64,000 bases of DNA, taken from positions 462,682 through 526,681 of the forward strand of contig CBDCRW010000003.1 in the NCBI GenBank assembly GCA_965221125.1, in the 5' to 3' direction. How positions within the stretch are numbered: position 1 is the first letter of the stretch; the number at the start of each line of letters is the position of its first letter. This DNA comes from Alphaproteobacteria bacterium. GTDB taxonomy: Bacteria > Pseudomonadota > Alphaproteobacteria > UBA828. The translations under genes were made by a program, and so were the position numbers. The notes under the pieces were generated by a model. It ran no database searches and was not told where the DNA came from. It was given only the letters and a program-made list of their open reading frames with translations. Positions 1 to 64,000 of the stretch are shown piece after piece.

Positions 1-707
1 CGCTCGCGGGCGACCGCGCCTTCGGCGAGGACCGCGCCGTCATCGGCGGGCTCGGGCGCCTGCGCGGCCACACCACCATGGTGATCGGCCAGGAGAAGGG
101 CGCCGATACCGAGGGCCGGGTCGCGCACAACTTCGGCATGGCCAACCCGGAGGGCTACCGCAAGGCGGAGCGGCTGCTGAGGCTGGCGGAGCGCTTCCAG
201 GTGCCGGTGCTGACGCTGATCGACACGCCGGGCGCCCATCCCGGCGTCGGCGCCGAGGAGCGCGGGCAGGCCGAGGCCATCGCGCGCTGCATCGAGGCCT
301 GCCTCGACGTGCGGGTGCCGATGGTCGCGCTGGTCATCGGCGAGGGCGGCTCGGGCGGGGCGATCGCGCTCGGCGTCGCCAACCGGGTGCTGATGATGGA
401 GCACGCGGTCTACTCGGTGATCTCGCCCGAGGGCTGCGCGTCGATCCTCTGGCGCGACGCGGCCCACGCGGAAGTGGCGGCGGAGGCGCTCCGGCTCACG
501 TCGGAGGACCTGCTGGAGCTCGGCGTGATCGATACCATCGTGCCCGAGCCCGTGGGCGGCGCGCACCGCGATGCGGTGAGCGCGATCGACGAAGCCGGCG
601 CAGCGCTGGAGGAGGCCTTCACGGCGCTGCGCGGCCTCGACGGCGCGGCGCTCCGCAGCCAGCGCCGGAAGAAGTACCTGGCGCTCGGCAGCATCGCCGA
701 GGATTAG
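1..707 (+). CDS. accA: acetyl-CoA carboxylase carboxyltransferase subunit alpha (5' end outside window)
   Basis: The frame of ORF 78..707 is open back to base 3 ([33 protein letters not shown]). AccA core blocks [23 protein letters not shown] and [13 protein letters not shown] are present. Confidence 0.9.
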
Positions 708-848
708 CGCGCGTCCGACTTTACGGACGCGCGACAGGCCGCGACAGCGGCCCGCCGCGTATGCGGCGCGCCCGCGCAGGCGTTGGCCGCAGGCCAACTG
801 CCGTGAGCGAAAATGCGTGGAGCGCGTCCGACTCTGACGGACGCGCTC
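708..848 (+). repeat. family-A mosaic palindromic repeat, copy 1 (REP/RIME/MITE-like)
   Basis: Hairpin CGCGCGTCCG-ACTTTA-CGGACGCGCG (708-733). The 59-nt run 724-782 is identical to 63158-63216. Small hairpin TTGGCC-GCA-GGCCAA (783-797). Terminal hairpin GAGCGCGTCCG-ACTCTGA-CGGACGCGCTC (820-848). Confidence 0.85.
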
Positions 849-1621
849 TAGCGCGAGACCTGGGCCAGCCGCAGGTTGCGGATGCGGCGATTCGCGATCT
901 CGGCGCGCACGCGCGGGATCAGCACCGTCAGATAGTAGGCCATGAAGCCCGCCGCCATGAGCAGCAGGGGTGCGACCATGGAGCTGTCGATGGAGGGCGA
1001 GTCGATCTTCGAGATCGTCGCCGGCTGGTGCAGCGTGTTCCACCAGTCGACCGAGAACTTGACGATGGGCACGTTGACCACGCCCACCAGCGCCAGGATC
1101 GCGGCGACGCGCGCACCCTTGGCCGGGTCGTCGAAGGCGGCGTGCAGCGCGATGTAGCCGAGGTAGAGGAAGAGCAGCACCAGCATCGAGGTGAGCCGCG
1201 CGTCCCACACCCACCAGGTGCCCCACATCGGCTGGCCCCAGAGCGAGCCGCTCAGGAGCGTGATGAGGGTGAAGGCGGCGCCGACCGGGGCACTGGATTT
1301 CGCCACCAGGTCCGCCAGCGGATGACGCCAGACCAGGCCGGCGACGCTGCAGAGCGCGATGACGACGTAGACGAAGAGCGACATCCACGCCGCCGGCACG
1401 TGGACGAAGATGATGCGGTAGGCGTCGCCCTGCTGGTAGTCGGGCGGCGCCACGTAGAGGCCGAGCACCAGGCCGGCGGCGATCAGCGCTGCGGTCGCGG
1501 CCGCCGCCCAGGGATAGACCGCGCGGGCAACGCGGAGGAAGCGGGCCGGATTGGCGAAGAAGTGGATGCTGGCCCATCCGGTCCTCCCCCGCCGCGCCGC
1601 CGCTCTCGCCCGTGTCGCCAT
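848..1621 (-). CDS. ccmC: heme exporter protein CcmC (cytochrome c maturation)
   Basis: 257-aa multi-TM ORF with the Trp-rich heme-handling motif (GQPMWGTWWVWDARLTS). It lies directly downstream of ccmB. Confidence 0.9.
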   Translation of the reverse strand: MATRARAAARRGRTGWASIHFFANPARFLRVARAVYPWAAAATAALIAAGLVLGLYVAPPDYQQGDAYRIIFVHVPAAWMSLFVYVVIALCSVAGLVWRHPLADLVAKSSAPVGAAFTLITLLSGSLWGQPMWGTWWVWDARLTSMLVLLFLYLGYIALHAAFDDPAKGARVAAILALVGVVNVPIVKFSVDWWNTLHQPATISKIDSPSIDSSMVAPLLLMAAGFMAYYLTVLIPRVRAEIANRRIRNLRLAQVSR

Positions 1622-1634
1622 CGTCGCCTTCGAC

Positions 1635-2303
1635 CTATTCCACCGTCATGCGGAGCGCTGCCGCCGCAGCCACCGGGCCCAGCACCAGCGCGCCCACCAG
1701 CCCGCCCGCCAGGATCGAGAGGTTCGCGCGCACGCCGATGTCGAGCACGGCCCCTTCGACCGCGCCAACCCCGAATATGAGAACGGGAACATAGAGCGGC
1801 AAGACCAGAAGCGCGATCAGCGCGCCGCCGCGCCGCAGGCTCACGGTGAGCGCCGCGCCCACCGCGCCGATCAGGCTGAGGATGGGCGTGCCCAGCAGGA
1901 GCGAGACGATCAGGATGACGAGGCCGTCCGCGCTCATGTTCAGGAGCAGTGCCAGGATCGGCGCTGCGGCGGCGAGCGGGAGCCCGGTGGTGAGCCAGTG
2001 CGCGACGGTCTTGGCCAGCACGACGAACTCCAGCGGCAGCGTGCCGAGCATCAACTGCTCGAGGCTGCCGTCCTCGTGGTCGGCGACGAAGAGGCGATCC
2101 AACGAGAGCAGCGCGGCGAGCAGCGCGGCGACCCAGACGGCGCCGGGCGCGATGCGGCTGAGCAGGCCCAGCTCCGGCCCGATGCCGAGGGGAAAGAGCG
2201 TCACCGCGATGACGAAGAAGAGCACCGCCATCAGGGAGCCGATGCCGCCCCGCACGGCGAGCGTGAGCTCGCGGCCGATGAGCCGGAGGAAGACGCCTAC
2301 CAT
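1635..2303 (-). CDS. ccmB: heme exporter permease CcmB
   Basis: 222-aa strongly hydrophobic ORF between ccmA and ccmC. Its start overlaps the ccmA stop by 7 nt. Confidence 0.85.
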   Translation of the reverse strand: MVGVFLRLIGRELTLAVRGGIGSLMAVLFFVIAVTLFPLGIGPELGLLSRIAPGAVWVAALLAALLSLDRLFVADHEDGSLEQLMLGTLPLEFVVLAKTVAHWLTTGLPLAAAAPILALLLNMSADGLVILIVSLLLGTPILSLIGAVGAALTVSLRRGGALIALLVLPLYVPVLIFGVGAVEGAVLDIGVRANLSILAGGLVGALVLGPVAAAAALRMTVE

Positions 2304-2944
2304 GCGTCCTCCTCCGGCCCGGAGTCGTCGCCGGCCGGCAGCGCGTCGGCCGTTATCGCGTGGCTGCCGAGGTCGAGACGCCGGGCGCCGTCGAGCGCGA
2401 TCTCCCCGTGCGTCGCCACGATCGCCATGCCGCCGCCGGCCCGGTGCGCGGCGATCATGGCATCGACGCGGGCGGCCGCGTCGGCGTCGAGCGTGACGGT
2501 CGGCTCGTCGAGCAGCCAGAGCGAGGCCGGCGTCGCCAGCACGCGGGCGAGCGCCAGCCGCCGCTTCTGCCCGGCCGAGAGATAGCGCCCCGGCACGTCG
2601 GCGAGGTCCGCGATGCCGAGCGCCGCGAGCGCGTCCGGCGCGGCCCGCGCGGCGCCCCTGAAGCGTGCCCAGCCGTCCAGGTTCTCCGCCACCGTAAGCG
2701 TCGGTTTCACCGCGTCGAGGTGGCCCACGTAGTGCAGGCGGCCGCGATGGGCGGCCCAGTCCTCGTCAACGGGCGCACCCTCCCACTCGAGCGTTCCGCC
2801 GGCCGACTTGAGGAAGCCGGCGAGGATGCGGAGCAGGCTCGACTTGCCCGCGCCGTTGGGCCCGACGAGCGCGAGCGCGCCGCCGCGCTCCAGGCGGAAC
2901 GAGACCCCGGAGAAGACCGAGCGCTCCCCACGGATGCAGGCCAC
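2297..2944 (-). CDS. ccmA: heme ABC exporter ATP-binding protein CcmA (start uncertain)
   Basis: Walker A GPNGAGKSSLLR, signature LSAGQKRRLALARV and Walker B LWLLDEP are present. The ORF stays open to a TTG at 3067, but the extra 41 aa are low complexity. The GTG at 2944 gives a typical length of about 215 aa. Confidence 0.8.
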   Translation of the reverse strand: MACIRGERSVFSGVSFRLERGGALALVGPNGAGKSSLLRILAGFLKSAGGTLEWEGAPVDEDWAAHRGRLHYVGHLDAVKPTLTVAENLDGWARFRGAARAAPDALAALGIADLADVPGRYLSAGQKRRLALARVLATPASLWLLDEPTVTLDADAAARVDAMIAAHRAGGGMAIVATHGEIALDGARRLDLGSHAITADALPAGDDSGPEEDAW

Positions 2945-3074
2945 GTCGTGCGCCTCTAAGCAGGCGGGGGACGACGTGAGCCGTGACGCTGGTGAGGTAT
3001 GCGGGCTAGCCGGGCCGGGAATCTTGCACCCCTCTCCGGTCGAGCCTAGAAGGTCCGGGGACGCCAAGCCTATC

Positions 3075-3113
3075 GGCCTAGCGCGCGGCCGGCAAGAATC
3101 CGCGCGCTAGGCC
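3075..3113. repeat. perfect 14-bp-stem inverted repeat in the ccmA/acnA divergent region
   Basis: GGCCTAGCGCGCGG (3075-3088), an 11-nt loop, then CCGCGCGCTAGGCC (3100-3113). Read directly from the sequence. Confidence 0.9.
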
Positions 3114-3156
3114 GCGCGAGGGCGCCAGGCGCCGAATTGAGAATGGGGGTAGTGCG

Positions 3157-5853
<2,697 letters not shown>

Positions 5854-5871
5854 ACGGCCGGCCGTAACTCT

Positions 5872-7524
5872 CTACTCGGCCGCCCGCTCGGCTGCCGGAT
5901 CGCCCAGCGTCTCGAGCGCGAGCGCGCGGAGCTTGTGCTTCTGCACCTTGCCGCTCGCGGTCATGGGGAACGCGTCCACCGCCAGCACGTGGCGCGGGAC
6001 CTTGAAGCTCGCGATGCGGCCCTTGCAGTAGGCGGCGATCGCCTCGCTCGTGACGGCAGCGCCCGGCGCGGTCACGACGAAGGCCACGGCGACCTCGGCA
6101 AGGCGGGGGTCGGGGTAGCCCACCACCGCCACCTGGTCGATGGCTTCATGGGCCATGAGGAAGGCCTCGACCTCCGCCGGCGAGACGTTCTCGCCGCCGA
6201 CCTTGAGCTGGTCCTTGAATCGGCCGACGAAGCGGATGTGGCCGTCGGCGCGGAGCAGCGCGGTATCGCCGGTGTGGAGCCACCCGTCGCCGTCGATGGC
6301 TTCCGCCGTCTCCTCGGGCTTCCTGTAGTAGCCCTGCGTGATCATGTAGCCGCGAATGAGCAGCTCGCCTTCCTCGCCGGCGGCGACCTCCCGCCCGGTC
6401 TCGGGGTCGACGACCTTGATCTCGAAGCCCGGTGCCGGGAAGCCCGAGGCGTCCGAGCGCTGCTCGGGCGTGGAGTTGCCGAAGGACATGGTGGCGAAGG
6501 TGAAGGTCTCGGTCATGCCCCAGCCGGTGAAGGTGGGCACCATCTCCGCCTGCACCCGCCGGGCGATGCGGGCGGAGCTGGTCATGCCGGACGGGAAGGT
6601 GCCGAAGCGGAGACTCGAGATGTCGCGCGGCGTGCGCGCGAGGGAGTCGAGATACTCCTTGTAGTGGGTGTCGAAGCCGTGGGTGATGGTTCCCCCCTCG
6701 GCCTCGACGAGGCGCATGCACTCGTCGGCGTCGAAGCGGTCCAGCAGCACGTGCTTGGCCCCCGCGATCACCGCGATCAGCCCGGCCTCGCTGAAGCCAT
6801 ACATGTGGAAGAGCGGCAGCGGGTTGACGATGGCGTCCTCGAAGGTGAGGCCGATGCGGTTGGCGCGCTCGCGCATGTTGCGGATCATCACGTGCGTGTG
6901 GAGCACGCCCTTGGGATGCCCGGTGGTGCCCGAGGTGTAGCCGATCATCACCGGTGCGTCGGGATCGACCGCACGCGCACGCGCGGCCAGCGCGGCGTCG
7001 CTCACCGCCTCGCCGCCGGCCAGCATCGCCTCCCAGCCGAGCGTGCCGGGCACGTCGCTCTCGCCGAGAACGACCAGCCGGCGGAGGCGCGGGAAGCCCT
7101 CAATGGAGGCCGCGCGCGGATCCTGCGCCGCCAGATCGGGCAGCACGTCCGCCAGCATGGCCGCGTAGTCGACGGGGCCGGAGCGGTCGATACTGATCCA
7201 GGTGCCGCTGTCGGACTGGCGAACCGTGTAGGCCACGTCGTCGGTGCGGTAGCGGGTGTTGAGGGGCACCAGCACGGCGCCGACCCTGGCGATGGCGAAG
7301 GTGAGGAACAGCCATTCCGGCCGGTTGTTCATCCAGAGCGCGACGTGCTCGCCCGGCTCCACGCCGAGCGCCATCAGCCCCTTGGCGACGCGGTCCACGT
7401 CGCGGTCGAATTCACGGTACGCCCACCGCGCGCCGCCGCAGACCAGCGCGTCGCGCGCGCCCCAGCGCCGGGCCGCCTCCGCCGGCAGGTCGCCGAGCCG
7501 CTCCTTCGCGTACCAGTCGGGCAT
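5872..7524 (-). CDS. AMP-dependent acyl-CoA synthetase/ligase
   Basis: Internal ATG at 7524 (MPDWYAKERLG). The AMP-binding motif GYTSGTTGHPKGV is present, with the C-terminal SGKVQKHKL. The upstream part of ORF 5872..8658 is the alternate frame of the neighbouring gene. Confidence 0.85.
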   Translation of the reverse strand: MPDWYAKERLGDLPAEAARRWGARDALVCGGARWAYREFDRDVDRVAKGLMALGVEPGEHVALWMNNRPEWLFLTFAIARVGAVLVPLNTRYRTDDVAYTVRQSDSGTWISIDRSGPVDYAAMLADVLPDLAAQDPRAASIEGFPRLRRLVVLGESDVPGTLGWEAMLAGGEAVSDAALAARARAVDPDAPVMIGYTSGTTGHPKGVLHTHVMIRNMRERANRIGLTFEDAIVNPLPLFHMYGFSEAGLIAVIAGAKHVLLDRFDADECMRLVEAEGGTITHGFDTHYKEYLDSLARTPRDISSLRFGTFPSGMTSSARIARRVQAEMVPTFTGWGMTETFTFATMSFGNSTPEQRSDASGFPAPGFEIKVVDPETGREVAAGEEGELLIRGYMITQGYYRKPEETAEAIDGDGWLHTGDTALLRADGHIRFVGRFKDQLKVGGENVSPAEVEAFLMAHEAIDQVAVVGYPDPRLAEVAVAFVVTAPGAAVTSEAIAAYCKGRIASFKVPRHVLAVDAFPMTASGKVQKHKLRALALETLGDPAAERAAE

Positions 7525-7535
7525 GGTCCTGGCCC

Positions 7536-9983
7536 TCAGCTCCGCAACTTCTCGCCCGCCGGATCGTAGAACGGCGTGAGCGAGACCGTCGCCGGCACGC
7601 GCTCGCCGGCGATATCGACCTCGTAGGCGCCCGCGTCGAGCGTCTCCCACCGGCGCGGCTCCTCGCTCTCGAGGTAGCCCATGCCGACGGGCCGCTCGAA
7701 GCCGTAGCCGAAGGCCGCGGACGTGATGCGGCCCAGCACCCTGTCGTCGAGGTAGATCGTCTCGTCGTGGAACATGAAGGGCTCGGGCGCAGCGAGCATC
7801 ACGTGGACGAGGCGCTGGGTGAGCCCGTCCGCCCGCTGGCGCTCCAGCGCCGCGCGACCGATGAAGTCGCAGTCCTTCCTGAACGAGACCGCGAAGCCGA
7901 GGCCGGCTTCCAGCGGGGTCTCGGCCTGCGTGATGTCGTGGCCCCAGTGGCGGTAGCCCTTCTCGCTCCGGAGCGAATCCATGGCGTGGATGCCGCAGAG
8001 CCTGACGCCGAGGTCCACGCCGGCCTCCATCAGCCGGTCGAAGATCGGCACGACGTACTCGGTCGCGATGTGCAGCTCCCAGCCCAGCTCGCCCACGTAG
8101 GAGACCCGCATCGCCCGTGCGTGCGCGTAGCCGATGTCGATCTCCCGGCAGGTGCCGAAGGGGAAGGCCTCGTTGGAGAGGTCGGCATCGCTGACCCGGC
8201 TCAGCAGCGTTCTGGCGTTGGGGCCCATCGCGGCGAGCACGCCGGAGCCCGATGTCACGTCGGTGAGATAGACCTGCGCGCCGTCGCTCAGGTTGCGCTC
8301 GATCCAGGTGAGGTCGCGAGTCTGGGAGGCCGCCGACGTCACAACCAGATAGCGGTCGCCCGCGAGCCGCGTGACGGTGAGGTCCGCCTCGATTCCGCCC
8401 CGCCTGTTGAGAAGCTGCGTGTAGACGACCTTGCCGGCCGGCACAGCAACGTCGTTGGCGCAGAGGCGTTGCAGCTCGCGCTCCGCGTCGGGGCCCTGGA
8501 CCAAGTACTTCGCGAAGAAGCTCATGTCGAGGATGCCGACGGCGTTTCGCACGGCGGCGTGCTCGTCCCGCACGCAGTCGAACCAGTTCTGCTTGCCCCA
8601 GGCGTAGTCGTAGGCGGGCTCCACGCCGGCGGGCGCGAACCAGTTGGCGCGCTCCCACCCGGCGGCCTCGCCGAAGCAGGCGTTGTGGGCGGCGAGGCGC
8701 ACGTGCAGCGGACTGAGGCGCACGGGGCGCGCGGTCTCCACCTGCCGATGCGGCCAGTGCATCTGGTAGAGCAGGCCGAGGCTTTCGCGGGTGCGGTCGG
8801 CCAGGTAGCGGCGGTTGTTCTGGAAGCCGGCGAAGCGCGCGATGTCGAGCTCAGCCACGTCCACCGTCGGCTGCCCCTCGACGATCCACTCCGACATCAC
8901 CTTGCCGGCGCCGGCGGCGCTGAGGATGCCCTGGCTGTTGAAGCCGGCGGCGACGAAGAAGCGCGCAAGCTCGGGCGCCTCGCCGAGCACGAACTTGTTG
9001 TCCGGCGTGAAGCTCTCGGGCCCGTTCATGAACTGGCGGATCGGCGCCTGCTCGAGCACCGGCAGCAGCTCGATCGCGTTGGTCATGGGCAGCTCGAAAT
9101 GGTCCCAGTCCTCCGCCAGCTCGACGAACTCGGCGCCTGCGGGCAGATTCTCCAGCGGCAGCGGCTTGCACACCGGCTCGAAAGAGCCGACGAGCAGACG
9201 GCCCGCATCCTCCTTCACGTAGATGTAGCCGTCGGTGTCGCGGATGATCGGCGCGTCGGGCGACAGCCCCTCGATGGGGTCGGTGACGACGTACATGTGC
9301 TCGGCGGCGTAGAGCGGCACGCTCACGCCCGCCATCAGCCCGATCTCGCGGGCCCAGACGCCGCCGCAGTTGACGACGGTCTCGCAGGCGATGGTGCCGC
9401 GCTCCGTAAGGACGCCGGAGACCGCGCCGTTGCTGCGCTCGAAGCCGGTGACCGCGGTTTCCTCGAAGATGCGGGCACCGCCCGTGCGCGCACCCTTGGC
9501 GAGCGCCATCGCGGTATCGACAGGATTGGCTTGGCCGTCGCCGGGGATGTAGATCGCGCCCTTGATCCGCGAGACGTCGATTTGCGGATAGAGCGTCTTC
9601 ACCTCGTTCAGCCCGACCTCGTGGGCTTCGACGCCGAAGCAGTCGCCGAGCGCGGCCATGCGCCTGATCTCGGTGAGTCGTGCCTCGGTGCGCGCGACGG
9701 GCAGGCTGCCCTTGCGGCGAAAGCCCGTCGCCTGGCCGGTCTCGGCCTCCAGCGACTCGTAGAGGCCGACGGCATAGCGCGCGAGCTCGGTCAGCGTCGA
9801 CGTCGCGCGGAGCTGGTTGATGAGGCCGGCGGCGTGCCACGACGTGCCGCCGGTGAGGTGCCCGCGCTCGAGCAGGACCACGTCCCGCCGCCCGAGTTTG
9901 GCCAGATGATAGGCGATGCTGCAGCCGATGATGCCGCCGCCGACGATCACCACCTCGGCCTGGGTGGGCAAGGCCGCCGTCAT
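7536..9983 (-). CDS. FAD-dependent oxidoreductase with C-terminal GcvT-like folate-binding domain (dimethylglycine/sarcosine dehydrogenase family)
   Basis: 815 aa. N-terminal dinucleotide fold VVIVGGGIIGCSIAYHL. The length and C-terminal aminomethyltransferase-like half are typical of DMGDH/SARDH-like proteins. Confidence 0.85.
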   Translation of the reverse strand: MTAALPTQAEVVIVGGGIIGCSIAYHLAKLGRRDVVLLERGHLTGGTSWHAAGLINQLRATSTLTELARYAVGLYESLEAETGQATGFRRKGSLPVARTEARLTEIRRMAALGDCFGVEAHEVGLNEVKTLYPQIDVSRIKGAIYIPGDGQANPVDTAMALAKGARTGGARIFEETAVTGFERSNGAVSGVLTERGTIACETVVNCGGVWAREIGLMAGVSVPLYAAEHMYVVTDPIEGLSPDAPIIRDTDGYIYVKEDAGRLLVGSFEPVCKPLPLENLPAGAEFVELAEDWDHFELPMTNAIELLPVLEQAPIRQFMNGPESFTPDNKFVLGEAPELARFFVAAGFNSQGILSAAGAGKVMSEWIVEGQPTVDVAELDIARFAGFQNNRRYLADRTRESLGLLYQMHWPHRQVETARPVRLSPLHVRLAAHNACFGEAAGWERANWFAPAGVEPAYDYAWGKQNWFDCVRDEHAAVRNAVGILDMSFFAKYLVQGPDAERELQRLCANDVAVPAGKVVYTQLLNRRGGIEADLTVTRLAGDRYLVVTSAASQTRDLTWIERNLSDGAQVYLTDVTSGSGVLAAMGPNARTLLSRVSDADLSNEAFPFGTCREIDIGYAHARAMRVSYVGELGWELHIATEYVVPIFDRLMEAGVDLGVRLCGIHAMDSLRSEKGYRHWGHDITQAETPLEAGLGFAVSFRKDCDFIGRAALERQRADGLTQRLVHVMLAAPEPFMFHDETIYLDDRVLGRITSAAFGYGFERPVGMGYLESEEPRRWETLDAGAYEVDIAGERVPATVSLTPFYDPAGEKLRS

Positions 9984-10205
9984 CGCTCAGTGGCCCGCAT
10001 GGGACCTCCCGCATCGTGCTTCCGCATGGCGCTTGCGGATTCCCTAGCACGGGCGCGCACGCCGGAAAACGGAGCGCGGCGGAGCGGGCGCAGCGCGAGC
10101 CCCCGCCGGGCCCGCACGGGGTTTGCATTCCCGCGGCGCTCTTCGCATAGTGCGCGCCAACCGGGGTGGACCCGGCGATCGAACACCCGAAAGGAGAGGG
10201 AGACA

Positions 10206-10691
10206 ATGGCAGTCAGCGCGGGCGACAAGGTGCCGTCGGTGAACTTCAAGATGTTGACGGCGGACGGGCTCACGGACGTATCGAGCGACGACTATTTCGG
10301 CGGCAAGAAGACTGCTCTCTTCGCCGTCCCCGGCGCGTTCACGCCGACGTGTTCGGCCAAGCACGTGCCGAGCTTCCTGGCGCAGGCCGATGCGCTCAAG
10401 GCCAAGGGCGTCGATCAGATCGCCTGCGTCTCGGTCAACGACGCGTTCGTGATGAAGGCCTGGGGCGCGGACACGGGCAGCGGCGATACCATCGACATGC
10501 TGGCGGACGGCAACGGCGAGTTCGCGCGGGCGACGGGGCTCACCCTCGACGCGCGCGGCTTCGGCCTGGGCGAGCGGACGACCCGGTTCTCCATGATCGT
10601 CGACGACGGCACGATCACCGCCCTCAACGTGGAGGAGAATCCGACCGAGATGGTCGTGAGCAGCGCGGAGCACATGCTCACCCAGCTCTGA
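10206..10691 (+). CDS. peroxiredoxin, Prx5/AhpC-TSA type
   Basis: ATG at 10206 preceded by AAAGGAGAGGGA. 161 aa with the peroxidatic Cys block PGAFTPTCS. Confidence 0.85.
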   Translation: MAVSAGDKVPSVNFKMLTADGLTDVSSDDYFGGKKTALFAVPGAFTPTCSAKHVPSFLAQADALKAKGVDQIACVSVNDAFVMKAWGADTGSGDTIDMLADGNGEFARATGLTLDARGFGLGERTTRFSMIVDDGTITALNVEENPTEMVVSSAEHMLTQL

Positions 10692-10766
10692 GCGGGATAT
10701 TCCGCGCGAGGCCCCGGAAAACGGCCCTTGCCTGACGGCCCGCGCGCACCACATTGTTGAACATCG

Positions 10767-10798
10767 GCGGCCGCAAGCGTGAGGGCGCTTGCGGCCGC
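10767..10798 (+). terminator. hairpin downstream of the Prx5-type gene (possible intrinsic terminator)
   Basis: 13-bp perfect stem GCGGCCGCAAGCG / CGCTTGCGGCCGC with loop TGAGGG. It is followed only by a weak T-containing tract (CTGTTT). Confidence 0.5.
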
Positions 10799-10872
10799 TC
10801 TACCCTGTTTCGACAAGACCGCATGCCAGTGCTGCGGCCGGCACGCGGGCGCCCACGAGGAGGCATCAGGCG

Positions 10873-11532
10873 ATGGCACTGAGGATTGGCGACGACGCAC
10901 CCAACTTCACGGCGGACACGACCGAAGGGTCGATCGACTTCCACGACTGGATCGGCGACGGCTGGGCCATTCTGTTCTCCCACCCCAAGGACTTCACGCC
11001 GGTCTGCACGACCGAGCTGGGCTACATGGCGGGGCTCAAGTCCGAATTCGAGAAGCGCAACTGCAAGGTCCTCGGGCTCAGCGTGGACGGCGTGAGCGAC
11101 CACCACGCCTGGTCGAAGGACATTGAGGAGACGCAGGGTCACGCGGTGAACTATCCGCTGATCGGCGACCCCGAGCTGAAGATCGCGACCCTCTACGAGA
11201 TGCTGCCGGCGGGCGCGGGCACGACCTCCGAAGGGCGCACGGCGGTGGACAACCTCACCGTCCGCACCGTCTTCCTCATTGGCCCTGACAAGAAGATCAA
11301 GCTCTCCCTCACCTACCCGATGAGCACCGGGCGCAACTTCGACGAGGTGCTGCGGGTGCTGGATTCGTGCCAGCTCACGGCGAAGCACAAGGTGGCGACG
11401 CCGGTGAACTGGAAGCAGGGCGAGGACGTGATCATCGTGCCGGCGGTCTCCGACGAGGAGGCCAGAAAGACCTACCCCGACGGCTGGAAGGCGCCCAAGC
11501 CCTATCTCAGGATCGTGCCGCAGCCCGAGTAG
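10873..11532 (+). CDS. 1-Cys peroxiredoxin (Prx6-like)
   Basis: ATG at 10873 (MALRIGDDAPNF). Active-site block FSHPKDFTPVCTTE. 219 aa. Confidence 0.9.
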   Translation: MALRIGDDAPNFTADTTEGSIDFHDWIGDGWAILFSHPKDFTPVCTTELGYMAGLKSEFEKRNCKVLGLSVDGVSDHHAWSKDIEETQGHAVNYPLIGDPELKIATLYEMLPAGAGTTSEGRTAVDNLTVRTVFLIGPDKKIKLSLTYPMSTGRNFDEVLRVLDSCQLTAKHKVATPVNWKQGEDVIIVPAVSDEEARKTYPDGWKAPKPYLRIVPQPE

Positions 11533-11540
11533 CGGCGCGC

Positions 11541-11690
11541 GGCCCCGCCCCCCCCCTCCTCTCCCCGGCCCCTCCGCCTTCCCGGGCCGCAGGCCCGGAC
11601 GGCGCGACCGCGCCGCGCGCGAAGCGCGTAGCCAAGCGAGCGGAGCGAGCGCCCGGCGCCTGAGGGATAAGAAAGAGTCGGGAGCAGGGA
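11541..11690. repeat. family-B GC-rich structured repeat, copy 1
   Basis: The core at 11581-11660 (CCCGGGCCGCAGGCCCGGACGGCGCGACCGCGCCGCGCGCGAAGCGCGTAGCCAAGCGAGCGGAGCGAGCGCCCGG) aligns with 58024-58100, differing by a handful of substitutions. It sits in a convergent intergenic gap. Confidence 0.7.
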
Positions 11691-11705
11691 ACGCTTGAGC
11701 TGGGG

Positions 11706-12548
11706 TTACGCCGCGCCGCCCACTTGCGGCGGCACGCGGTGCTCGATGGCAAGGGGCGAAAGCTCCGCGTGCACGCGGTTGAGGACGGCCGCCAGCGTCT
11801 CGGCCCACTCCTCGGCGCCACCCCGCGTGCCGATCAGGTCCTGGCGCACCTCGAACTCGATATGCGGCAGGCCGCGCCCCTGGCCGTGCACGGGAATGGA
11901 ATAGTCCGAGGGGCCGATGATGGCGTAGGGCTCGTTGTCGCCGATAGTGAGGCCCGGCCGGATCGCGTCGAGCGCGTCCTTCAGCGGCTGAACCAGGCGG
12001 TCGTCGTGCTCATACAGAAGCCCGATCTCCCACGGGCGGACGAAGCCCTGGAAGACCGGCGTGAAGCTGTGGACCGCGATCAGCATTGGCACCGCGCCTG
12101 CGCCGATGACCCGGTCCAGATAGGCGGCGATGGCGTCGTGGTAGGGCCAGAAGAGGGCGTCCGTCCGTTCCGCCGCCTCGGCTTCCGAGACCGCCTGGTT
12201 GGCCGGCACGAGCGTGCCGTCGCTCACCGGCGGTATGGCCGTGGGGCTTCCCAGCGGCCGGTTGCAATCGATGACCAGGCGCGAGTAGCCGGAGAGAAAT
12301 GCCGGTGCGCCCAGCCGGGCGCTGAGGGATTCGGTGACCATCGCCGCGCCGATGTCCCAGCCGATGTGGCGGTCGAGCTCCGCCTGCTCGAGGCCGAGGC
12401 GCGTCATGTGGGCGGGGACGGCGTTGCTCGCGTGATCGCAAACCAGCACGAACGCCGGATCGTCGGGGTCGGGTCCGATGCGCGTGCACGGCGGCGGATC
12501 GTCGCCGGTCATCCGCGACGCGTCGAACCAGGGGATGGGCTGGCTCAC
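11706..12548 (-). CDS. N-formylglutamate amidohydrolase family protein
   Basis: The GTG at 12548 overlaps the rnd stop (GTGA). 280 aa with FGase-family blocks VCDHASNAVP, IDCNR and VHSFTP. Confidence 0.75.
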   Translation of the reverse strand: MSQPIPWFDASRMTGDDPPPCTRIGPDPDDPAFVLVCDHASNAVPAHMTRLGLEQAELDRHIGWDIGAAMVTESLSARLGAPAFLSGYSRLVIDCNRPLGSPTAIPPVSDGTLVPANQAVSEAEAAERTDALFWPYHDAIAAYLDRVIGAGAVPMLIAVHSFTPVFQGFVRPWEIGLLYEHDDRLVQPLKDALDAIRPGLTIGDNEPYAIIGPSDYSIPVHGQGRGLPHIEFEVRQDLIGTRGGAEEWAETLAAVLNRVHAELSPLAIEHRVPPQVGGAA

Positions 12549-13777
12549 GGCCCCTCCGCCGCGGCGAGAGGCTGAACGGGCGCCCGAGTACCATCGCCGG
12601 CGCCGTTGCCCTTGCCGTCGCAGGCGAGCAGGCGCAGCGTGCCGCGCTCCACCGAGAGCGCGAGGCGGCCGCTCACGAGGGCCAGCGCGTCGTCGCCAAA
12701 GAGCGAGCGGCGCCAGCCCTGCAGCGCCGGCACGCCGGCCGTCTCCCCGCGGGCGATCCGCTCCAGATCGTCGGCGCTCGCGATCAGCCGCCGCGCGACC
12801 CCGGTCTGCTCGCTCTTGAAGGTCAGCAGCACCTTGAGGAGGTCCGTCAACGCAGAAGGCGCCGACGACTTGTCGTTCCGGGCCGGCGGGCTGGGGCATT
12901 CCTCGTCGGGGAGCGCCAGGCCGCGCTTGACCGCCTCGAGCAGCGCCGTGCCGGTGGCGCTCTCGGCGGTCCGCTGGCTCACCGAGCGCAGCTTGGCAAG
13001 CTCCTTCACGGTGCGCGGGCGCTGCGCCGCGATTTCGCTGAGCGCGTTGTCGCGCAGGACCCAGGCGCGGGGCTTGTCGCGCCGGTCCGCCTCGATCTCG
13101 CGCCACGCCGCGAGCTCGCGCAGGATCGCGAGGTAGCGCCGATTGCCGCTGCGCACCTTGAGCCGCCGCCATGCCTCCTCGGGCGGCGCCTCGTAGGTGG
13201 CGCGGTCCGTGATCACGGCAAGCTCCTCGTCGAGCCACGAGCGCCGCCCGGTGCGCTCCAGCGTCGCCGCGAGTTTTTGGTAGACGACGCGCAGGTGGCT
13301 CACGTCGGAGAGCGCGTAGCGCAGCTGCCGCTCGGTCAGCGGCCGGCGCGCCCAGTCGGTGAAGCGCTGCGTCTTGTCGATGCGCCCGTTCGCGAGCTTC
13401 GCCACCAGCGTCTCGTAGCCGACCGAATCGCCGAAGCCGCAGACCATGGCGGCGATCTGGGTGTCGAAGAGCGGATGCGGCACGCCACCGGCGAGGGGTA
13501 GCAGCACCTCCACGTCCTGCCGCGCCGCGTGAAAGACCTTGAGGACGGGCGCACGAACCAGAAGCTCGTAGAGGGGGCTGAGGTCGATCCCGTTCGCGAG
13601 AGGGTCGACGGCGACCGGCTCGCCCTCCGGCGGGCCGATCTGCAGCAGGCAGAGCCTGGCGCGATAGCTGCTCTCGCGCATGAACTCGGTATCGACCGTG
13701 ACGAACGCCGCCTCGCGCCACGCCGCGCAGAGGCCGGCGAGCGTCGCGCTGTCGGCGATCAGCCGGGGTTCGCTCAC
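12545..13777 (-). CDS. rnd: ribonuclease D
   Basis: GTG at 13777 (VSEPRLIADSATL). DEDD exonuclease blocks VDTEF and KVFHAARQDVEVL, followed by an HRDC-like region. Confidence 0.85.
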   Translation of the reverse strand: MSEPRLIADSATLAGLCAAWREAAFVTVDTEFMRESSYRARLCLLQIGPPEGEPVAVDPLANGIDLSPLYELLVRAPVLKVFHAARQDVEVLLPLAGGVPHPLFDTQIAAMVCGFGDSVGYETLVAKLANGRIDKTQRFTDWARRPLTERQLRYALSDVSHLRVVYQKLAATLERTGRRSWLDEELAVITDRATYEAPPEEAWRRLKVRSGNRRYLAILRELAAWREIEADRRDKPRAWVLRDNALSEIAAQRPRTVKELAKLRSVSQRTAESATGTALLEAVKRGLALPDEECPSPPARNDKSSAPSALTDLLKVLLTFKSEQTGVARRLIASADDLERIARGETAGVPALQGWRRSLFGDDALALVSGRLALSVERGTLRLLACDGKGNGAGDGTRAPVQPLAAAEGP

Positions 13778-13796
13778 GGGGCGCCGCAGGGCGGTA

Positions 13797-14972
13797 TCAC
13801 GCGGCAGCCGCCTCGGTCGCCGGCACACTGTCGCCGCTCGCGGCGGCAAGGGCGGCGCTCTGGCCCGTGCCGGTGATCCAGCCGCCGCCCAGCACCCGGT
13901 CACGGTCGTAGAGGACGCAGGCCTGCCCCGGCGCGGTGGCGGCCTCCGGCTCCTCCAGCGTGACCTCTGCGGTGCCGTCGGCCGCGCGCACGAGCCGCGC
14001 CGCGGCACCGGGATGGCTGGAGCGGAGGCGTGCCACCACGGCCCGCGCCGCGCCGGGCGCCGGCATGTCCGATCCGATCCAGGCGAGCGGGCCGATGAAG
14101 ACGCGATCGCGCAGCAGCGCCGCCTGCGGGCCGACGACGACCTCGCGCTTCGCGGCATCGACCGCGAGCACGTAGAGCGGCTCCGGCCCTGCGATGCCGA
14201 GGCCGCGGCGCTGGCCCACGGTAAAGTGGATGATGCCCTGGTGGCGGCCGAGGACCCGGCCCGCCCGGTCGACGATGGCGCCGGGCTCGGAGGCGCCGGG
14301 GCGGAGCCGCTCGATCACGCCGGCATAGCGGCCCGACGGCACGAAGCAGATGTCCTGGCTGTCGGGCTTGGCGGCGACGGCGAGGCCGAGGCGGTCCGCC
14401 TGCGCCCGCACCTGCGCCTTCGGCATGCCGCCGAGGGGGAAGCGCAGGAATTCGAGCTGTTCTGGTGTCGTCGCGAAGAGGAAGTAGCTCTGATCCCTGG
14501 CATGGTCGATCGCGCGGTGAAGCTCGGGCCCTGCCGGCCCGGCCACGCGCCGGACGTAGTGCCCGGTGGCGAGCGCATCCGCCCCGAGATCGCGGGCGAG
14601 GGCCAGAAGGTCGCGGAACTTCACGCGCTCGTTGCAGCGCACGCAGGGGATCGGCGTCTCGCCGCGCAGGTAGGCGTCGGCGAAGTCGTCGATCACCGCC
14701 TCCCTGAAGCGTTCCTCGTAGTCGAGGACGTAGTGGCGGATGCCGAGCCGGTCGGCCACGCGGCGGGCGTCGTAGATGTCCTCGCCGGCACAGCAGGCGC
14801 CGGGACGGTCGCGTGGCGCTCCTGCCGCGTAGAGCTGGAGCGTGATGCCCACCACCTCGTAGCCCGCCTCCGCCACGAGCGCGGCGGTCACCGACGAATC
14901 GACGCCGCCCGACATGGCGACGACGACGCGGGCGCCGCGGCCGAGGCCGAGATCAAGGGAGGATGAGGGCAT
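13797..14972 (-). CDS. mnmA: tRNA 2-thiouridine(34) synthase
   Basis: ATG at 14972 (MPSSSLDLG). PP-loop [11 protein letters not shown] and catalytic-region [14 protein letters not shown]. Confidence 0.9.
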
Positions 14973-15207
14973 GGCGCGCACTATAGGGTCGCTCCGGGTC
15001 GGCGCAAGTCGCCGACGCGCCCCGGTTGAAATCGCCGGGTTCCTCCCGCGTGCGCCGCGCGGCACCCGGAAACGTGGCGGCGATGAACGCGCGCGGGCGT
15101 GTCGGCTTGACTCCGATTTAGGCGGCCTCCTACGCTTCGATGGGTTGACAGCCCGTTACAGGAAAACGTCAGCCATCAGGCTGCGAGAACAATCAGGGAG
15201 AGCTTCA

Positions 15208-16317
15208 ATGAAATCGTTGAAACGATTGGCTGTGCTCGCATGCGCGAGCGCCTTCGTCGCTGGCGCTCTGTCCGCTCCATGGGCGACCGCGAAGGCCGAG
15301 GGGACAGGCACGCTCCAGGGCGACGGCAAGGCAATGGTGATGTTCGTCATGACGGCGTCGAACGTTTACGGCGCCAATCAGATCAAGGGGGCCGAGCAGG
15401 AAGCGGAGCGGCTCGGCTGGGATCTCACCGTGTTCCAGCACAACTTCTCCCAGCCGGAGCAGGACGCGCAGGTTCAGCAATACATCGCGAGCGGCGCTGA
15501 GCCGGAGGTCATCATCTTCTGGCCGTGGGTGGCCGATGCGGCGATCAACGCCGTGCGCCAGCTCTCGCGCCTCGCTCCGGTCATCCAGCTCACCCAGGAG
15601 CCGAACGAGCAGTCCTGGCCCTACGTCCAGGCGTACTCCGGCGCCAATCAGATCCTGATCGGCGAGACGCTCGGTCACATGATGCTGCAGGCCCGTGAGG
15701 CTGCGCGCGCTGCCGGCATGGAGTTCAAGAGCCCCGAAGGGAACCTGCTGATATTCCAGCACCCCGAAGGCGAGAAGACCGGCGTCGAGCGGATGAAGGG
15801 GTTCCTGGCGGTGACCGCCGATGAGCCCTTCAACATCATCCACACCGAGTGGGGTCCCAACAGCCCCGAGACCGGCTACCAGATCGGCAGCCAGGTGGTG
15901 CCGAAATTCAAGGGCCAGTTCGACTTCCTGTTCGTGTCCAACCAGCAGGCGGCGAACGGCATCATCCGCGCTCTCAAGGAGAACGGGATTGCGCCGGGCC
16001 AGGACGTCTACATCGTTTCCGGCGACTGCTCAGGCAGTCTCGACGCGGTGAAGAACGGCGAGACCTTCGGCACCGGCATTCAGCCGGCCGCCGTCGAAGG
16101 CGCGCTCGCGGTCCGCTCGGCGGCCAAGTTCGTGGCCCACGGCCGGATCGAAGGCGACGTGATCCAGCTTGAGGTCGAGGCCGAGGCGCCCGAGGCCGAG
16201 AACACGCCGCCGGCGAAGTACAACTACATGCCGCACGCTCCCGCGATCGGGGCGGAGGGTGTCGCCAACACGCGAATCTGGGGCTACACGGCGGACGAGA
16301 TCTGCGCCGCCGGCTGA
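15208..16317 (+). CDS. monosaccharide ABC transporter substrate-binding protein (PBP1/CUT2 type)
   Basis: ATG at 15208 with AGGGAG 7 nt upstream. Sec signal MKSLKRLAVLACASAFVAGALSAPWATAKA. First gene of the ABC operon. Confidence 0.8.
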   Translation: MKSLKRLAVLACASAFVAGALSAPWATAKAEGTGTLQGDGKAMVMFVMTASNVYGANQIKGAEQEAERLGWDLTVFQHNFSQPEQDAQVQQYIASGAEPEVIIFWPWVADAAINAVRQLSRLAPVIQLTQEPNEQSWPYVQAYSGANQILIGETLGHMMLQAREAARAAGMEFKSPEGNLLIFQHPEGEKTGVERMKGFLAVTADEPFNIIHTEWGPNSPETGYQIGSQVVPKFKGQFDFLFVSNQQAANGIIRALKENGIAPGQDVYIVSGDCSGSLDAVKNGETFGTGIQPAAVEGALAVRSAAKFVAHGRIEGDVIQLEVEAEAPEAENTPPAKYNYMPHAPAIGAEGVANTRIWGYTADEICAAG

Positions 16318-16329
16318 AGATTCCGTGCT

Positions 16330-17898
16330 GTGTCGGAAGAAGCCGCGGAGACAAGCGGTCTGAACGAGGAGACGGCGCCGCTGCTGCGACTCAGCGTGCG
16401 CCGTCTCTCCAAACGCTACGGTAACGTCCAGGCGCTCGACAACGTCGACTTCCAATTGCGTCCGGGCGAGGTCATGGCGTTGCTCGGCGAGAACGGCGCC
16501 GGCAAGAGCACGCTCGTCAAGATTCTCTCCGGCCTCGTCCAGCCCGATTCGGGCACGATCGAGATCGACGGGAAGCCCGCGTCGCTCTACCCGAGCGCAC
16601 GATCCCAATCGGCGGGCGTGGCCGTCGTCCACCAGGAATACAGCTCAGTCCCCACGCTGAGCGTGGCCGAGAACCTGGTGCTGGGCCAGAAGGGCATTCC
16701 GCCGATCTGGCTGCCGCGCGAGCTCAACGCCCGCGCCAGACGGCTGCTCGCCGGTGTCGGCCTGGACTACCTCGATCCGCGCACGCCGGTGGAGCGGCTC
16801 AGCGTCGCCGAGATGCAGCTGCTCGAGGTCGCGCGCCTGCTCGTGCGCGACGCGCGTATCCTGATCTTCGACGAGCCGACGGCGGCGCTTGCCGACCGCG
16901 AGATCGAACGCGTGCTCGCCGTCATCAAGCGGCTCTCGGCCGAGGGGCGCAGCGTCATCTACGTCACGCACCGGCTGCCCGAGGTGTTCCGCCTCGCCCA
17001 TCGCGTGACGGTGTTTCGCAACGGACAGAGCCTGCCGGCCAGGTCCGCCAGCGAGCTCGACGTGGACGCGGTGATCGCGATGATGCTGGGGCGCGAGCTC
17101 GGCACGATGTTTCCCGCCCGCGGCTCGCTCTCCGACGAGCCGCTGCTCCGCGTCGACGGGCTGCTGGCGGAGGGGCTCGAAGAGCCGGTGAGCCTGAACG
17201 TCCATCCGGGCGAGATCGTGGGCCTGACCGGGCAGTTAGGCAGCGGCGCCAACGCGGTGGTCCAGTCGCTCGCCGGAATGCTGCCTCCGCTCGCGGGCCG
17301 GGTCGAGCTGAAGGGCACGGAATTATCGTTGCGCAGCCGGGTCGCCACGCTCAAGAGCGGCGTTGCCTACTGCACGGCAGATCGCAAGAAGGACGGCATC
17401 TTTGCGGGACGGCCGATCCGCGAGAACCTGTCATCGCCCTGGGTGCGCGCGGTGTCGTCCGGCGGCTGGATTTCGGGCCGCCGCGAGCGCGTTCGCTCAC
17501 GCGAGATCGCGGCGGAGTTCGCCATAGACGTGAAGCGCCTCGGCGCTGCGGTGGGCGCGCTCAGCGGCGGCAACCAGCAGAAGGTCGCGGTGGGCAAGTG
17601 GCTCGGCACCGAGCCCGGCGTGATCCTGCTGGAGGAGCCCACGCGGGGCGTCGATATCGGTGCGCGCGCCGAAATCTACCAACGGCTGCGCGATCTCTGC
17701 AGCGCCGGGGTCGGCATCGTGGTTGCAAGCTCCGACACGTCCGAGATTCTCGGGCTGTCGGACACCATCGCCACGTTCTACCGCGGCCGGATGATCCGCA
17801 TCCTGCCGCATGACGAATGGACCGAAGACGCGCTGGTGCGGGAAGTCATGCACCGGGAGGACGAGGCGCCGGCGCCCGCCAGCGGGGCCGAAGCGTGA
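16330..17898 (+). CDS. sugar ABC transporter ATP-binding protein (duplicated ABC domains)
   Basis: First-domain Walker A GENGAGKST. Signature LSGGNQQKV and Walker B ILLEEPT in the second domain. 522 aa, typical of CUT2 ATPases. Confidence 0.9.
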   Translation: MSEEAAETSGLNEETAPLLRLSVRRLSKRYGNVQALDNVDFQLRPGEVMALLGENGAGKSTLVKILSGLVQPDSGTIEIDGKPASLYPSARSQSAGVAVVHQEYSSVPTLSVAENLVLGQKGIPPIWLPRELNARARRLLAGVGLDYLDPRTPVERLSVAEMQLLEVARLLVRDARILIFDEPTAALADREIERVLAVIKRLSAEGRSVIYVTHRLPEVFRLAHRVTVFRNGQSLPARSASELDVDAVIAMMLGRELGTMFPARGSLSDEPLLRVDGLLAEGLEEPVSLNVHPGEIVGLTGQLGSGANAVVQSLAGMLPPLAGRVELKGTELSLRSRVATLKSGVAYCTADRKKDGIFAGRPIRENLSSPWVRAVSSGGWISGRRERVRSREIAAEFAIDVKRLGAAVGALSGGNQQKVAVGKWLGTEPGVILLEEPTRGVDIGARAEIYQRLRDLCSAGVGIVVASSDTSEILGLSDTIATFYRGRMIRILPHDEWTEDALVREVMHREDEAPAPASGAEA

Positions 17899-18866
17899 GA
17901 CTTTCGGGGGCCGTTCGCCTGCCGCAGGGCCGCGTCTGGGACTGGCTGCCGCTCGCCATCATCATCGGGCTGGCGCTCGCCGGCATCATCGTGGCGGTCA
18001 TCATCACGCCGAGCTTCCTCACCGTCGACAACATCCGCGCCATCCTGCGGAACGCGTCGATCGTCGGCATCGTCGCCGTCGCCATGACGCCGATGACGCT
18101 CTCCGGCAACTTCGTCTCGCTCGCCATTGGCCAGTCGGCGATGCTGGCGATGGTGTGCTTCGTGGCGCTGGTCGGCGACGGATGGCCGCAGCCGCTCGCC
18201 ATAATCGTGGTCGTCGCCGGGCTGATCGTCGTGGGCGTGATGCAGGGCGCGATCGTCGCCACCGGGCTCAACCCCATCATCACCACGCTCGCGGCCGGCG
18301 CGATCATCTTCGGTGTCGTGACGGAGATCACCGGCGCCGGCATCGTGCGAGCCGGCGACTACCTCATCGGCTGGGGCAGCAGCACGGTTGTCGGGATTCC
18401 GATCCAGGTTCTGATCTTCTTCATCTTCACTGTGGTGGTGTCGATCCTCATGTCGCGTACTGTGCTCGGGCGGGAGACCATGCTGGTCGGCGCCAATCGC
18501 GCGACCGCGCGGATCAGCGGCATCTCGTTCACCCGCGTCACCATCCTCGCGTTCGTGATCTTCTCGGTCGGCCTCGCCATCGCCGGCATCCTCAACGGCG
18601 CTGCCTTCAACCAGGCCACGTCGCGCTCGTTCCCCAACCTGACCATCGACGCGATCGCCGCGCTGCTGGTGGGCGGCACCGCGATCCAGGGTGGGCACGG
18701 CTCGCCGTTGCGCTCGGCCGGCGGCGCCCTCTTCATCGCGGTCATATCCAGCATGATGGTGCTCAACGACTTCAGCACCGGCGGACGGCTCGCGGTCCAG
18801 GGCGGTGTCGTCGTTGCCGTCGTGGTGCTTCTCCATGAGTTGCGGCGCCGCAGGGAGGTGCGCTGA
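17895..18866 (+). CDS. sugar ABC transporter permease
   Basis: The GTG at 17895 overlaps the ATPase stop (GTGA). Hydrophobic, about 10 TM, RbsC-like. Confidence 0.8.
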   Translation: MRLSGAVRLPQGRVWDWLPLAIIIGLALAGIIVAVIITPSFLTVDNIRAILRNASIVGIVAVAMTPMTLSGNFVSLAIGQSAMLAMVCFVALVGDGWPQPLAIIVVVAGLIVVGVMQGAIVATGLNPIITTLAAGAIIFGVVTEITGAGIVRAGDYLIGWGSSTVVGIPIQVLIFFIFTVVVSILMSRTVLGRETMLVGANRATARISGISFTRVTILAFVIFSVGLAIAGILNGAAFNQATSRSFPNLTIDAIAALLVGGTAIQGGHGSPLRSAGGALFIAVISSMMVLNDFSTGGRLAVQGGVVVAVVVLLHELRRRREVR

Positions 18867-19879
18867 TGGTTGCCCGCAGCCTCGACAAGCTCAGGCCCTA
18901 CGCGCTGCCTCTGGTCGTGCTGCTGATCACGTGGGGCATCATCGCCGGGATCACGCCGAGCTTCCGCGGTGTCGGCAGCATCTTCGCGGTGCTGGAGGGC
19001 TTTCCGCTCGTCGGGCTCGCGGCTCTGGGTCTCGCGGTCACGATCATCGCCGGCGAGCTTGACCTCTCCGTCGGCTCCATGGCGGCCCTCGCCGCCGTGG
19101 TGGCGGTGCTGACATCGCCGGCCGGCCTCGTCCCCTGCATCCTGATCGCCACACTGGTCGGCGTCGTTTTTGGTGCGGTGCAGGGCACGCTGATCGGCTA
19201 CCTGCGGATCAACTCCCTGGTGTTCACCATCGGCACGCTGATATTGCTGCGCGGCCTCACCTACATCGCGAGCGACAACGCGCCCATCATCATCCAGAAC
19301 ATCACGATCACGGACCCGCTGCTGGACCGCTACGTGGTCTTCTCCATCAGCAGCATCACCGCGGTGACGGTGTTCATCCTCGCGGGCCTGTTCCTCACGT
19401 ATACGCGCTGGGGCCGCGAGATCTACGCCATCGGCGGCGCGCGCAACGAGGCGATTGCCGCCGGCGTGCCGCGCATACGCCCGCTCACCGTGAGCTTCGC
19501 CATCTCGGCGGGATGCGCGAGCCTCGCCGGCGCGCTCGCGGCCACACGCGGCGGCAGCGCCGCGCCTCAGAACTATGCGGACCTGCTGCTGAGCGGGGCG
19601 GCCGCAGCGCTGCTCGGCGGCATCAGCCTCTATGGCGGGCGCGGCACGGTGGTCAACGTCGCCCTCGGCGTCGCCGTGCTCACGGTGGTCGCCACCGGGC
19701 TCGCGGCACGGGGCAGCACCGCCTATCTGGTGCAGCTGGTCACCGGCGCGCTGCTGCTCACGATGATCGCCATCGAGTTCCTCGCCGGCCGCCTGACCAT
19801 CCGCGATACGATCTTCGGTGCGGGGCTGCGCGGACGCTCGCAGGGGCCGGAAGACTCGAGCAGCCAGCGGGAGGAATGA
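18866..19879 (+). CDS. sugar ABC transporter permease
   Basis: The ATG overlaps the preceding stop (TGATG). 337-aa hydrophobic RbsC-like ORF. Confidence 0.85.
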   Translation: MVARSLDKLRPYALPLVVLLITWGIIAGITPSFRGVGSIFAVLEGFPLVGLAALGLAVTIIAGELDLSVGSMAALAAVVAVLTSPAGLVPCILIATLVGVVFGAVQGTLIGYLRINSLVFTIGTLILLRGLTYIASDNAPIIIQNITITDPLLDRYVVFSISSITAVTVFILAGLFLTYTRWGREIYAIGGARNEAIAAGVPRIRPLTVSFAISAGCASLAGALAATRGGSAAPQNYADLLLSGAAAALLGGISLYGGRGTVVNVALGVAVLTVVATGLAARGSTAYLVQLVTGALLLTMIAIEFLAGRLTIRDTIFGAGLRGRSQGPEDSSSQREE

Positions 19880-19882
19880 GCG

Positions 19883-20632
19883 ATGCCGGGGCGTCTCGAT
19901 GGAAAGACCGCGATCGTGACCGGGGCGGCGACGGGGATCGGCTCGGCGACGGCGCGGCTCTTCCTCGCCGAAGGGGCAAGGGTGTTCGCCGCCGACATCA
20001 AGGAGCCGGGAGACGCGCTGGCGGCCGCGTTGGCGGAGAACGGCGAGCGCATGCGCTTCCACCATCTCGATGTGCGGAGCGAGAAGGCCTGGTCCGCCGG
20101 CCTCGCCCGCTGTGCGGACGAGCTGGGACAGCCGGACGTTCTCATCAACAATGCGGGCGCGCTCGGCAGCGGCAAGCCGGTGCACGAGGAGACACTGGCT
20201 GGCATGACGGCCGCCTTCGAGAGCAACGTGCTCGGCATGTTTCTCGGCATGAAGACCGTGGTTCCCGGAATGATCCAGCGGGGCGGCGGCGCGATCGTCA
20301 ACGTCTCCTCGGTCTGGGGCTGGTCCGGCGTCGAGAACAACGCCGCCTACCAGACGTCGAAGGGGGCCGCGGTGATGCTTTCGAAGAACGCTGGCGTCAC
20401 CTACGCGCCGCACAACATCCGCGTGAACTGCCTGCTGCCGGGCTATATCGACACCCCGATGTCGCGCGGCGTCACCGAGGACGAAGCCCGGATGCTGGTC
20501 GACTTCACGCCGCTCGGGCGCCGGGCGGAGCCGCACGAGGTCGCGCCCATGATCCTGTTCCTCGCCTCCGACGAAGCCAGCTTCGTTGCGGCCGGCAACT
20601 ACATGGTCGACGGCGGAATGGCGGCGCTTTAG
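19883..20632 (+). CDS. SDR-family short-chain dehydrogenase/reductase
   Basis: Cofactor motif TGAATGIGSA, NNAG, and catalytic YQTSK. 249 aa. Confidence 0.9.
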   Translation: MPGRLDGKTAIVTGAATGIGSATARLFLAEGARVFAADIKEPGDALAAALAENGERMRFHHLDVRSEKAWSAGLARCADELGQPDVLINNAGALGSGKPVHEETLAGMTAAFESNVLGMFLGMKTVVPGMIQRGGGAIVNVSSVWGWSGVENNAAYQTSKGAAVMLSKNAGVTYAPHNIRVNCLLPGYIDTPMSRGVTEDEARMLVDFTPLGRRAEPHEVAPMILFLASDEASFVAAGNYMVDGGMAAL

Positions 20633-20647
20633 GCGGAGAGCCGCGCC

Positions 20648-21517
20648 GTGATCTACGACGCGCCGCGCTTCCTCCCCGGCGGGGACCGCTTCGTTCTCGT
20701 CGAGCTCGGAAACGAGATGAGCCTCGATCTCAATTTCGTGGCGCATGGACTGGCGCACGCGATCGCGGCCGAGCGCGTGACGGGCGTGATCGAGACCGCG
20801 CCGGCCTATGCCTCGCTCCTGGTCCACTACGACCCTTACGAGGTCTCCTTCGATCGCTTGACGGAGGAGGTCGGCGCTCTCGCCCGCTCCCTCGGCTCGT
20901 CCGACGCGATGACGCTGGAGAGCAGGCTGTTTTACTTCCCCACCGCCTATCTCGACCCGTGGAGCGCGGAGGCGGTGGAGCGCTACATCGCCGAGGTGGC
21001 ACCGAAAACCCGCGACCCGGAGCTGCTGGTGGAGTCCAACGGCCTCGGCGATGTCGGGGAGCTGGTGCGGATACACGCCGCCACGGAATACTGGGTCGCC
21101 GCGATCGGCTGGTGGCCGGGCGTCCCCTTCATGATGCCGCTCGACCCGCGCTGCCGGCTCACCGCGCCCCGTTACAACCCGCCGCGGCTCTGGACCAAGA
21201 AGGGCACGGTCGGCGTCGGCGGCGGCACGACGGGCATCTACCCGGAGGACCTGCCGGGCGGCATCCAGATCTTTGCGCGCATCCCCGTTCCGATCTGGGA
21301 CCGCGACCGGCGGTTCCCGATCTTCGAGGACTCGATCTGCCTGCTGCGCCCTGGCGACCGCGTGAAGTTCGTGCCCTGCGCGCTCGACGAGTTCGATGCG
21401 GTCGAGCGCATGGTGGACGAGGCCACCTATCCCTTCAACGTCGTCGAGTACCAGACCTTCTCCGTTCCGCACTACCGCGCCTGGCTGAGAAGCATCGACG
21501 TCGAGCAGCGCTTCTGA
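20648..21517 (+). CDS. PxpB/KipI-like carboxyltransferase-domain protein (allophanate hydrolase subunit 1 family), orphan
   Basis: 289 aa. The N-terminal pattern (GDRFVLVELG ... ETAPAYASLLVHYDP) and C-terminal pattern (GTVGVGGGTTGIYPEDLPGGIQIF ... LLRPGDRVKFVP) match my recollection of the AHS1/KipI fold. No PxpC/PxpA partner is present in the window. Confidence 0.65.
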   Translation: MIYDAPRFLPGGDRFVLVELGNEMSLDLNFVAHGLAHAIAAERVTGVIETAPAYASLLVHYDPYEVSFDRLTEEVGALARSLGSSDAMTLESRLFYFPTAYLDPWSAEAVERYIAEVAPKTRDPELLVESNGLGDVGELVRIHAATEYWVAAIGWWPGVPFMMPLDPRCRLTAPRYNPPRLWTKKGTVGVGGGTTGIYPEDLPGGIQIFARIPVPIWDRDRRFPIFEDSICLLRPGDRVKFVPCALDEFDAVERMVDEATYPFNVVEYQTFSVPHYRAWLRSIDVEQRF

Positions 21518-21633
21518 TCCGCCCATGTCTTGCGCCAAACGTGCAGGGAGCGGGCGTGGCGCGAGGCCGCCGTGCTATGGTGCCGTCGCTCTTTCGGTCG
21601 CGCCGAGACCAGAGATACGAGGGGAGATGAGCG

Positions 21634-22245
21634 ATGGCCATTCGCCAGATCGCCAAGATGGGGCATCCCGTGCTGCGCAAGAAGGCCACCCCGGTCGACG
21701 ACCCGACGGATCCGGACATCGCGCGCCTCGCGGCGGACATGCAGGACACGCTGGAGTGGATCGGCGCCGCGGGGATTGCCGCGCCTCAGGTCTATGACAG
21801 CCGGCGTGTCGTGGTCTATCGCATCCTGGCCGATCGCATCCCGCCCGGCGTCGCTCTCGAGCCGCTGCCGTGGACGGTGATGGTCAACCCCGTCATCACG
21901 CCGCTCGGCGAGGAGGTCGGCCTGATCTGGGAGCGTTGCCTGTCGCTGCCGGGCCTGCACGGCAAGGTGCCGCGCTACAAGCGGATCGAGATCACCTATC
22001 AGACCCTGGAGGGAGAGAGCCAGAAGCGGGCCGTCGAGGATTGGCACGCGATGCTTCTGCAGCACGAGTGCGACCACCTGGACGGCATTCTCTATCCGAT
22101 GCGGATGACCGACCTTTCAACCCTGGCGTTCAATGCCGAGCCTGGCGTGCTCGCCGAGGAAGCCGAGACGACGCCGGACCTGGACATGGCCCTCCGCGCC
22201 ATGGTCGAAGCGTGGCCGGCCCGCGAGAAATGGCTCTCGATGTGA
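21634..22245 (+). CDS. def: peptide deformylase (paralog-like, C-terminal extension)
   Basis: Three PDF motifs are present: GIAAPQ, ERCLSLPG (EGCLS-like) and HECDHLDG. 203 aa. It is not next to fmt. Confidence 0.85.
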   Translation: MAIRQIAKMGHPVLRKKATPVDDPTDPDIARLAADMQDTLEWIGAAGIAAPQVYDSRRVVVYRILADRIPPGVALEPLPWTVMVNPVITPLGEEVGLIWERCLSLPGLHGKVPRYKRIEITYQTLEGESQKRAVEDWHAMLLQHECDHLDGILYPMRMTDLSTLAFNAEPGVLAEEAETTPDLDMALRAMVEAWPAREKWLSM

Positions 22246-22317
22246 CCGGAGCGTGGCCGACCGGATGAAGGCGGCGGCGGTGCTGCCCGCCCGCGGCGGC
22301 ACGGACGGAGCGCGCGG

Positions 22318-22776
22318 CTACTGGCCGATGATGCGCTGCTTCTCCCAGCCCTGCTCGTAAGGGCTCCACATCAGGGACATCAGCTTGACGCGCTTGAACT
22401 TCCACGCGCCGTCGACGCGCAGATAGTCGTCCTCGTATTTCGCGGCACCCCAGATCGGCTGGCGACCGTCGTCCTGGGGAAAGCTGCAGGGCTCCAGCAG
22501 AAGCCACTTGCCGGTCGCTGTGTCGCCGTCGATATCGATGATCGGGTTCATCACGTAGTGCACGGCGAAGGGCAGGTGCTGCAGCGCGCGAATGGCCTCG
22601 CGTCCCTCGTGAGTGCCGAAAACGTCGGTTTCGAATACGCCGTCTTCAGTAAACAAGTTGGCCCAATTGTCGCAATCGTGGGCATCGGCATAGTAGCAAT
22701 ACAAACTTCTCAGGCGCTTGATTTCCTCGATATCACGCAGATATTGGATATTTTTCTCAAGTTCGCTTGACGTCAT
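22318..22776 (-). CDS. SnoaL-like / NTF2-fold protein
   Basis: ATG at 22776 preceded by GGGAGAGAAAGG. 152 aa with the DIEEIKRLRSLYCYYAD ... FTEDGVFE pattern typical of SnoaL_4 proteins. Confidence 0.65.
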   Translation of the reverse strand: MTSSELEKNIQYLRDIEEIKRLRSLYCYYADAHDCDNWANLFTEDGVFETDVFGTHEGREAIRALQHLPFAVHYVMNPIIDIDGDTATGKWLLLEPCSFPQDDGRQPIWGAAKYEDDYLRVDGAWKFKRVKLMSLMWSPYEQGWEKQRIIGQ

Positions 22777-22934
22777 GCCTTTCTCTCCCGTCGATCGATC
22801 GAATTGCTCGACATCGCGAGCAAGACCTTCGCAAGCGCGCAACAGTTTCACATAGTTCCGGCACGGGGATGCCGTTGTCAACGGCACGGCACCGGCCGTG
22901 CCCGGCGCAGGCCGTGATCGGGGCGAGAATCCTG

Positions 22935-23822
22935 TCAGGCCCCCGGCGGCGACGTGCAGACCTGCTCGTAGGCGAAGCGCTCGGCGATCAGGCCGTTGTA
23001 GGCGAAGATGTCGAGCGCCGCCTCGAAGGCGGCAGGCGTGATCTCGATGTGCGGCGTCCAGCAGCCGAGCCGCTGGTAGGCCGCGATGCAGCGCTCCAGC
23101 GCCGCCGCGTCGATACCGGGGAAGAAGGATTGCTCGGCGCGGGCGACCTCGGCGGCGGGCGTCTCGTTGAGCCAGAGCCGGGCCTTGCGGTAGGCGCGGG
23201 TAAAGGCGCGGGCCATAGATGTCTCCAGCCAGTCCGGCCGGGCGCACAGGCTGGAAAAACCGCAACGGCCCACCTGCCGGCCCACCTGCGCCACGATATG
23301 GCCGATGCCGTCCGCTTCCAGTTGCTGAGGAAACGGCCCCTGCTGCTGCACGTACTGGCCGGCGCCGTCGCGAAAGGCGCGATCGATCTCCGAGGCGCCG
23401 CCGGGGTGGATCGCCTTCAGCCGGCCGTAGTCGATGCCGGCCTTGTGGCAGGCGTACCTGAACATGGCGAGCGGCTGGCCGCCGCCGAACAGCACCACCT
23501 CGGCGCCCTCCAGCTTGCGCCAGTCGAAATCGGGGTCCGGCTCCCGCGCGGTGAGGAAGAAGCCGTCCGTCTCGTTGATCTGGGCGAAGTGCACGACGCC
23601 GGGCTCCTCGCCCTTGGACAGCGGCCCGAAGGCCTGGCTCGGCGCCGACTGCACGACGTGGGCCGTGCCGTCCTTCAGGGCCGCGATGGCGGAGCTCCCC
23701 GGCGGCGAGACCGACCACTCCCCCTCCAGCCCCTCCTCGGCCAGGAAACCGCCTGCCATCGTCGCGATGAGCGGCGAGTAGAAGGCCGAGAACAGGGTGA
23801 ACTGGATGTCGATGCGAGTCAT
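22935..23822 (-). CDS. NMT1/THI5-like periplasmic-binding-fold protein without signal peptide
   Basis: ATG at 23822 (MTRIDIQFTLFSAFYSPL). 295 aa. Resembles NitT/TauT-type binding proteins but has no signal sequence or lipobox. Confidence 0.55.
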   Translation of the reverse strand: MTRIDIQFTLFSAFYSPLIATMAGGFLAEEGLEGEWSVSPPGSSAIAALKDGTAHVVQSAPSQAFGPLSKGEEPGVVHFAQINETDGFFLTAREPDPDFDWRKLEGAEVVLFGGGQPLAMFRYACHKAGIDYGRLKAIHPGGASEIDRAFRDGAGQYVQQQGPFPQQLEADGIGHIVAQVGRQVGRCGFSSLCARPDWLETSMARAFTRAYRKARLWLNETPAAEVARAEQSFFPGIDAAALERCIAAYQRLGCWTPHIEITPAAFEAALDIFAYNGLIAERFAYEQVCTSPPGA

Positions 23823-24182
23823 CGGCGGTGCTCCTTCGGCCCGATAGCGGGGGGCGCGGCCCTGCCGGCCGGCAATGCCGCCCCGTCCGTCGACCTGTTG
23901 GCGGCGCGCAGAATACAGCACCCCGATGCCCGCCGGCATTACCGGACGCTCAGCGGGTGACGTGCGCGATTATGTGTCAGTGGGGAAAGGGGTACTCCCT
24001 GTGGTTAGCGAACAGCCACGGCGAGCACCGGGACGGCCGCTGGCGCGCCGGGCGCCTGGTCATCCTTGCAGAGCATGGCCTCTCCGACTGCACTCAACTA
24101 ACATCCGATGTGGACCGTCCTGCGGGGCCGGTTGCACCCGCTTCGACACGGTCGACAGGCAATTCACGAACGGGAGGAGATC

Positions 24183-25310
24183 ATGCGACTGCTCAAGATA
24201 TGCGCCCTGGCCGCCGCCGGGATGTTCTTCGCGGTGTCGGCGAGCGCCGACTACGAGGGCGTGCCCCGCACCTTCCTGTGGAACCCCGGCAGCGTCGACA
24301 TCTACGACGCGGCCGAGCACAAGAAGGACGGCCCCTACGTCATTGGCTTCTCCAACGCGAGCCTGTCCAATCCCTGGCGCGTCGCCATGCTGCACGGCAT
24401 CGAGGCCGCCGCCGAGCGCAACAAGGACAAGCTCGAGCGCTTCATCATCACCGACGCGAACGACAACCCCTCCAAGCAGGCCGCCGACATTCAGGACCTG
24501 CTCGCCCAGGGCGTCGACATCCTTCTCGTCAGCCCGGCGACCGCCGAAGCGCTGGATCCCGCGCTCCGCCGCGCGAACAAGAGCGGCGTGCCGATCGTGC
24601 TGGTGGACCGCGAGGTCACGTCCAAGGACAGCTACATCACCTTCGTCACCGCCTCCGACCAGGCGCTGGGGCGCATCTCCGCCCAGTGGCTGGCGGAGAC
24701 GCTGAACTTCGAGGGCAAGGTGGTGATGCTGGGCGGGCTGGCCGGCGCCTCGCCTGCGGAGAACCGCATCAAGGCGGCGCACGAGGTCTTCAACCAGTAC
24801 CCCGGCATCGAGGTGCTGGAGGTCCAGTACACCTCCTGGTCGCCGGCCAACGGCAAGACCATCATGGCGGCGCTCATTCAGAAGTACGGCCAGGATATCG
24901 CCGGCGTCTGGGCCGATTCCGGCCTGCAGGGCTCGGGCTCGATCGAGGCCTTCCTCGCCGCCGGCTACGAGGCCGGGTCGATCCCGCCGCATACGGGCGG
25001 GGACTTCAACGCGATGTACCAGCTGAGCGTGCAGAACCAGGTTCCGATGGTCGGCATCGACTATCCGCCCGCCATGGGCGCCGTGTCCTTCGAGTTGCTG
25101 TTCGACGTGCTGGCCGGCAAGGGCATTCCGCGCCGGATCGAGGTGAACCAGCAGATCGTGGTCTCCGAGGGCGCCGAGACCGCCTCGGTGCAGGCGGATG
25201 TCTACGTCAAGGACTACGCCCTGATGGACAAGCCGGGCTCGGTCATCATGTCGAGCGGTGTGGGCCCGGACTACGATCCGGAGACCTTCTCGGCCGATTA
25301 TCCGAAGTAG
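24183..25310 (+). CDS. monosaccharide ABC transporter substrate-binding protein (PBP1/CUT2 type)
   Basis: ATG at 24183 after GGGAGGAG. Sec signal MRLLKICALAAAGMFFAVSASA. Confidence 0.85.
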   Translation: MRLLKICALAAAGMFFAVSASADYEGVPRTFLWNPGSVDIYDAAEHKKDGPYVIGFSNASLSNPWRVAMLHGIEAAAERNKDKLERFIITDANDNPSKQAADIQDLLAQGVDILLVSPATAEALDPALRRANKSGVPIVLVDREVTSKDSYITFVTASDQALGRISAQWLAETLNFEGKVVMLGGLAGASPAENRIKAAHEVFNQYPGIEVLEVQYTSWSPANGKTIMAALIQKYGQDIAGVWADSGLQGSGSIEAFLAAGYEAGSIPPHTGGDFNAMYQLSVQNQVPMVGIDYPPAMGAVSFELLFDVLAGKGIPRRIEVNQQIVVSEGAETASVQADVYVKDYALMDKPGSVIMSSGVGPDYDPETFSADYPK

Positions 25311-25405
25311 ATCACCGATGATGGTGGGCGATCCCCCGGCCCGGACCGGCGGGGGACCGTTCGCCGCGGCGGCCGGTCGTTGCCGCTGCCCGGAGGAACG
25401 GCGAG

Positions 25406-26932
25406 ATGGCTGATCCGGTGCTTGCCGCACGGGGCATGACGAAGTCCTTCGGCAGCAACGAGGTCCTCCGCAACGTCGATTTCGAGGTCATAGCCGGGCG
25501 CAACATCGCGCTCTGCGGCGAAAACGGTGCCGGCAAGTCGACCCTCATCAAGCTCATGACAGGTGTCTACACGCCGTCCGCCGGGCAGGTCCTGCTGGAT
25601 GGCGAGCCGGTGGTCTTCGCCGGACCCAAGGAGGCGATCGGCGCCGGCATCGCCGTCGTCCATCAGGAATTCTCCACCATCTCGGCGCTCACGGTGGCCG
25701 AGAACGTGTTCCTGGAGAAGGAGCCGCGCAACCGGCTCGGCCTGGTCGACCGGCGCGCGCTGCGCCGCGACTGTCGCGCCCTGCTGCAGGAGCTTGGCAT
25801 CGACCTAGACCCCGACGCGACGCTCGACAGGCTGAGCGTCGCCGAGGCGCAGATGGTGGAGATCGCCAAGGCGCTGCGCTCGCGCGCGCGGGTGCTGATC
25901 CTGGACGAGCCGACGGCGGTGCTCTCGCACCGGGAGATCGACCATCTGTTCCGCATTCTTCGCGACCTGCGCGAGCAGGGGATGGGCCTCGTCTACGTCT
26001 CGCACCGGCTGGACGAGATCTTCGAGGTGTGCACCGACATCTGCGTGCTCAAGGACGGCGACGTGACCTCGGCGGGGCGGATCGGCGACTACGACCACGA
26101 CCGGGTCGTGGCCGCCATGGTGGGGCGCAGCCTGGGCGAGCTGTTTCCGCCGAAGAGCGGGCCGGCGCGCGATGCGGCGCCGGTGCTCTCGTTGCGCGGC
26201 CTCGTCGCCGAAGGCGGCGCGGCGCCGGTCGATTTCGATCTCCGCCCCGGCGAGATCGTAGGGCTGGCGGGTCTGGTCGGCTCAGGGCGGACCGAGCTGG
26301 CGCTCGCGATCTTCGGCGCGGCGCGCGGCAGCGGCGCGGTCGAGCTCTCCGGCGCGGCCTACGACAAGCGCTCGCCCGGTCGCAGCCTCGGCGCCGGCCT
26401 CGCCATGCTGACGGAGGACCGCAAGGCCGACGGACTCTTCCCCGACGCCTCGGTCGCCTGGAATTTCGCGGCCTCGACACTGGGCAAGGGCGCCCGGTCG
26501 CTCGCGCTCTCGCCACGCAACGAAGAGGAGCGTTCCCGCTCCGTGGTCGAGCGCTTCAAGGTCGTCGTCGACCACGTCGGGCAGCCCATTTCGGCGCTCT
26601 CCGGCGGCAACCAGCAGAAGGTGCTCATCGGCCGTCTGCTGGAGAACGCGCCTGAGGTCCTGCTCCTCGACGAGCCGACGCGCGGCGTGGACGTCGCGAC
26701 CAAGGCCGAGATCTACCGCACCTTGCGCGCTCTGGCCCGCGACGGCGTGGCGATCTTGGTCATCTCCTCGGAGCTGATCGAGATCGTCGGGCTATGCGAC
26801 CGGGTCCATGTGATGCGCGACGGCGCCATCGCCGCAGAGCTGTTGGGCGACGCCATCACGGAAGACGGCATCATGGCGATTGCCGCCGCCGCGGCGGGAG
26901 GCAGCGAACCCGCATCGCAACCTCATGACTGA
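25406..26932 (+). CDS. sugar ABC transporter ATP-binding protein (duplicated ABC domains)
   Basis: Walker A GENGAGKSTL, Walker B LILDEPT, signature LSGGNQQKV. 508 aa. Confidence 0.9.
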   Translation: MADPVLAARGMTKSFGSNEVLRNVDFEVIAGRNIALCGENGAGKSTLIKLMTGVYTPSAGQVLLDGEPVVFAGPKEAIGAGIAVVHQEFSTISALTVAENVFLEKEPRNRLGLVDRRALRRDCRALLQELGIDLDPDATLDRLSVAEAQMVEIAKALRSRARVLILDEPTAVLSHREIDHLFRILRDLREQGMGLVYVSHRLDEIFEVCTDICVLKDGDVTSAGRIGDYDHDRVVAAMVGRSLGELFPPKSGPARDAAPVLSLRGLVAEGGAAPVDFDLRPGEIVGLAGLVGSGRTELALAIFGAARGSGAVELSGAAYDKRSPGRSLGAGLAMLTEDRKADGLFPDASVAWNFAASTLGKGARSLALSPRNEEERSRSVVERFKVVVDHVGQPISALSGGNQQKVLIGRLLENAPEVLLLDEPTRGVDVATKAEIYRTLRALARDGVAILVISSELIEIVGLCDRVHVMRDGAIAAELLGDAITEDGIMAIAAAAAGGSEPASQPHD

Positions 26933-27872
26933 CCTCGCGCGCGCCGTCCGCTTCCAGAACGTCCATCTGGCGATCGTCGGGCTGATCGCAGCGGTCTTCA
27001 TCGTCGGCGTGTTCGCGTCCGACCGCTTCGTCACCGTGCTGAACATCGCCAATGTCCAGGACCAGCTCGTCGCGCTCGCGCTGGTCGCGCTCGCTCAGAC
27101 CGTGGTGATCCTGTCGGGCGGTATCGACCTCTCGTTCGCCGGGCTGCTCGGCCTCCTCTCGGTGCTGTTCGCCACCTTTGCCGGGGCCGATCCGGCGACC
27201 TTCGCCGCCGCCTACATCGGCATCCTCGCGCTCGGCACGGCCATCGGCGCGTTGACCGGCGGGATCATCGCCTACAGCGGCATTCACCCGTTGATCGTGA
27301 CGCTCGCCACGTCGATCATCATGGCAGGTGCTGCGCTGCTCCATACCAAGCAGCCGTCCGGCTCGGTGCCGATCTTCTTCGAAGACATCGTGTATGCCCG
27401 GTTCTTCGGCTTCATCCCGTGGGGAACGCTGTTCGTCGTCGCGGCCTACGGGGCCGTGGGCTTCGTGCTCTGGCGGACCCGGTTCGGCATCCGCGTCTAT
27501 GCCATCGGCGACGACGAGCGGGCGGCGACGATCTCCGGCGTTCCGGTCAAGCTGACCAAGGTGCTGATCTATGCCCTCTCCGGCTTTATCGCCGCGCTGG
27601 CCGCGATCTACCTGGTGGGCCGGTTCGGCGTGGGCGATCCGCGCGCGGGCATCGGCTTCGATCTGCGCTCCATCACGCCGGTGATCGTGGGCGGCACGCT
27701 GCTGGCCGGCGGCCGCGGCGGCGTGCTGGGCACGTTCCTCGCCGTCATCCTCCTGGCTCTTCTCGCCAACGTGCTGAACTTCCTGAACGTCTCCAACTTC
27801 TATCTCTGGATCGTCGAAGGCGTGATCATCGTCGTCGCGGTCTCGCTGTTTGTGGGCAGGGCGCGGTCATGA
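26925..27872 (+). CDS. sugar ABC transporter permease
   Basis: The ATG at 26925 overlaps the ATPase 3' end. Hydrophobic RbsC-like ORF. Confidence 0.8.
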   Translation: MTDLARAVRFQNVHLAIVGLIAAVFIVGVFASDRFVTVLNIANVQDQLVALALVALAQTVVILSGGIDLSFAGLLGLLSVLFATFAGADPATFAAAYIGILALGTAIGALTGGIIAYSGIHPLIVTLATSIIMAGAALLHTKQPSGSVPIFFEDIVYARFFGFIPWGTLFVVAAYGAVGFVLWRTRFGIRVYAIGDDERAATISGVPVKLTKVLIYALSGFIAALAAIYLVGRFGVGDPRAGIGFDLRSITPVIVGGTLLAGGRGGVLGTFLAVILLALLANVLNFLNVSNFYLWIVEGVIIVVAVSLFVGRARS

Positions 27873-28822
27873 TCGCGCGCCTGCTCGGTGGCGGCGGCAC
27901 GGTGCGCGGCCGGAAGACCCGCGAAATCCTGCTGCTGCTCGCGTTCCTCGTCCTGATCTGGGGAATCACGACGGTGCTCTCGCCGCGCTTCCTGAGCGTC
28001 AAGAACATCACCGACATCCTGGTGCAGGCCGCGCCCTTGGGCTTCGTCGTCATCGGCCAGATGGTCGTGATCGTGGTGCGGGGCCTCGACCTCTCCGTGG
28101 CTTCGATCATGGCGACGGCAGCGGTGCTCTCCATCGGCGTGTTCGACAACACCGCCACCGCCTTCGTCGCTGCCCTGCTGCTCGGCGCGCTCGTCGGCGG
28201 CGTCAACGGCTACCTCGTGAGCTATCGGCGGGTGACGCCCTTCCTGGCCACGCTGGCGACGATGATCGTGCTGCAGGGCATCCGCTTCGCCTACACCAAG
28301 GGCGCGCCGAGCGGCTCGCTGCCGGACACCTTCCGCTACCTCGCAACGGGCGACGTCGGCGGCGTGCCGGTCATCCTGATCGTGCTGATCGCGGTCGCCA
28401 TCGCCGCGCACTGGATGCTGGAGCGCAGCGTCCCCGGACGGCAGCTCCTGCTCTACGGCGACAATCCGGAAGCCGCCTACATGGCCGGCCTGCCGGTCAA
28501 GCGCATCCTGATTTCGGCCTATGTCGTCTCCGGGGTTCTCGCCGCAACCGCCGGGCTCTTCCTGGTGGGATACGTCGGCATCGTCGACAACTGGACCGGC
28601 CAGGGCTACGAGCTGGACAGCATCGCGGCAGCCGTGATCGGCGGCGCCTCCCTGCGCGGTGGCAAGGGCAGCGTGATCGGCGCCCTGCTGGCGGCGCTGA
28701 TCCTGGTGTCCCTCTTCAACATCGTGGTCATCCTGGGCCTCTCCATCGAGTTCCAGATGGTGGTGAAGGGGGCGTTGATCCTGCTCGCCGCAGTGGTCTA
28801 CATCCGGCGCACCCGCGACTGA
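27869..28822 (+). CDS. sugar ABC transporter permease
   Basis: The ATG at 27869 overlaps the preceding stop (ATGA). Hydrophobic RbsC-like ORF of 317 aa. Confidence 0.85.
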   Translation: MIARLLGGGGTVRGRKTREILLLLAFLVLIWGITTVLSPRFLSVKNITDILVQAAPLGFVVIGQMVVIVVRGLDLSVASIMATAAVLSIGVFDNTATAFVAALLLGALVGGVNGYLVSYRRVTPFLATLATMIVLQGIRFAYTKGAPSGSLPDTFRYLATGDVGGVPVILIVLIAVAIAAHWMLERSVPGRQLLLYGDNPEAAYMAGLPVKRILISAYVVSGVLAATAGLFLVGYVGIVDNWTGQGYELDSIAAAVIGGASLRGGKGSVIGALLAALILVSLFNIVVILGLSIEFQMVVKGALILLAAVVYIRRTRD

Positions 28823-29712
28823 CCGTCATCGGCAGCGAGCGAAATCCCTCTCTCTTCAAGAGGTGTCGACACGAAGCGGGCGGCGGCGGCCTGGGCGGCG
28901 GCGATGGCATCCTCCATCGCGGCGGACGCGGCCACGCGGGCTGCGAGCGCGCCCACGAACACGTCGCCGGCACCGTGGGCGGAAACCACCGATACAGGGC
29001 GGACCGCATGGTGCTGCGCCTCGCTCCGCCGGTTTCGATGGACCAGGCCGTCGCGCCCCAGGGTGATGATGATCTCCCCGTCGAAGCCCGCCGGCGCCCG
29101 CGTCACCGCTTCCAGCGCGTCCTTGGGGCTTCGGATCGGAACCGCCAACAGCGCCTCCGCCTCGATGCGGTTGACGATGAGAAGGTCCACCAGCCCGAGC
29201 ATCTCCGGCGACAACGGGCGCATCGGCGCAGCGTTCAGGACCACCGTCGCACCGCTCTTGCGGGCCTCGGCCGCGACCGCTCGATTGACCGCCTCGGGCA
29301 CCTCGTTCTGCATGACGAGGACGCGGGCGCCTTCCGGCATCGCGAAGCCATCCGCAGAGAGTTGCCGGTTGGCGGACGAGACGACCACCGCGCCGTATTC
29401 TCCGTCCGCACCCACGACGGCGACGCTGAGGCCGGACATGGCCTCCTCGTCCCGCTGAATGAGGGAGGTGTCGACGCCGGCCGCGCGGAGATTGTCGACG
29501 AGCGACGCCGCGAAGATGTCGCCGCCGACGCACCCCAGCATGGCGGTCGGCGCGCCGTGGCGACTGGCGGCGACGGCCTGGTTGCCGCCCTTGCCGCCGC
29601 AGACGAGCGTCACCGCCTCGCCCATGAGGGTTTCGTCCGGGGCGGGCAGGCGCGGCGCGGTGACGACGACGTCAAGATGCAGGGAGCCGACGACGACGAC
29701 CCCGCCGGTCAT
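28798..29712 (-). CDS. PfkB-family carbohydrate kinase (ribokinase-like)
   Basis: 304 aa with GGKGGNQAVA (ribokinase GGKGANQA-like) and the C-terminal GAGDVFVGAL ATP/anion-hole motif. Confidence 0.8.
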   Translation of the reverse strand: MTGGVVVVGSLHLDVVVTAPRLPAPDETLMGEAVTLVCGGKGGNQAVAASRHGAPTAMLGCVGGDIFAASLVDNLRAAGVDTSLIQRDEEAMSGLSVAVVGADGEYGAVVVSSANRQLSADGFAMPEGARVLVMQNEVPEAVNRAVAAEARKSGATVVLNAAPMRPLSPEMLGLVDLLIVNRIEAEALLAVPIRSPKDALEAVTRAPAGFDGEIIITLGRDGLVHRNRRSEAQHHAVRPVSVVSAHGAGDVFVGALAARVAASAAMEDAIAAAQAAAARFVSTPLEERGISLAADDGQSRVRRM

Positions 29713-30713
29713 CCGCCGCTTCCGTAGAGCGCAGAAGCGACGATGCGCTGGCTCGCCGTCGCGTCATGCCGGGCGATGGCCTGCGCCAAGCGTTCGTCCT
29801 CGGCCAACGCTGCGGCGACCCTTCGCAGGCGCTCGATGGTCTCGATGTTGGCGCCGCACTCCGCCACCGGATCGAGCCCGCCGGTATCGGGGAAGGTGTC
29901 GAAGTAGATCGCCCGGTCGTAGCCGCAGCGGCGGAGCGCCACCAGCAGCTCGACGGTCTGGACGGGGTGCACCGTCCCCGCCATCAGGCCGTCGTCGCGC
30001 TTGCCGTAGCCGTCGTTGAGCTGGACGCCGAGCAGCCGCGAGTGGCGGTTCACGAGGTGGACCGTGTGCGCCGGCATCTCGCCCGCGTAGAGGACGTGCG
30101 CGAAGTCGAGCGTGACGCCGAGGTTCACCGCCCCCACTTCGCGGATCGCGAGCAGGGTCGTGCCCACGTCCCGCATGAGGGAATAGCTGCGGGGCTCGTC
30201 CGGCTTGTACTCGAGCGCGATGTCGACGGCGGGATTGTGCGCGGCCAGCGCTTCGACGGCCGCGATCGTGTCGTCCCACATCCGTCCGTAATCGGCCTGG
30301 AAGGGATAGTCGAAACCGTCCTGGCCGAGCCAGAGCGTCATCAGAGAGCCGCCCATCTCGGCGAGCGCGTCGAGGCCGCGGCGGGTGAGGTCGATGGCCT
30401 TGCGCCGCCGGGTGGGGTCGGGATTGGTGAGCGCGCCCAGCCTGAAGTCGGCATCCGAGTAGTAGCGCATCGCGAGCCCGTTCAGCCCGATGCCGAGCCG
30501 GTCGAGAACGGCGGAAAGCTCCTTCGGGCTCGTGCCCTCGAAGTGATCCGGGTAGTTGAGGTCGGCGGCGTTGAGGCCCTTCACCGTCGCCGCCCGCTCC
30601 AGCAGGTCCGCCGTCGTCACCCGGTTCTTGCCGGGCCAGTACGCCTCGGCGCCGACCCTGAAGGAGTTCAGCCGGGCGGCGTAGCGGGGCGGCTCGGCGG
30701 CGCGCATTCTCAC
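29709..30713 (-). CDS. sugar phosphate isomerase/epimerase (xylose isomerase-like TIM barrel)
   Basis: 334 aa. Its stop overlaps the kinase start by 4 nt. The pattern LEYKPDEPR ... LDFAHV ... NDGYG is typical of AP-endonuclease-2/XylA-like TIM barrels. Confidence 0.7.
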   Translation of the reverse strand: MRMRAAEPPRYAARLNSFRVGAEAYWPGKNRVTTADLLERAATVKGLNAADLNYPDHFEGTSPKELSAVLDRLGIGLNGLAMRYYSDADFRLGALTNPDPTRRRKAIDLTRRGLDALAEMGGSLMTLWLGQDGFDYPFQADYGRMWDDTIAAVEALAAHNPAVDIALEYKPDEPRSYSLMRDVGTTLLAIREVGAVNLGVTLDFAHVLYAGEMPAHTVHLVNRHSRLLGVQLNDGYGKRDDGLMAGTVHPVQTVELLVALRRCGYDRAIYFDTFPDTGGLDPVAECGANIETIERLRRVAAALAEDERLAQAIARHDATASQRIVASALYGSGG

Positions 30714-30757
30714 GTCCTCGGTGGACAGCCGGCGGCGGTCGTTCGCTCGGTCTGTGG

Positions 30758-31822
30758 TCAGAGACGCACGCCGGTCGCACTGTCGAAGAGGTGCGTCTGG
30801 TCGCTGCGCGGGCGCAGGTGCACCGTCTCGCCGGGCTTGAAGAAGTAGCGGTCCCGGAACAGCGCAACGACTTCGGTCTCGCCGAAGCGCAGGAAGACCA
30901 GCGTCTCGGAGCCCGTAGGCTCGACCACGGAGACACGCGCGGGAAAGCCGTCCCCTTCTTCGCCGATATCGAGGTGCTCCGGCCTGACCCCGTAGACGAC
31001 CGGCTGCCCTGCCTCCCCTGCGCAGTCCGCCCCGACGGGGAAGCGGTGCCCATTCGCCTCGACGGAGACCGTGCCGTCGCGGCGCAGCGTCCCCTGGATC
31101 AGGTTCATGGCGGGCGAGCCGATGAAGGTCGCCACGAACACGTTCTTGGGCTCGTCGAACAGCTCGAGCGGCGTGCCGACCTGCTCAACGAGGCCGTCCT
31201 CCATGACCACGATCTTGTCGGCCATCGTCATCGCCTCGATCTGGTCGTGGGTGACGAAGACGGTGGTGGTGCCGAGACGCTGGTACAGCTCCTTGATCTC
31301 GGTGCGCATCTGGATGCGGAGCTTGGCGTCGAGGTTGGACAGCGGCTCGTCGAAGAGGAACACCTGCGGGTCGCGCACGATGGCACGGCCCATGGCGACG
31401 CGCTGGCGTTGGCCGCCCGAGAGCTGGCGCGGATAGCGGTGCAGGTAAGGCGTGAGGCCGAGCGTTTCCGCCGCCTGCTCCACGCGCTGCTTCACGATCG
31501 CGCGGTCGGTCTTCCGCACCTTCAGCGAGAAGGCGAGGTTGGCGGCGACCGTCTTGTGCGGATAGAGCGCGTAGTTCTGGAACACCATGGCGATGTCGCG
31601 CTCCGCCGGCGGCAGGTTGTTCACCACCCGCTCGCCGATGCGGATCGTGCCGGCGGTCACGTCCTCGAGGCCCGCGATCATGCGCAGCAGCGTGGACTTG
31701 CCGCAGCCGGAGGGGCCCACCAGCACCACGAACTCGCCGTCCGGGATGTCGATGTCGACGCCGCGGATGACCTCGACCGACCCGAACGATTTTCGCAGCT
31801 CGCGGATGGTGACCTCAGCCAT
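30758..31822 (-). CDS. CUT1 carbohydrate ABC transporter ATP-binding protein (MalK/UgpC type)
   Basis: Walker [13 protein letters not shown], signature [14 protein letters not shown], Walker [12 protein letters not shown], plus a C-terminal TOBE-like domain. Confidence 0.9.
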
Positions 31823-31915
31823 GGTGCCGTCTCGTCTCCCGCGTTGCGCCCACCGCCCTCGGCCCCGGCCCCGGTGAGGTAGCCGAGGCGACGGGGCCTG
31901 TCCACCTGCCCGCCG

Positions 31916-32842
31916 TCATTTCACCGCTCCGGCCGCCATGCCCTTGATGATGAAGCGCTCGAGCACGATGCCGATGATCACCAGCGGCAGGATCGCGGCG
32001 AACGAGAGCGCGGCCATCGACCACCAGTTGATGCCCTGGCTGCCGGTCTGGCTCGCCACCATGACCGGGATCGTCTTCGCGTCGGTGCTGGTGAGCAGGG
32101 CCGCGAAGAAATACTCGTTCCAGCACAGCACCAGCGAGAGGATGAACGCCGCGATCATCCCTGGTAGCGCAATCGGCAGCACGATCTGGAGGAACGCCTT
32201 CCACACCGAGAGCCCGTCCACCAGCGCCGCCTCCTCCAGCTCGACCGGAATGGCGCTGAATTGGTCCCGCATGATCCAGATGACGATGGGCAGCACCATG
32301 AGCGTGTAGAGCAGGATCAGCCCGATGTGGCTGTCGAGCAGGGCGAGCTCCTTGTAGAGCACGAGGAAGGGCAGCGCGAGCACCACCGGCGGCAGGATCA
32401 GCTGGCTGAGGAAGAAGAACGAGATGTCGCGGTTCTTGATGAACTTGAGACGGTAGCTGAACCGGCTGAGGCCGTACGCCGCCATCGATCCGAGCACGAC
32501 CGCGAGCGCCGAGGCCGAGAGCGAGGTGATGACGCTGTTGGTGAAGCGCTTCAGGAACTCCTCGCGCACGGTCGAGGTCTCGAAGATCGTCTGCGGCGAA
32601 AGCCCGAGCGAGCGCCAGCCGCGCCACGCCGGATCGAAGTCGGCCCACGGGATGAGGTGGCCCTGCATCACGTCGGGCGCGATCTTGAACGAGGTCGTCG
32701 CGGTCCAGTAGATGGGAAAGAGGCAGATCACAGTCCAGAAGAGCAGCGTGCCGTAGATCAGCAGGCGCCGCGTGTACCACTTGGCGCGGTACTTCAGATC
32801 CGGCGCGGCGTCCTTGAATATCTGGACGGTCTCGGTGCTCAT
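31916..32842 (-). CDS. CUT1 carbohydrate ABC transporter permease (MalG-like)
   Basis: 308-aa multi-TM ORF with an EAA-loop-like segment (EEAALVDGLSVWKAF). Confidence 0.85.
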   Translation of the reverse strand: MSTETVQIFKDAAPDLKYRAKWYTRRLLIYGTLLFWTVICLFPIYWTATTSFKIAPDVMQGHLIPWADFDPAWRGWRSLGLSPQTIFETSTVREEFLKRFTNSVITSLSASALAVVLGSMAAYGLSRFSYRLKFIKNRDISFFFLSQLILPPVVLALPFLVLYKELALLDSHIGLILLYTLMVLPIVIWIMRDQFSAIPVELEEAALVDGLSVWKAFLQIVLPIALPGMIAAFILSLVLCWNEYFFAALLTSTDAKTIPVMVASQTGSQGINWWSMAALSFAAILPLVIIGIVLERFIIKGMAAGAVK

Positions 32843-32850
32843 CGCCTCGC

Positions 32851-33984
32851 CTAGTAGGACTGCCGCATCCAGCGCCTCACCAGCTTGAGCAGCAAGGTGA
32901 TGAAGACGATGATCAGCACGAGGTAGACCATGGCGAGCAGCGTGCCGTAGCCCACGTTGGAGCGGTCACGGTACTCGCGGAAGATGAAGCTCGTGACCGA
33001 ATCCGTGGCGCCGCCGGGGCCGCCTGCGGTGACGTTGATGATGATGTCGGCGAGCTTCAGCTTGAAGATGATGCGGATGAGGATGGCAGTGATGCTGACC
33101 GGCAGCATCAGCGGGAAGGTCACGTGCCAGAACGTGGTCCAGCGCGAGGCCCCATCTACCTTCGCCGCCTCCACCACGTCCTTGGGCAGCGCCTGGAGGC
33201 CGGCCAGCAGCATGATCATCATGAAGGGAATGAAGGTCCACGCGTCCATCACCATCATGGTGAGTCGCGCGATCTCGGCCGTCCCGAAGAAGGACGGCGT
33301 CTCCCAGCCGAGGAACCGGCCCAGGTTCGCGAGCGGGCCGAAGCGGATCTCCATCATCGACTTCCCCACCATCCAGCTCACCGCCACCGGCGAGAGCATG
33401 AGGGGAAGGAGGAAGGCCACGCGGAAGAATTTTCGGGCGCGGATCTGGGCGTTGAGGAGGAGGGCGAGCCCGAACGCGATCGCGTATTCCACGCTGATGG
33501 CGAGCACGTAGTAGACCATGTTCTTGAGGGCGTTCCAGTAGAACGGATCGCCCGCCATCTGCACGAAATTGTCGATGCCGTTGAACTTCCGCCCGGTAAG
33601 CGAGGAGAGGTTCCAGTCCGTGAGCGAGATGTAGATCCCGAAGAGGATCGGGAAGATCACCATCGAGACGACGAACAGCACGCCGGGCAGAACGAAGAGC
33701 GCGCGCTTGCCCTGCTCGCCCCGTGTCAGCACCTGCCCGATGCAGAGCGAGACCGCCCAGAACGCGTAGGCGTAGAGCACCGGCCGCCAGGTCTCGAAGC
33801 CGAAGGAAATGCTTTCGTCCTCATGGAGGCCCTGGATCACCACCATGACGAGGAGGACGAGCGCGGACCCCCACATGAGCGCGCGTCCGGCCAATATGCG
33901 GCCGCGCGACATGTGATCGGAGGTGACGACGTAGAGCTGGTTGCCCTCGAGTTGCGCAGGGGTGCTCACGACGCTGCCCGCCAA
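32851..33984 (-). CDS. CUT1 carbohydrate ABC transporter permease (MalF-like, N-terminal extension)
   Basis: 377-aa multi-TM ORF with EAA loop VEAAKVDGASRWTTF. The start codon is not resolved. Confidence 0.8.
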   Translation of the reverse strand: MAGSVVSTPAQLEGNQLYVVTSDHMSRGRILAGRALMWGSALVLLVMVVIQGLHEDESISFGFETWRPVLYAYAFWAVSLCIGQVLTRGEQGKRALFVLPGVLFVVSMVIFPILFGIYISLTDWNLSSLTGRKFNGIDNFVQMAGDPFYWNALKNMVYYVLAISVEYAIAFGLALLLNAQIRARKFFRVAFLLPLMLSPVAVSWMVGKSMMEIRFGPLANLGRFLGWETPSFFGTAEIARLTMMVMDAWTFIPFMMIMLLAGLQALPKDVVEAAKVDGASRWTTFWHVTFPLMLPVSITAILIRIIFKLKLADIIINVTAGGPGGATDSVTSFIFREYRDRSNVGYGTLLAMVYLVLIIVFITLLLKLVRRWMRQSY

Positions 33985-34044
33985 AGCAGGAATGGCGGCC
34001 TCACGGCCGCCAATCCCAATGACACGAGCGAAGAAGCCGGGCTA

Positions 34045-35706
34045 TCAGAGGCCCAGCGACGCCCGATATAGCGCGATCTGGCTTTCGCGCCCGATCTGGT
34101 CGGTGATCTTCTCCCACGCGGCCGCGATTCGGTCAGCGCCTTCCTGGGCGCCGTACTCGCCGGCGTAGATTCGCGCCAGCTCGTCCTCGGCGACCGAGTA
34201 GTACTGGAAGATTCCCGGAATGCGCGGCTCGATCGCCGCGTTGGGATGGTTGTAGGAGTCCGCCTCCGACGCGAGGTAGTCGGCGATGAAGGCCTCGTCG
34301 TAGCCGGCGCCCACCCACTCGGGAATGTTGAAGTGGGAGTTCCGGTAGGGCTGGAAGCCCGACGGATAGGCGGCGCACCACAGCGAGAGGTCCTTGCCGC
34401 CGAGATGGGCGGCGGCGGACCAGGCTGCCTTGTGCCGCTGCGCGTCGTCGTCGACGCGGGCCATGACGTAAACGCCCCATCCGATATAGGCCATGTTGGG
34501 CGAGAAATTCGGCGACGCCGGGGTCTCCCACGCGCCGGTCGCGGCGTTGTACACGTCGTCCGAGCCGGGGAGGATCGAGAAGCCAACCGTCTCGCCCACC
34601 ACCGAGGAGTCGGAGGTCTTGGCGTTGGAGCCGATGTCGCCCCACCAGCTCAGCATCGAGCCGGTGCCGGCCAGGAACTGCTGGAAGCCCGTGGTGCCCG
34701 GATCGGCGTTGATCTGGTCCGGCGGCTGGGCATCAAGGGTGTCGAGCACGTCCTGGATCGCGCGTACCCAGGCCGGGTTGTTGACGCGGGGCTTCATCGT
34801 GTCCGCGTCGAACAGCCACGCCGGATCGTCCGGGTGCTTGGCGTAGGCGGTCGCCCGCGAGCCGAGGAAGTAGAAGGCGAAGCCGCCCCAGCCCTTCAGC
34901 GGGTCGAGGTAGCCGTAGGCGTCGAAGCCGCCCACCTTCTTGCCTTTGAGGAACTTGGTGACCTCTTGCACCTTCTGCCAGGTCGTCGGCACCTCCCACG
35001 CGCCCTCGTGGCCTTCGGCCGCCCAGGCCGCCGCGAGGTCCTCGTCCTCGAAGTAGTCGGTGCGATAGTTGAAGTTATGGCAGTCGCCGTCGATCGAGAT
35101 GCGGTAGGTCTTGCCGTCCCAGGTGCCGACCGGCGCCTTGAGGTAGCCGACGTAGTCGTCCATGTCGATCTGGCTCATGACCCACTCGGGCATGACCGAG
35201 GCGAGGCCCTTGCCGCAGACGTCGCCCTCGAAGGGGGCGCCCATCTCGATGATGTCGAAATCGACCGTGCCGGTGGCGATCGACTGCTGCAGGCGCGCGT
35301 TGTAGTCGGCCTGGGCGAGGTCGATCCAGTTGATGGTGGCCCCGGTGTAGGCCTCCCACGGCTTCAGGAAGCCGCGGAAGAGGAAGTTGTGCAGGTTCTG
35401 GTTGTTGAGGCCGAGGAAGGTGAGTTCGACACCGGCGAACTCACCTTCGGAGACATGCTCCTTGGCCGGCCCGAGGCACATCGCCCCCACCTTCTGCCAA
35501 TCGGAATCCATGGGAGAGCCGACGCCCACGCCGGGAATCTTGAGGATCTCGGCCCGGACGTTGTCCTGCGCCGCCGACGAGCCCGCGAAGCCGCCGATGC
35601 CGGTTCCCGCAAGCGCCGCCACCGCGCCGGTGCCAGCCATGCCTTTCAGCATCCTGCGCCTGGTCGTCTGAGCCGCCATGATTCGATTGAAGACGTCTAC
35701 TCTCAT
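34045..35706 (-). CDS. extracellular solute-binding protein (family 1) with Tat signal
   Basis: AGGGAG 9 nt upstream of the ATG at 35706. Twin-arginine signal TTRRRMLKGMAGTGAVAALAG. 553 aa. Confidence 0.85.
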   Translation of the reverse strand: MRVDVFNRIMAAQTTRRRMLKGMAGTGAVAALAGTGIGGFAGSSAAQDNVRAEILKIPGVGVGSPMDSDWQKVGAMCLGPAKEHVSEGEFAGVELTFLGLNNQNLHNFLFRGFLKPWEAYTGATINWIDLAQADYNARLQQSIATGTVDFDIIEMGAPFEGDVCGKGLASVMPEWVMSQIDMDDYVGYLKAPVGTWDGKTYRISIDGDCHNFNYRTDYFEDEDLAAAWAAEGHEGAWEVPTTWQKVQEVTKFLKGKKVGGFDAYGYLDPLKGWGGFAFYFLGSRATAYAKHPDDPAWLFDADTMKPRVNNPAWVRAIQDVLDTLDAQPPDQINADPGTTGFQQFLAGTGSMLSWWGDIGSNAKTSDSSVVGETVGFSILPGSDDVYNAATGAWETPASPNFSPNMAYIGWGVYVMARVDDDAQRHKAAWSAAAHLGGKDLSLWCAAYPSGFQPYRNSHFNIPEWVGAGYDEAFIADYLASEADSYNHPNAAIEPRIPGIFQYYSVAEDELARIYAGEYGAQEGADRIAAAWEKITDQIGRESQIALYRASLGL

Positions 35707-35976
35707 CCGTCAGATCTCCCTGAAGAAGGTCATCCCGTACCCGCCGACGCGCCCCGCGCGCCGGAAGAGCCAAAGACAATGGCCGGAAACTAGCCCGGAT
35801 TTCTCACCAATGTCACGGCCTGCGTCGCGGCACCGTGGCGGCGGCGCCTGGAGCGGCATCGGGACAATCCATCGGCGGACGACCTTCGCTCGCCACACCC
35901 GCCTTAGCCCGCTTGACGCGTTACTAACGACCCAACAAACATCTAGACTCACGAAACATCATATATTTCGCTTTGC

Positions 35977-36417
35977 ATGATGAATGAGCACCTGTTCTAC
36001 GACCTCAAGGACAAGCCCGCGCTGACGCGGAGTCTGGCCACGCAGATCGTGCAGGAACTTGGCCGGCGCATCGTCTCCGGCGCCTACGGACAAGGCAACC
36101 TGCTTGAGGACGAGGGGAGGTTGGCCGCGCGATATCAGGTCAGCCGCTCGGTCAACCGCGATGCCGTGAAGATTCTCGTGGGCAAGGGCTTGCTTGAGGT
36201 GCGGCGCGGCATCGGCACGCGACTCCGCTCCCGCTCCGCTTGGGCATTGCTGGATGACGACGTGCTGGCGTGGCACCAGTCGGCTCCGGCCGACCGTGCG
36301 TTTCTGCGCCAGTTGATGGACCTCCGCCTCGTGATCGAGCCCAAGGCGGCGCGCTGGGCGGCCGAGCGAGGCACCGCCGAGGGCCATGCGCTGATCGCCG
36401 AGGCGCGGGCGCCATGA
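35977..36417 (+). CDS. GntR/FadR-family regulator, short (146 aa); effector domain apparently truncated or frameshifted
   Basis: wHTH region (EDEGRLAARYQVSRSVNRDAVKILVGKGLLEVRRGIGT) plus only the first helices of an FCD domain (LMDLRLVIEPKAARWAA), then TGA at 36415-36417. Confidence 0.6.
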   Translation: MMNEHLFYDLKDKPALTRSLATQIVQELGRRIVSGAYGQGNLLEDEGRLAARYQVSRSVNRDAVKILVGKGLLEVRRGIGTRLRSRSAWALLDDDVLAWHQSAPADRAFLRQLMDLRLVIEPKAARWAAERGTAEGHALIAEARAP

Positions 36418-36550
36418 GGAACACGGCGCGCACCTGCTCACCGTTCGTCGCCGACAAGCTGATGTTCTCGGGCGCGATCCTGTTGCTGGCGGCGGCCATG
36501 GATGCGGTTTCCCGCCAGAGCGCCAATTTCTCACGCGGTGGAGGCGGTAC

Positions 36551-37027
36551 ATGACCGACACGCGCCCCTGGAGCGAGGACCAGGACCACTTGCTTGCCAG
36601 CCTGCTCGACGAGATCGTTCCTTCGAGCGCAGACGGTCGAGTCACTGCGGCAGGGGCGCTCGGCGTGGCCGAATTTCTGGCCAGCAAGGCGTCGGCCGAT
36701 CCGGAACTCGCGGCCTCGTTGCGCGCGGTCCTCGCGCACGCTGCGGCCCTCGCCGAGGCCGGTGGCGCGAGCTTCGACGACCTGGACGCCGCCGGGCGCA
36801 TCGCCGTCGTCGAGGCGCTGGAGCGGGAGGTCCCCAACGCGTTCACCGCACTGCTGTGGCACACCTATATGGGCTACTACAGCCGCGCGGACGTTCGCCC
36901 GCAATTCGGCCTCTCACCCCGCCCGACACAGCCGGAGGGCTACGAGTTGCCCGAAGACGACCCCGATGAACTCGCGGATATGCTGGCCCCGGTGCGCGGG
37001 CGGGGCCGCCGCTATCGCCCGGCCTGA
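36551..37027 (+). CDS. gluconate 2-dehydrogenase subunit 3-family small subunit (no Tat signal)
   Basis: 158-aa ORF immediately upstream of a GMC flavoprotein. The pattern LLDEIVP ... HTYMGYYS matches my recollection of this family. Confidence 0.65.
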   Translation: MTDTRPWSEDQDHLLASLLDEIVPSSADGRVTAAGALGVAEFLASKASADPELAASLRAVLAHAAALAEAGGASFDDLDAAGRIAVVEALEREVPNAFTALLWHTYMGYYSRADVRPQFGLSPRPTQPEGYELPEDDPDELADMLAPVRGRGRRYRPA

Positions 37028-37036
37028 GCGCGGGAG

Positions 37037-38659
37037 GTGTCCGGCATGAGCGACGATCCCGTCGATGTTCTGATCGTGGGCGCAGGAGCGTCGGGAGCGG
37101 CCTTCGCCTGGTCGTTGCTGGGCTCGCGCATGCGCATCCTCTGCCTGGAGCAGGGGCCGATGATCACCGACGCGGAATATCCCAGCCGCAACGCGGATTA
37201 CGAGCTCAGCCGCTACGCCGAGTTCAGTTGCGACCCGAATGTGCGCGGGCTGCCGCAGGACTATCCGATCAATGCGGAAGAGTCGCCGATCACGCCGGTC
37301 AACTTCAATGCCGTCGGCGGCTCGACGATCAACTTCGCGGCGCACTGGCCGCGCATGCATCCCTCTGACTTCCGCGCCCGCTCGCTGGATGGCGTGGCTG
37401 ACGACTGGCCGGTGGACTATGCGACGCTGGAGCCCTACTACGCGCAGAACGATCGCAACATGGGCGCGTCCGGCCTCGCCGGGAACCCGGCCTATCCGTT
37501 CTACGAGCCGCCGCTGCCGCCGCTGCCGCTCGGCAAGCTGGGGCGGACGCTGGCGCAGGGTTTCAACCGGCTGGGCTGGCACTGGTGGCCGTCCGATGCG
37601 GCGATCCTGAGCCGCGACTACGACGGTCGAGCGAAGTGCGTCAATGCCGGCACCTGCGACCTCGGCTGCGCGACGGGCGCCAAGGCCAGCGTGAACACGA
37701 CTTACTGGCCGGTCCTGCTCCGCGCAGGGGTGGAACTGCGCGCCAACTGCCGGGTTCGCGAGATCTCCCTCGACGAGAACGGCATGGCGAGCGGCGTGCT
37801 CTACCACGATGCGGAAGGCCGACTGCAACGCCAGAGGGCGGCGCTCGTCGTCCTCGCCTGCAACGGCATCGGCACGCCGCGGCTCATGCTCAATTCCAGG
37901 TCGAAGCAGTTCCCCGACGGTATCGCCAATCGCAGCGGTCTCGTGGGCAAGAACCTGATGTTCCACCCGCTCACCGGCATCAGCGGCGTCTTCGACGAGC
38001 CGATGGAGGGCTTCAAGGGACCCATGGCGTGCAGCATCCTGAGCCAGGAGTTCTACGAGACCGACCCGTCGCGGGATTTCGTGCGCGGCTACGGGCTGCA
38101 TGCCAGCCGCTGGATCACCCCCATGACGTGGGCGCTCGGCGGCTTCGGCATCGACAAGCCCATCGCCTGGGGTGCCGAGCACCGGCGCCTGATGGACGAG
38201 GTCTATCCCTATTCGGCGGCGCTCACCATCGTCACCGAGGATTTGCCGCGCGAGAGCAACACGGTCACGCTCGACCCGGAGCTCACCGACAGCGACGGCA
38301 TCCCGGCGCCCAAGATCACCTATTCGGTGGACGACAATACCAGGAAGATGATTGCCCACGGCGAGGCGCGAGCCGAGGAAGCGCTTCTCGCCGCCGGTGC
38401 AACGCAGGTCTCGGGCGCGGGCCAGGAGGTTTGGTGGCGGGCCGGATGGCACCAGATGGGCACGGCGCGCATGGGCAACGATCCAGCGCGTTCGGTGGTG
38501 AACGGCTGGGGCCGTTGCCACGACGTGCGCAACCTCTTCATCGTGGACGGCAGCATCTTCGTCACATCCGCGGCGGTGAACCCCACCTCGACCATCCAGG
38601 CGCTGGCCCTCTACATCGGCGACAGCATCCTGAAGAACATCGGCAACCTTTTCGACTGA
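37037..38659 (+). CDS. GMC-family FAD oxidoreductase (large subunit)
   Basis: N-terminal VDVLIVGAGASGAAFAWSL. C-terminal GMC region HQMGTARMG ... NLFIVDGSIFVTSAAVNPT. Confidence 0.85.
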   Translation: MSGMSDDPVDVLIVGAGASGAAFAWSLLGSRMRILCLEQGPMITDAEYPSRNADYELSRYAEFSCDPNVRGLPQDYPINAEESPITPVNFNAVGGSTINFAAHWPRMHPSDFRARSLDGVADDWPVDYATLEPYYAQNDRNMGASGLAGNPAYPFYEPPLPPLPLGKLGRTLAQGFNRLGWHWWPSDAAILSRDYDGRAKCVNAGTCDLGCATGAKASVNTTYWPVLLRAGVELRANCRVREISLDENGMASGVLYHDAEGRLQRQRAALVVLACNGIGTPRLMLNSRSKQFPDGIANRSGLVGKNLMFHPLTGISGVFDEPMEGFKGPMACSILSQEFYETDPSRDFVRGYGLHASRWITPMTWALGGFGIDKPIAWGAEHRRLMDEVYPYSAALTIVTEDLPRESNTVTLDPELTDSDGIPAPKITYSVDDNTRKMIAHGEARAEEALLAAGATQVSGAGQEVWWRAGWHQMGTARMGNDPARSVVNGWGRCHDVRNLFIVDGSIFVTSAAVNPTSTIQALALYIGDSILKNIGNLFD

Positions 38660-38732
38660 TGGACGCGACATGACCCGGCAATTGAAACCAGTGACGGCTG
38701 AGACGAGCCGGGACGCGGCGGCATATCCCCGG

Positions 38733-39896
38733 ATGAAGATCACTCGGATCGCGAGCCACGTGCTGCAGTACGAAATGGCGGAAGAGCTGGGCTATTCCCA
38801 GCAGTTCTATGGCAAGCGCACGGCGCACATCGTCGAGGTCGAGACCGACGCCGGGATCACCGGCTGGGGCGAGTGCTTTGGGCCGGGAACGGTCGCGCTC
38901 GCCAACAGGGCCATTGTCGAGCAAGTGATCCAGCCCATGGTGCTCGGCGCAAACCCGCTGGACCGCGACGTGATCTGGCACCGGGTCTACAACCTGCTGC
39001 GCGATCATGGCCAGAAGGGTATGCCGCTGCAGGCGCTCTCCGGCGTCGACATTGCGCTCTGGGATATTGCCGGCAAGGTGGCGGGCCTGCCGCTCCACAC
39101 GTTGATCGGCGGCGCACACCGCGAGTCCGTGCCCGTCTACGGCTACGGCATGATGCTGCGGCGCGAGGACGCGGCCTCGCTCGCCGCACGCTTCGCCGAC
39201 GAAGCGGCCGCGATCAAGGAGCAGGGCTACGTCGCCGCCAAGATGAAGGTCGGGCTAGGCCCGAAACGGGACGTTGCTCTCGCCGAGGCGGTGCGGCGCG
39301 GCGTCGGCGACGGGTTCGACTTCATGGTGGATGCCAACCATTGCTACACCACCGCCGATGCCTTCTACGTAGGGCATGCGTTGGAGGAGTTGGGCGCCTA
39401 CTGGTTCGAGGAGCCGGTGGCGCCGGAAGACGTCGCCGGGTACGCGGCCTTGCGACAGGGTCTCAAGGTCAACATCGCCGGCGGCGAGGCCGAGTACAGT
39501 CGCTGGGGCTGGCGCGCGCTGCTGGAAGGCCGCGGGCTCGACATCGCCCAGCCGGAAGTCTGCGCACTCGGGGGAATCAGCGAGTACCTGCGGGTGCTGG
39601 CGCTGTGCCACGCGCATTTCACGCCGGTGGTGAACCACGTCTGGGGCTCGGCCATCGCGGTCGCCACGAACCTGCAGCTCCTGGCAGCGATGCCGCCGCT
39701 GCCGGGCGGCCTTCACCCGCGCGAGCCGATGCTGGAGTTCGATACGACCGAAAACAGGTTCCGCGACGACCTGCTGACGAAGCCGCTGGATATCCAGGGG
39801 CAGGTGGCGCGCAACGGAGGCCGTGCCGCGATCCCCGACGGCCCAGGCCTCGGCGTCGAGCCGGACCGCGATTTCCTGCGGCACTACGCGGCGTGA
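38733..39896 (+). CDS. mandelate racemase/muconate lactonizing enzyme family (enolase superfamily) dehydratase
   Basis: MKITRIASHVL start is typical of the family (the ORF is open from 38670). Metal-ligand blocks VDANHCYT, FEEP and GGE are present. Confidence 0.85.
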   Translation: MKITRIASHVLQYEMAEELGYSQQFYGKRTAHIVEVETDAGITGWGECFGPGTVALANRAIVEQVIQPMVLGANPLDRDVIWHRVYNLLRDHGQKGMPLQALSGVDIALWDIAGKVAGLPLHTLIGGAHRESVPVYGYGMMLRREDAASLAARFADEAAAIKEQGYVAAKMKVGLGPKRDVALAEAVRRGVGDGFDFMVDANHCYTTADAFYVGHALEELGAYWFEEPVAPEDVAGYAALRQGLKVNIAGGEAEYSRWGWRALLEGRGLDIAQPEVCALGGISEYLRVLALCHAHFTPVVNHVWGSAIAVATNLQLLAAMPPLPGGLHPREPMLEFDTTENRFRDDLLTKPLDIQGQVARNGGRAAIPDGPGLGVEPDRDFLRHYAA

Positions 39897-40070
39897 CGGC
39901 CTGTCGGCGCCCAGGTCATCGCGCGCACGCTCATGTGACAGCCGCCCCGGAATTGGGGTTGGACAACGCGCGAATTACCTCAATGGAATCAATGCCACCC
40001 CTTGGGGCGGCAGGACAACGTAAGCTTCTGATATCATTGGCGAACCCTACTCCCGCAGGGGTCACCGCCG

Positions 40071-40811
40071 TCACCCGCTTGAATTGCCGCGCTCCTTCCG
40101 CTTGGCGGCCAGGGCGAGCCAGGCGTCGCCGACGCGGTAGCAGAAATCGTGCGAGGCGTGGTGGTAGAGCTGCAGCAGGTGCGGCAGCGTCTCGGGCAAC
40201 GTCGGATAATGGGTGGGCACGATTTCGTCCGAGATCGAGACCCAGGTGGTCATCATCTCCGGCGTCACCTCGAAGTGGGGCTGGAAGGAGTAGGTCGCGG
40301 CGCCGAAGCGGAACGCCTGGTTCGGCACCTCATCCCCCACCATGAGCCGCGTCGCGCCCTCGGGCAGGTCGAAGGTCTGGCTGTGGAACTGCGCCAGATG
40401 CATGGGGTTGGCGAACGACTGGCCGAGCAGCGGGTCGCTCTCCGCCGCCTGCGTCAGCGCAATGGGCACGAAGCCCACCTCCGGCAGGCGCATGTCGTAG
40501 CAGCGCCCGCCCAGGGCGCGGGCGACGATCTGCGAGCCGAGGCAGATGCCGAGCACCGGCTTCTCGGCTTGCGTGAAGCGCCGCACCAGCGCGGCCGCGT
40601 CTTCGAGCCAGGGATGCTCGTCCACGTGACCCGCGTGCATCGCGCCCCCCATGAGGAGGAAGCCGTCGTAGCCCGAATCGTCCGCCGGCAGGCGGTGGTC
40701 GGCGTTCAGGTGGGGCATGCAGGCCTCGAAACGGACGCCGCGCCGCGCCGCCGGCTCCTCCAGGTAGCCGGGCCCGGAGTTATCGTGATTCTGCAGCAAG
40801 AGGATACGCAC
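40071..40811 (-). CDS. class I glutamine amidotransferase-like protein
   Basis: MRILLLQNH start, nucleophile elbow GICLGSQ, and a late HFE triad-like segment. Confidence 0.8.
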   Translation of the reverse strand: MRILLLQNHDNSGPGYLEEPAARRGVRFEACMPHLNADHRLPADDSGYDGFLLMGGAMHAGHVDEHPWLEDAAALVRRFTQAEKPVLGICLGSQIVARALGGRCYDMRLPEVGFVPIALTQAAESDPLLGQSFANPMHLAQFHSQTFDLPEGATRLMVGDEVPNQAFRFGAATYSFQPHFEVTPEMMTTWVSISDEIVPTHYPTLPETLPHLLQLYHHASHDFCYRVGDAWLALAAKRKERGNSSG

Positions 40812-40817
40812 CGGCGC

Positions 40818-41504
40818 TCAGCCCTCGCGCCAGAAGCGCTTGAAGCTCTCCGCCGTGACGTCGGGGTCGCGGCAGAAGTCGACGATCGCCTGCTCCTTGC
40901 GCACGACCGCGGCCGCCGCCTCCAGGATCTGCGGCACCTGCTCCGGCGATACGGCGACGGCGCCGTTCACGTCGGCATGGATGAGCGTGTCGGTGCGGGC
41001 ATAGAGCCCGGCGACGTTCACCTCGCAGCCGAAATCGACGCGGTGGTAGTCGGCCCGGTTGGGCGCGATGCCGCCGCAGAGCACCTGAAAGCCCTCGGCC
41101 ATGCCGGCCACGTCGCGAACGGCGCCGTTGGTGATGAGGCCGATGCAGCCGAGCACGCCGTGCATGAAGCTCATGACCTCGCCGAACAGCGCGTTGGTGG
41201 CGGCGTGCGGCGTGTCGCCGTCCTGCACCACGACGATGCGGGGCTCAGGGCCGGCAGCGACGTAGTCGAACCATTCGAGGTCCTGCGCCTTCTCCTGCGC
41301 CGCGTCGAGGCCGCCGGGCTCCTGCGTCCGGTAGAGCGTGGTACGCGCGAAGCCCACCATGGGCGGCAGATCGGGGCGCGCGCAGTGGAGCATCGCCTTG
41401 GTCGAGCGCCGCGCCGCTTCCGGCGCAATGGCGAGCAACGCGTTGCAGATGGTCGGCGTGTCGTAGCGGCCGAGTGCCGCGAGATCGATGTCGTGTGCAG
41501 TCAT
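40818..41504 (-). CDS. RraA-family protein (putative 4-hydroxy-2-oxoacid aldolase/decarboxylase)
   Basis: 228 aa. Size and pattern (TPTICNAL ... VVVQDG ... FGEVM ... ITNGAVRD) are consistent with RraA/HMG-aldolase-like proteins. Confidence 0.7.
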   Translation of the reverse strand: MTAHDIDLAALGRYDTPTICNALLAIAPEAARRSTKAMLHCARPDLPPMVGFARTTLYRTQEPGGLDAAQEKAQDLEWFDYVAAGPEPRIVVVQDGDTPHAATNALFGEVMSFMHGVLGCIGLITNGAVRDVAGMAEGFQVLCGGIAPNRADYHRVDFGCEVNVAGLYARTDTLIHADVNGAVAVSPEQVPQILEAAAAVVRKEQAIVDFCRDPDVTAESFKRFWREG

Positions 41505-41612
41505 GGAGCCCTCCCCGCCCCCTCATAGCCGCGCCGCCACCTGCTTGCAATCGGCGGTCTTGCACAGTCAGCGCGCCGCCGCCACCATCGCGCAAACAAA
41601 GAGGTGACGCGC

Positions 41613-42530
41613 ATGAGCATCAAGATCGAGTGCATCCTCGACTGCGGGAACCACCTGGGCGAAGGCCCGGTGTGGGACGTGGACGAAGGCCGGCTCTACT
41701 GGGTGGACGGCACGGGGCGGCGGGTCGGCAAGCCCGAGCTGTGGCGCATGGACCCCAAGAGCGGCAAGGTCGAGAACTGGACGCTGGGCGACCACGACGT
41801 GGGCGCGATGGCGCTCCGTGCCGGCGGCGGCGCGGTGATGGCGCTCGACGACGGCTTCTACTTCTTCGACTACGACAAGGCGAAGATGGAGCTGATCGCC
41901 AAGGTCGATGCCGAGCACCCGCGCACGCGCCTCAACGACGGCAAGTGCGACCGGCGCGGGCGCTTCTTCGCGGGCGGCATGGACGACAAGGAGGAGCTCA
42001 CCATCTGCGGGCTGTGGCGGCTCGACCCCGACCTCAGCGTCACCAAGGTCGACGACGGCATCATCTGCACCAACGGCCCCTGCTGGAGCCCGGACGACAA
42101 GACCTTCTACCTGGCCGACAGCTTCCAGGATGAGTTCTGGGCCTACGACTACGACATTGAGACCGGCAGCCTCTACAACAAGCGGGTGTTCGCCTCGACA
42201 AGGGAGGACGCGGGCGTCGCCGACGGCTCGACGGTGGACGAGGAAGGCTGCCTCTGGAACGCGCAGGTGATCGGCGGCGAGCTCGTACGCTACGCGCCGG
42301 ACGGCTCGGTGGAGCGCCGCATCGGCATGCCGGTGAAGAACATCACCAGCGTGATGTTCGGCGGCGACGACCTCGACGTGCTCTACGTCACCTCCATGGC
42401 CCGCGTGCAGCACCCGGCGGTGCACGACATGTTCGCGGTGGAGGCCAAGCCGCAGTTCCTCGCCGGCGGCCTGTTCGCGGTCACCGGCCTCGGCATCCGC
42501 GGCGTTCCGGAACCGCGATTTGCCGGCTGA
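41613..42530 (+). CDS. SMP-30/gluconolactonase/LRE-family lactonase
   Basis: ATG at 41613, 9 nt after AAGAGG. Hallmarks LGEGPVWD, NDGKCD and NGPCWSPD. Confidence 0.85.
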   Translation: MSIKIECILDCGNHLGEGPVWDVDEGRLYWVDGTGRRVGKPELWRMDPKSGKVENWTLGDHDVGAMALRAGGGAVMALDDGFYFFDYDKAKMELIAKVDAEHPRTRLNDGKCDRRGRFFAGGMDDKEELTICGLWRLDPDLSVTKVDDGIICTNGPCWSPDDKTFYLADSFQDEFWAYDYDIETGSLYNKRVFASTREDAGVADGSTVDEEGCLWNAQVIGGELVRYAPDGSVERRIGMPVKNITSVMFGGDDLDVLYVTSMARVQHPAVHDMFAVEAKPQFLAGGLFAVTGLGIRGVPEPRFAG

Positions 42531-42557
42531 GTTGTCCCCGCCCGGAAGCGGAGCGCC

Positions 42558-42845
42558 TCAAGTCTTGCGAATAAAATTGTCGGCGTAGGACTTGGGGCGG
42601 ACGGTGCGCGACTGGGGCTCGTCCACCACGTAATCCAAGCCGCGCCGTCTGGCGTAGGCAATCGCCTGCTGCTTGGTCGCGAAGGTGAGCTTGACCTGCT
42701 GGGTGGTGTCGTCCGATCCGGTCCAGCCCATCAGGCTGTCCACCGCGCGCTGGCCGCGCGGCGCGTGCTCAAGCACCCAGCGGCCGGTCTTGGCCCGGCC
42801 CGATTGGGTCGCCGTCTTCGCCGGCCTATAGATGCGCACGTCCAT
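42558..42845 (-). CDS. ETC complex I NDUFS4-like small protein
   Basis: 95 aa. The pattern RIYRPAKTATQSG ... W ... DSLMGWTGS ... F ... AIAYA is typical of the alphaproteobacterial NDUFS4 homolog. Confidence 0.7.
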   Translation of the reverse strand: MDVRIYRPAKTATQSGRAKTGRWVLEHAPRGQRAVDSLMGWTGSDDTTQQVKLTFATKQQAIAYARRRGLDYVVDEPQSRTVRPKSYADNFIRKT

Positions 42846-42897
42846 CGCCCGGCCTCATAGCGCGGCCACGCGACGGCGGCAAGGCTCGGGCGTCTGG

Positions 42898-43530
42898 TTA
42901 CGCCGACGCGCTCGGCCTCCCCCCGACTTCGGCGAACCAACGGGCGACGTTGGTGCAGCCCTCCGGGATTTCGATCTCCGCCCGCTTGGCGAAGTCGATC
43001 GTCACGAACGCCGTGATGTCGGCGATGGAGAAGCGGTCGCCGGCGAGATGGCCGTTGTCGGCGAGCCGGCCGTCGAGCTTGGCGAAGAAGCGCCCCATGG
43101 ACTGCCTGCCGCGCTCGGCCAGCGCTGGGATCTGGGGCACGCCGCCGGTCACGCCGGCCACGCCGCGGTCCTCGAACATCGGCGCGCTGTTCCGCAACGC
43201 GTCGACGGCTGCGAGATAGCCCTCGAGCTCCGCCTGCCGGTTCCACATCTCGATGACCGCCTTCTCCTTGGCATCGCGGCCCATGAGGTTGGGCTCGGGA
43301 TGGGTCTCCTCCAGATAGCGGCAGATCGCCACCGACTCGCCGATGCAGGTGCCGTCGTCGAGCACGAGCGCGGGCACCACGCAGTTGGGGTTCACGGCGC
43401 GGTACTCGTCGCTGAACTGCTGGCGCTCGCGCGTGTTGATCTGCACGGAGGGGATCTCGATCCCCTTCTCGGCGATGAAGATACGCACCCGGCGGGGGCC
43501 GGGCGCGAGCGAGAACTCGTAGAGCTTCAT
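42898..43530 (-). CDS. glutathione S-transferase
   Basis: ATG at 43530 after GAGGGAGAAG. N-terminal thioredoxin-like region (VVPALVLDDGTCIGESVAICRYL). Confidence 0.85.
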   Translation of the reverse strand: MKLYEFSLAPGPRRVRIFIAEKGIEIPSVQINTRERQQFSDEYRAVNPNCVVPALVLDDGTCIGESVAICRYLEETHPEPNLMGRDAKEKAVIEMWNRQAELEGYLAAVDALRNSAPMFEDRGVAGVTGGVPQIPALAERGRQSMGRFFAKLDGRLADNGHLAGDRFSIADITAFVTIDFAKRAEIEIPEGCTNVARWFAEVGGRPSASA

Positions 43531-43559
43531 GTAGCTTCTCCCTCGTTGGCCGCAGCCGC

Positions 43560-45080
43560 TCAGAGCGTCTTCCAGTCGACCGACTGCTCGTAGGCGTGGG
43601 CGGCCCGGTAGATGGTCGCTTCGTCGAAGTGCCTGCCGACCAGCATGAGGCCGACCGGCAGGCCGTCGCTCAAGCCACAGGGCGCGGTGAGCGCCGGGTG
43701 GCCGGTGGCGTCGAAGACGGCGGTGTTGGCGAACATCTCGTGCGCGCGCTGGATCACGAGCTCGATGGGCGCGTCCGCCGGCGGGATCGGCGTCGCCGTG
43801 ATCGGCAGCGTCGGCATCACGATCACGTCGCAGTCGGCGAGCGCGCTGTCGTAGGCCCTGCGCATGCGCCGCGAGATGTTCTGCGCCTTGGCGTAGTAGT
43901 GCCCGCCGTACTGGTTCTGCATGTACTGGCCGAGCAGGATCACGTACTTCAGCGAGTGCGAGAGTTCGTCGGCGCGCTCCCGCCAGCCGGCGTAGCGGTT
44001 GAGCAGGCTGGTGACGTAGAGGCCCTTCCAGTTGGTGCCGAAGCCGTTGCCATTCATCATGAACTCGACCGTGCCCTCGACCCCGATGGGGGTCCAGACG
44101 GCGACGCCCACCAGGTGCTCGGGGATGCTGATCTCCTTCACCGTGGCGCCGATGGCTTCCAGCCGGGCGGCGGCGGCACGCACCCTCTCGTCCACGCCGG
44201 GCTCCGAGTTGGGGTGGCCGTAGCCCTCTTTCAGCACGCCGACGGTCATGCCCTCCGCGCCCTGGCCGAGCGCGCCGGTATAGGACGGATTCTCCGGAAC
44301 GCCGATCTGGCGGGGGTCGAGACCGTCGCTGCCGGCGATCACCTCCAGCAGCAGGGCGTTGTTGGCGACCGTGTCGGTCATGGGGCCGGCGTGGTCCACC
44401 GTCATCTCGATGGGCATGACGCCGGAATAGGGCACGAGGCCGTGCGTGGGCTTGAGGCCGACGATGCCGCACATGGACGCAGGGATTCGGACGGAGCCGG
44501 CCTGATCGCAGCCGATGGCCATCTCCACGTCGCCGGCCGCGACCACGGCGCCTGAGCCCGAGGAGGAGCCGCCCGTGGTGTAGCCCCGCCTCCACGGGTT
44601 GTGCACCGGCAGCCCCGTCGCATTGGTGTGGCTGCCGCCGGAGAAGCAGAGGTATTCGCACGCCGTCTTGCCCGCGATCTCGCCGCCTTCGTCAAGGATG
44701 CGGCTCACGATGGTGGCGTCCACGTCGGGCACGTAGCCTTCGAGGATCGAGGCGCCGTTCATCATCGGCACGCCGGCGACGCAGACGTTGTCCTTGATGG
44801 CGACCTTCCTGCCGGCGAGCTTTCCGCCTTCTGCGCCCTTGATGTCGGTCCGCCAGTACCAGGCGTTGTGCGGGTTCTCGTCAGCCTCCGGCCGGTATCC
44901 GGGGAGGCGCGGATAGCGGACCTCGGGCAGCTCGTCGGACATGGAATCCACGGTATTGTATCCGTCGAGCAGCGGCTTCATCGCCGCGAGATACTGGGCG
45001 GCCTCGTCCTCGCTGAGGCGCAGGCCGAGCTCCGCGCCGACCTCGACGATCTGGTCGGCCCTGGGTGCTTTGATCGGCAT
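43560..45080 (-). CDS. amidase-signature family amidase
   Basis: 506 aa with the AS signature GGSSSGSGAVVAAG and upstream K/S catalytic regions. Confidence 0.85.
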   Translation of the reverse strand: MPIKAPRADQIVEVGAELGLRLSEDEAAQYLAAMKPLLDGYNTVDSMSDELPEVRYPRLPGYRPEADENPHNAWYWRTDIKGAEGGKLAGRKVAIKDNVCVAGVPMMNGASILEGYVPDVDATIVSRILDEGGEIAGKTACEYLCFSGGSHTNATGLPVHNPWRRGYTTGGSSSGSGAVVAAGDVEMAIGCDQAGSVRIPASMCGIVGLKPTHGLVPYSGVMPIEMTVDHAGPMTDTVANNALLLEVIAGSDGLDPRQIGVPENPSYTGALGQGAEGMTVGVLKEGYGHPNSEPGVDERVRAAAARLEAIGATVKEISIPEHLVGVAVWTPIGVEGTVEFMMNGNGFGTNWKGLYVTSLLNRYAGWRERADELSHSLKYVILLGQYMQNQYGGHYYAKAQNISRRMRRAYDSALADCDVIVMPTLPITATPIPPADAPIELVIQRAHEMFANTAVFDATGHPALTAPCGLSDGLPVGLMLVGRHFDEATIYRAAHAYEQSVDWKTL

Positions 45081-45158
45081 GACTACCCTCCCCTCGCCGC
45101 GCCCGATCAGGGCCCGGTTTGCATGCGTTTTGCCTAATTATTCAATGCGGCAAACGGG

Positions 45159-45650
45159 TTATGCGAAATTGGCTTCGTTTTGCAATTTCTCCCGTTTCAC
45201 CGCCGCTGGCACGCCGTAAAGCTGGCGGGCACGGCTCTCGAAGGCGCGCACCATGCGGTCCACCGCATCGGCGAAGAGGGCGCTCATGACGCGCTTGAGC
45301 AGCCTGGAGCGGAACTCGAAATCGACGAAAAAATCCACCTCGCAGCCGTCCGTCCGTTCGTTGAAGCGCCAACGGTTGACCATGTAACGGAACGGCCCGT
45401 GGGTGTGGTTCACCTCGATCCGGTGCTCGCCCCGGTGGAGCTGCATCCGCGAGCCGAAGCGCTCGCGGAGCATCATGAAGCCGATCAGCATGTCGGCCTC
45501 CACGATGTCAGGCTCGCCGGGGACGCGTCTTGTCACGCGCGTGCCGAGGCACCAGGGCAGGAACTCGGGGTAATACTCGACCTCGGCCACCAGATCGAAC
45601 ATCTGGTCCGAGCTGTACGGCAGAAAGCGGCGCTCGTTGTGCTGCGGCAT
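45159..45650 (-). CDS. SRPBCC/START-fold protein (RatA / COQ10-like)
   Basis: ATG at 45650 (MPQHNERRFLPYSSDQMFDLV). 163 aa. It sits downstream of lipA, a placement conserved in many alphaproteobacteria. Confidence 0.75.
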   Translation of the reverse strand: MPQHNERRFLPYSSDQMFDLVAEVEYYPEFLPWCLGTRVTRRVPGEPDIVEADMLIGFMMLRERFGSRMQLHRGEHRIEVNHTHGPFRYMVNRWRFNERTDGCEVDFFVDFEFRSRLLKRVMSALFADAVDRMVRAFESRARQLYGVPAAVKREKLQNEANFA

Positions 45651-45661
45651 CGGGCGCGCCT

Positions 45662-46597
45662 TCAGGCGTCGGCGGGAGATGCCGAGGCGAGCCTGGCCTC
45701 GCGGTTCGCCCTGAGCGTCCGAAAATCGTCGCCGGCGTGGTAGGAGGAGCGCGTGAGCGGCGAGGACGAGACCATGAGGAAGCCCTTGGCGTAGGCCAGC
45801 CGCTCGTACTCGGCGAACTCGTCCGGTGTGACGTAGCGCATCACCTCGTGGTGGCGCTCGGTCGGGCGCAGGTACTGGCCGATGGTGAGGAAATCCACGT
45901 CCGCTGAGCGCAGGTCGTCCATGACTTGCAGGATCTCGCGGCGCTCCTCGCCGAGGCCCACCATGACGCCGGACTTGGTGAACATGGAGGGATCGCGGAG
46001 CTTCACGGTGTCCAGCAGCCGCAGCGAGTGGTAGTAGCGCGCGCCGGGCCGGACCTCGGTGTAGAGGCGCGGCACGGTCTCCAGATTGTGGTTGTAGACG
46101 TCGGGCTTCGCGTCGGTCACCGCCTCGATGGCGCCGGGCTTGTTGCGGAAGTCGGGCGTCAGCACCTCGATCGTGGTCTCGGGCGCCGTCTCGCGCAGCC
46201 GCTGGATGCAGCGCACGAACTGGAAGGCCCCGCCGTCGTCGAGGTCGTCGCGGTCGACCGAGGTGATGACCACGTGGTCGAGGCCGAGCGCGGAGACCGC
46301 CTGGGCCAGCTCGTCGGGCTCGTGCGGGTCGAGCTGGTCGGGCCGGCCGGTGGCGACGTTGCAGAAGGCGCAGGCGCGGGTGCAGACCGAGCCCAGGATC
46401 ATCACGGTGGCGTGGCCCTTGGCCCAGCACTCGCCGATGTTGGGGCAGGCCGCCTCCTCGCACACGGTGTTGAGCCGGTGCGTGCGCATCAGCTTCCGCG
46501 TCGCGTTGTATTCGGACGAGGTCGGAGCCTTGACCCGGAGCCAGCGCGGCTTGGGCTCGCGGTCGCTACGTGATTTCAGCGGGGTAACGTCCGGCAT
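45662..46597 (-). CDS. lipA: lipoyl synthase
   Basis: Both cluster motifs are present: [12 protein letters not shown] and the radical-SAM [10 protein letters not shown]. Confidence 0.95.
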
Positions 46598-46618
46598 GGC
46601 GGCGTCCTCGATTGCAGC

Positions 46619-48022
46619 CTAGATGTGGAGGACGCGCCCATAGGCGTCAAGCACCGATTCGTGCATCGCCTCGGAAAGTGTGGGGTGCGGGAAGATCGTG
46701 CCCGCGAGCTCCGCCTCGGTGCTCTCCAGCGTGCGCGCGATGGTGTAGCCCTGGATCAGCTCGGTCACCTCCGGGCCGATCATGTGGGCGCCGAGCAGCT
46801 CGCCGGTGGTTTCGTCGAAGACGGTCTTGACCATGCCGTCGGGCTCGCCGAGCGCGATCGCCTTGCCGTTGCCGATGAAGGGGAAGCGCCCGACGCGCAC
46901 CGCGTGGCCCGCGTCCTTGGCCGCAGCCTCCGTGAGCCCGACCGAGGCGACCTGCGGCCGGCAGTAGGTGCAGGCCGGCACCCGGCTCGTATCCAGCGGA
47001 TGCACGCCGTCGACGCCCGCGATTTTCTCAACGCAGAGCACGCCTTCGTGGCTGGCCTTGTGGGCGAGCCAGGGCGGGCCGGTGACATCGCCGATGGCGT
47101 AGACGCCGGGCTCTCCCGTCGCCATCCAGGGGTCGGTCCGGATGTGCCCCTTGTCGACGACGACGCCGGTGCCCTCCAGCCCCAGGTCCTCGACGTTGCC
47201 GACGATGCCGGCGGCGAGGATCGCGCGGTCGAACGTGGCCTGCTCCGTCGTGCCGTCCTCGGTCTCGATGGCGGCCTGCACCGCCCCGCCCTCGACCGTG
47301 AGGCTGGTCACGCGCGCGCCGGTGTGGATGGTCATGCCCTGCGCCGCGAAGGCTTTTTGGGCAGCCGCCGAGATCTCCTCGTCCTCGACGGGGAGCACGC
47401 GGGGCAGGAGCTCCACCACCGTGACCGCGCTGCCGAGATCGGCGTAGAAGCTCGCGAACTCCATGCCGATGGCGCCGGCCCCGATCACCAGCAGCGATGC
47501 GGGCTGCGCCTGAGGCACCATCGCCTCCTTGTAGGTCCAGATCGTCTCGCCGTCGGGCTCCAGCCCCGGCAGCACCCGCGCCCGCGCCCCTGTCGCGAGG
47601 ATGATGTGGGCCGCGCGGACGGTCTCGGCCGCGCCGTCCTCCGTCGTCACCTCCAGCGCGCCGGGGCCGGCGAGCCGGGCGTGGCCCTGGATCACCGCGA
47701 CCCCGTTCTTCTTCATCAGGTAGGCGACGCCGCGCGAGAGCTGGTCCGCTACGCCGCGTGAATGGGCGACGACCTTCTCGATATCGACCGAGACCTCGCC
47801 CACGCTGATGCCGAAATCGCCGAGCCGGCCCAGCGTGTGGCGAAGCTCCGAGACCCGCAGCAGCGCCTTGGTCGGGATGCAGCCCCAGTTGAGGCAGATG
47901 CCGCCGAGGCGCTCGCGCTCGATCACGGCGGCCTTCAGGCCGAGCTGGCTCGCGCGGATCGCCGCGACGTAGCCGCCCGGGCCACTGCCGACGATGACGA
48001 CGTCATAGGACGCATCCGCCAT
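46619..48022 (-). CDS. lpdA: dihydrolipoyl dehydrogenase (E3)
   Basis: VVIVGSGPGGY FAD fold, redox disulfide GGICLNWGCIPTK, and C-terminal HPTLSE. Confidence 0.95.
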   Translation of the reverse strand: MADASYDVVIVGSGPGGYVAAIRASQLGLKAAVIERERLGGICLNWGCIPTKALLRVSELRHTLGRLGDFGISVGEVSVDIEKVVAHSRGVADQLSRGVAYLMKKNGVAVIQGHARLAGPGALEVTTEDGAAETVRAAHIILATGARARVLPGLEPDGETIWTYKEAMVPQAQPASLLVIGAGAIGMEFASFYADLGSAVTVVELLPRVLPVEDEEISAAAQKAFAAQGMTIHTGARVTSLTVEGGAVQAAIETEDGTTEQATFDRAILAAGIVGNVEDLGLEGTGVVVDKGHIRTDPWMATGEPGVYAIGDVTGPPWLAHKASHEGVLCVEKIAGVDGVHPLDTSRVPACTYCRPQVASVGLTEAAAKDAGHAVRVGRFPFIGNGKAIALGEPDGMVKTVFDETTGELLGAHMIGPEVTELIQGYTIARTLESTEAELAGTIFPHPTLSEAMHESVLDAYGRVLHI

Positions 48023-48085
48023 GATGTCCTCCGGTCTTGCGCATGAGAGGGGCCGGCCGGGCCGGCGCTCGCTGGAGAAGCCCCG

Positions 48086-49435
48086 CTAGAGAAGCATGGT
48101 GAGCGGGTCTTCGATCAGGCCCTTGAACGCCTGCAGGAACGTGGCGCCGAGCGCGCCGTCCACCACCCGATGATCGACCGAGAGCGTGCACGACATCATG
48201 GTGGCGACGGCGAGCGCCCCGTCCTTCACCACCGGGCGTTGCTCGGCGGTGCCGACGGCGAGGATCATCGACTGCGGCGGGTTGATGATGGCCGCGAACT
48301 CCTTGATGCCGTACATGCCGAGGTTGGAGACGCTGAAGGTGCCGCCCTGGTACTCCTCCGGCGCAAGCCCCATGGGCTTGGCGCGGGCGCGGCCGGCGAG
48401 CTCCTTCACCTCGGCGGAGATCTCGGCGAGGCCCTTGGCGTCCGCGTTGCGCACGATGGGCGTCACCAGCCCGTCCTCGATGGCGACGGCCACGGAGACA
48501 TCGGCGCTCGCGTACTGGCGGAGCGTGCCGTCCACCCAGGAGGCGTTGGCCGCGGGCACCTTACGGAGTGCCAACGCCGCGGCGCGGATCACGAAGTCGT
48601 TCACGGAAAGCTTGTAGGCGTCCGAGCGCTCGTTGAGCTGGGCGCGGGTCTCCAGCACCGCGTCGACCGCGCAATCGACCGTCAGGTAGAAGTGCGGGAC
48701 CTCGCGCTTCGCCTCCTGCAGCCGCTGGGCGATGACCTTGCGCATGGTGCTCGCCGGCGCGTCCTGGTAGGCGGCGGCGGGTGCCGCAGGGGCCGGCGCC
48801 GGCGCGGGGGCCGGAGCCGCTGCCGGAGCGGGCGCTGCCGCAGCGGGAGCCGCCGCAGCCGCGGCGATCGCCGCCTCGACATCGACCTTCACGATGCGCC
48901 CGTTGGGGCCCGTGCCGGCGATCGCCTCCAGCGCGAGGCCGGCCTGCTTGGCCATGCGCCGCGCCAGCGGACTCGCGAAGATGCGTGCACCAGGCTCGCG
49001 TGCGGGCGCAGGCGGCGTCGCGCCGTTGCCGCCGGGGGGTGCCGCTGTGGGTGCAGCCGGCGCTGCCGGTGGCGCGGCTTGCGGGGCCGGGCTTGCCGCG
49101 GGCGCAGCCTCGGCTGCTGCTTCGGCCGCAGGCGCTGCGGGGGCGGCCGCAGGCGCGGCAGCCTCACCGCTCTCCAGGGCCGATGCGTCCTCGCCCTCCT
49201 CCAGGATCAGCCCAATGACCGCGTTCACCGCCACGCCCTCGGTGCCGGCGGCGACGACGATCCTGCCGAGGGTGCCCTCGTCGGTCGCCTCCACCTCCAT
49301 CGTCGCCTTGTCGGTCTCGATCTCGCACAGGATGTCGCCGGCCTGGACGGAGTCGCCCTCGTTCTTGAGCCAGCTCGCGACGTTGCCCTCGGTCATCGTC
49401 GGCGAGAGGGCCGGCATCAGAATATGGATCGGCAT
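48086..49435 (-). CDS. pdhC: pyruvate dehydrogenase E2 dihydrolipoamide acetyltransferase
   Basis: Single lipoyl domain (CEIETDKATMEVE), Ala/Pro linkers, E3-binding domain, and catalytic DHRVVDG. Confidence 0.9.
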   Translation of the reverse strand: MPIHILMPALSPTMTEGNVASWLKNEGDSVQAGDILCEIETDKATMEVEATDEGTLGRIVVAAGTEGVAVNAVIGLILEEGEDASALESGEAAAPAAAPAAPAAEAAAEAAPAASPAPQAAPPAAPAAPTAAPPGGNGATPPAPAREPGARIFASPLARRMAKQAGLALEAIAGTGPNGRIVKVDVEAAIAAAAAAPAAAAPAPAAAPAPAPAPAPAAPAAAYQDAPASTMRKVIAQRLQEAKREVPHFYLTVDCAVDAVLETRAQLNERSDAYKLSVNDFVIRAAALALRKVPAANASWVDGTLRQYASADVSVAVAIEDGLVTPIVRNADAKGLAEISAEVKELAGRARAKPMGLAPEEYQGGTFSVSNLGMYGIKEFAAIINPPQSMILAVGTAEQRPVVKDGALAVATMMSCTLSVDHRVVDGALGATFLQAFKGLIEDPLTMLL

Positions 49436-49444
49436 GGTCTCTCC

Positions 49445-50428
49445 CTAACTCCTGTAGCAGACGCTGCGGACGGCGTCGGCGATGTTGTTGGCGCCCGGCA
49501 GGGTCGCGGCTTCGAGATTGGCGGCGTAGGGCATCGGCAGGTCGGCGCCGGAGACGCGGGCGACCGGCGCATCCAGCATGTCGAACGCGTTCTCCATCAC
49601 GAGCGCTCCGATCTCCGCGCCGATGCCGGCGAAGGGCCAGCCCTCCTCCACCGTGACCAGACGGTTGGTCTTTTCGACCGAGGCCAGCACCGCCGCGCCG
49701 TCGAGCGGACGCAGCGAGCGCAGGTCGATGACCTCCGCCTCGATGCCCTCGCCAGCCAGCGTCTCCGCCGCCTCCAGCGCGCGGCCCACCATGATCGAGA
49801 AGGCGGCGACTGTGACATCGCCGCCCGTGCGCGCGACCGCAGCCTTGCCGATGGGCACCAGGTGCTCGCCGTTCTCCGGAACCTCGAAGCTCTGGCCGTA
49901 GAGCAGCTCGTTCTCCAGGAAGACCACCGGGTTGGGGTCGCGGATGGCGGACTTCAGCAGCCCCTTGGCGTCGCCCGCCGAATAGGGGGCGATCACGCGC
50001 CAGCCGGGCACGTGCGCGAACCAGCTCGCGTAGCACTGCGAGTGCTGGGCGGCGACCCGCGCGGCCGCGCCGTTGGGCCCGCGGAAGACCACCGGCACCG
50101 GCAGCAGCCCGCCCGACATGTAGAGCGTCTTCGCGGCCGAGTTGATGAGGTGGTCCATCGCCTGCATGGCGAAGTTGAAGGTCATGAACTCGACGATGGG
50201 CTTGAGCCCGCCCATGGCGGCGCCCACGCCGATGCCGGCGAACCCGGCCTCGGTGATCGGCGTGTCGATCACGCGGCCCGCGCCGAACTCGTCGAGCAGG
50301 CCCTGGCTCACCTTGTAGGCGCCCTGGTACTCCGCGACCTCCTCGCCCATGAGGAAGACGTCGGCGTCGGCGCGCATCTCCTCCGCCATCGCGTCACGGA
50401 GCGCTTCGCGAACGGTCTGTACGGCCAT
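49445..50428 (-). CDS. pdhB: pyruvate dehydrogenase E1 beta subunit (no lipoyl domain)
   Basis: ATG at 50428 ([14 protein letters not shown]), 23 nt after the pdhA stop. 327-aa transketolase-like beta subunit. Confidence 0.9.
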
Positions 50429-50451
50429 GATCGGTCTGTCCCGGTCGCGTT

Positions 50452-51474
50452 TCAGGCGCGGGCCAGGACATCCGCCTCGAGCGAGACGGGGGCGGGCTCC
50501 GGTGCGCCTTGGGCGAAGTCGGCGGCATCGTTGACGATGGCCTTGATCTCGCGGTCGATCTCCTTCAGCGCGTCCTCGTCGGCGTGGCCGCCGTCGAGAA
50601 GCGCCTGGCGCGCCTGCTCGATCGCATCGCGCTCCTGACGCATCTTGCTCACTTCCTCGCGGCTCCGGTACTTCGCGGGGTCCGACATCGAGTGGCCGCG
50701 GTAGCGGTAGGTCATCGCCTCCAGCAGCACCGGCCCGCTGCCTGCGCGCAGGCCCGCGACCGCCTCCTCCGCCGCCTGGAGCACGGCGGCCACATCCATC
50801 CCGTCGACCCGGCTGCCCGGAATGCCGAAGGCCGCGCCCCGCTCGTAGAGCTCGGCCACCGCCGCCGAGCGCTCGACCGCCGTGCCCATGGCGTACTGGT
50901 TGTTCTCGATCACGAAGAGCACCGGAAGCTGCCAGAGCGCCGCCATGTTGAAGGCCTCGAACACCTGGCCCTGGTTGGCCGCGCCGTCGCCGAAATAGGT
51001 GACGGAGACCCGGTCGGAAGCGCGGTACTTGTGGGCGAAGCCGAGGCCGACGCCGAGCGGCACCTGGGCGCCGACGATGCCGTGGCCGCCGTAGAAGCCG
51101 CGCTCCGGCGCGAACAGGTGCATCGAACCGCCCTTGCCCTTCGACGCGCCGGCCGCGCGCCCGGTAAGCTCGGCCATGACGTCGCGCGCGGGCACGCCCG
51201 CGATCAGCATGTGGGCGTGGCAGCGATAGCCGGTGATGACCGAATCGCCCGGCCCGAGCGCGTACTGCACGCCCGTGACCACCGCCTCCTGCCCGATGTA
51301 GAGGTGGCAGAAGCCGCCGATCATCCCCATGCCGTAGAGCTGGCTGGCCTTCTCCTCGAAGCGGCGCAGCAGCAGCATGTGGCGGAACGCGCGCCGCAGC
51401 GTCTCCGGCTCCATCGCGGCTGCCTGAGCGGCCCCGGCGGCCCCGCTCCGGGCCTTCTTCCTGGCGCTCGCCAT
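50452..51474 (-). CDS. pdhA: pyruvate dehydrogenase E1 alpha subunit
   Basis: 340 aa with the TPP-binding region ([20 protein letters not shown]) and [11 protein letters not shown]. Confidence 0.9.
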
Positions 51475-51624
51475 TCTGTCCTCGCACCCAATGCCCGCAC
51501 CGCCCGCATCGCGCCGGGCCGCACGGAAGCTAGGGCCACGCTAGGTCAAACGCGCCGCCCTGACAAGGGGAAGGCAAGTATTGCTTGTCATGGCAAGCGG
51601 TTAGGGTCGCAGTGAAGGGGTTAG

Positions 51625-51966
51625 TTACTCGGCTCCGTCAGGGTCAGGGCGCGCCGACTGGTCATGAAACAGGACTTCTTCGTCCGGATGGCCCAGGTTG
51701 AGCAGACGGCGGGCCTCCTGGTCGAGCAGGTCGAGATCCAGGTTGTCGGTCCTGAGCTGGGAGACGCGGCGCTCCAGCTTCTCGCGTTCGTCGCCGAGCG
51801 CGGCGACGCCGGCGCGGGTCTTCTCGACCTCGGCCGAGCGCTCGACCCAGCGGAGAAGTCCGCGCTCGCCCTGCACGCTCTGGTAGCCGACGTAGAGAAG
51901 GCCCAGCGCGCAGGTGAGCAGCACGATGATGGTGCGGTAGCGAACGCGCGCGAATCGCTCGGCCAT
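51625..51966 (-). CDS. ftsB: septum formation initiator FtsB/DivIC-like
   Basis: 113 aa with one N-terminal TM followed by a coiled coil. It lies between eno and pdhA, a position conserved in alphaproteobacteria. Confidence 0.7.
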   Translation of the reverse strand: MAERFARVRYRTIIVLLTCALGLLYVGYQSVQGERGLLRWVERSAEVEKTRAGVAALGDEREKLERRVSQLRTDNLDLDLLDQEARRLLNLGHPDEEVLFHDQSARPDPDGAE

Positions 51967-52055
51967 GGCACCACGACCTCACCGCCGCCGCCGGCCGCTG
52001 TCAAGACAGCATTTCTGACCTAAATCGGCAGCGAGTGCCGGCGCCTCCAGCCCGG

Positions 52056-53411
<1,356 letters not shown>

Positions 53412-53629
53412 TCAACGCCCTGACCCCGTGATCCAGCTCATGGTCCGGACGAGACCCGGACACCCAAATCCCCCGACTCTCCCCCATCAGGCGAAACGCC
53501 CGTCCACGGGTCGCTGCGCCGGCCTGCGACCCATAAGTCATATCAATAGATATGTGCGTCATGTGGCGCTCTTCCTGACGGTCGGGAACGCGCCTGCCGC
53601 TCTCTGGCTGGTGGGCGCCAACGCCGCGT

Positions 53630-54537
53630 TCTGACCCGCTTGCAACCAGAGAACACCGCTGCCCAATCTTGAATGAAGAGTTTCGGGCTCGTCGATCCCA
53701 GCTATTCTTCGCAAACTTCACTGCAGCTTCTCCTAGATTGCAGCAAACTCGCATATCCGAATTAATTGAACGTCATAACTTTCTACCAAAGTAGTACTGT
53801 TCGCTTCTTAGTTTAAGCACTGTATTCATGTAGTGTAATTCCGGCTTAGTGACGACACGACGATCATCTTGACCACCGGAGAGGTATATCGTTGGCGTAA
53901 CGGGCAGGCAAAGTCCGGCACTGCTTTTGTCAGGGACAATAAACTCTCCACACGCACTCTCCACAATTCCCCACGAATAGCCTCGCAAGGCGTTTCTGAC
54001 ACGACCATAGTCGTGTTGAACCAAGAATCCGGCGATATGACGGCCGGGTAGAACCGCACTTGCCCCACGGTCGATATAGGTCGCCATGCTGCTCTTTTCC
54101 AACGCCTCTCTATCGTCCCGAGAATAACCCGGTCGTGCGGGCAAAATTCCCACTAATTCCTGATCGTCCAGATACTTATTTTTCCAGCAACAGCGAACAT
54201 GCCAAAGCGAATACATATCTGTAACGACCTGGCTTTCCTCAATGCTGAGCCGACGAGACCAACTCTCTGCTTCCAATTGGCTTACGATATCCTGATATGC
54301 ATTTTCTATACCCTGCATGAATAGTGTTTCTGCACGCTGATCCCATACCCTGCGTGCACAGAAAATCTCATTGTCAGGCTTCATGGGAACGGTTTTGTCT
54401 TTGTCGATCAAGTAAACTTCGACCACACCCTTTTCGTTGCAAAACCTCTCAATTGATTTCTTCGGAAAACAGTGCTGGTTAATTGTCAGTTGATGCGGAT
54501 TTCCGGGTTGGGTCTTTTCGTACTTCACGGATGTCGC
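53630..54537. other. low-GC islet (probable horizontally acquired insert) between eno upstream region and parC
   Basis: Hand counts give 28/60, 29/60 and 28/60 G+C in three 60-nt samples inside the islet ORF (54469-54528, 54241-54300, 54301-54360). The adjacent 54541-54600 of parC gives 47/60. Confidence 0.75.
53773..54528 (-). CDS. hypothetical protein, DUF4238-like (candidate standalone defence gene)
   Basis: It is the only long ORF in the islet (251 aa, GTG start 9 nt after the parC stop). Motifs NQHCFPKKSIERF and WGIVESACGEFIVPDK...LCLPVTP resemble the DUF4238 hallmark blocks as I remember them. This is not verified by search. Confidence 0.6.
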   Translation of the reverse strand: MKYEKTQPGNPHQLTINQHCFPKKSIERFCNEKGVVEVYLIDKDKTVPMKPDNEIFCARRVWDQRAETLFMQGIENAYQDIVSQLEAESWSRRLSIEESQVVTDMYSLWHVRCCWKNKYLDDQELVGILPARPGYSRDDREALEKSSMATYIDRGASAVLPGRHIAGFLVQHDYGRVRNALRGYSWGIVESACGEFIVPDKSSAGLCLPVTPTIYLSGGQDDRRVVTKPELHYMNTVLKLRSEQYYFGRKL

Positions 54538-56772
54538 CTACAGAAACCGATTGGCCGCCGGGAAGCCGCGCGGGGCCGCACGGCCGGCCTGGCCCCGCTT
54601 GCCGCGCCACTGGTCGAGCGCCGTCTCGGTGCGCACGCCGGCGCCGGCGCGCCAGCGCAGCCCCTCCGCCCGCCCGAAGACCTGCGCGTCCGAGAGCGCC
54701 GCGTCGCGGTAGCGCTGCAGGATCACGCCCCGCCCCCGCGCCATGGTCGGCACGTCTTCCGCCGGGAAGAGCAGCAGGCGCCGGTTGGAGCCGACCACCG
54801 CGACCCAGTCGCCGGCCGCCTCGACGCAGACCGCCGCTTCCGCCCCCTGCGCCACGTTCAGCACCTGCCGGCCGCTGCGGGTCTGGGCGACGGCGTCGTC
54901 CTCGGCGACGAAGAAGCCGCGCCCGTCGCTCGCCGCCACCAGCCGCCGCCGGCCGGGCCGGTGAACGAAGAGCGCCACCGCCTCGTGATCGTTGCCGAGG
55001 TCGACCATGAGGCGCACGGGCTCGCCGAAGCCGCGCCCGCCGGGCAGGCGATCCGCCGGCAGCGTGTAGAAGCGCCCGTTGGTGGCGAAGAGCAGCAGCT
55101 TGTCGGTGGTCTCGGCGTGGAAGCGGAAGCGCTCGCGGTCGCCCTCCTTGTAGCGCACCGCCGCGTCGGCCTCGGCATGGCCCTTGACCGCGCGTATCCA
55201 CCCCTTGGCCGAGCAGATCACCGTGATCGGCTCGCGCTCCACCAGCGCGTCGGCCGGCACCGTCTGCGGCGCGGGCGCGCGGCCGATGGCGGTGCGCCGC
55301 TTGCCGAGCGTAGTCTCCTGCCCGAAGCGCGTCCTGATCTCCGCGATCTCGGCGAGCAGCGCTGTCTTCTGCCGCCGCGTGCTCTTCTCCAGCGTCTCGA
55401 GCCGCGCGCGCTCCGCCTCCAGCGCCTCGTGCTCGCGGCGGATCGCCGCTTCCTCGAGCCGGCGGAGAGCGCGCAGCCGCATGTTGAGGATCGCGTCCGC
55501 CTGCACCTCGTTGATGCCGAACGCCGCCACCAGCGCGGGCTTCGGCTCGTCCTCCTCGCGCACGATGCGGATCACCTCGTCGAGGTTGAGGTAGGCGACG
55601 AGATAGCCGCCGAGGACGTCGAGCCGGTGGGCGATCGCCGCCAGCCGATGCGCCGTCCGCCGCAGCAGCACCGCGCGCCGGTGGTCGAGAAAGGCCTGCA
55701 GCACCTGCTTCAGCGTCATCACGCGGGGGACGCCTTCTGCATCCAGCACGTTCATGTTGAGGCCGATGCGGGTCTCCAGCTCGGTCTGGCGGAACAGCAT
55801 CTCCATCAGCAGCGCCGGCTCGACCGTGCGGCTCTTCGGCTCCAGAACGAGCCGCACGTCCTCGGCGGATTCGTCCCGCACGTCGGCCAGCAATGCGAGT
55901 CTCTTCGCCTGCAGCAGCTCGGCGATGCGCTCCACCAGGCGCGCCTTCTGCACCTGGTAGGGGATCTCGGTGACCACGATCTGGTACTGGCCGCGCCCCA
56001 ACTCCTCCTTCTCCCAGCGGGCGCGGACGCGAAAGCCGCCGCGCCCGGTTGCGTATGCTTCCGCGATCTGCGCGCGGTCTTCCACCAGCACGCCGCCGGT
56101 GGGGAAGTCCGGCCCCGGCACCAGTTCAACCAGCGCGTCGTCCGAGAGCTTCGGGTCCTTGAGCAGCGCCGTCAGCGCGTCGCACAGCTCGCCCGCGTTG
56201 TGGGGCGGGATGCTGGTGGCGAGGCCCACGGCGATCCCCGCCGCCCCGTTGGCGAGCAGGTTGGGGAAGGCAGCCGGCAGCACCACCGGCTCGGCGTCGC
56301 CGCCGTCGTAGGTCTCGCGGAAGTCGACGGCGTCCTCGTCCAAGCCGTCGAGCAGCGCCTGCGCCACCTCGGTGAGCCGCGCCTCGGTGTAGCGCATCGC
56401 CGCGGCGTTATCGCCGTCGACGTTGCCGAAGTTGCCCTGCCCTTCCACCAGCGCGTAGCGCGCGGCGAAGGTCTGGGCGAGCCGCACGAGGGCGTCGTAC
56501 ACCGCGGTATCGCCGTGCGGGTGGTACTTGCCGATCACGTCGCCCACCACCCGCGCGCACTTCTTGAAGCCCGCGTCGGGGTCGAGCTTCAGCGCCCGCA
56601 TGGCGTAGAGCAGGCGGCGCTGCACCGGCTTCAGCCCGTCGCGCACGTCGGGCAGCGAGCGCGCGGTGATGGTGGAGAGCGCGTAGGCCAGATAGCGCTC
56701 GCTCAGCGCATCGCCGAGCGGCACGGGCTGGATCGCGCCTTCCGTCGCGCTGTCGTCTGCGATTCGCGCCAT
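54538..56772 (-). CDS. parC: DNA topoisomerase IV subunit A
   Basis: ATG at 56772 ([12 protein letters not shown]). Blocks [24 protein letters not shown] and GKYHPHGD, with the active-site region AMRYTEARL. 744 aa. recO is the upstream neighbour. Confidence 0.9.
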
Positions 56773-56803
56773 GGCCGCCGCTATAGCACAGCATATGAGT
56801 CGT

Positions 56804-57568
56804 CTAAGAGTCCCGCTCGGCGCGAGGGGCGGACGGCGGCGGCGCGCCAGCCTGCAGGCGGTCGATGAAGCGCTCGCGGGCCTGCGGCATGCGCCCGCCC
56901 TGGCCTGCAAACACGTGCTTCTCCAGGAACCAGCCGGTGAGCCTGAGCCCCGCGACGATATCGGCGGCGGACGCCGGATCGACCTCGGGCTGCGCGAGGA
57001 AGGGCGGCAGCGGCAGCAGCTTCTCCGCGTAATCTGCGCCGGCCTCGCGCGAGACTGCGCGGCCGCTGCGGGGCGAGACGTAGACGAGGTCGTCCACCGC
57101 GCCGGTCGCCGCGCAGGCCGCAAGGTCGAGGCCAAAGCCGAGCTCGCCCAGCAGCGCCAGCTCCCAGCGCACCAGCGTCTCGGCCCACTGCCCGCCCGCT
57201 TCGAGGGCGTCGAGCAGGTGCCGCAGGGCCTCAAAAACTTGTGGGTAGGGATGGCGCTCCGGCAGCGTCGCGTCCGCGAGCGCGCACACCGCCGCGAGCG
57301 CCGCGAGGCGGGGCGCATCGTCCAGCAGCATGCTCGATTGCGCGCGCACCAGCTCGCAGGTGTAGCGGCCGAGGTGCTCCGGCAGCCGCGCCTGCCAGCG
57401 GGCGGCCAGCGTGTTGCCCGGCTGGTAGAGCCCGCGCCCCCGCCGGCCGCGCGCGCCCTGCACCAGCCCGGCGTGGCGGCCGTGCCGCTCGGTCAGCAGC
57501 GAGACGACGGCGGCGCTCTCCCCGTGGCGGCGGGCGGAGAGGACGATTCCCGTGTCGCTCCATTCCAT
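56804..57568 (-). CDS. recO: DNA repair protein RecO
   Basis: 254 aa. [26 protein letters not shown] is a typical RecO OB-fold N terminus. Confidence 0.85.
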
Positions 57569-57644
57569 GCCGTCACCTTGGTGAGAAGTGGGGGCTCAGG
57601 GGACCGGTCATCTCACTTTCCGGCAGATTTTTTTTGGGGAAAAA

Positions 57645-57692
57645 GCCGAGATAAGCCGAGATAAGCCGAGATAAGGTGAGACAAGGTGAGAC
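57645..57692. repeat. tandem decamer array (3x GCCGAGATAA, then GGTGAGACAA GGTGAGAC) next to a T8 run
   Basis: Read directly: units start at 57645, 57655, 57665, 57675 and 57685. The T8 run is at 57628-57635. Confidence 0.9.
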
Positions 57693-57935
57693 GGCCGGCG
57701 AGCGCCCCGAAGTGCTCGACACGCGCGCCGCGAGAGCGGACGCGAAGCACGCGAGCGCGGAGCGCCAGGACGCGGAGCGCGCGCTCGGACCGTCCCCGGT
57801 ACCTGCCGTGCTCGTTGTCGTCTCGCGCCACATGGCGCGACCCTCGCACGCCGGCCCCGCTCCCTGCATCGCACCATGGTGCGGAGTGTCGCCCGCGGCT
57901 GAACAGTGGCGGGCGCAGGTTGATGCCATGAAAAA

Positions 57936-58145
57936 CACCCCCACCTCACCCCGGCCCTCTCCGCCCCCAAGGGACGGAGAGGGAGAAAAAGACCGGCGTG
58001 GCTTGCGTTCCCCCTCCGCCCTGCCGGGCCGCAGGCCCGCACGGCGCGACTGCGCCGCGCGCGTAGCGCGTAGGCAAGCGAGCGGAGCGAGCGCCCGCCG
58101 TCGAGGGAAACGAACGACTCGGGAGGGGGACAGGGGGAGGTGGGG
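57936..58145. repeat. family-B GC-rich structured repeat, copy 2 (with terminal inverted repeats)
   Basis: The core at 58024-58100 matches 11581-11660. Ends CCCCACCTC (about 57939) and GAGGTGGGG (58137-58145) are inverted. Internal 9-bp-stem hairpin CCCTCTCCG / CGGAGAGGG at 57955-57983. Confidence 0.75.
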
Positions 58146-58171
58146 CGGCGGGCACCGGACCATGGTGCGGG

Positions 58172-59176
58172 CTATTCCTGCGCGCTCAGCCGCGCGGCAA
58201 ACGCCAGCACCGCACGGGCGAGGGCCTGCTTCTCCGCCCGCGTCGTCATCACCGTGCGCGCGACCTCGACCGCGACGCCGGTGGCGGCGATCCCCTCGGC
58301 CTCGGCCCGGTCGGCCTCGTCGAGCACGAGCCCGTCGATCAGCCCGGCGTAGTGCCGCGCGATGGCGGCCGCGCCCGGCACGATGCCGCGCTCCGTCATC
58401 ATCTTCGCCGTGGGCCCCTTCACCGCTTGCCCGCCGACGATGGGCGAGACCGCGATCACCGGCGCCCCGCAGGCCGCGAGCGCGCCCCGCACGCCCGGCA
58501 CCGCGAGGATCGGGTCGATGCTGATGTAGGGGTTCGACGGGCAGACGATGACCGCGCCGAGGCCGGGCGCCGCCAGCGCGTCCATGAAGGCCGCGCTGGG
58601 CCGCGCCGTCTCCGCGCCGTCGTGCCGGAAGCCCAGCACCGCCGGCTCGCAGCGCTCGCGCACGAAGTAGTGCTGGAAGGCGAGCGGGCCGTCCGCCGTC
58701 TCTACCACCGTCGGCACCGGGCCGTCGCTCATGGGCACGATGCGCGCGCCGATACCGAGCCGCGCGCACAGGTCCGCCGTGACCGCGCTCAGGCTCTCGC
58801 CCGCGCGGAGCCGCCGGGTGCGCTCGACATGGATGGCGAGGTCCTTGTCGCCGAGGAAGAACCAGGTCTCGCCGCCGAGCGCGCCGAGCGCCGCCATGAA
58901 GGCGCCGCTCTCTCCTGCCCGGCCCCAGCCGGTCTCCTCGTTGGCGAGCCCCGCCAACGTGTAGGTCAGCGTGTCGAGATCGGGACAGACCTTGAGACCC
59001 AGGTGCTCGAAGTCGTCGCCGGTGTTGGCGACGACGGTGAGCCTGGCCGGGTCCTCCAGCACGTCGCTGAGCCCGAGCGCGAGCTTGGCGCCGCCCACGC
59101 CCCCGGAAAGCGCGACGTAGTGCGGGTTAGAGCGTATCCGTCTTACGCGGAAACGCTCTGAGTCTTTATCGCTCAC
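58172..59176 (-). CDS. cofD: 2-phospho-L-lactate transferase (F420 biosynthesis); start uncertain
   Basis: LSGGVGGAKLALGL, VANTGDDFEHLGLKVCPDLDTLTYTLAG and GWG blocks are typical of CofD/FbiA. The only upstream starts (GTG 59176, ATG 59218) lie inside repeat A2. Confidence 0.85.
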   Translation of the reverse strand: MSDKDSERFRVRRIRSNPHYVALSGGVGGAKLALGLSDVLEDPARLTVVANTGDDFEHLGLKVCPDLDTLTYTLAGLANEETGWGRAGESGAFMAALGALGGETWFFLGDKDLAIHVERTRRLRAGESLSAVTADLCARLGIGARIVPMSDGPVPTVVETADGPLAFQHYFVRERCEPAVLGFRHDGAETARPSAAFMDALAAPGLGAVIVCPSNPYISIDPILAVPGVRGALAACGAPVIAVSPIVGGQAVKGPTAKMMTERGIVPGAAAIARHYAGLIDGLVLDEADRAEAEGIAATGVAVEVARTVMTTRAEKQALARAVLAFAARLSAQE

Positions 59177-59275
59177 GGCAGCCGGCCTTTGGCCGGCGCC
59201 TCCGCGAGGGCGCCGCATTCGCGGCGGGCCGCGGTCGCGGCCTGTCGCGCGTCCGTCGAAGCCGGACGCGCTCTA
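59127..59275 (-). repeat. family-A mosaic palindromic repeat, copy 2 (between cofE and cofD)
   Basis: The reverse complement aligns with copies 1 and 3. Shared parts are hairpin GAGCGCGTCCG-GCTTCGA-CGGACGCGC, the core with about 5 substitutions over 59 nt, hairpin GCCGGCC-AAA-GGCCGGC, GTGAGCGATAAAGA, and terminal hairpin AGAGCGTTTCCGCG...ACGCTCT. Confidence 0.85.
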
Positions 59276-60058
59276 GCGGAAAAGGTCATCGGCCTCGTCG
59301 CGGATGAGCGCGGCGCCGTCGTTGCCAGGCCCAGCGGGGCTGAGCCCCCGCACCACCACCACCGGCATGCCCTCGTCGGCCTCGCCCTGCAGCAGCGAGG
59401 CGGCGGCGGCAAGCTCGTCGGCGAGCCCCACCTGTGTCACTTCCAGCGGGCGGCCAAAGAGGTCGTCGCGGCCCCGGAGGTCGAGCAGCGACGGCAGCCC
59501 GGCGGCACCCAGAGCGAGGCCCACGGTGCCGATCCGCCAGGCGCGGCCCACGCTGTCGTTGACGATGACGGCGCAGTCCGCGCCGAGCCGCTCGCGCAGG
59601 CCCGCGCGCAGGCGCCGCGCGCTGCCGTCGGGGTCGCGGGGCAGCAGCAGCACCCGCTCGTCCGTGCCCGACGGCTCGACGTTGGAGTTGTCGATCCCGG
59701 CGTTCGCCATGACGAAGCCCAGGCGATGCTCGACGATGATCACCCCCGGCCGGTGCCGCACCACACGACGCGATTCGCCCAGGATGAGCTCGACCATGCG
59801 GGGGTCCTTGTCCGTCTGCGCGGCCAGCTCGCGCGCCTGCGAGCCGGGCTTCACGCTCGCCAGATTGGCGTAGCGCCCCTCGCTCTTCGACACGATCTTC
59901 TGGGCCACCACGAGCACGTCGCCGGCCGCCGCCGCCTCGCCGGCACGCGCGAAGCCGTCCGCGATCAGGCCCGCAAGGTCGTCGCCGGGCTGCACCATGG
60001 GAATGCCCGGCAGCGCGAAGAGGGAGAGAGCGCGGGGCCGCGCCGCTCGTGAGGTCAT
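59273..60058 (-). CDS. cofE: coenzyme F420-0:L-glutamate ligase
   Basis: 261 aa. Blocks VAQKIVSKSEGR, ANAGIDNSNV, NDSVGRAWRIGTVGLALG and VADELAAAASLLQGE match CofE and the FbiB N-terminal domain. There is no nitroreductase domain. Confidence 0.85.
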   Translation of the reverse strand: MTSRAARPRALSLFALPGIPMVQPGDDLAGLIADGFARAGEAAAAGDVLVVAQKIVSKSEGRYANLASVKPGSQARELAAQTDKDPRMVELILGESRRVVRHRPGVIIVEHRLGFVMANAGIDNSNVEPSGTDERVLLLPRDPDGSARRLRAGLRERLGADCAVIVNDSVGRAWRIGTVGLALGAAGLPSLLDLRGRDDLFGRPLEVTQVGLADELAAAASLLQGEADEGMPVVVVRGLSPAGPGNDGAALIRDEADDLFR

Positions 60059-60543
60059 CCGCCCGCCTCGCCTGTGCCTCCGGCATCTGTGCCCCCGGCA
60101 CTCCAGCTCGTGGCCCTTTGGATCCTGATGGCGATCACGGGGAGCGGCGCCAGGTCCATCGTGCGATACTGCGGGTACTTCGCGCGCAGCAGCGCCTGCG
60201 CCTCGTCGTGCTCGCAGCCCTCCTCCAGGATCTCCGCCCGGCCCCGCACCATGACCCAGCGGAGCCGCGACCAGTCCTCGTCGTCGTAGTGATCGGCGGT
60301 GAGCGTCACGTTCGGGTTCTCCGCGATGTTTCGGAGCCGCTTGAGCGGCCGCCCGCTCTTCGGCTTGCGGTCGATGGTCATGTAGACGGTATCGCCGTAG
60401 ACGGTATCGCCGGCCAGCGCGAAGCAGACCGGCCCGACGGTGGGGATGCCCGCCGCATCCGCCGTCGCCAGATGCGCCACCTTCTGCCCCGCAAGGAAGG
60501 CGCGCGCGCCCGCCTCGAGGACGGCCGCCCTGCCCTCGCCCAC
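60055..60543 (-). CDS. PPOX-class (pyridoxamine 5'-phosphate oxidase fold) probable F420-dependent enzyme
   Basis: 162 aa with a split-barrel pattern (VAHLATADAAGIPTVGPVCF ... DRKPK). Its stop overlaps the cofE start (ATGA). The context is F420 genes. Confidence 0.7.
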   Translation of the reverse strand: MGEGRAAVLEAGARAFLAGQKVAHLATADAAGIPTVGPVCFALAGDTVYGDTVYMTIDRKPKSGRPLKRLRNIAENPNVTLTADHYDDEDWSRLRWVMVRGRAEILEEGCEHDEAQALLRAKYPQYRTMDLAPLPVIAIRIQRATSWSAGGTDAGGTGEAGG

Positions 60544-60561
60544 GTTCCGCCGCCGCCGGGC

Positions 60562-61425
60562 TCAGATGCCCGCGAGCGCCTCCTTGATTCGCCCGATGGC
60601 CTCGATGTGCGCCTGGGGCGAGTCGAGCCCGGCGTTCATCGTGTTGACCGAGTAGTGGGTGGCGCCGAGCTTCTTCCAGCCTTGCGCGTGCGCGCGCCAT
60701 TGCTCGGGCGACTGGTCCCCCATGTTGAGCCAGGTCTCGATCCCGACGTCGGCCGGATCGCGCCCGGCCTCGCGAATATACCCCCGAAACTTCTCGACCT
60801 CGGCCGCGCCTTCCTCGTCCGGCGCGAGCAGCGGGAACCAGCCGTCGCCGATGCGCGCGGTGCGCCGGAGCACGGCTTCCGCGTGGCCGCCGAACCAGAC
60901 CGGAATCGGCCGCTGCACCGGCAGCGGGTTCAGCCCCGCGTCGGTGATGCGGTGCTCGTTGCCCTCGAAGGTGATCAGCTCGTTGGTCCAGAGCAGCCGC
61001 ATGACCTCGATCTGCTCGTCGATGCGCCGCCCGCGGTCGGAAAAATCCATGCCGAGCGCCTCGAACTCCACGTGGTTCCAGCCGACCGCCACGCCGAGCC
61101 GGAACCGGCCCTCGCACAGCACGTCGAGCGCCGCCGCCTGCTTCGCCACCAGCGCGGTCTGCCGCTGCGGCAGGATGATGATGCCGGTCACGAACTCGAG
61201 CCGGGTGACGGCGGCGAGGAAGCCGAACAGCACGAAGGGCTCGTGGAACGCGTCGGTGTGCTTGTAGGGGCCGTTGAGGTCGTGCGTCGCGGCGTTGCCG
61301 CCGAGCACGTGATCGAAGGCGAGCACATGCCGGTAGCCCAACCCCTCGGCCGCCTGCCCGTAGTCGCGCACGACTGCGGGATCGTTGCCGATCTCGGTCT
61401 GTGGAAAAACGACGCCAAGCTGCAT
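60562..61425 (-). CDS. LLM-class (luciferase-like) F420-dependent oxidoreductase
   Basis: ATG at 61425 after GAGGGAGGA. MQLGVVFPQTEIGNDP ... AEGLGYRHVLAFDHV is typical of LLM-family F420 enzymes. 287 aa. Confidence 0.8.
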   Translation of the reverse strand: MQLGVVFPQTEIGNDPAVVRDYGQAAEGLGYRHVLAFDHVLGGNAATHDLNGPYKHTDAFHEPFVLFGFLAAVTRLEFVTGIIILPQRQTALVAKQAAALDVLCEGRFRLGVAVGWNHVEFEALGMDFSDRGRRIDEQIEVMRLLWTNELITFEGNEHRITDAGLNPLPVQRPIPVWFGGHAEAVLRRTARIGDGWFPLLAPDEEGAAEVEKFRGYIREAGRDPADVGIETWLNMGDQSPEQWRAHAQGWKKLGATHYSVNTMNAGLDSPQAHIEAIGRIKEALAGI

Positions 61426-61565
61426 GCGGATCCTCCCTCGATCGCGGTTGTGCCCGGCCCGAGCGGCCGGTACGCGGCATGCTATCATGCCTCGTCGGCG
61501 CGGCATCGCCCTGGCGAAACCGCCGCGCCCCATGCAAACACCAAGGCAGGCAAAGGAGAAGCGGT

Positions 61566-62048
61566 ATGGCGGACAACGACTCGTGGCGCGGCAAGGTCGG
61601 CGGCATGACCGACGAAGAAGTCGACGAATTCCTCAAGGGGCCCCACCTCTGCCGGCTCGCCTGCCTCGACGAGGAGGGTTGGCCCTATATCGTGCCGCTC
61701 TGGTACCAGTACGCCGACGGCGGCTTCTACGTCGTTCCCCGCGCGCGCTCGATCTGGGCCAGGCACATCCAGCGCGACCCCCGCGTCCACCTCTGCGTCG
61801 ACATCTGGGAGACGATGCAGAAGGTGATGGCGCGCGGCCGGGCCGAGATCGTCGAGGAGGCCAACGTCGGCGGCAAGTGGGTCCAGGTCGCGACCGAGAT
61901 GTCGCTGCGCTACCTCGGCGAGAACGGCCCCAAGTACCTGGAGCCCACGCTGGTCGAGCCCCGCTGGCTGATCTTCCTGAAGCCCGATTCGCAGCTGACC
62001 TGGCAGGGCGTGGACTGGGCCGAGCGCTACAAGCACGCCAAGTGGTGA
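61566..62048 (+). CDS. PPOX-family (pyridoxamine 5'-phosphate oxidase fold) protein
   Basis: ATG at 61566 after AAAGGAGAAG. 160 aa with a split-barrel pattern (LCRLACLDEEGWPYIVPLWY). Divergent from the F420 operon. Confidence 0.7.
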   Translation: MADNDSWRGKVGGMTDEEVDEFLKGPHLCRLACLDEEGWPYIVPLWYQYADGGFYVVPRARSIWARHIQRDPRVHLCVDIWETMQKVMARGRAEIVEEANVGGKWVQVATEMSLRYLGENGPKYLEPTLVEPRWLIFLKPDSQLTWQGVDWAERYKHAKW

Positions 62049-62147
62049 CGTCCGCCGGCGGCACGCCCCGGCCCTAGGCGCGCCGCCCTTGGGCGCGCCG
62101 ACACGCGCGGGCGCGCGCGACCACCTCGGCACCCTCTCACCCAGGCC

Positions 62148-63134
62148 ATGACCGACGCGGGGGACGCGCCCTCGGGCACGGCGCGAGCCGGCACGGCTCA
62201 ACCCGGCACGGCTCAGACCGGCACGGCCGAGCCGAGCGCGCCCAGGGTGGGCGCGCTCGCCGTCGCCTACCTGCTGTTCGCGGGCGCGCTCTACGGCCTG
62301 CTGTTCTCGATCAACAAGGTGGCGACGACCAACGGCGTGCCGGGCCTCGCTTACGTGTTCTGGCACACGCTGGGCGCGGGCCTGCTCCTCGGGCTGGGCT
62401 GCCTCGCGACCCGCACGCCGGTCGGGCTCGACCGCGCGCACCTGCGCCTCTACGTCGTGGCCGGCGCGCTCGGCATCTCGATCCCCGTCTCGCTGCTCGC
62501 CCACGTCGCGCCCAGGCTGCCGGCGAGCCTCGTGGTCATGGTCACCTGCCTATCGCCGACCTGCACCTACCTGATGGCGATGGCGCTCCGCATGGAGCGC
62601 TTCCGGCTGCTCAGCACGGGCGGCGTGGCGCTCGGGCTCGCCGGAATCCTGATCCTGGTGGTGCCGGGCATCACGCTGCCCAACCTCACGCAGGTGAGCT
62701 GGCTGCTGCTGGCGATGCTGGCGCCGGTCTGCTTCGCGTCCTTCAACATCGTGGGCGCGATCCTGTGGCCGCCCAAGGCGCACTCGCTCGGGCTCGCCTG
62801 CGGCATCCAGATGGGCGGCGCGGTCGTGCTCGTCCCCTTTATGCTCGGCACGGGCGAGACCTACCTCTTCCCCGGCTCGCTGCTGGCCGGCGACCTCGCG
62901 ATCCTCGGCGCGACCGGCGTCACCGCGCTGGTGTGGTATCTCATCTTCGAGATCCTCCGGCTCGGCGGCCCGCTCTTCCTCTCGCAATTCGGCTATATCG
63001 TGGTGCTGACGGGATTCGGCTGGGGCGCCGTGATCTTCGGCGAGCGCCTGAGCAGCGCGGCCTGGATCGCGGCCGCCCTCCTGCTGGCGGGGCTCGCGGT
63101 GCTCACCTGGTCCAAGCGCCGAATCCGTTCGTAG
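62148..63134 (+). CDS. DMT-superfamily (EamA-like) transporter
   Basis: 328 aa with about 10 TM in two EamA-like halves. The N-terminal tail carries four GTAxx pentapeptide repeats. Confidence 0.8.
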   Translation: MTDAGDAPSGTARAGTAQPGTAQTGTAEPSAPRVGALAVAYLLFAGALYGLLFSINKVATTNGVPGLAYVFWHTLGAGLLLGLGCLATRTPVGLDRAHLRLYVVAGALGISIPVSLLAHVAPRLPASLVVMVTCLSPTCTYLMAMALRMERFRLLSTGGVALGLAGILILVVPGITLPNLTQVSWLLLAMLAPVCFASFNIVGAILWPPKAHSLGLACGIQMGGAVVLVPFMLGTGETYLFPGSLLAGDLAILGATGVTALVWYLIFEILRLGGPLFLSQFGYIVVLTGFGWGAVIFGERLSSAAWIAAALLLAGLAVLTWSKRRIRS

Positions 63135-63139
63135 ATGTG

Positions 63140-63285
63140 GAGCGCGTCCGTCCTTGACGGACGCGCGACAGGCCGCGACAGCGGCCCGCCGCGTATGCGG
63201 CGCGCCCGCGCAGGCGGCGACCGAAGGTCGCCTGCCATGAGCGATAAAGAATCTAGAGCGTTTCCGCGAAAGCGAAAACGCTCTA
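63140..63285 (+). repeat. family-A mosaic palindromic repeat, copy 3
   Basis: Hairpin GCGCGTCCG-TCCTTGA-CGGACGCGC (63142-63166). 63158-63216 is identical to 724-782. Hairpin GCGACC-GAAG-GTCGC follows. Then ATGAGCGATAAAGA and terminal hairpin AGAGCGTTTCCGCGAAAGCGAAAACGCTCT (63255-63284). Confidence 0.85.
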
Positions 63286-63627
63286 ACCCGCGCAGTCCAC
63301 GCAGCGGGCGATGGTCGGGTCGATGGCGAGGCGCTTCGCCGGAATGCGCTCGCCGCAGTCCACGCAATAGCCGTACTCGCCCGCATCGAGGCGGCGCAAC
63401 GCCGCAGCGATGAGCGGCAGGCGCGCGCGGCGGCGGGCCTCCACGCTCTGCGCCATCGCCTGCACCTGCATGGCGTCCATGCGCGAGACGCGGCCGACGC
63501 TCTGCTGATCGAGCGCGACCGGGCGTCTCTCGTCGGCCGCAGCCTCGCTCAGCGCCAGCAGCTCGGCCCGCTCCTTCTCAAGGATCTGCCTGATCTTCTT
63601 CGGATCGCGGGTGGGGCGGGCGGTCAT
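63283..63627 (-). CDS. DksA/TraR-family C4 zinc-finger protein
   Basis: ATG at 63627 (MTARPTRD). The C-terminal CVDCGERIPAKRL...CVDC four-Cys finger is present. 114 aa. Confidence 0.8.
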   Translation of the reverse strand: MTARPTRDPKKIRQILEKERAELLALSEAAADERRPVALDQQSVGRVSRMDAMQVQAMAQSVEARRRARLPLIAAALRRLDAGEYGYCVDCGERIPAKRLAIDPTIARCVDCAG

Positions 63628-63789
63628 GGTCGGCACGAAGGCATCACGAGGACGATTGTAGACGATCGGGCGGGGCAATCGAAGGCGGCGTGCGGACGCG
63701 GGCGTTCCGATCGGCCTCCGGGCGCCGCGCTTGACGCGCTCGGCCGCTCCGCCGCACCCTGCAAGCGAAGGGAATTACGGGGAAAGCCG

Positions 63790-64000
63790 ATGGCGAGCGG
63801 GGCAGTCGTGGTCACCGGGGCGGCCGGGCTGATCGGATTCGGCGTAGCCTCCCGCCTTGCGCGGGCGGGGCGCGCCGTGATCGGCACGGACCGCATCCAG
63901 CCGCGGGAGGATGGCGGCTTCCCGTCAACGGATGCGGAGCTCACCGACGTCCACAAGCTGCACGCCATCTGCGACCGCGAAATTGCGGCCATCGTCCATT
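63790..64000 (+). CDS. NAD-dependent epimerase/dehydratase family protein (3' end outside window)
   Basis: ATG at 63790 (MASGAVVVTGAAGLIGFGVASRL), a Rossmann TGxxGxxG motif. The frame is open to the window end. It is absent from the ORF track because no stop is reached. Confidence 0.6.
   Translation, partial: MASGAVVVTGAAGLIGFGVASRLARAGRAVIGTDRIQPREDGGFPSTDAELTDVHKLHAICDREIAAIVH

Follow-up and report, generated by a model that had tools for sequence, protein, structure and literature searches.

What is an AT-rich, single-gene islet doing directly behind parC in the genome of a GC-rich alphaproteobacterium, how long has it been there, and why has it kept a base composition so different from that of its surroundings? 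The features concerned are listed here in the coordinates of the window, that is, the whole 64-kb stretch of DNA that was analysed.

53773..54528, minus strand: ORF with a GTG start, encoding a soluble, compact DUF4238-superfamily protein of 251 aa and 29 kDa with the conserved blocks GNPHQLT-QHxFP-SIxRF, FCAxRVWDQRAE, ExLEK, WGI-EFIVPD-LPxxP and YYFxR
54529..54537, minus strand: spacer of 9 nt (GCGACATCC) that separates the parC stop, TAG, from the GTG of the ORF, without a Shine-Dalgarno sequence
53635..53772, minus strand: AT-rich 3' tail of the cassette, ~140 nt, kept among class-A alleles (see below)
53566..53634, plus strand: what is left of a small convergent ORF, its C-terminal 22 aa, marking the outer limit of the conserved backbone
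54538..56772, minus strand: parC, topoisomerase (Topo) IV subunit A, 744 aa, the upstream cistron
56804..57568, minus strand: recO, first gene of the co-directional recO-parC-ORF unit, which is conserved in relatives
52056..53360, minus strand: eno, the downstream neighbour in this genome only, where relatives have bioD

The compositional break at the islet is sharp. The ORF has a GC content of 0.478 against 0.693 for the window, which agrees with the hand counts of an earlier note on this DNA (28-29 G+C per 60 nt in the islet, 47 per 60 outside it), and its GC3 is 0.50 against 0.95 in parC. Along the GC profile, values fall from 0.72-0.79 in the flanks to 0.46-0.52 in the islet, the sole 750-bp segment below 0.60 in the entire window (minimum 0.473, z = -7.9). 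Codon usage, which the earlier note had called atypical, departs just as clearly from that of the host, with a codon adaptation index (CAI) of 0.18 as compared with 0.64-0.77 in host genes, and 102 rare codons out of 250 as compared with 3-9% in host genes. The gene model given in that note was confirmed throughout (251 aa on the minus strand, GTG start 9 nt past the parC stop, no Shine-Dalgarno sequence), as was the lack of a transmembrane segment in the 251-aa protein (maximum 19-aa hydropathy 0.87).

The cassette is a single gene of ~0.9 kb, made up of the parC stop TAG, the 9-nt spacer, the 251-aa ORF and the ~140-nt AT-rich tail. Its place, in a clade of Rhodospirillales-like alphaproteobacteria with GC-rich genomes, is the interval in which parC and the following gene converge, 3' end to 3' end. 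The cassette contains no second ORF and no recombinase gene; no promoter-like site was found upstream of the ORF start and no terminator in the 3' tail. The conserved 9-nt spacer, which carries neither a Shine-Dalgarno sequence nor a promoter, is consistent with the earlier suggestion that the ORF is expressed through read-through from parC or coupling to it. Three other descriptions of these parts were considered and set aside. The tail as a terminator, small RNA or attC-like element is contradicted by the lack of a terminator, of any Rfam family match worth noting for the islet and tail, and of significant or covarying structure. An integron-type cassette is contradicted by a 3' tail that folds no better than its shuffles (z = -0.54), with a covariation term of 0 and one compensatory pair. 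Finally, a type II toxin-antitoxin module is contradicted by the missing second cassette ORF and by small upstream and downstream ORFs that vary among loci.

Homologues at 78%, 88%, 63% and 49% identity to the window protein are all part of a recO-parC-ORF unit, 9-12 nt behind parC, on contigs of GC-rich metagenome-assembled genomes (MAGs) labelled Alphaproteobacteria or Rhodospirillales. The spacer measures 9 nt in the allele classes that we call A and B, and 12 nt, followed by an ATG start, in class C. ORF GC in these parC-linked relatives is 0.45-0.48 and parC GC3 is 0.89-0.95; in all, the cassette is found at this site in six relatives, with an equally low GC. A scan of the genome collection with the single protein returned 3 MAG loci only, and scans of JGI metagenomes yielded one short fragment with a sister-clade alignment and no match with a degenerate parC 3' end. 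The closest homologue found away from parC is 45% identical to the window protein.

The earlier note had described the islet as wedged between parC and eno. Its adjacency to parC is general, whereas that to eno is secondary, as the usual downstream neighbour in relatives is a convergent bioD, separated from the cassette in some of them by insertion sequence (IS) elements, a 74-76-aa convergent ORF, a DruA fragment or a Gp49 toxin gene. Since the 64-kb window has no homologue of bioD, bioF or bioA and retains only a 22-aa remnant of the small convergent ORF, eno must have come to lie beside the cassette by a later rearrangement. The small ORF is intact, at 74-76 aa, in L001 and L006; in the window its remnant adjoins the synteny break with eno.

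Empty sites, at which parC directly faces bioD, occur in close relatives, namely in L014 and L024, whose parC shares 89-90% identity with that of the window, in L015 (86%) and in L016 (79%). In these, 15, 176, 7 and 45 nt, respectively, separate parC from its convergent neighbour. The existence of such sites in close relatives shows that the islet was indeed inserted, as had been proposed. No target-site duplication was found at the occupied/empty junctions, and the 176-nt gap of L024, considered as a possible deletion scar, is an unrelated GC-rich palindromic repeat. Further copies are broken: the L003/L012 copy is frameshifted at residue 192, the L011 copy is disrupted by a 1.66-kb insertion whose ORF carries a UPF0236 domain (the domain of an ISLre2-type transposase family), and L013 has an N-terminally truncated copy away from parC. 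The comparison of the parC 3' interval among relatives that the earlier note had called for therefore reveals an islet that is present, absent, broken or replaced by diverged alleles, and the cassette is accessory in the clade. Atypical composition and presence/absence in close relatives are thus found together, while the mobility signatures of islets (integrase or transposase, tRNA, direct repeats) are absent, in line with the earlier reading: no tRNA lies in the 40-64 kb part of the window, repeats flanking the islet are at chance level only, and no inverted repeat brackets the cassette.

Occupancy goes with a difference in parC itself. The parC stop codon is TAG in 6/6 occupied loci and TGA or TAA in 4/4 empty loci (Fisher p = 0.005), which suggests that the exchanged unit includes the parC stop codon.

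The alleles at this site differ far more than the genes beside them. Across five genomes, identity is 88-95% for parC and 79-88% for recO but 44-79% for the ORF, and the closest parC pair (L003 and L006, 95.4%) carries the most divergent ORFs (44.5%). Synonymous divergence (dS) is uniform across pairs in parC, at 0.35-0.40, whereas in the ORF it is 0.43 within class A (window versus L001), reaches 1.4-2.1 when class A is compared with class B, and is saturated in comparisons with class C. There are at least three ancient allele classes, and their distribution is in conflict with the parC tree, in which L004, a class-B genome, falls together with L014 and L024, both of them empty (98% bootstrap), and the class-C genome L006 is nested among class-A genomes (100% bootstrap). 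These placements indicate that both presence/absence and allele class have been shuffled relative to the flank; we infer the same incongruence with the true genome tree, as parC belongs to the flanks and could have undergone recombination itself. In a neighbour-joining tree of the family, on the other hand, the tested parC-linked alleles form one clade, which argues for one old insertion and not for repeated imports from unrelated donors. The simplest reading sees in the cassette a multi-allelic polymorphism of old standing, whose alleles are exchanged by homologous recombination via the flanking core genes.

The low GC of the islet would have a shorter history if it had been acquired recently and still carried the composition of a recent low-GC donor, as the earlier note had implied. 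The sharp compositional boundary, with GC3 at 0.50 against 0.95, and the mobility of the family as a whole would both suit such an import. Yet the same site is occupied at the same low GC in six relatives, the tested alleles form one clade with synonymous saturation inside it, the nearest homologue off parC is only 45% identical, and polarised substitutions (described below) point to a compositional steady state and not to early amelioration. We consider a recent import highly improbable; the cassette is not a recent arrival in the clade, but a polymorphism of long standing that is fixed in its position at the parC 3' end.

Persistence of this length raises the question of whether the gene does anything at all. 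It might be a neutral, selfish or decaying remnant of acquired DNA, without function and tolerated at the harmless 3' end of parC, and close relatives with pseudogenes and empty sites, the very poor codon adaptation and the lack of an own promoter or Shine-Dalgarno sequence are what such a remnant would leave. The dN/dS of the ORF, however, is 0.12-0.27, showing that it is under purifying selection, and ORFs stay intact in alleles at saturated synonymous distance. Strong conservation of the motifs across ~600 clusters at 50% identity and a very confident AlphaFold (AF2) model (pLDDT 95.5) likewise speak against decay, and we judge a functionless remnant to be improbable.

A selected gene placed 9 nt behind parC could also be a domesticated host factor linked in function to Topo IV or RecO, such as one that modulates chromosome decatenation or repair. 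Such a factor would explain the coupling to parC, and the recO-parC-ORF order and spacing are kept in every occupied locus examined, over protein identities from 49% to 88%. Relatives of equal parC divergence nevertheless lack the ORF or carry broken copies, its alleles are far more diverged than parC, and all more distant homologues are unlinked to parC and lie in mobile or defence contexts, making a host factor of this kind very unlikely.

We polarised singleton substitutions at third positions in the four class-A copies of the cassette, two of which are pseudogenes and a possible source of noise, and took the expectation from the per-site rates of parC in the same genomes. The ratio of AT>GC to GC>AT changes was 22:30 (127 and 125 sites) compared with 35:17 expected (binomial p = 2.8e-4), implying an equilibrium GC3 of ~0.42 for the ORF. 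The cassette therefore keeps its AT-rich, rare-codon composition and is not moving toward the GC of its host. In alphaproteobacteria, xenogeneic silencing of the MucR/Ros type acts on AT-rich DNA. The odd composition of the cassette could come from such silencing, from selection for rare codons that keep a harmful effector low, or from hypervariable alleles evading GC-biased gene conversion.

What the encoded protein is related to becomes clearer at the level of its family. An exhaustive search found 600 homologous clusters at 50% identity with E <= 1e-3 and 423 with E <= 1e-10, and a word-indexed search found 105 homologues; the usual length in the family is ~250 aa. In longer members (297-367 aa) the extensions are of low complexity and look like miscalled starts, so that we discarded the idea of fused domains. 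Six residues (H19, F56, W62, E67, P209 and N235) are invariant in an alignment of 69 sequences, along with many near-invariant polar residues. No match to the window protein was obtained in PADLOC, NCBIfam or PHROGs, nor by tblastn in 50,697 phage records.

The earlier note had recognized in this protein the blocks of Pfam DUF4238 (PF14022), and the N-terminal H-x-x-P...F and the C-terminal F-I-x-x-D and P-x-x-P blocks are indeed common to both. Taken alone, the window protein nonetheless stays below the cutoff, scoring 18.5 bits (E = 0.0015) against a gathering threshold of 27, with a match confined to residues 17-113, its N-terminal 97 aa, on profile positions 1-107 of 281. The relation stands at family level, where 46 of the 69 family members match PF14022 at E <= 0.01 (best E = 1.7e-10) and some relatives are named DUF4238 by NCBI; 103 of the 105 homologues have no precomputed Pfam domain, and the other two, P0070 and P0103, carry PF14022.

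The relevant experimental precedent is a single DUF4238 protein, Rst_DUF4238, that protects against phage T7 (Rousset et al. 2022, PMC9122126), which bears out the single-gene antiphage system named in the earlier note. It stems from a P2-like prophage hotspot of E. coli, and the validated protein is pFR101 from E. coli TA007 (PMC9122126 supplement), the only superfamily member tested, and tested against T7 (PMC9122126). The window protein finds no match to it by BLASTP. The PADLOC model for this system, DUF4238-Pers (PDLC03000), matches none of the 69 family members at E <= 0.1, and because the same model scores the validated protein at 2.5e-217, this negative is meaningful. The window protein is thus not a member of the validated Rst_DUF4238 family as now modelled, and the defence-model match, which the earlier note had made its own test, did not materialize, as the window protein has no PADLOC hit.

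A more distant relationship is nevertheless supported. Alignment of the family profile with an Rst-clade profile built from 35 homologues (hhalign) gave E = 6.8e-5 at a moderate probability of 63.5%, over 226 collinear columns with 16% identity, and paired H19 with H8, E75 with E66, R112 with R112, W186 with W199, D200 with D215, P209 with P246 and N235 with N275. The AF2 models of the window protein (pLDDT 95.5, pTM 0.92) and of the Rst-type protein (pLDDT 87.0) have the same order of secondary-structure elements, with extra helices in the latter. Compared through their common neighbour, both models have as their sole significant match in BFVD the protein V9IQH5 of Stenotrophomonas phage Smp131 (E = 3e-4 and TMq 0.55 for the window model; E = 9.9e-10 and TMq 0.40 for the Rst-type model).

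The two proteins therefore resemble each other in being encoded by single genes without a partner, in a collinear alignment with matching invariant His/Glu/Arg/Trp/Asp/Pro/Asn positions, and in the tie of both to mobile or defence regions. They differ in their low identity of 16%, at which the DUF4238-Pers model misses the whole compact family; in length, with 309 aa in the Rst protein and 251 aa in the window protein; in the extra helices (about residues 109-166) and a W..P..SPGFG loop found only in the former; and in the N-terminal GNPHQLT and RVWDQRAE motifs, which are the window protein's own. Furthermore, the window gene is chromosomal and parC-coupled and lies outside the P2 hotspot. Family-level evidence accordingly places the ORF product in the DUF4238 superfamily as a compact, widespread, deeply diverged, separate branch. 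The branch is distinct and unmodelled, and its parC-coupled, recombination-shuffled chromosomal slot is an unusual one.

The structural search recommended by the earlier note delivered the confident model mentioned above but no neighbour in the PDB: Foldseek found none for the window model (best E = 2.6, TM < 0.2), and a profile search of PDB sequences gave only a chance L35 match (E = 1.1). Without a fold neighbour there, no fold-based mechanism can be derived, and in the literature searched we found no mechanism for DUF4238 proteins. Readings of the VPD and QH motifs as those of a PD-(D/E)xK or His-Me nuclease were rejected on inspection by eye, as the order of the motifs does not fit and Foldseek finds no nuclease fold. 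The protein is probably an enzyme built on the His/Glu/Arg/Asp/Asn set, an idea that, given the lack of a PDB neighbour for the fold, is drawn only from the conserved polar residues.

Beyond the parC-linked clade, the family lives among mobile elements. Homologues unlinked to parC lie in a mobile or conflict-type region in every context examined (9 loci, assessed qualitatively). One is found in an integrative and conjugative element (ICE) with TraG/TraI, integrases, SNase and SIR2_2 (L007), one directly upstream of a Type ISP restriction enzyme (L008), one near a SIR2 gene in Bradyrhizobium (L009) and one directly downstream of a DarT-NADAR module (DarTG) near an integrase (L023); we list with these a homologue at the edge of a Mu-like prophage and, on a phage contig (L022), a moron in reverse orientation that lies between the tape-measure gene and the distal tail genes. 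The family is also present on 214 plasmids, where homologues accompany DUF262 and a methyltransferase (a P. putida megaplasmid), adjoin an integrase (a Burkholderia conjugative plasmid) or lie between NYN, HNH, restriction-endonuclease and RES genes (Klebsiella plasmids). No conserved partner gene recurs across the contexts examined, and the neighbours differ in each.

Plasmids, an ICE, the edge of a Mu-like prophage and a phage tail module are the usual places of genes that benefit elements, and the plasmid- and phage-borne members of the family could be of use to the elements and not to the host. The window gene itself might have worked in inter-element competition, exclusion or anti-defence, and then been stranded after parC and persisted there. 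We hold this to be unlikely for the parC-linked clade, which has no element genes and yet is under purifying selection across deep allele classes; in addition, the one member of the superfamily that has been validated protects its own host cell. The presence, absence, breakage and swapping of the cassette among close relatives is, moreover, a pattern typical of immune genes, and defence, as judged from sequence comparisons, comes out as the most likely role of the window protein, at slightly better than even odds.

We therefore favour, with a probability of roughly 0.55 for the reading as a whole, a parC-coupled accessory cassette encoding a weakly expressed DUF4238-like antiphage or anti-element enzyme that is moved by recombination. 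The ORF would be the final cistron of the recO-parC transcript. Its translation, by reinitiation at a GTG without a Shine-Dalgarno sequence and through rare codons, would be weak, giving a low constitutive level that would limit self-harm. During infection, the protein would act as a stand-alone anti-phage or anti-mobile-element factor, most likely an enzyme that uses the conserved H19/E67/E75/R112/D200/N235 on a nucleic-acid or nucleotide substrate. Alleles, together with the parC stop codon, would spread among relatives through homologous recombination of the core genes on either side, a route that we propose because the cassette has no recombinase, and the polymorphism would be kept by frequency-dependent selection.

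A bolder version of this proposal is tentative and, in our estimation, doubtful. Here the compact branch would be a new stand-alone immune protein, lodged at the end of an essential operon as a long-kept multi-allelic polymorphism, exchanged through homologous recombination only and resistant to GC amelioration. Such resistance may arise if AT-rich rare codons are selected to hold down a dangerous effector, or if GC-biased gene conversion does not reach alleles that are hypervariable. The branch concerned comprises ~600 clusters at 50% identity that PADLOC's DUF4238-Pers misses, and its fold, confidently predicted, is without a solved relative.

If the defence role is true, it would give several hundred protein clusters of chromosomes, plasmids, ICEs and phages a function now overlooked by DefenseFinder and PADLOC. 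Being small and modelled with very high confidence, the compact branch also offers a good way into the mechanism of DUF4238 proteins. The parC locus, for its part, would be a clean natural case of immune alleles that are maintained and exchanged without mobile machinery, and it bears on why some foreign genes never adopt the base composition of their host.

Defence hotspots flanked by core genes and the 'moron' slots of phages are a general concept. The parC slot can be compared with the P2/P4 hotspots (PMC9122126) and the island hotspots of Pseudomonas (PMC12629846). It shares with these a fixed position between conserved genes, variable cargo, and presence/absence together with allele turnover, as well as the IS elements, DruA fragment and Gp49 gene just downstream in some relatives. 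It differs in that the slot has no integrase, att site or prophage, in that one gene family and no assortment of systems occupies every filled slot examined, and in that the cargo is joined to the transcript of an essential gene through a fixed 9-nt junction.

Comparison of the parC ends at occupied and empty loci indicates that the stop codon of this gene seems to travel together with the cassette, the approximately 0.9-kb AT-rich insert that follows parC and encodes a compact 251-aa protein of the DUF4238 superfamily.

Window 54538-54540: parC stop codon, compared with the parC ends of five relatives carrying the cassette (L001, L003, L004, L006, L011) and of four empty sites (L014, L015, L016, L024)
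Window 53361-53634: synteny break, based on downstream gene order relative to relatives

The stop codon is TAG in 6/6 loci with the cassette and TGA or TAA in 4/4 empty loci (p = 0.005). It is because TAG tracks occupancy in this way, even though the L004 parC groups with the parC of empty genomes, that the two seem to move as one. Downstream, relatives carry bioD-bioF-bioA, whereas the window continues with eno-ftsB-pdhA and lacks bio genes throughout its 64 kb. Of a small convergent ORF, probably encoding a membrane protein, only the final 22 codons are left in the window (53566-53631).

The region around the co-directional recO-parC-cassette unit is itself an insertion hotspot.

L005 2081-2560; L004 7974-8339; L001/L002 1164-2609; L006 7223-9625: mobile, defence or toxin genes near the unit

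These neighbourhoods contain IS1595, IS66 and DDE transposases, along with a DruA (Druantia) fragment, a Gp49 toxin-like gene and an Arm-type integrase fragment. In L011, a 1.66-kb GC-rich insertion (8457-10117) interrupts the cassette ORF itself, with approximately 9 codons duplicated at the junction; its 518-aa ORF carries a UPF0236 domain (PF06782), characteristic of the ISLre2 transposase family. Another copy (L003/L012, near 6575) is frameshifted at residue 192. The copy in L013 (8001-8444, 56% identity) is truncated N-terminally, retaining residues 105-251, and no parC lies within 8 kb of it, so either the whole cassette or part of it has relocated or undergone rearrangement as well.

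More distant homologues occur on viral contigs and plasmids. On the siphovirus-like contig L022, a reverse-oriented family member (7415-8191) lies between the tape-measure gene and distal tail genes, a classic moron position. The IMG/VR contig L023 encodes an apparently complete pair of DarT (PF14487) and NADAR-DarT1 antitoxin (PF22397, E = 2e-94) at 6580-7913, with a family member split into two ORFs immediately downstream and an integrase 3.5 kb downstream. A very distant homologue (23% identity) is widely distributed among Klebsiella plasmids (L019, CP067845.1, and 174 others); on the one inspected (27.6 kb), it is flanked by NYN-domain, HNH and restriction-endonuclease genes, and IS26 copies flank the region.

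A palindromic intergenic repeat family (GC 0.77, core ...CCCTCTCCGCCCCTGGGGGCGGAGAGGG...) also recurs in the window genome and its relatives.

Window 57938-58160 and 11551-11578; L024 6233-6408; L001 9397-9505; L004 2827-2935: GC-rich palindromic repeat copies

The L024 copy occupies the otherwise empty parC-bioD gap, and the window also has copies upstream of recO.
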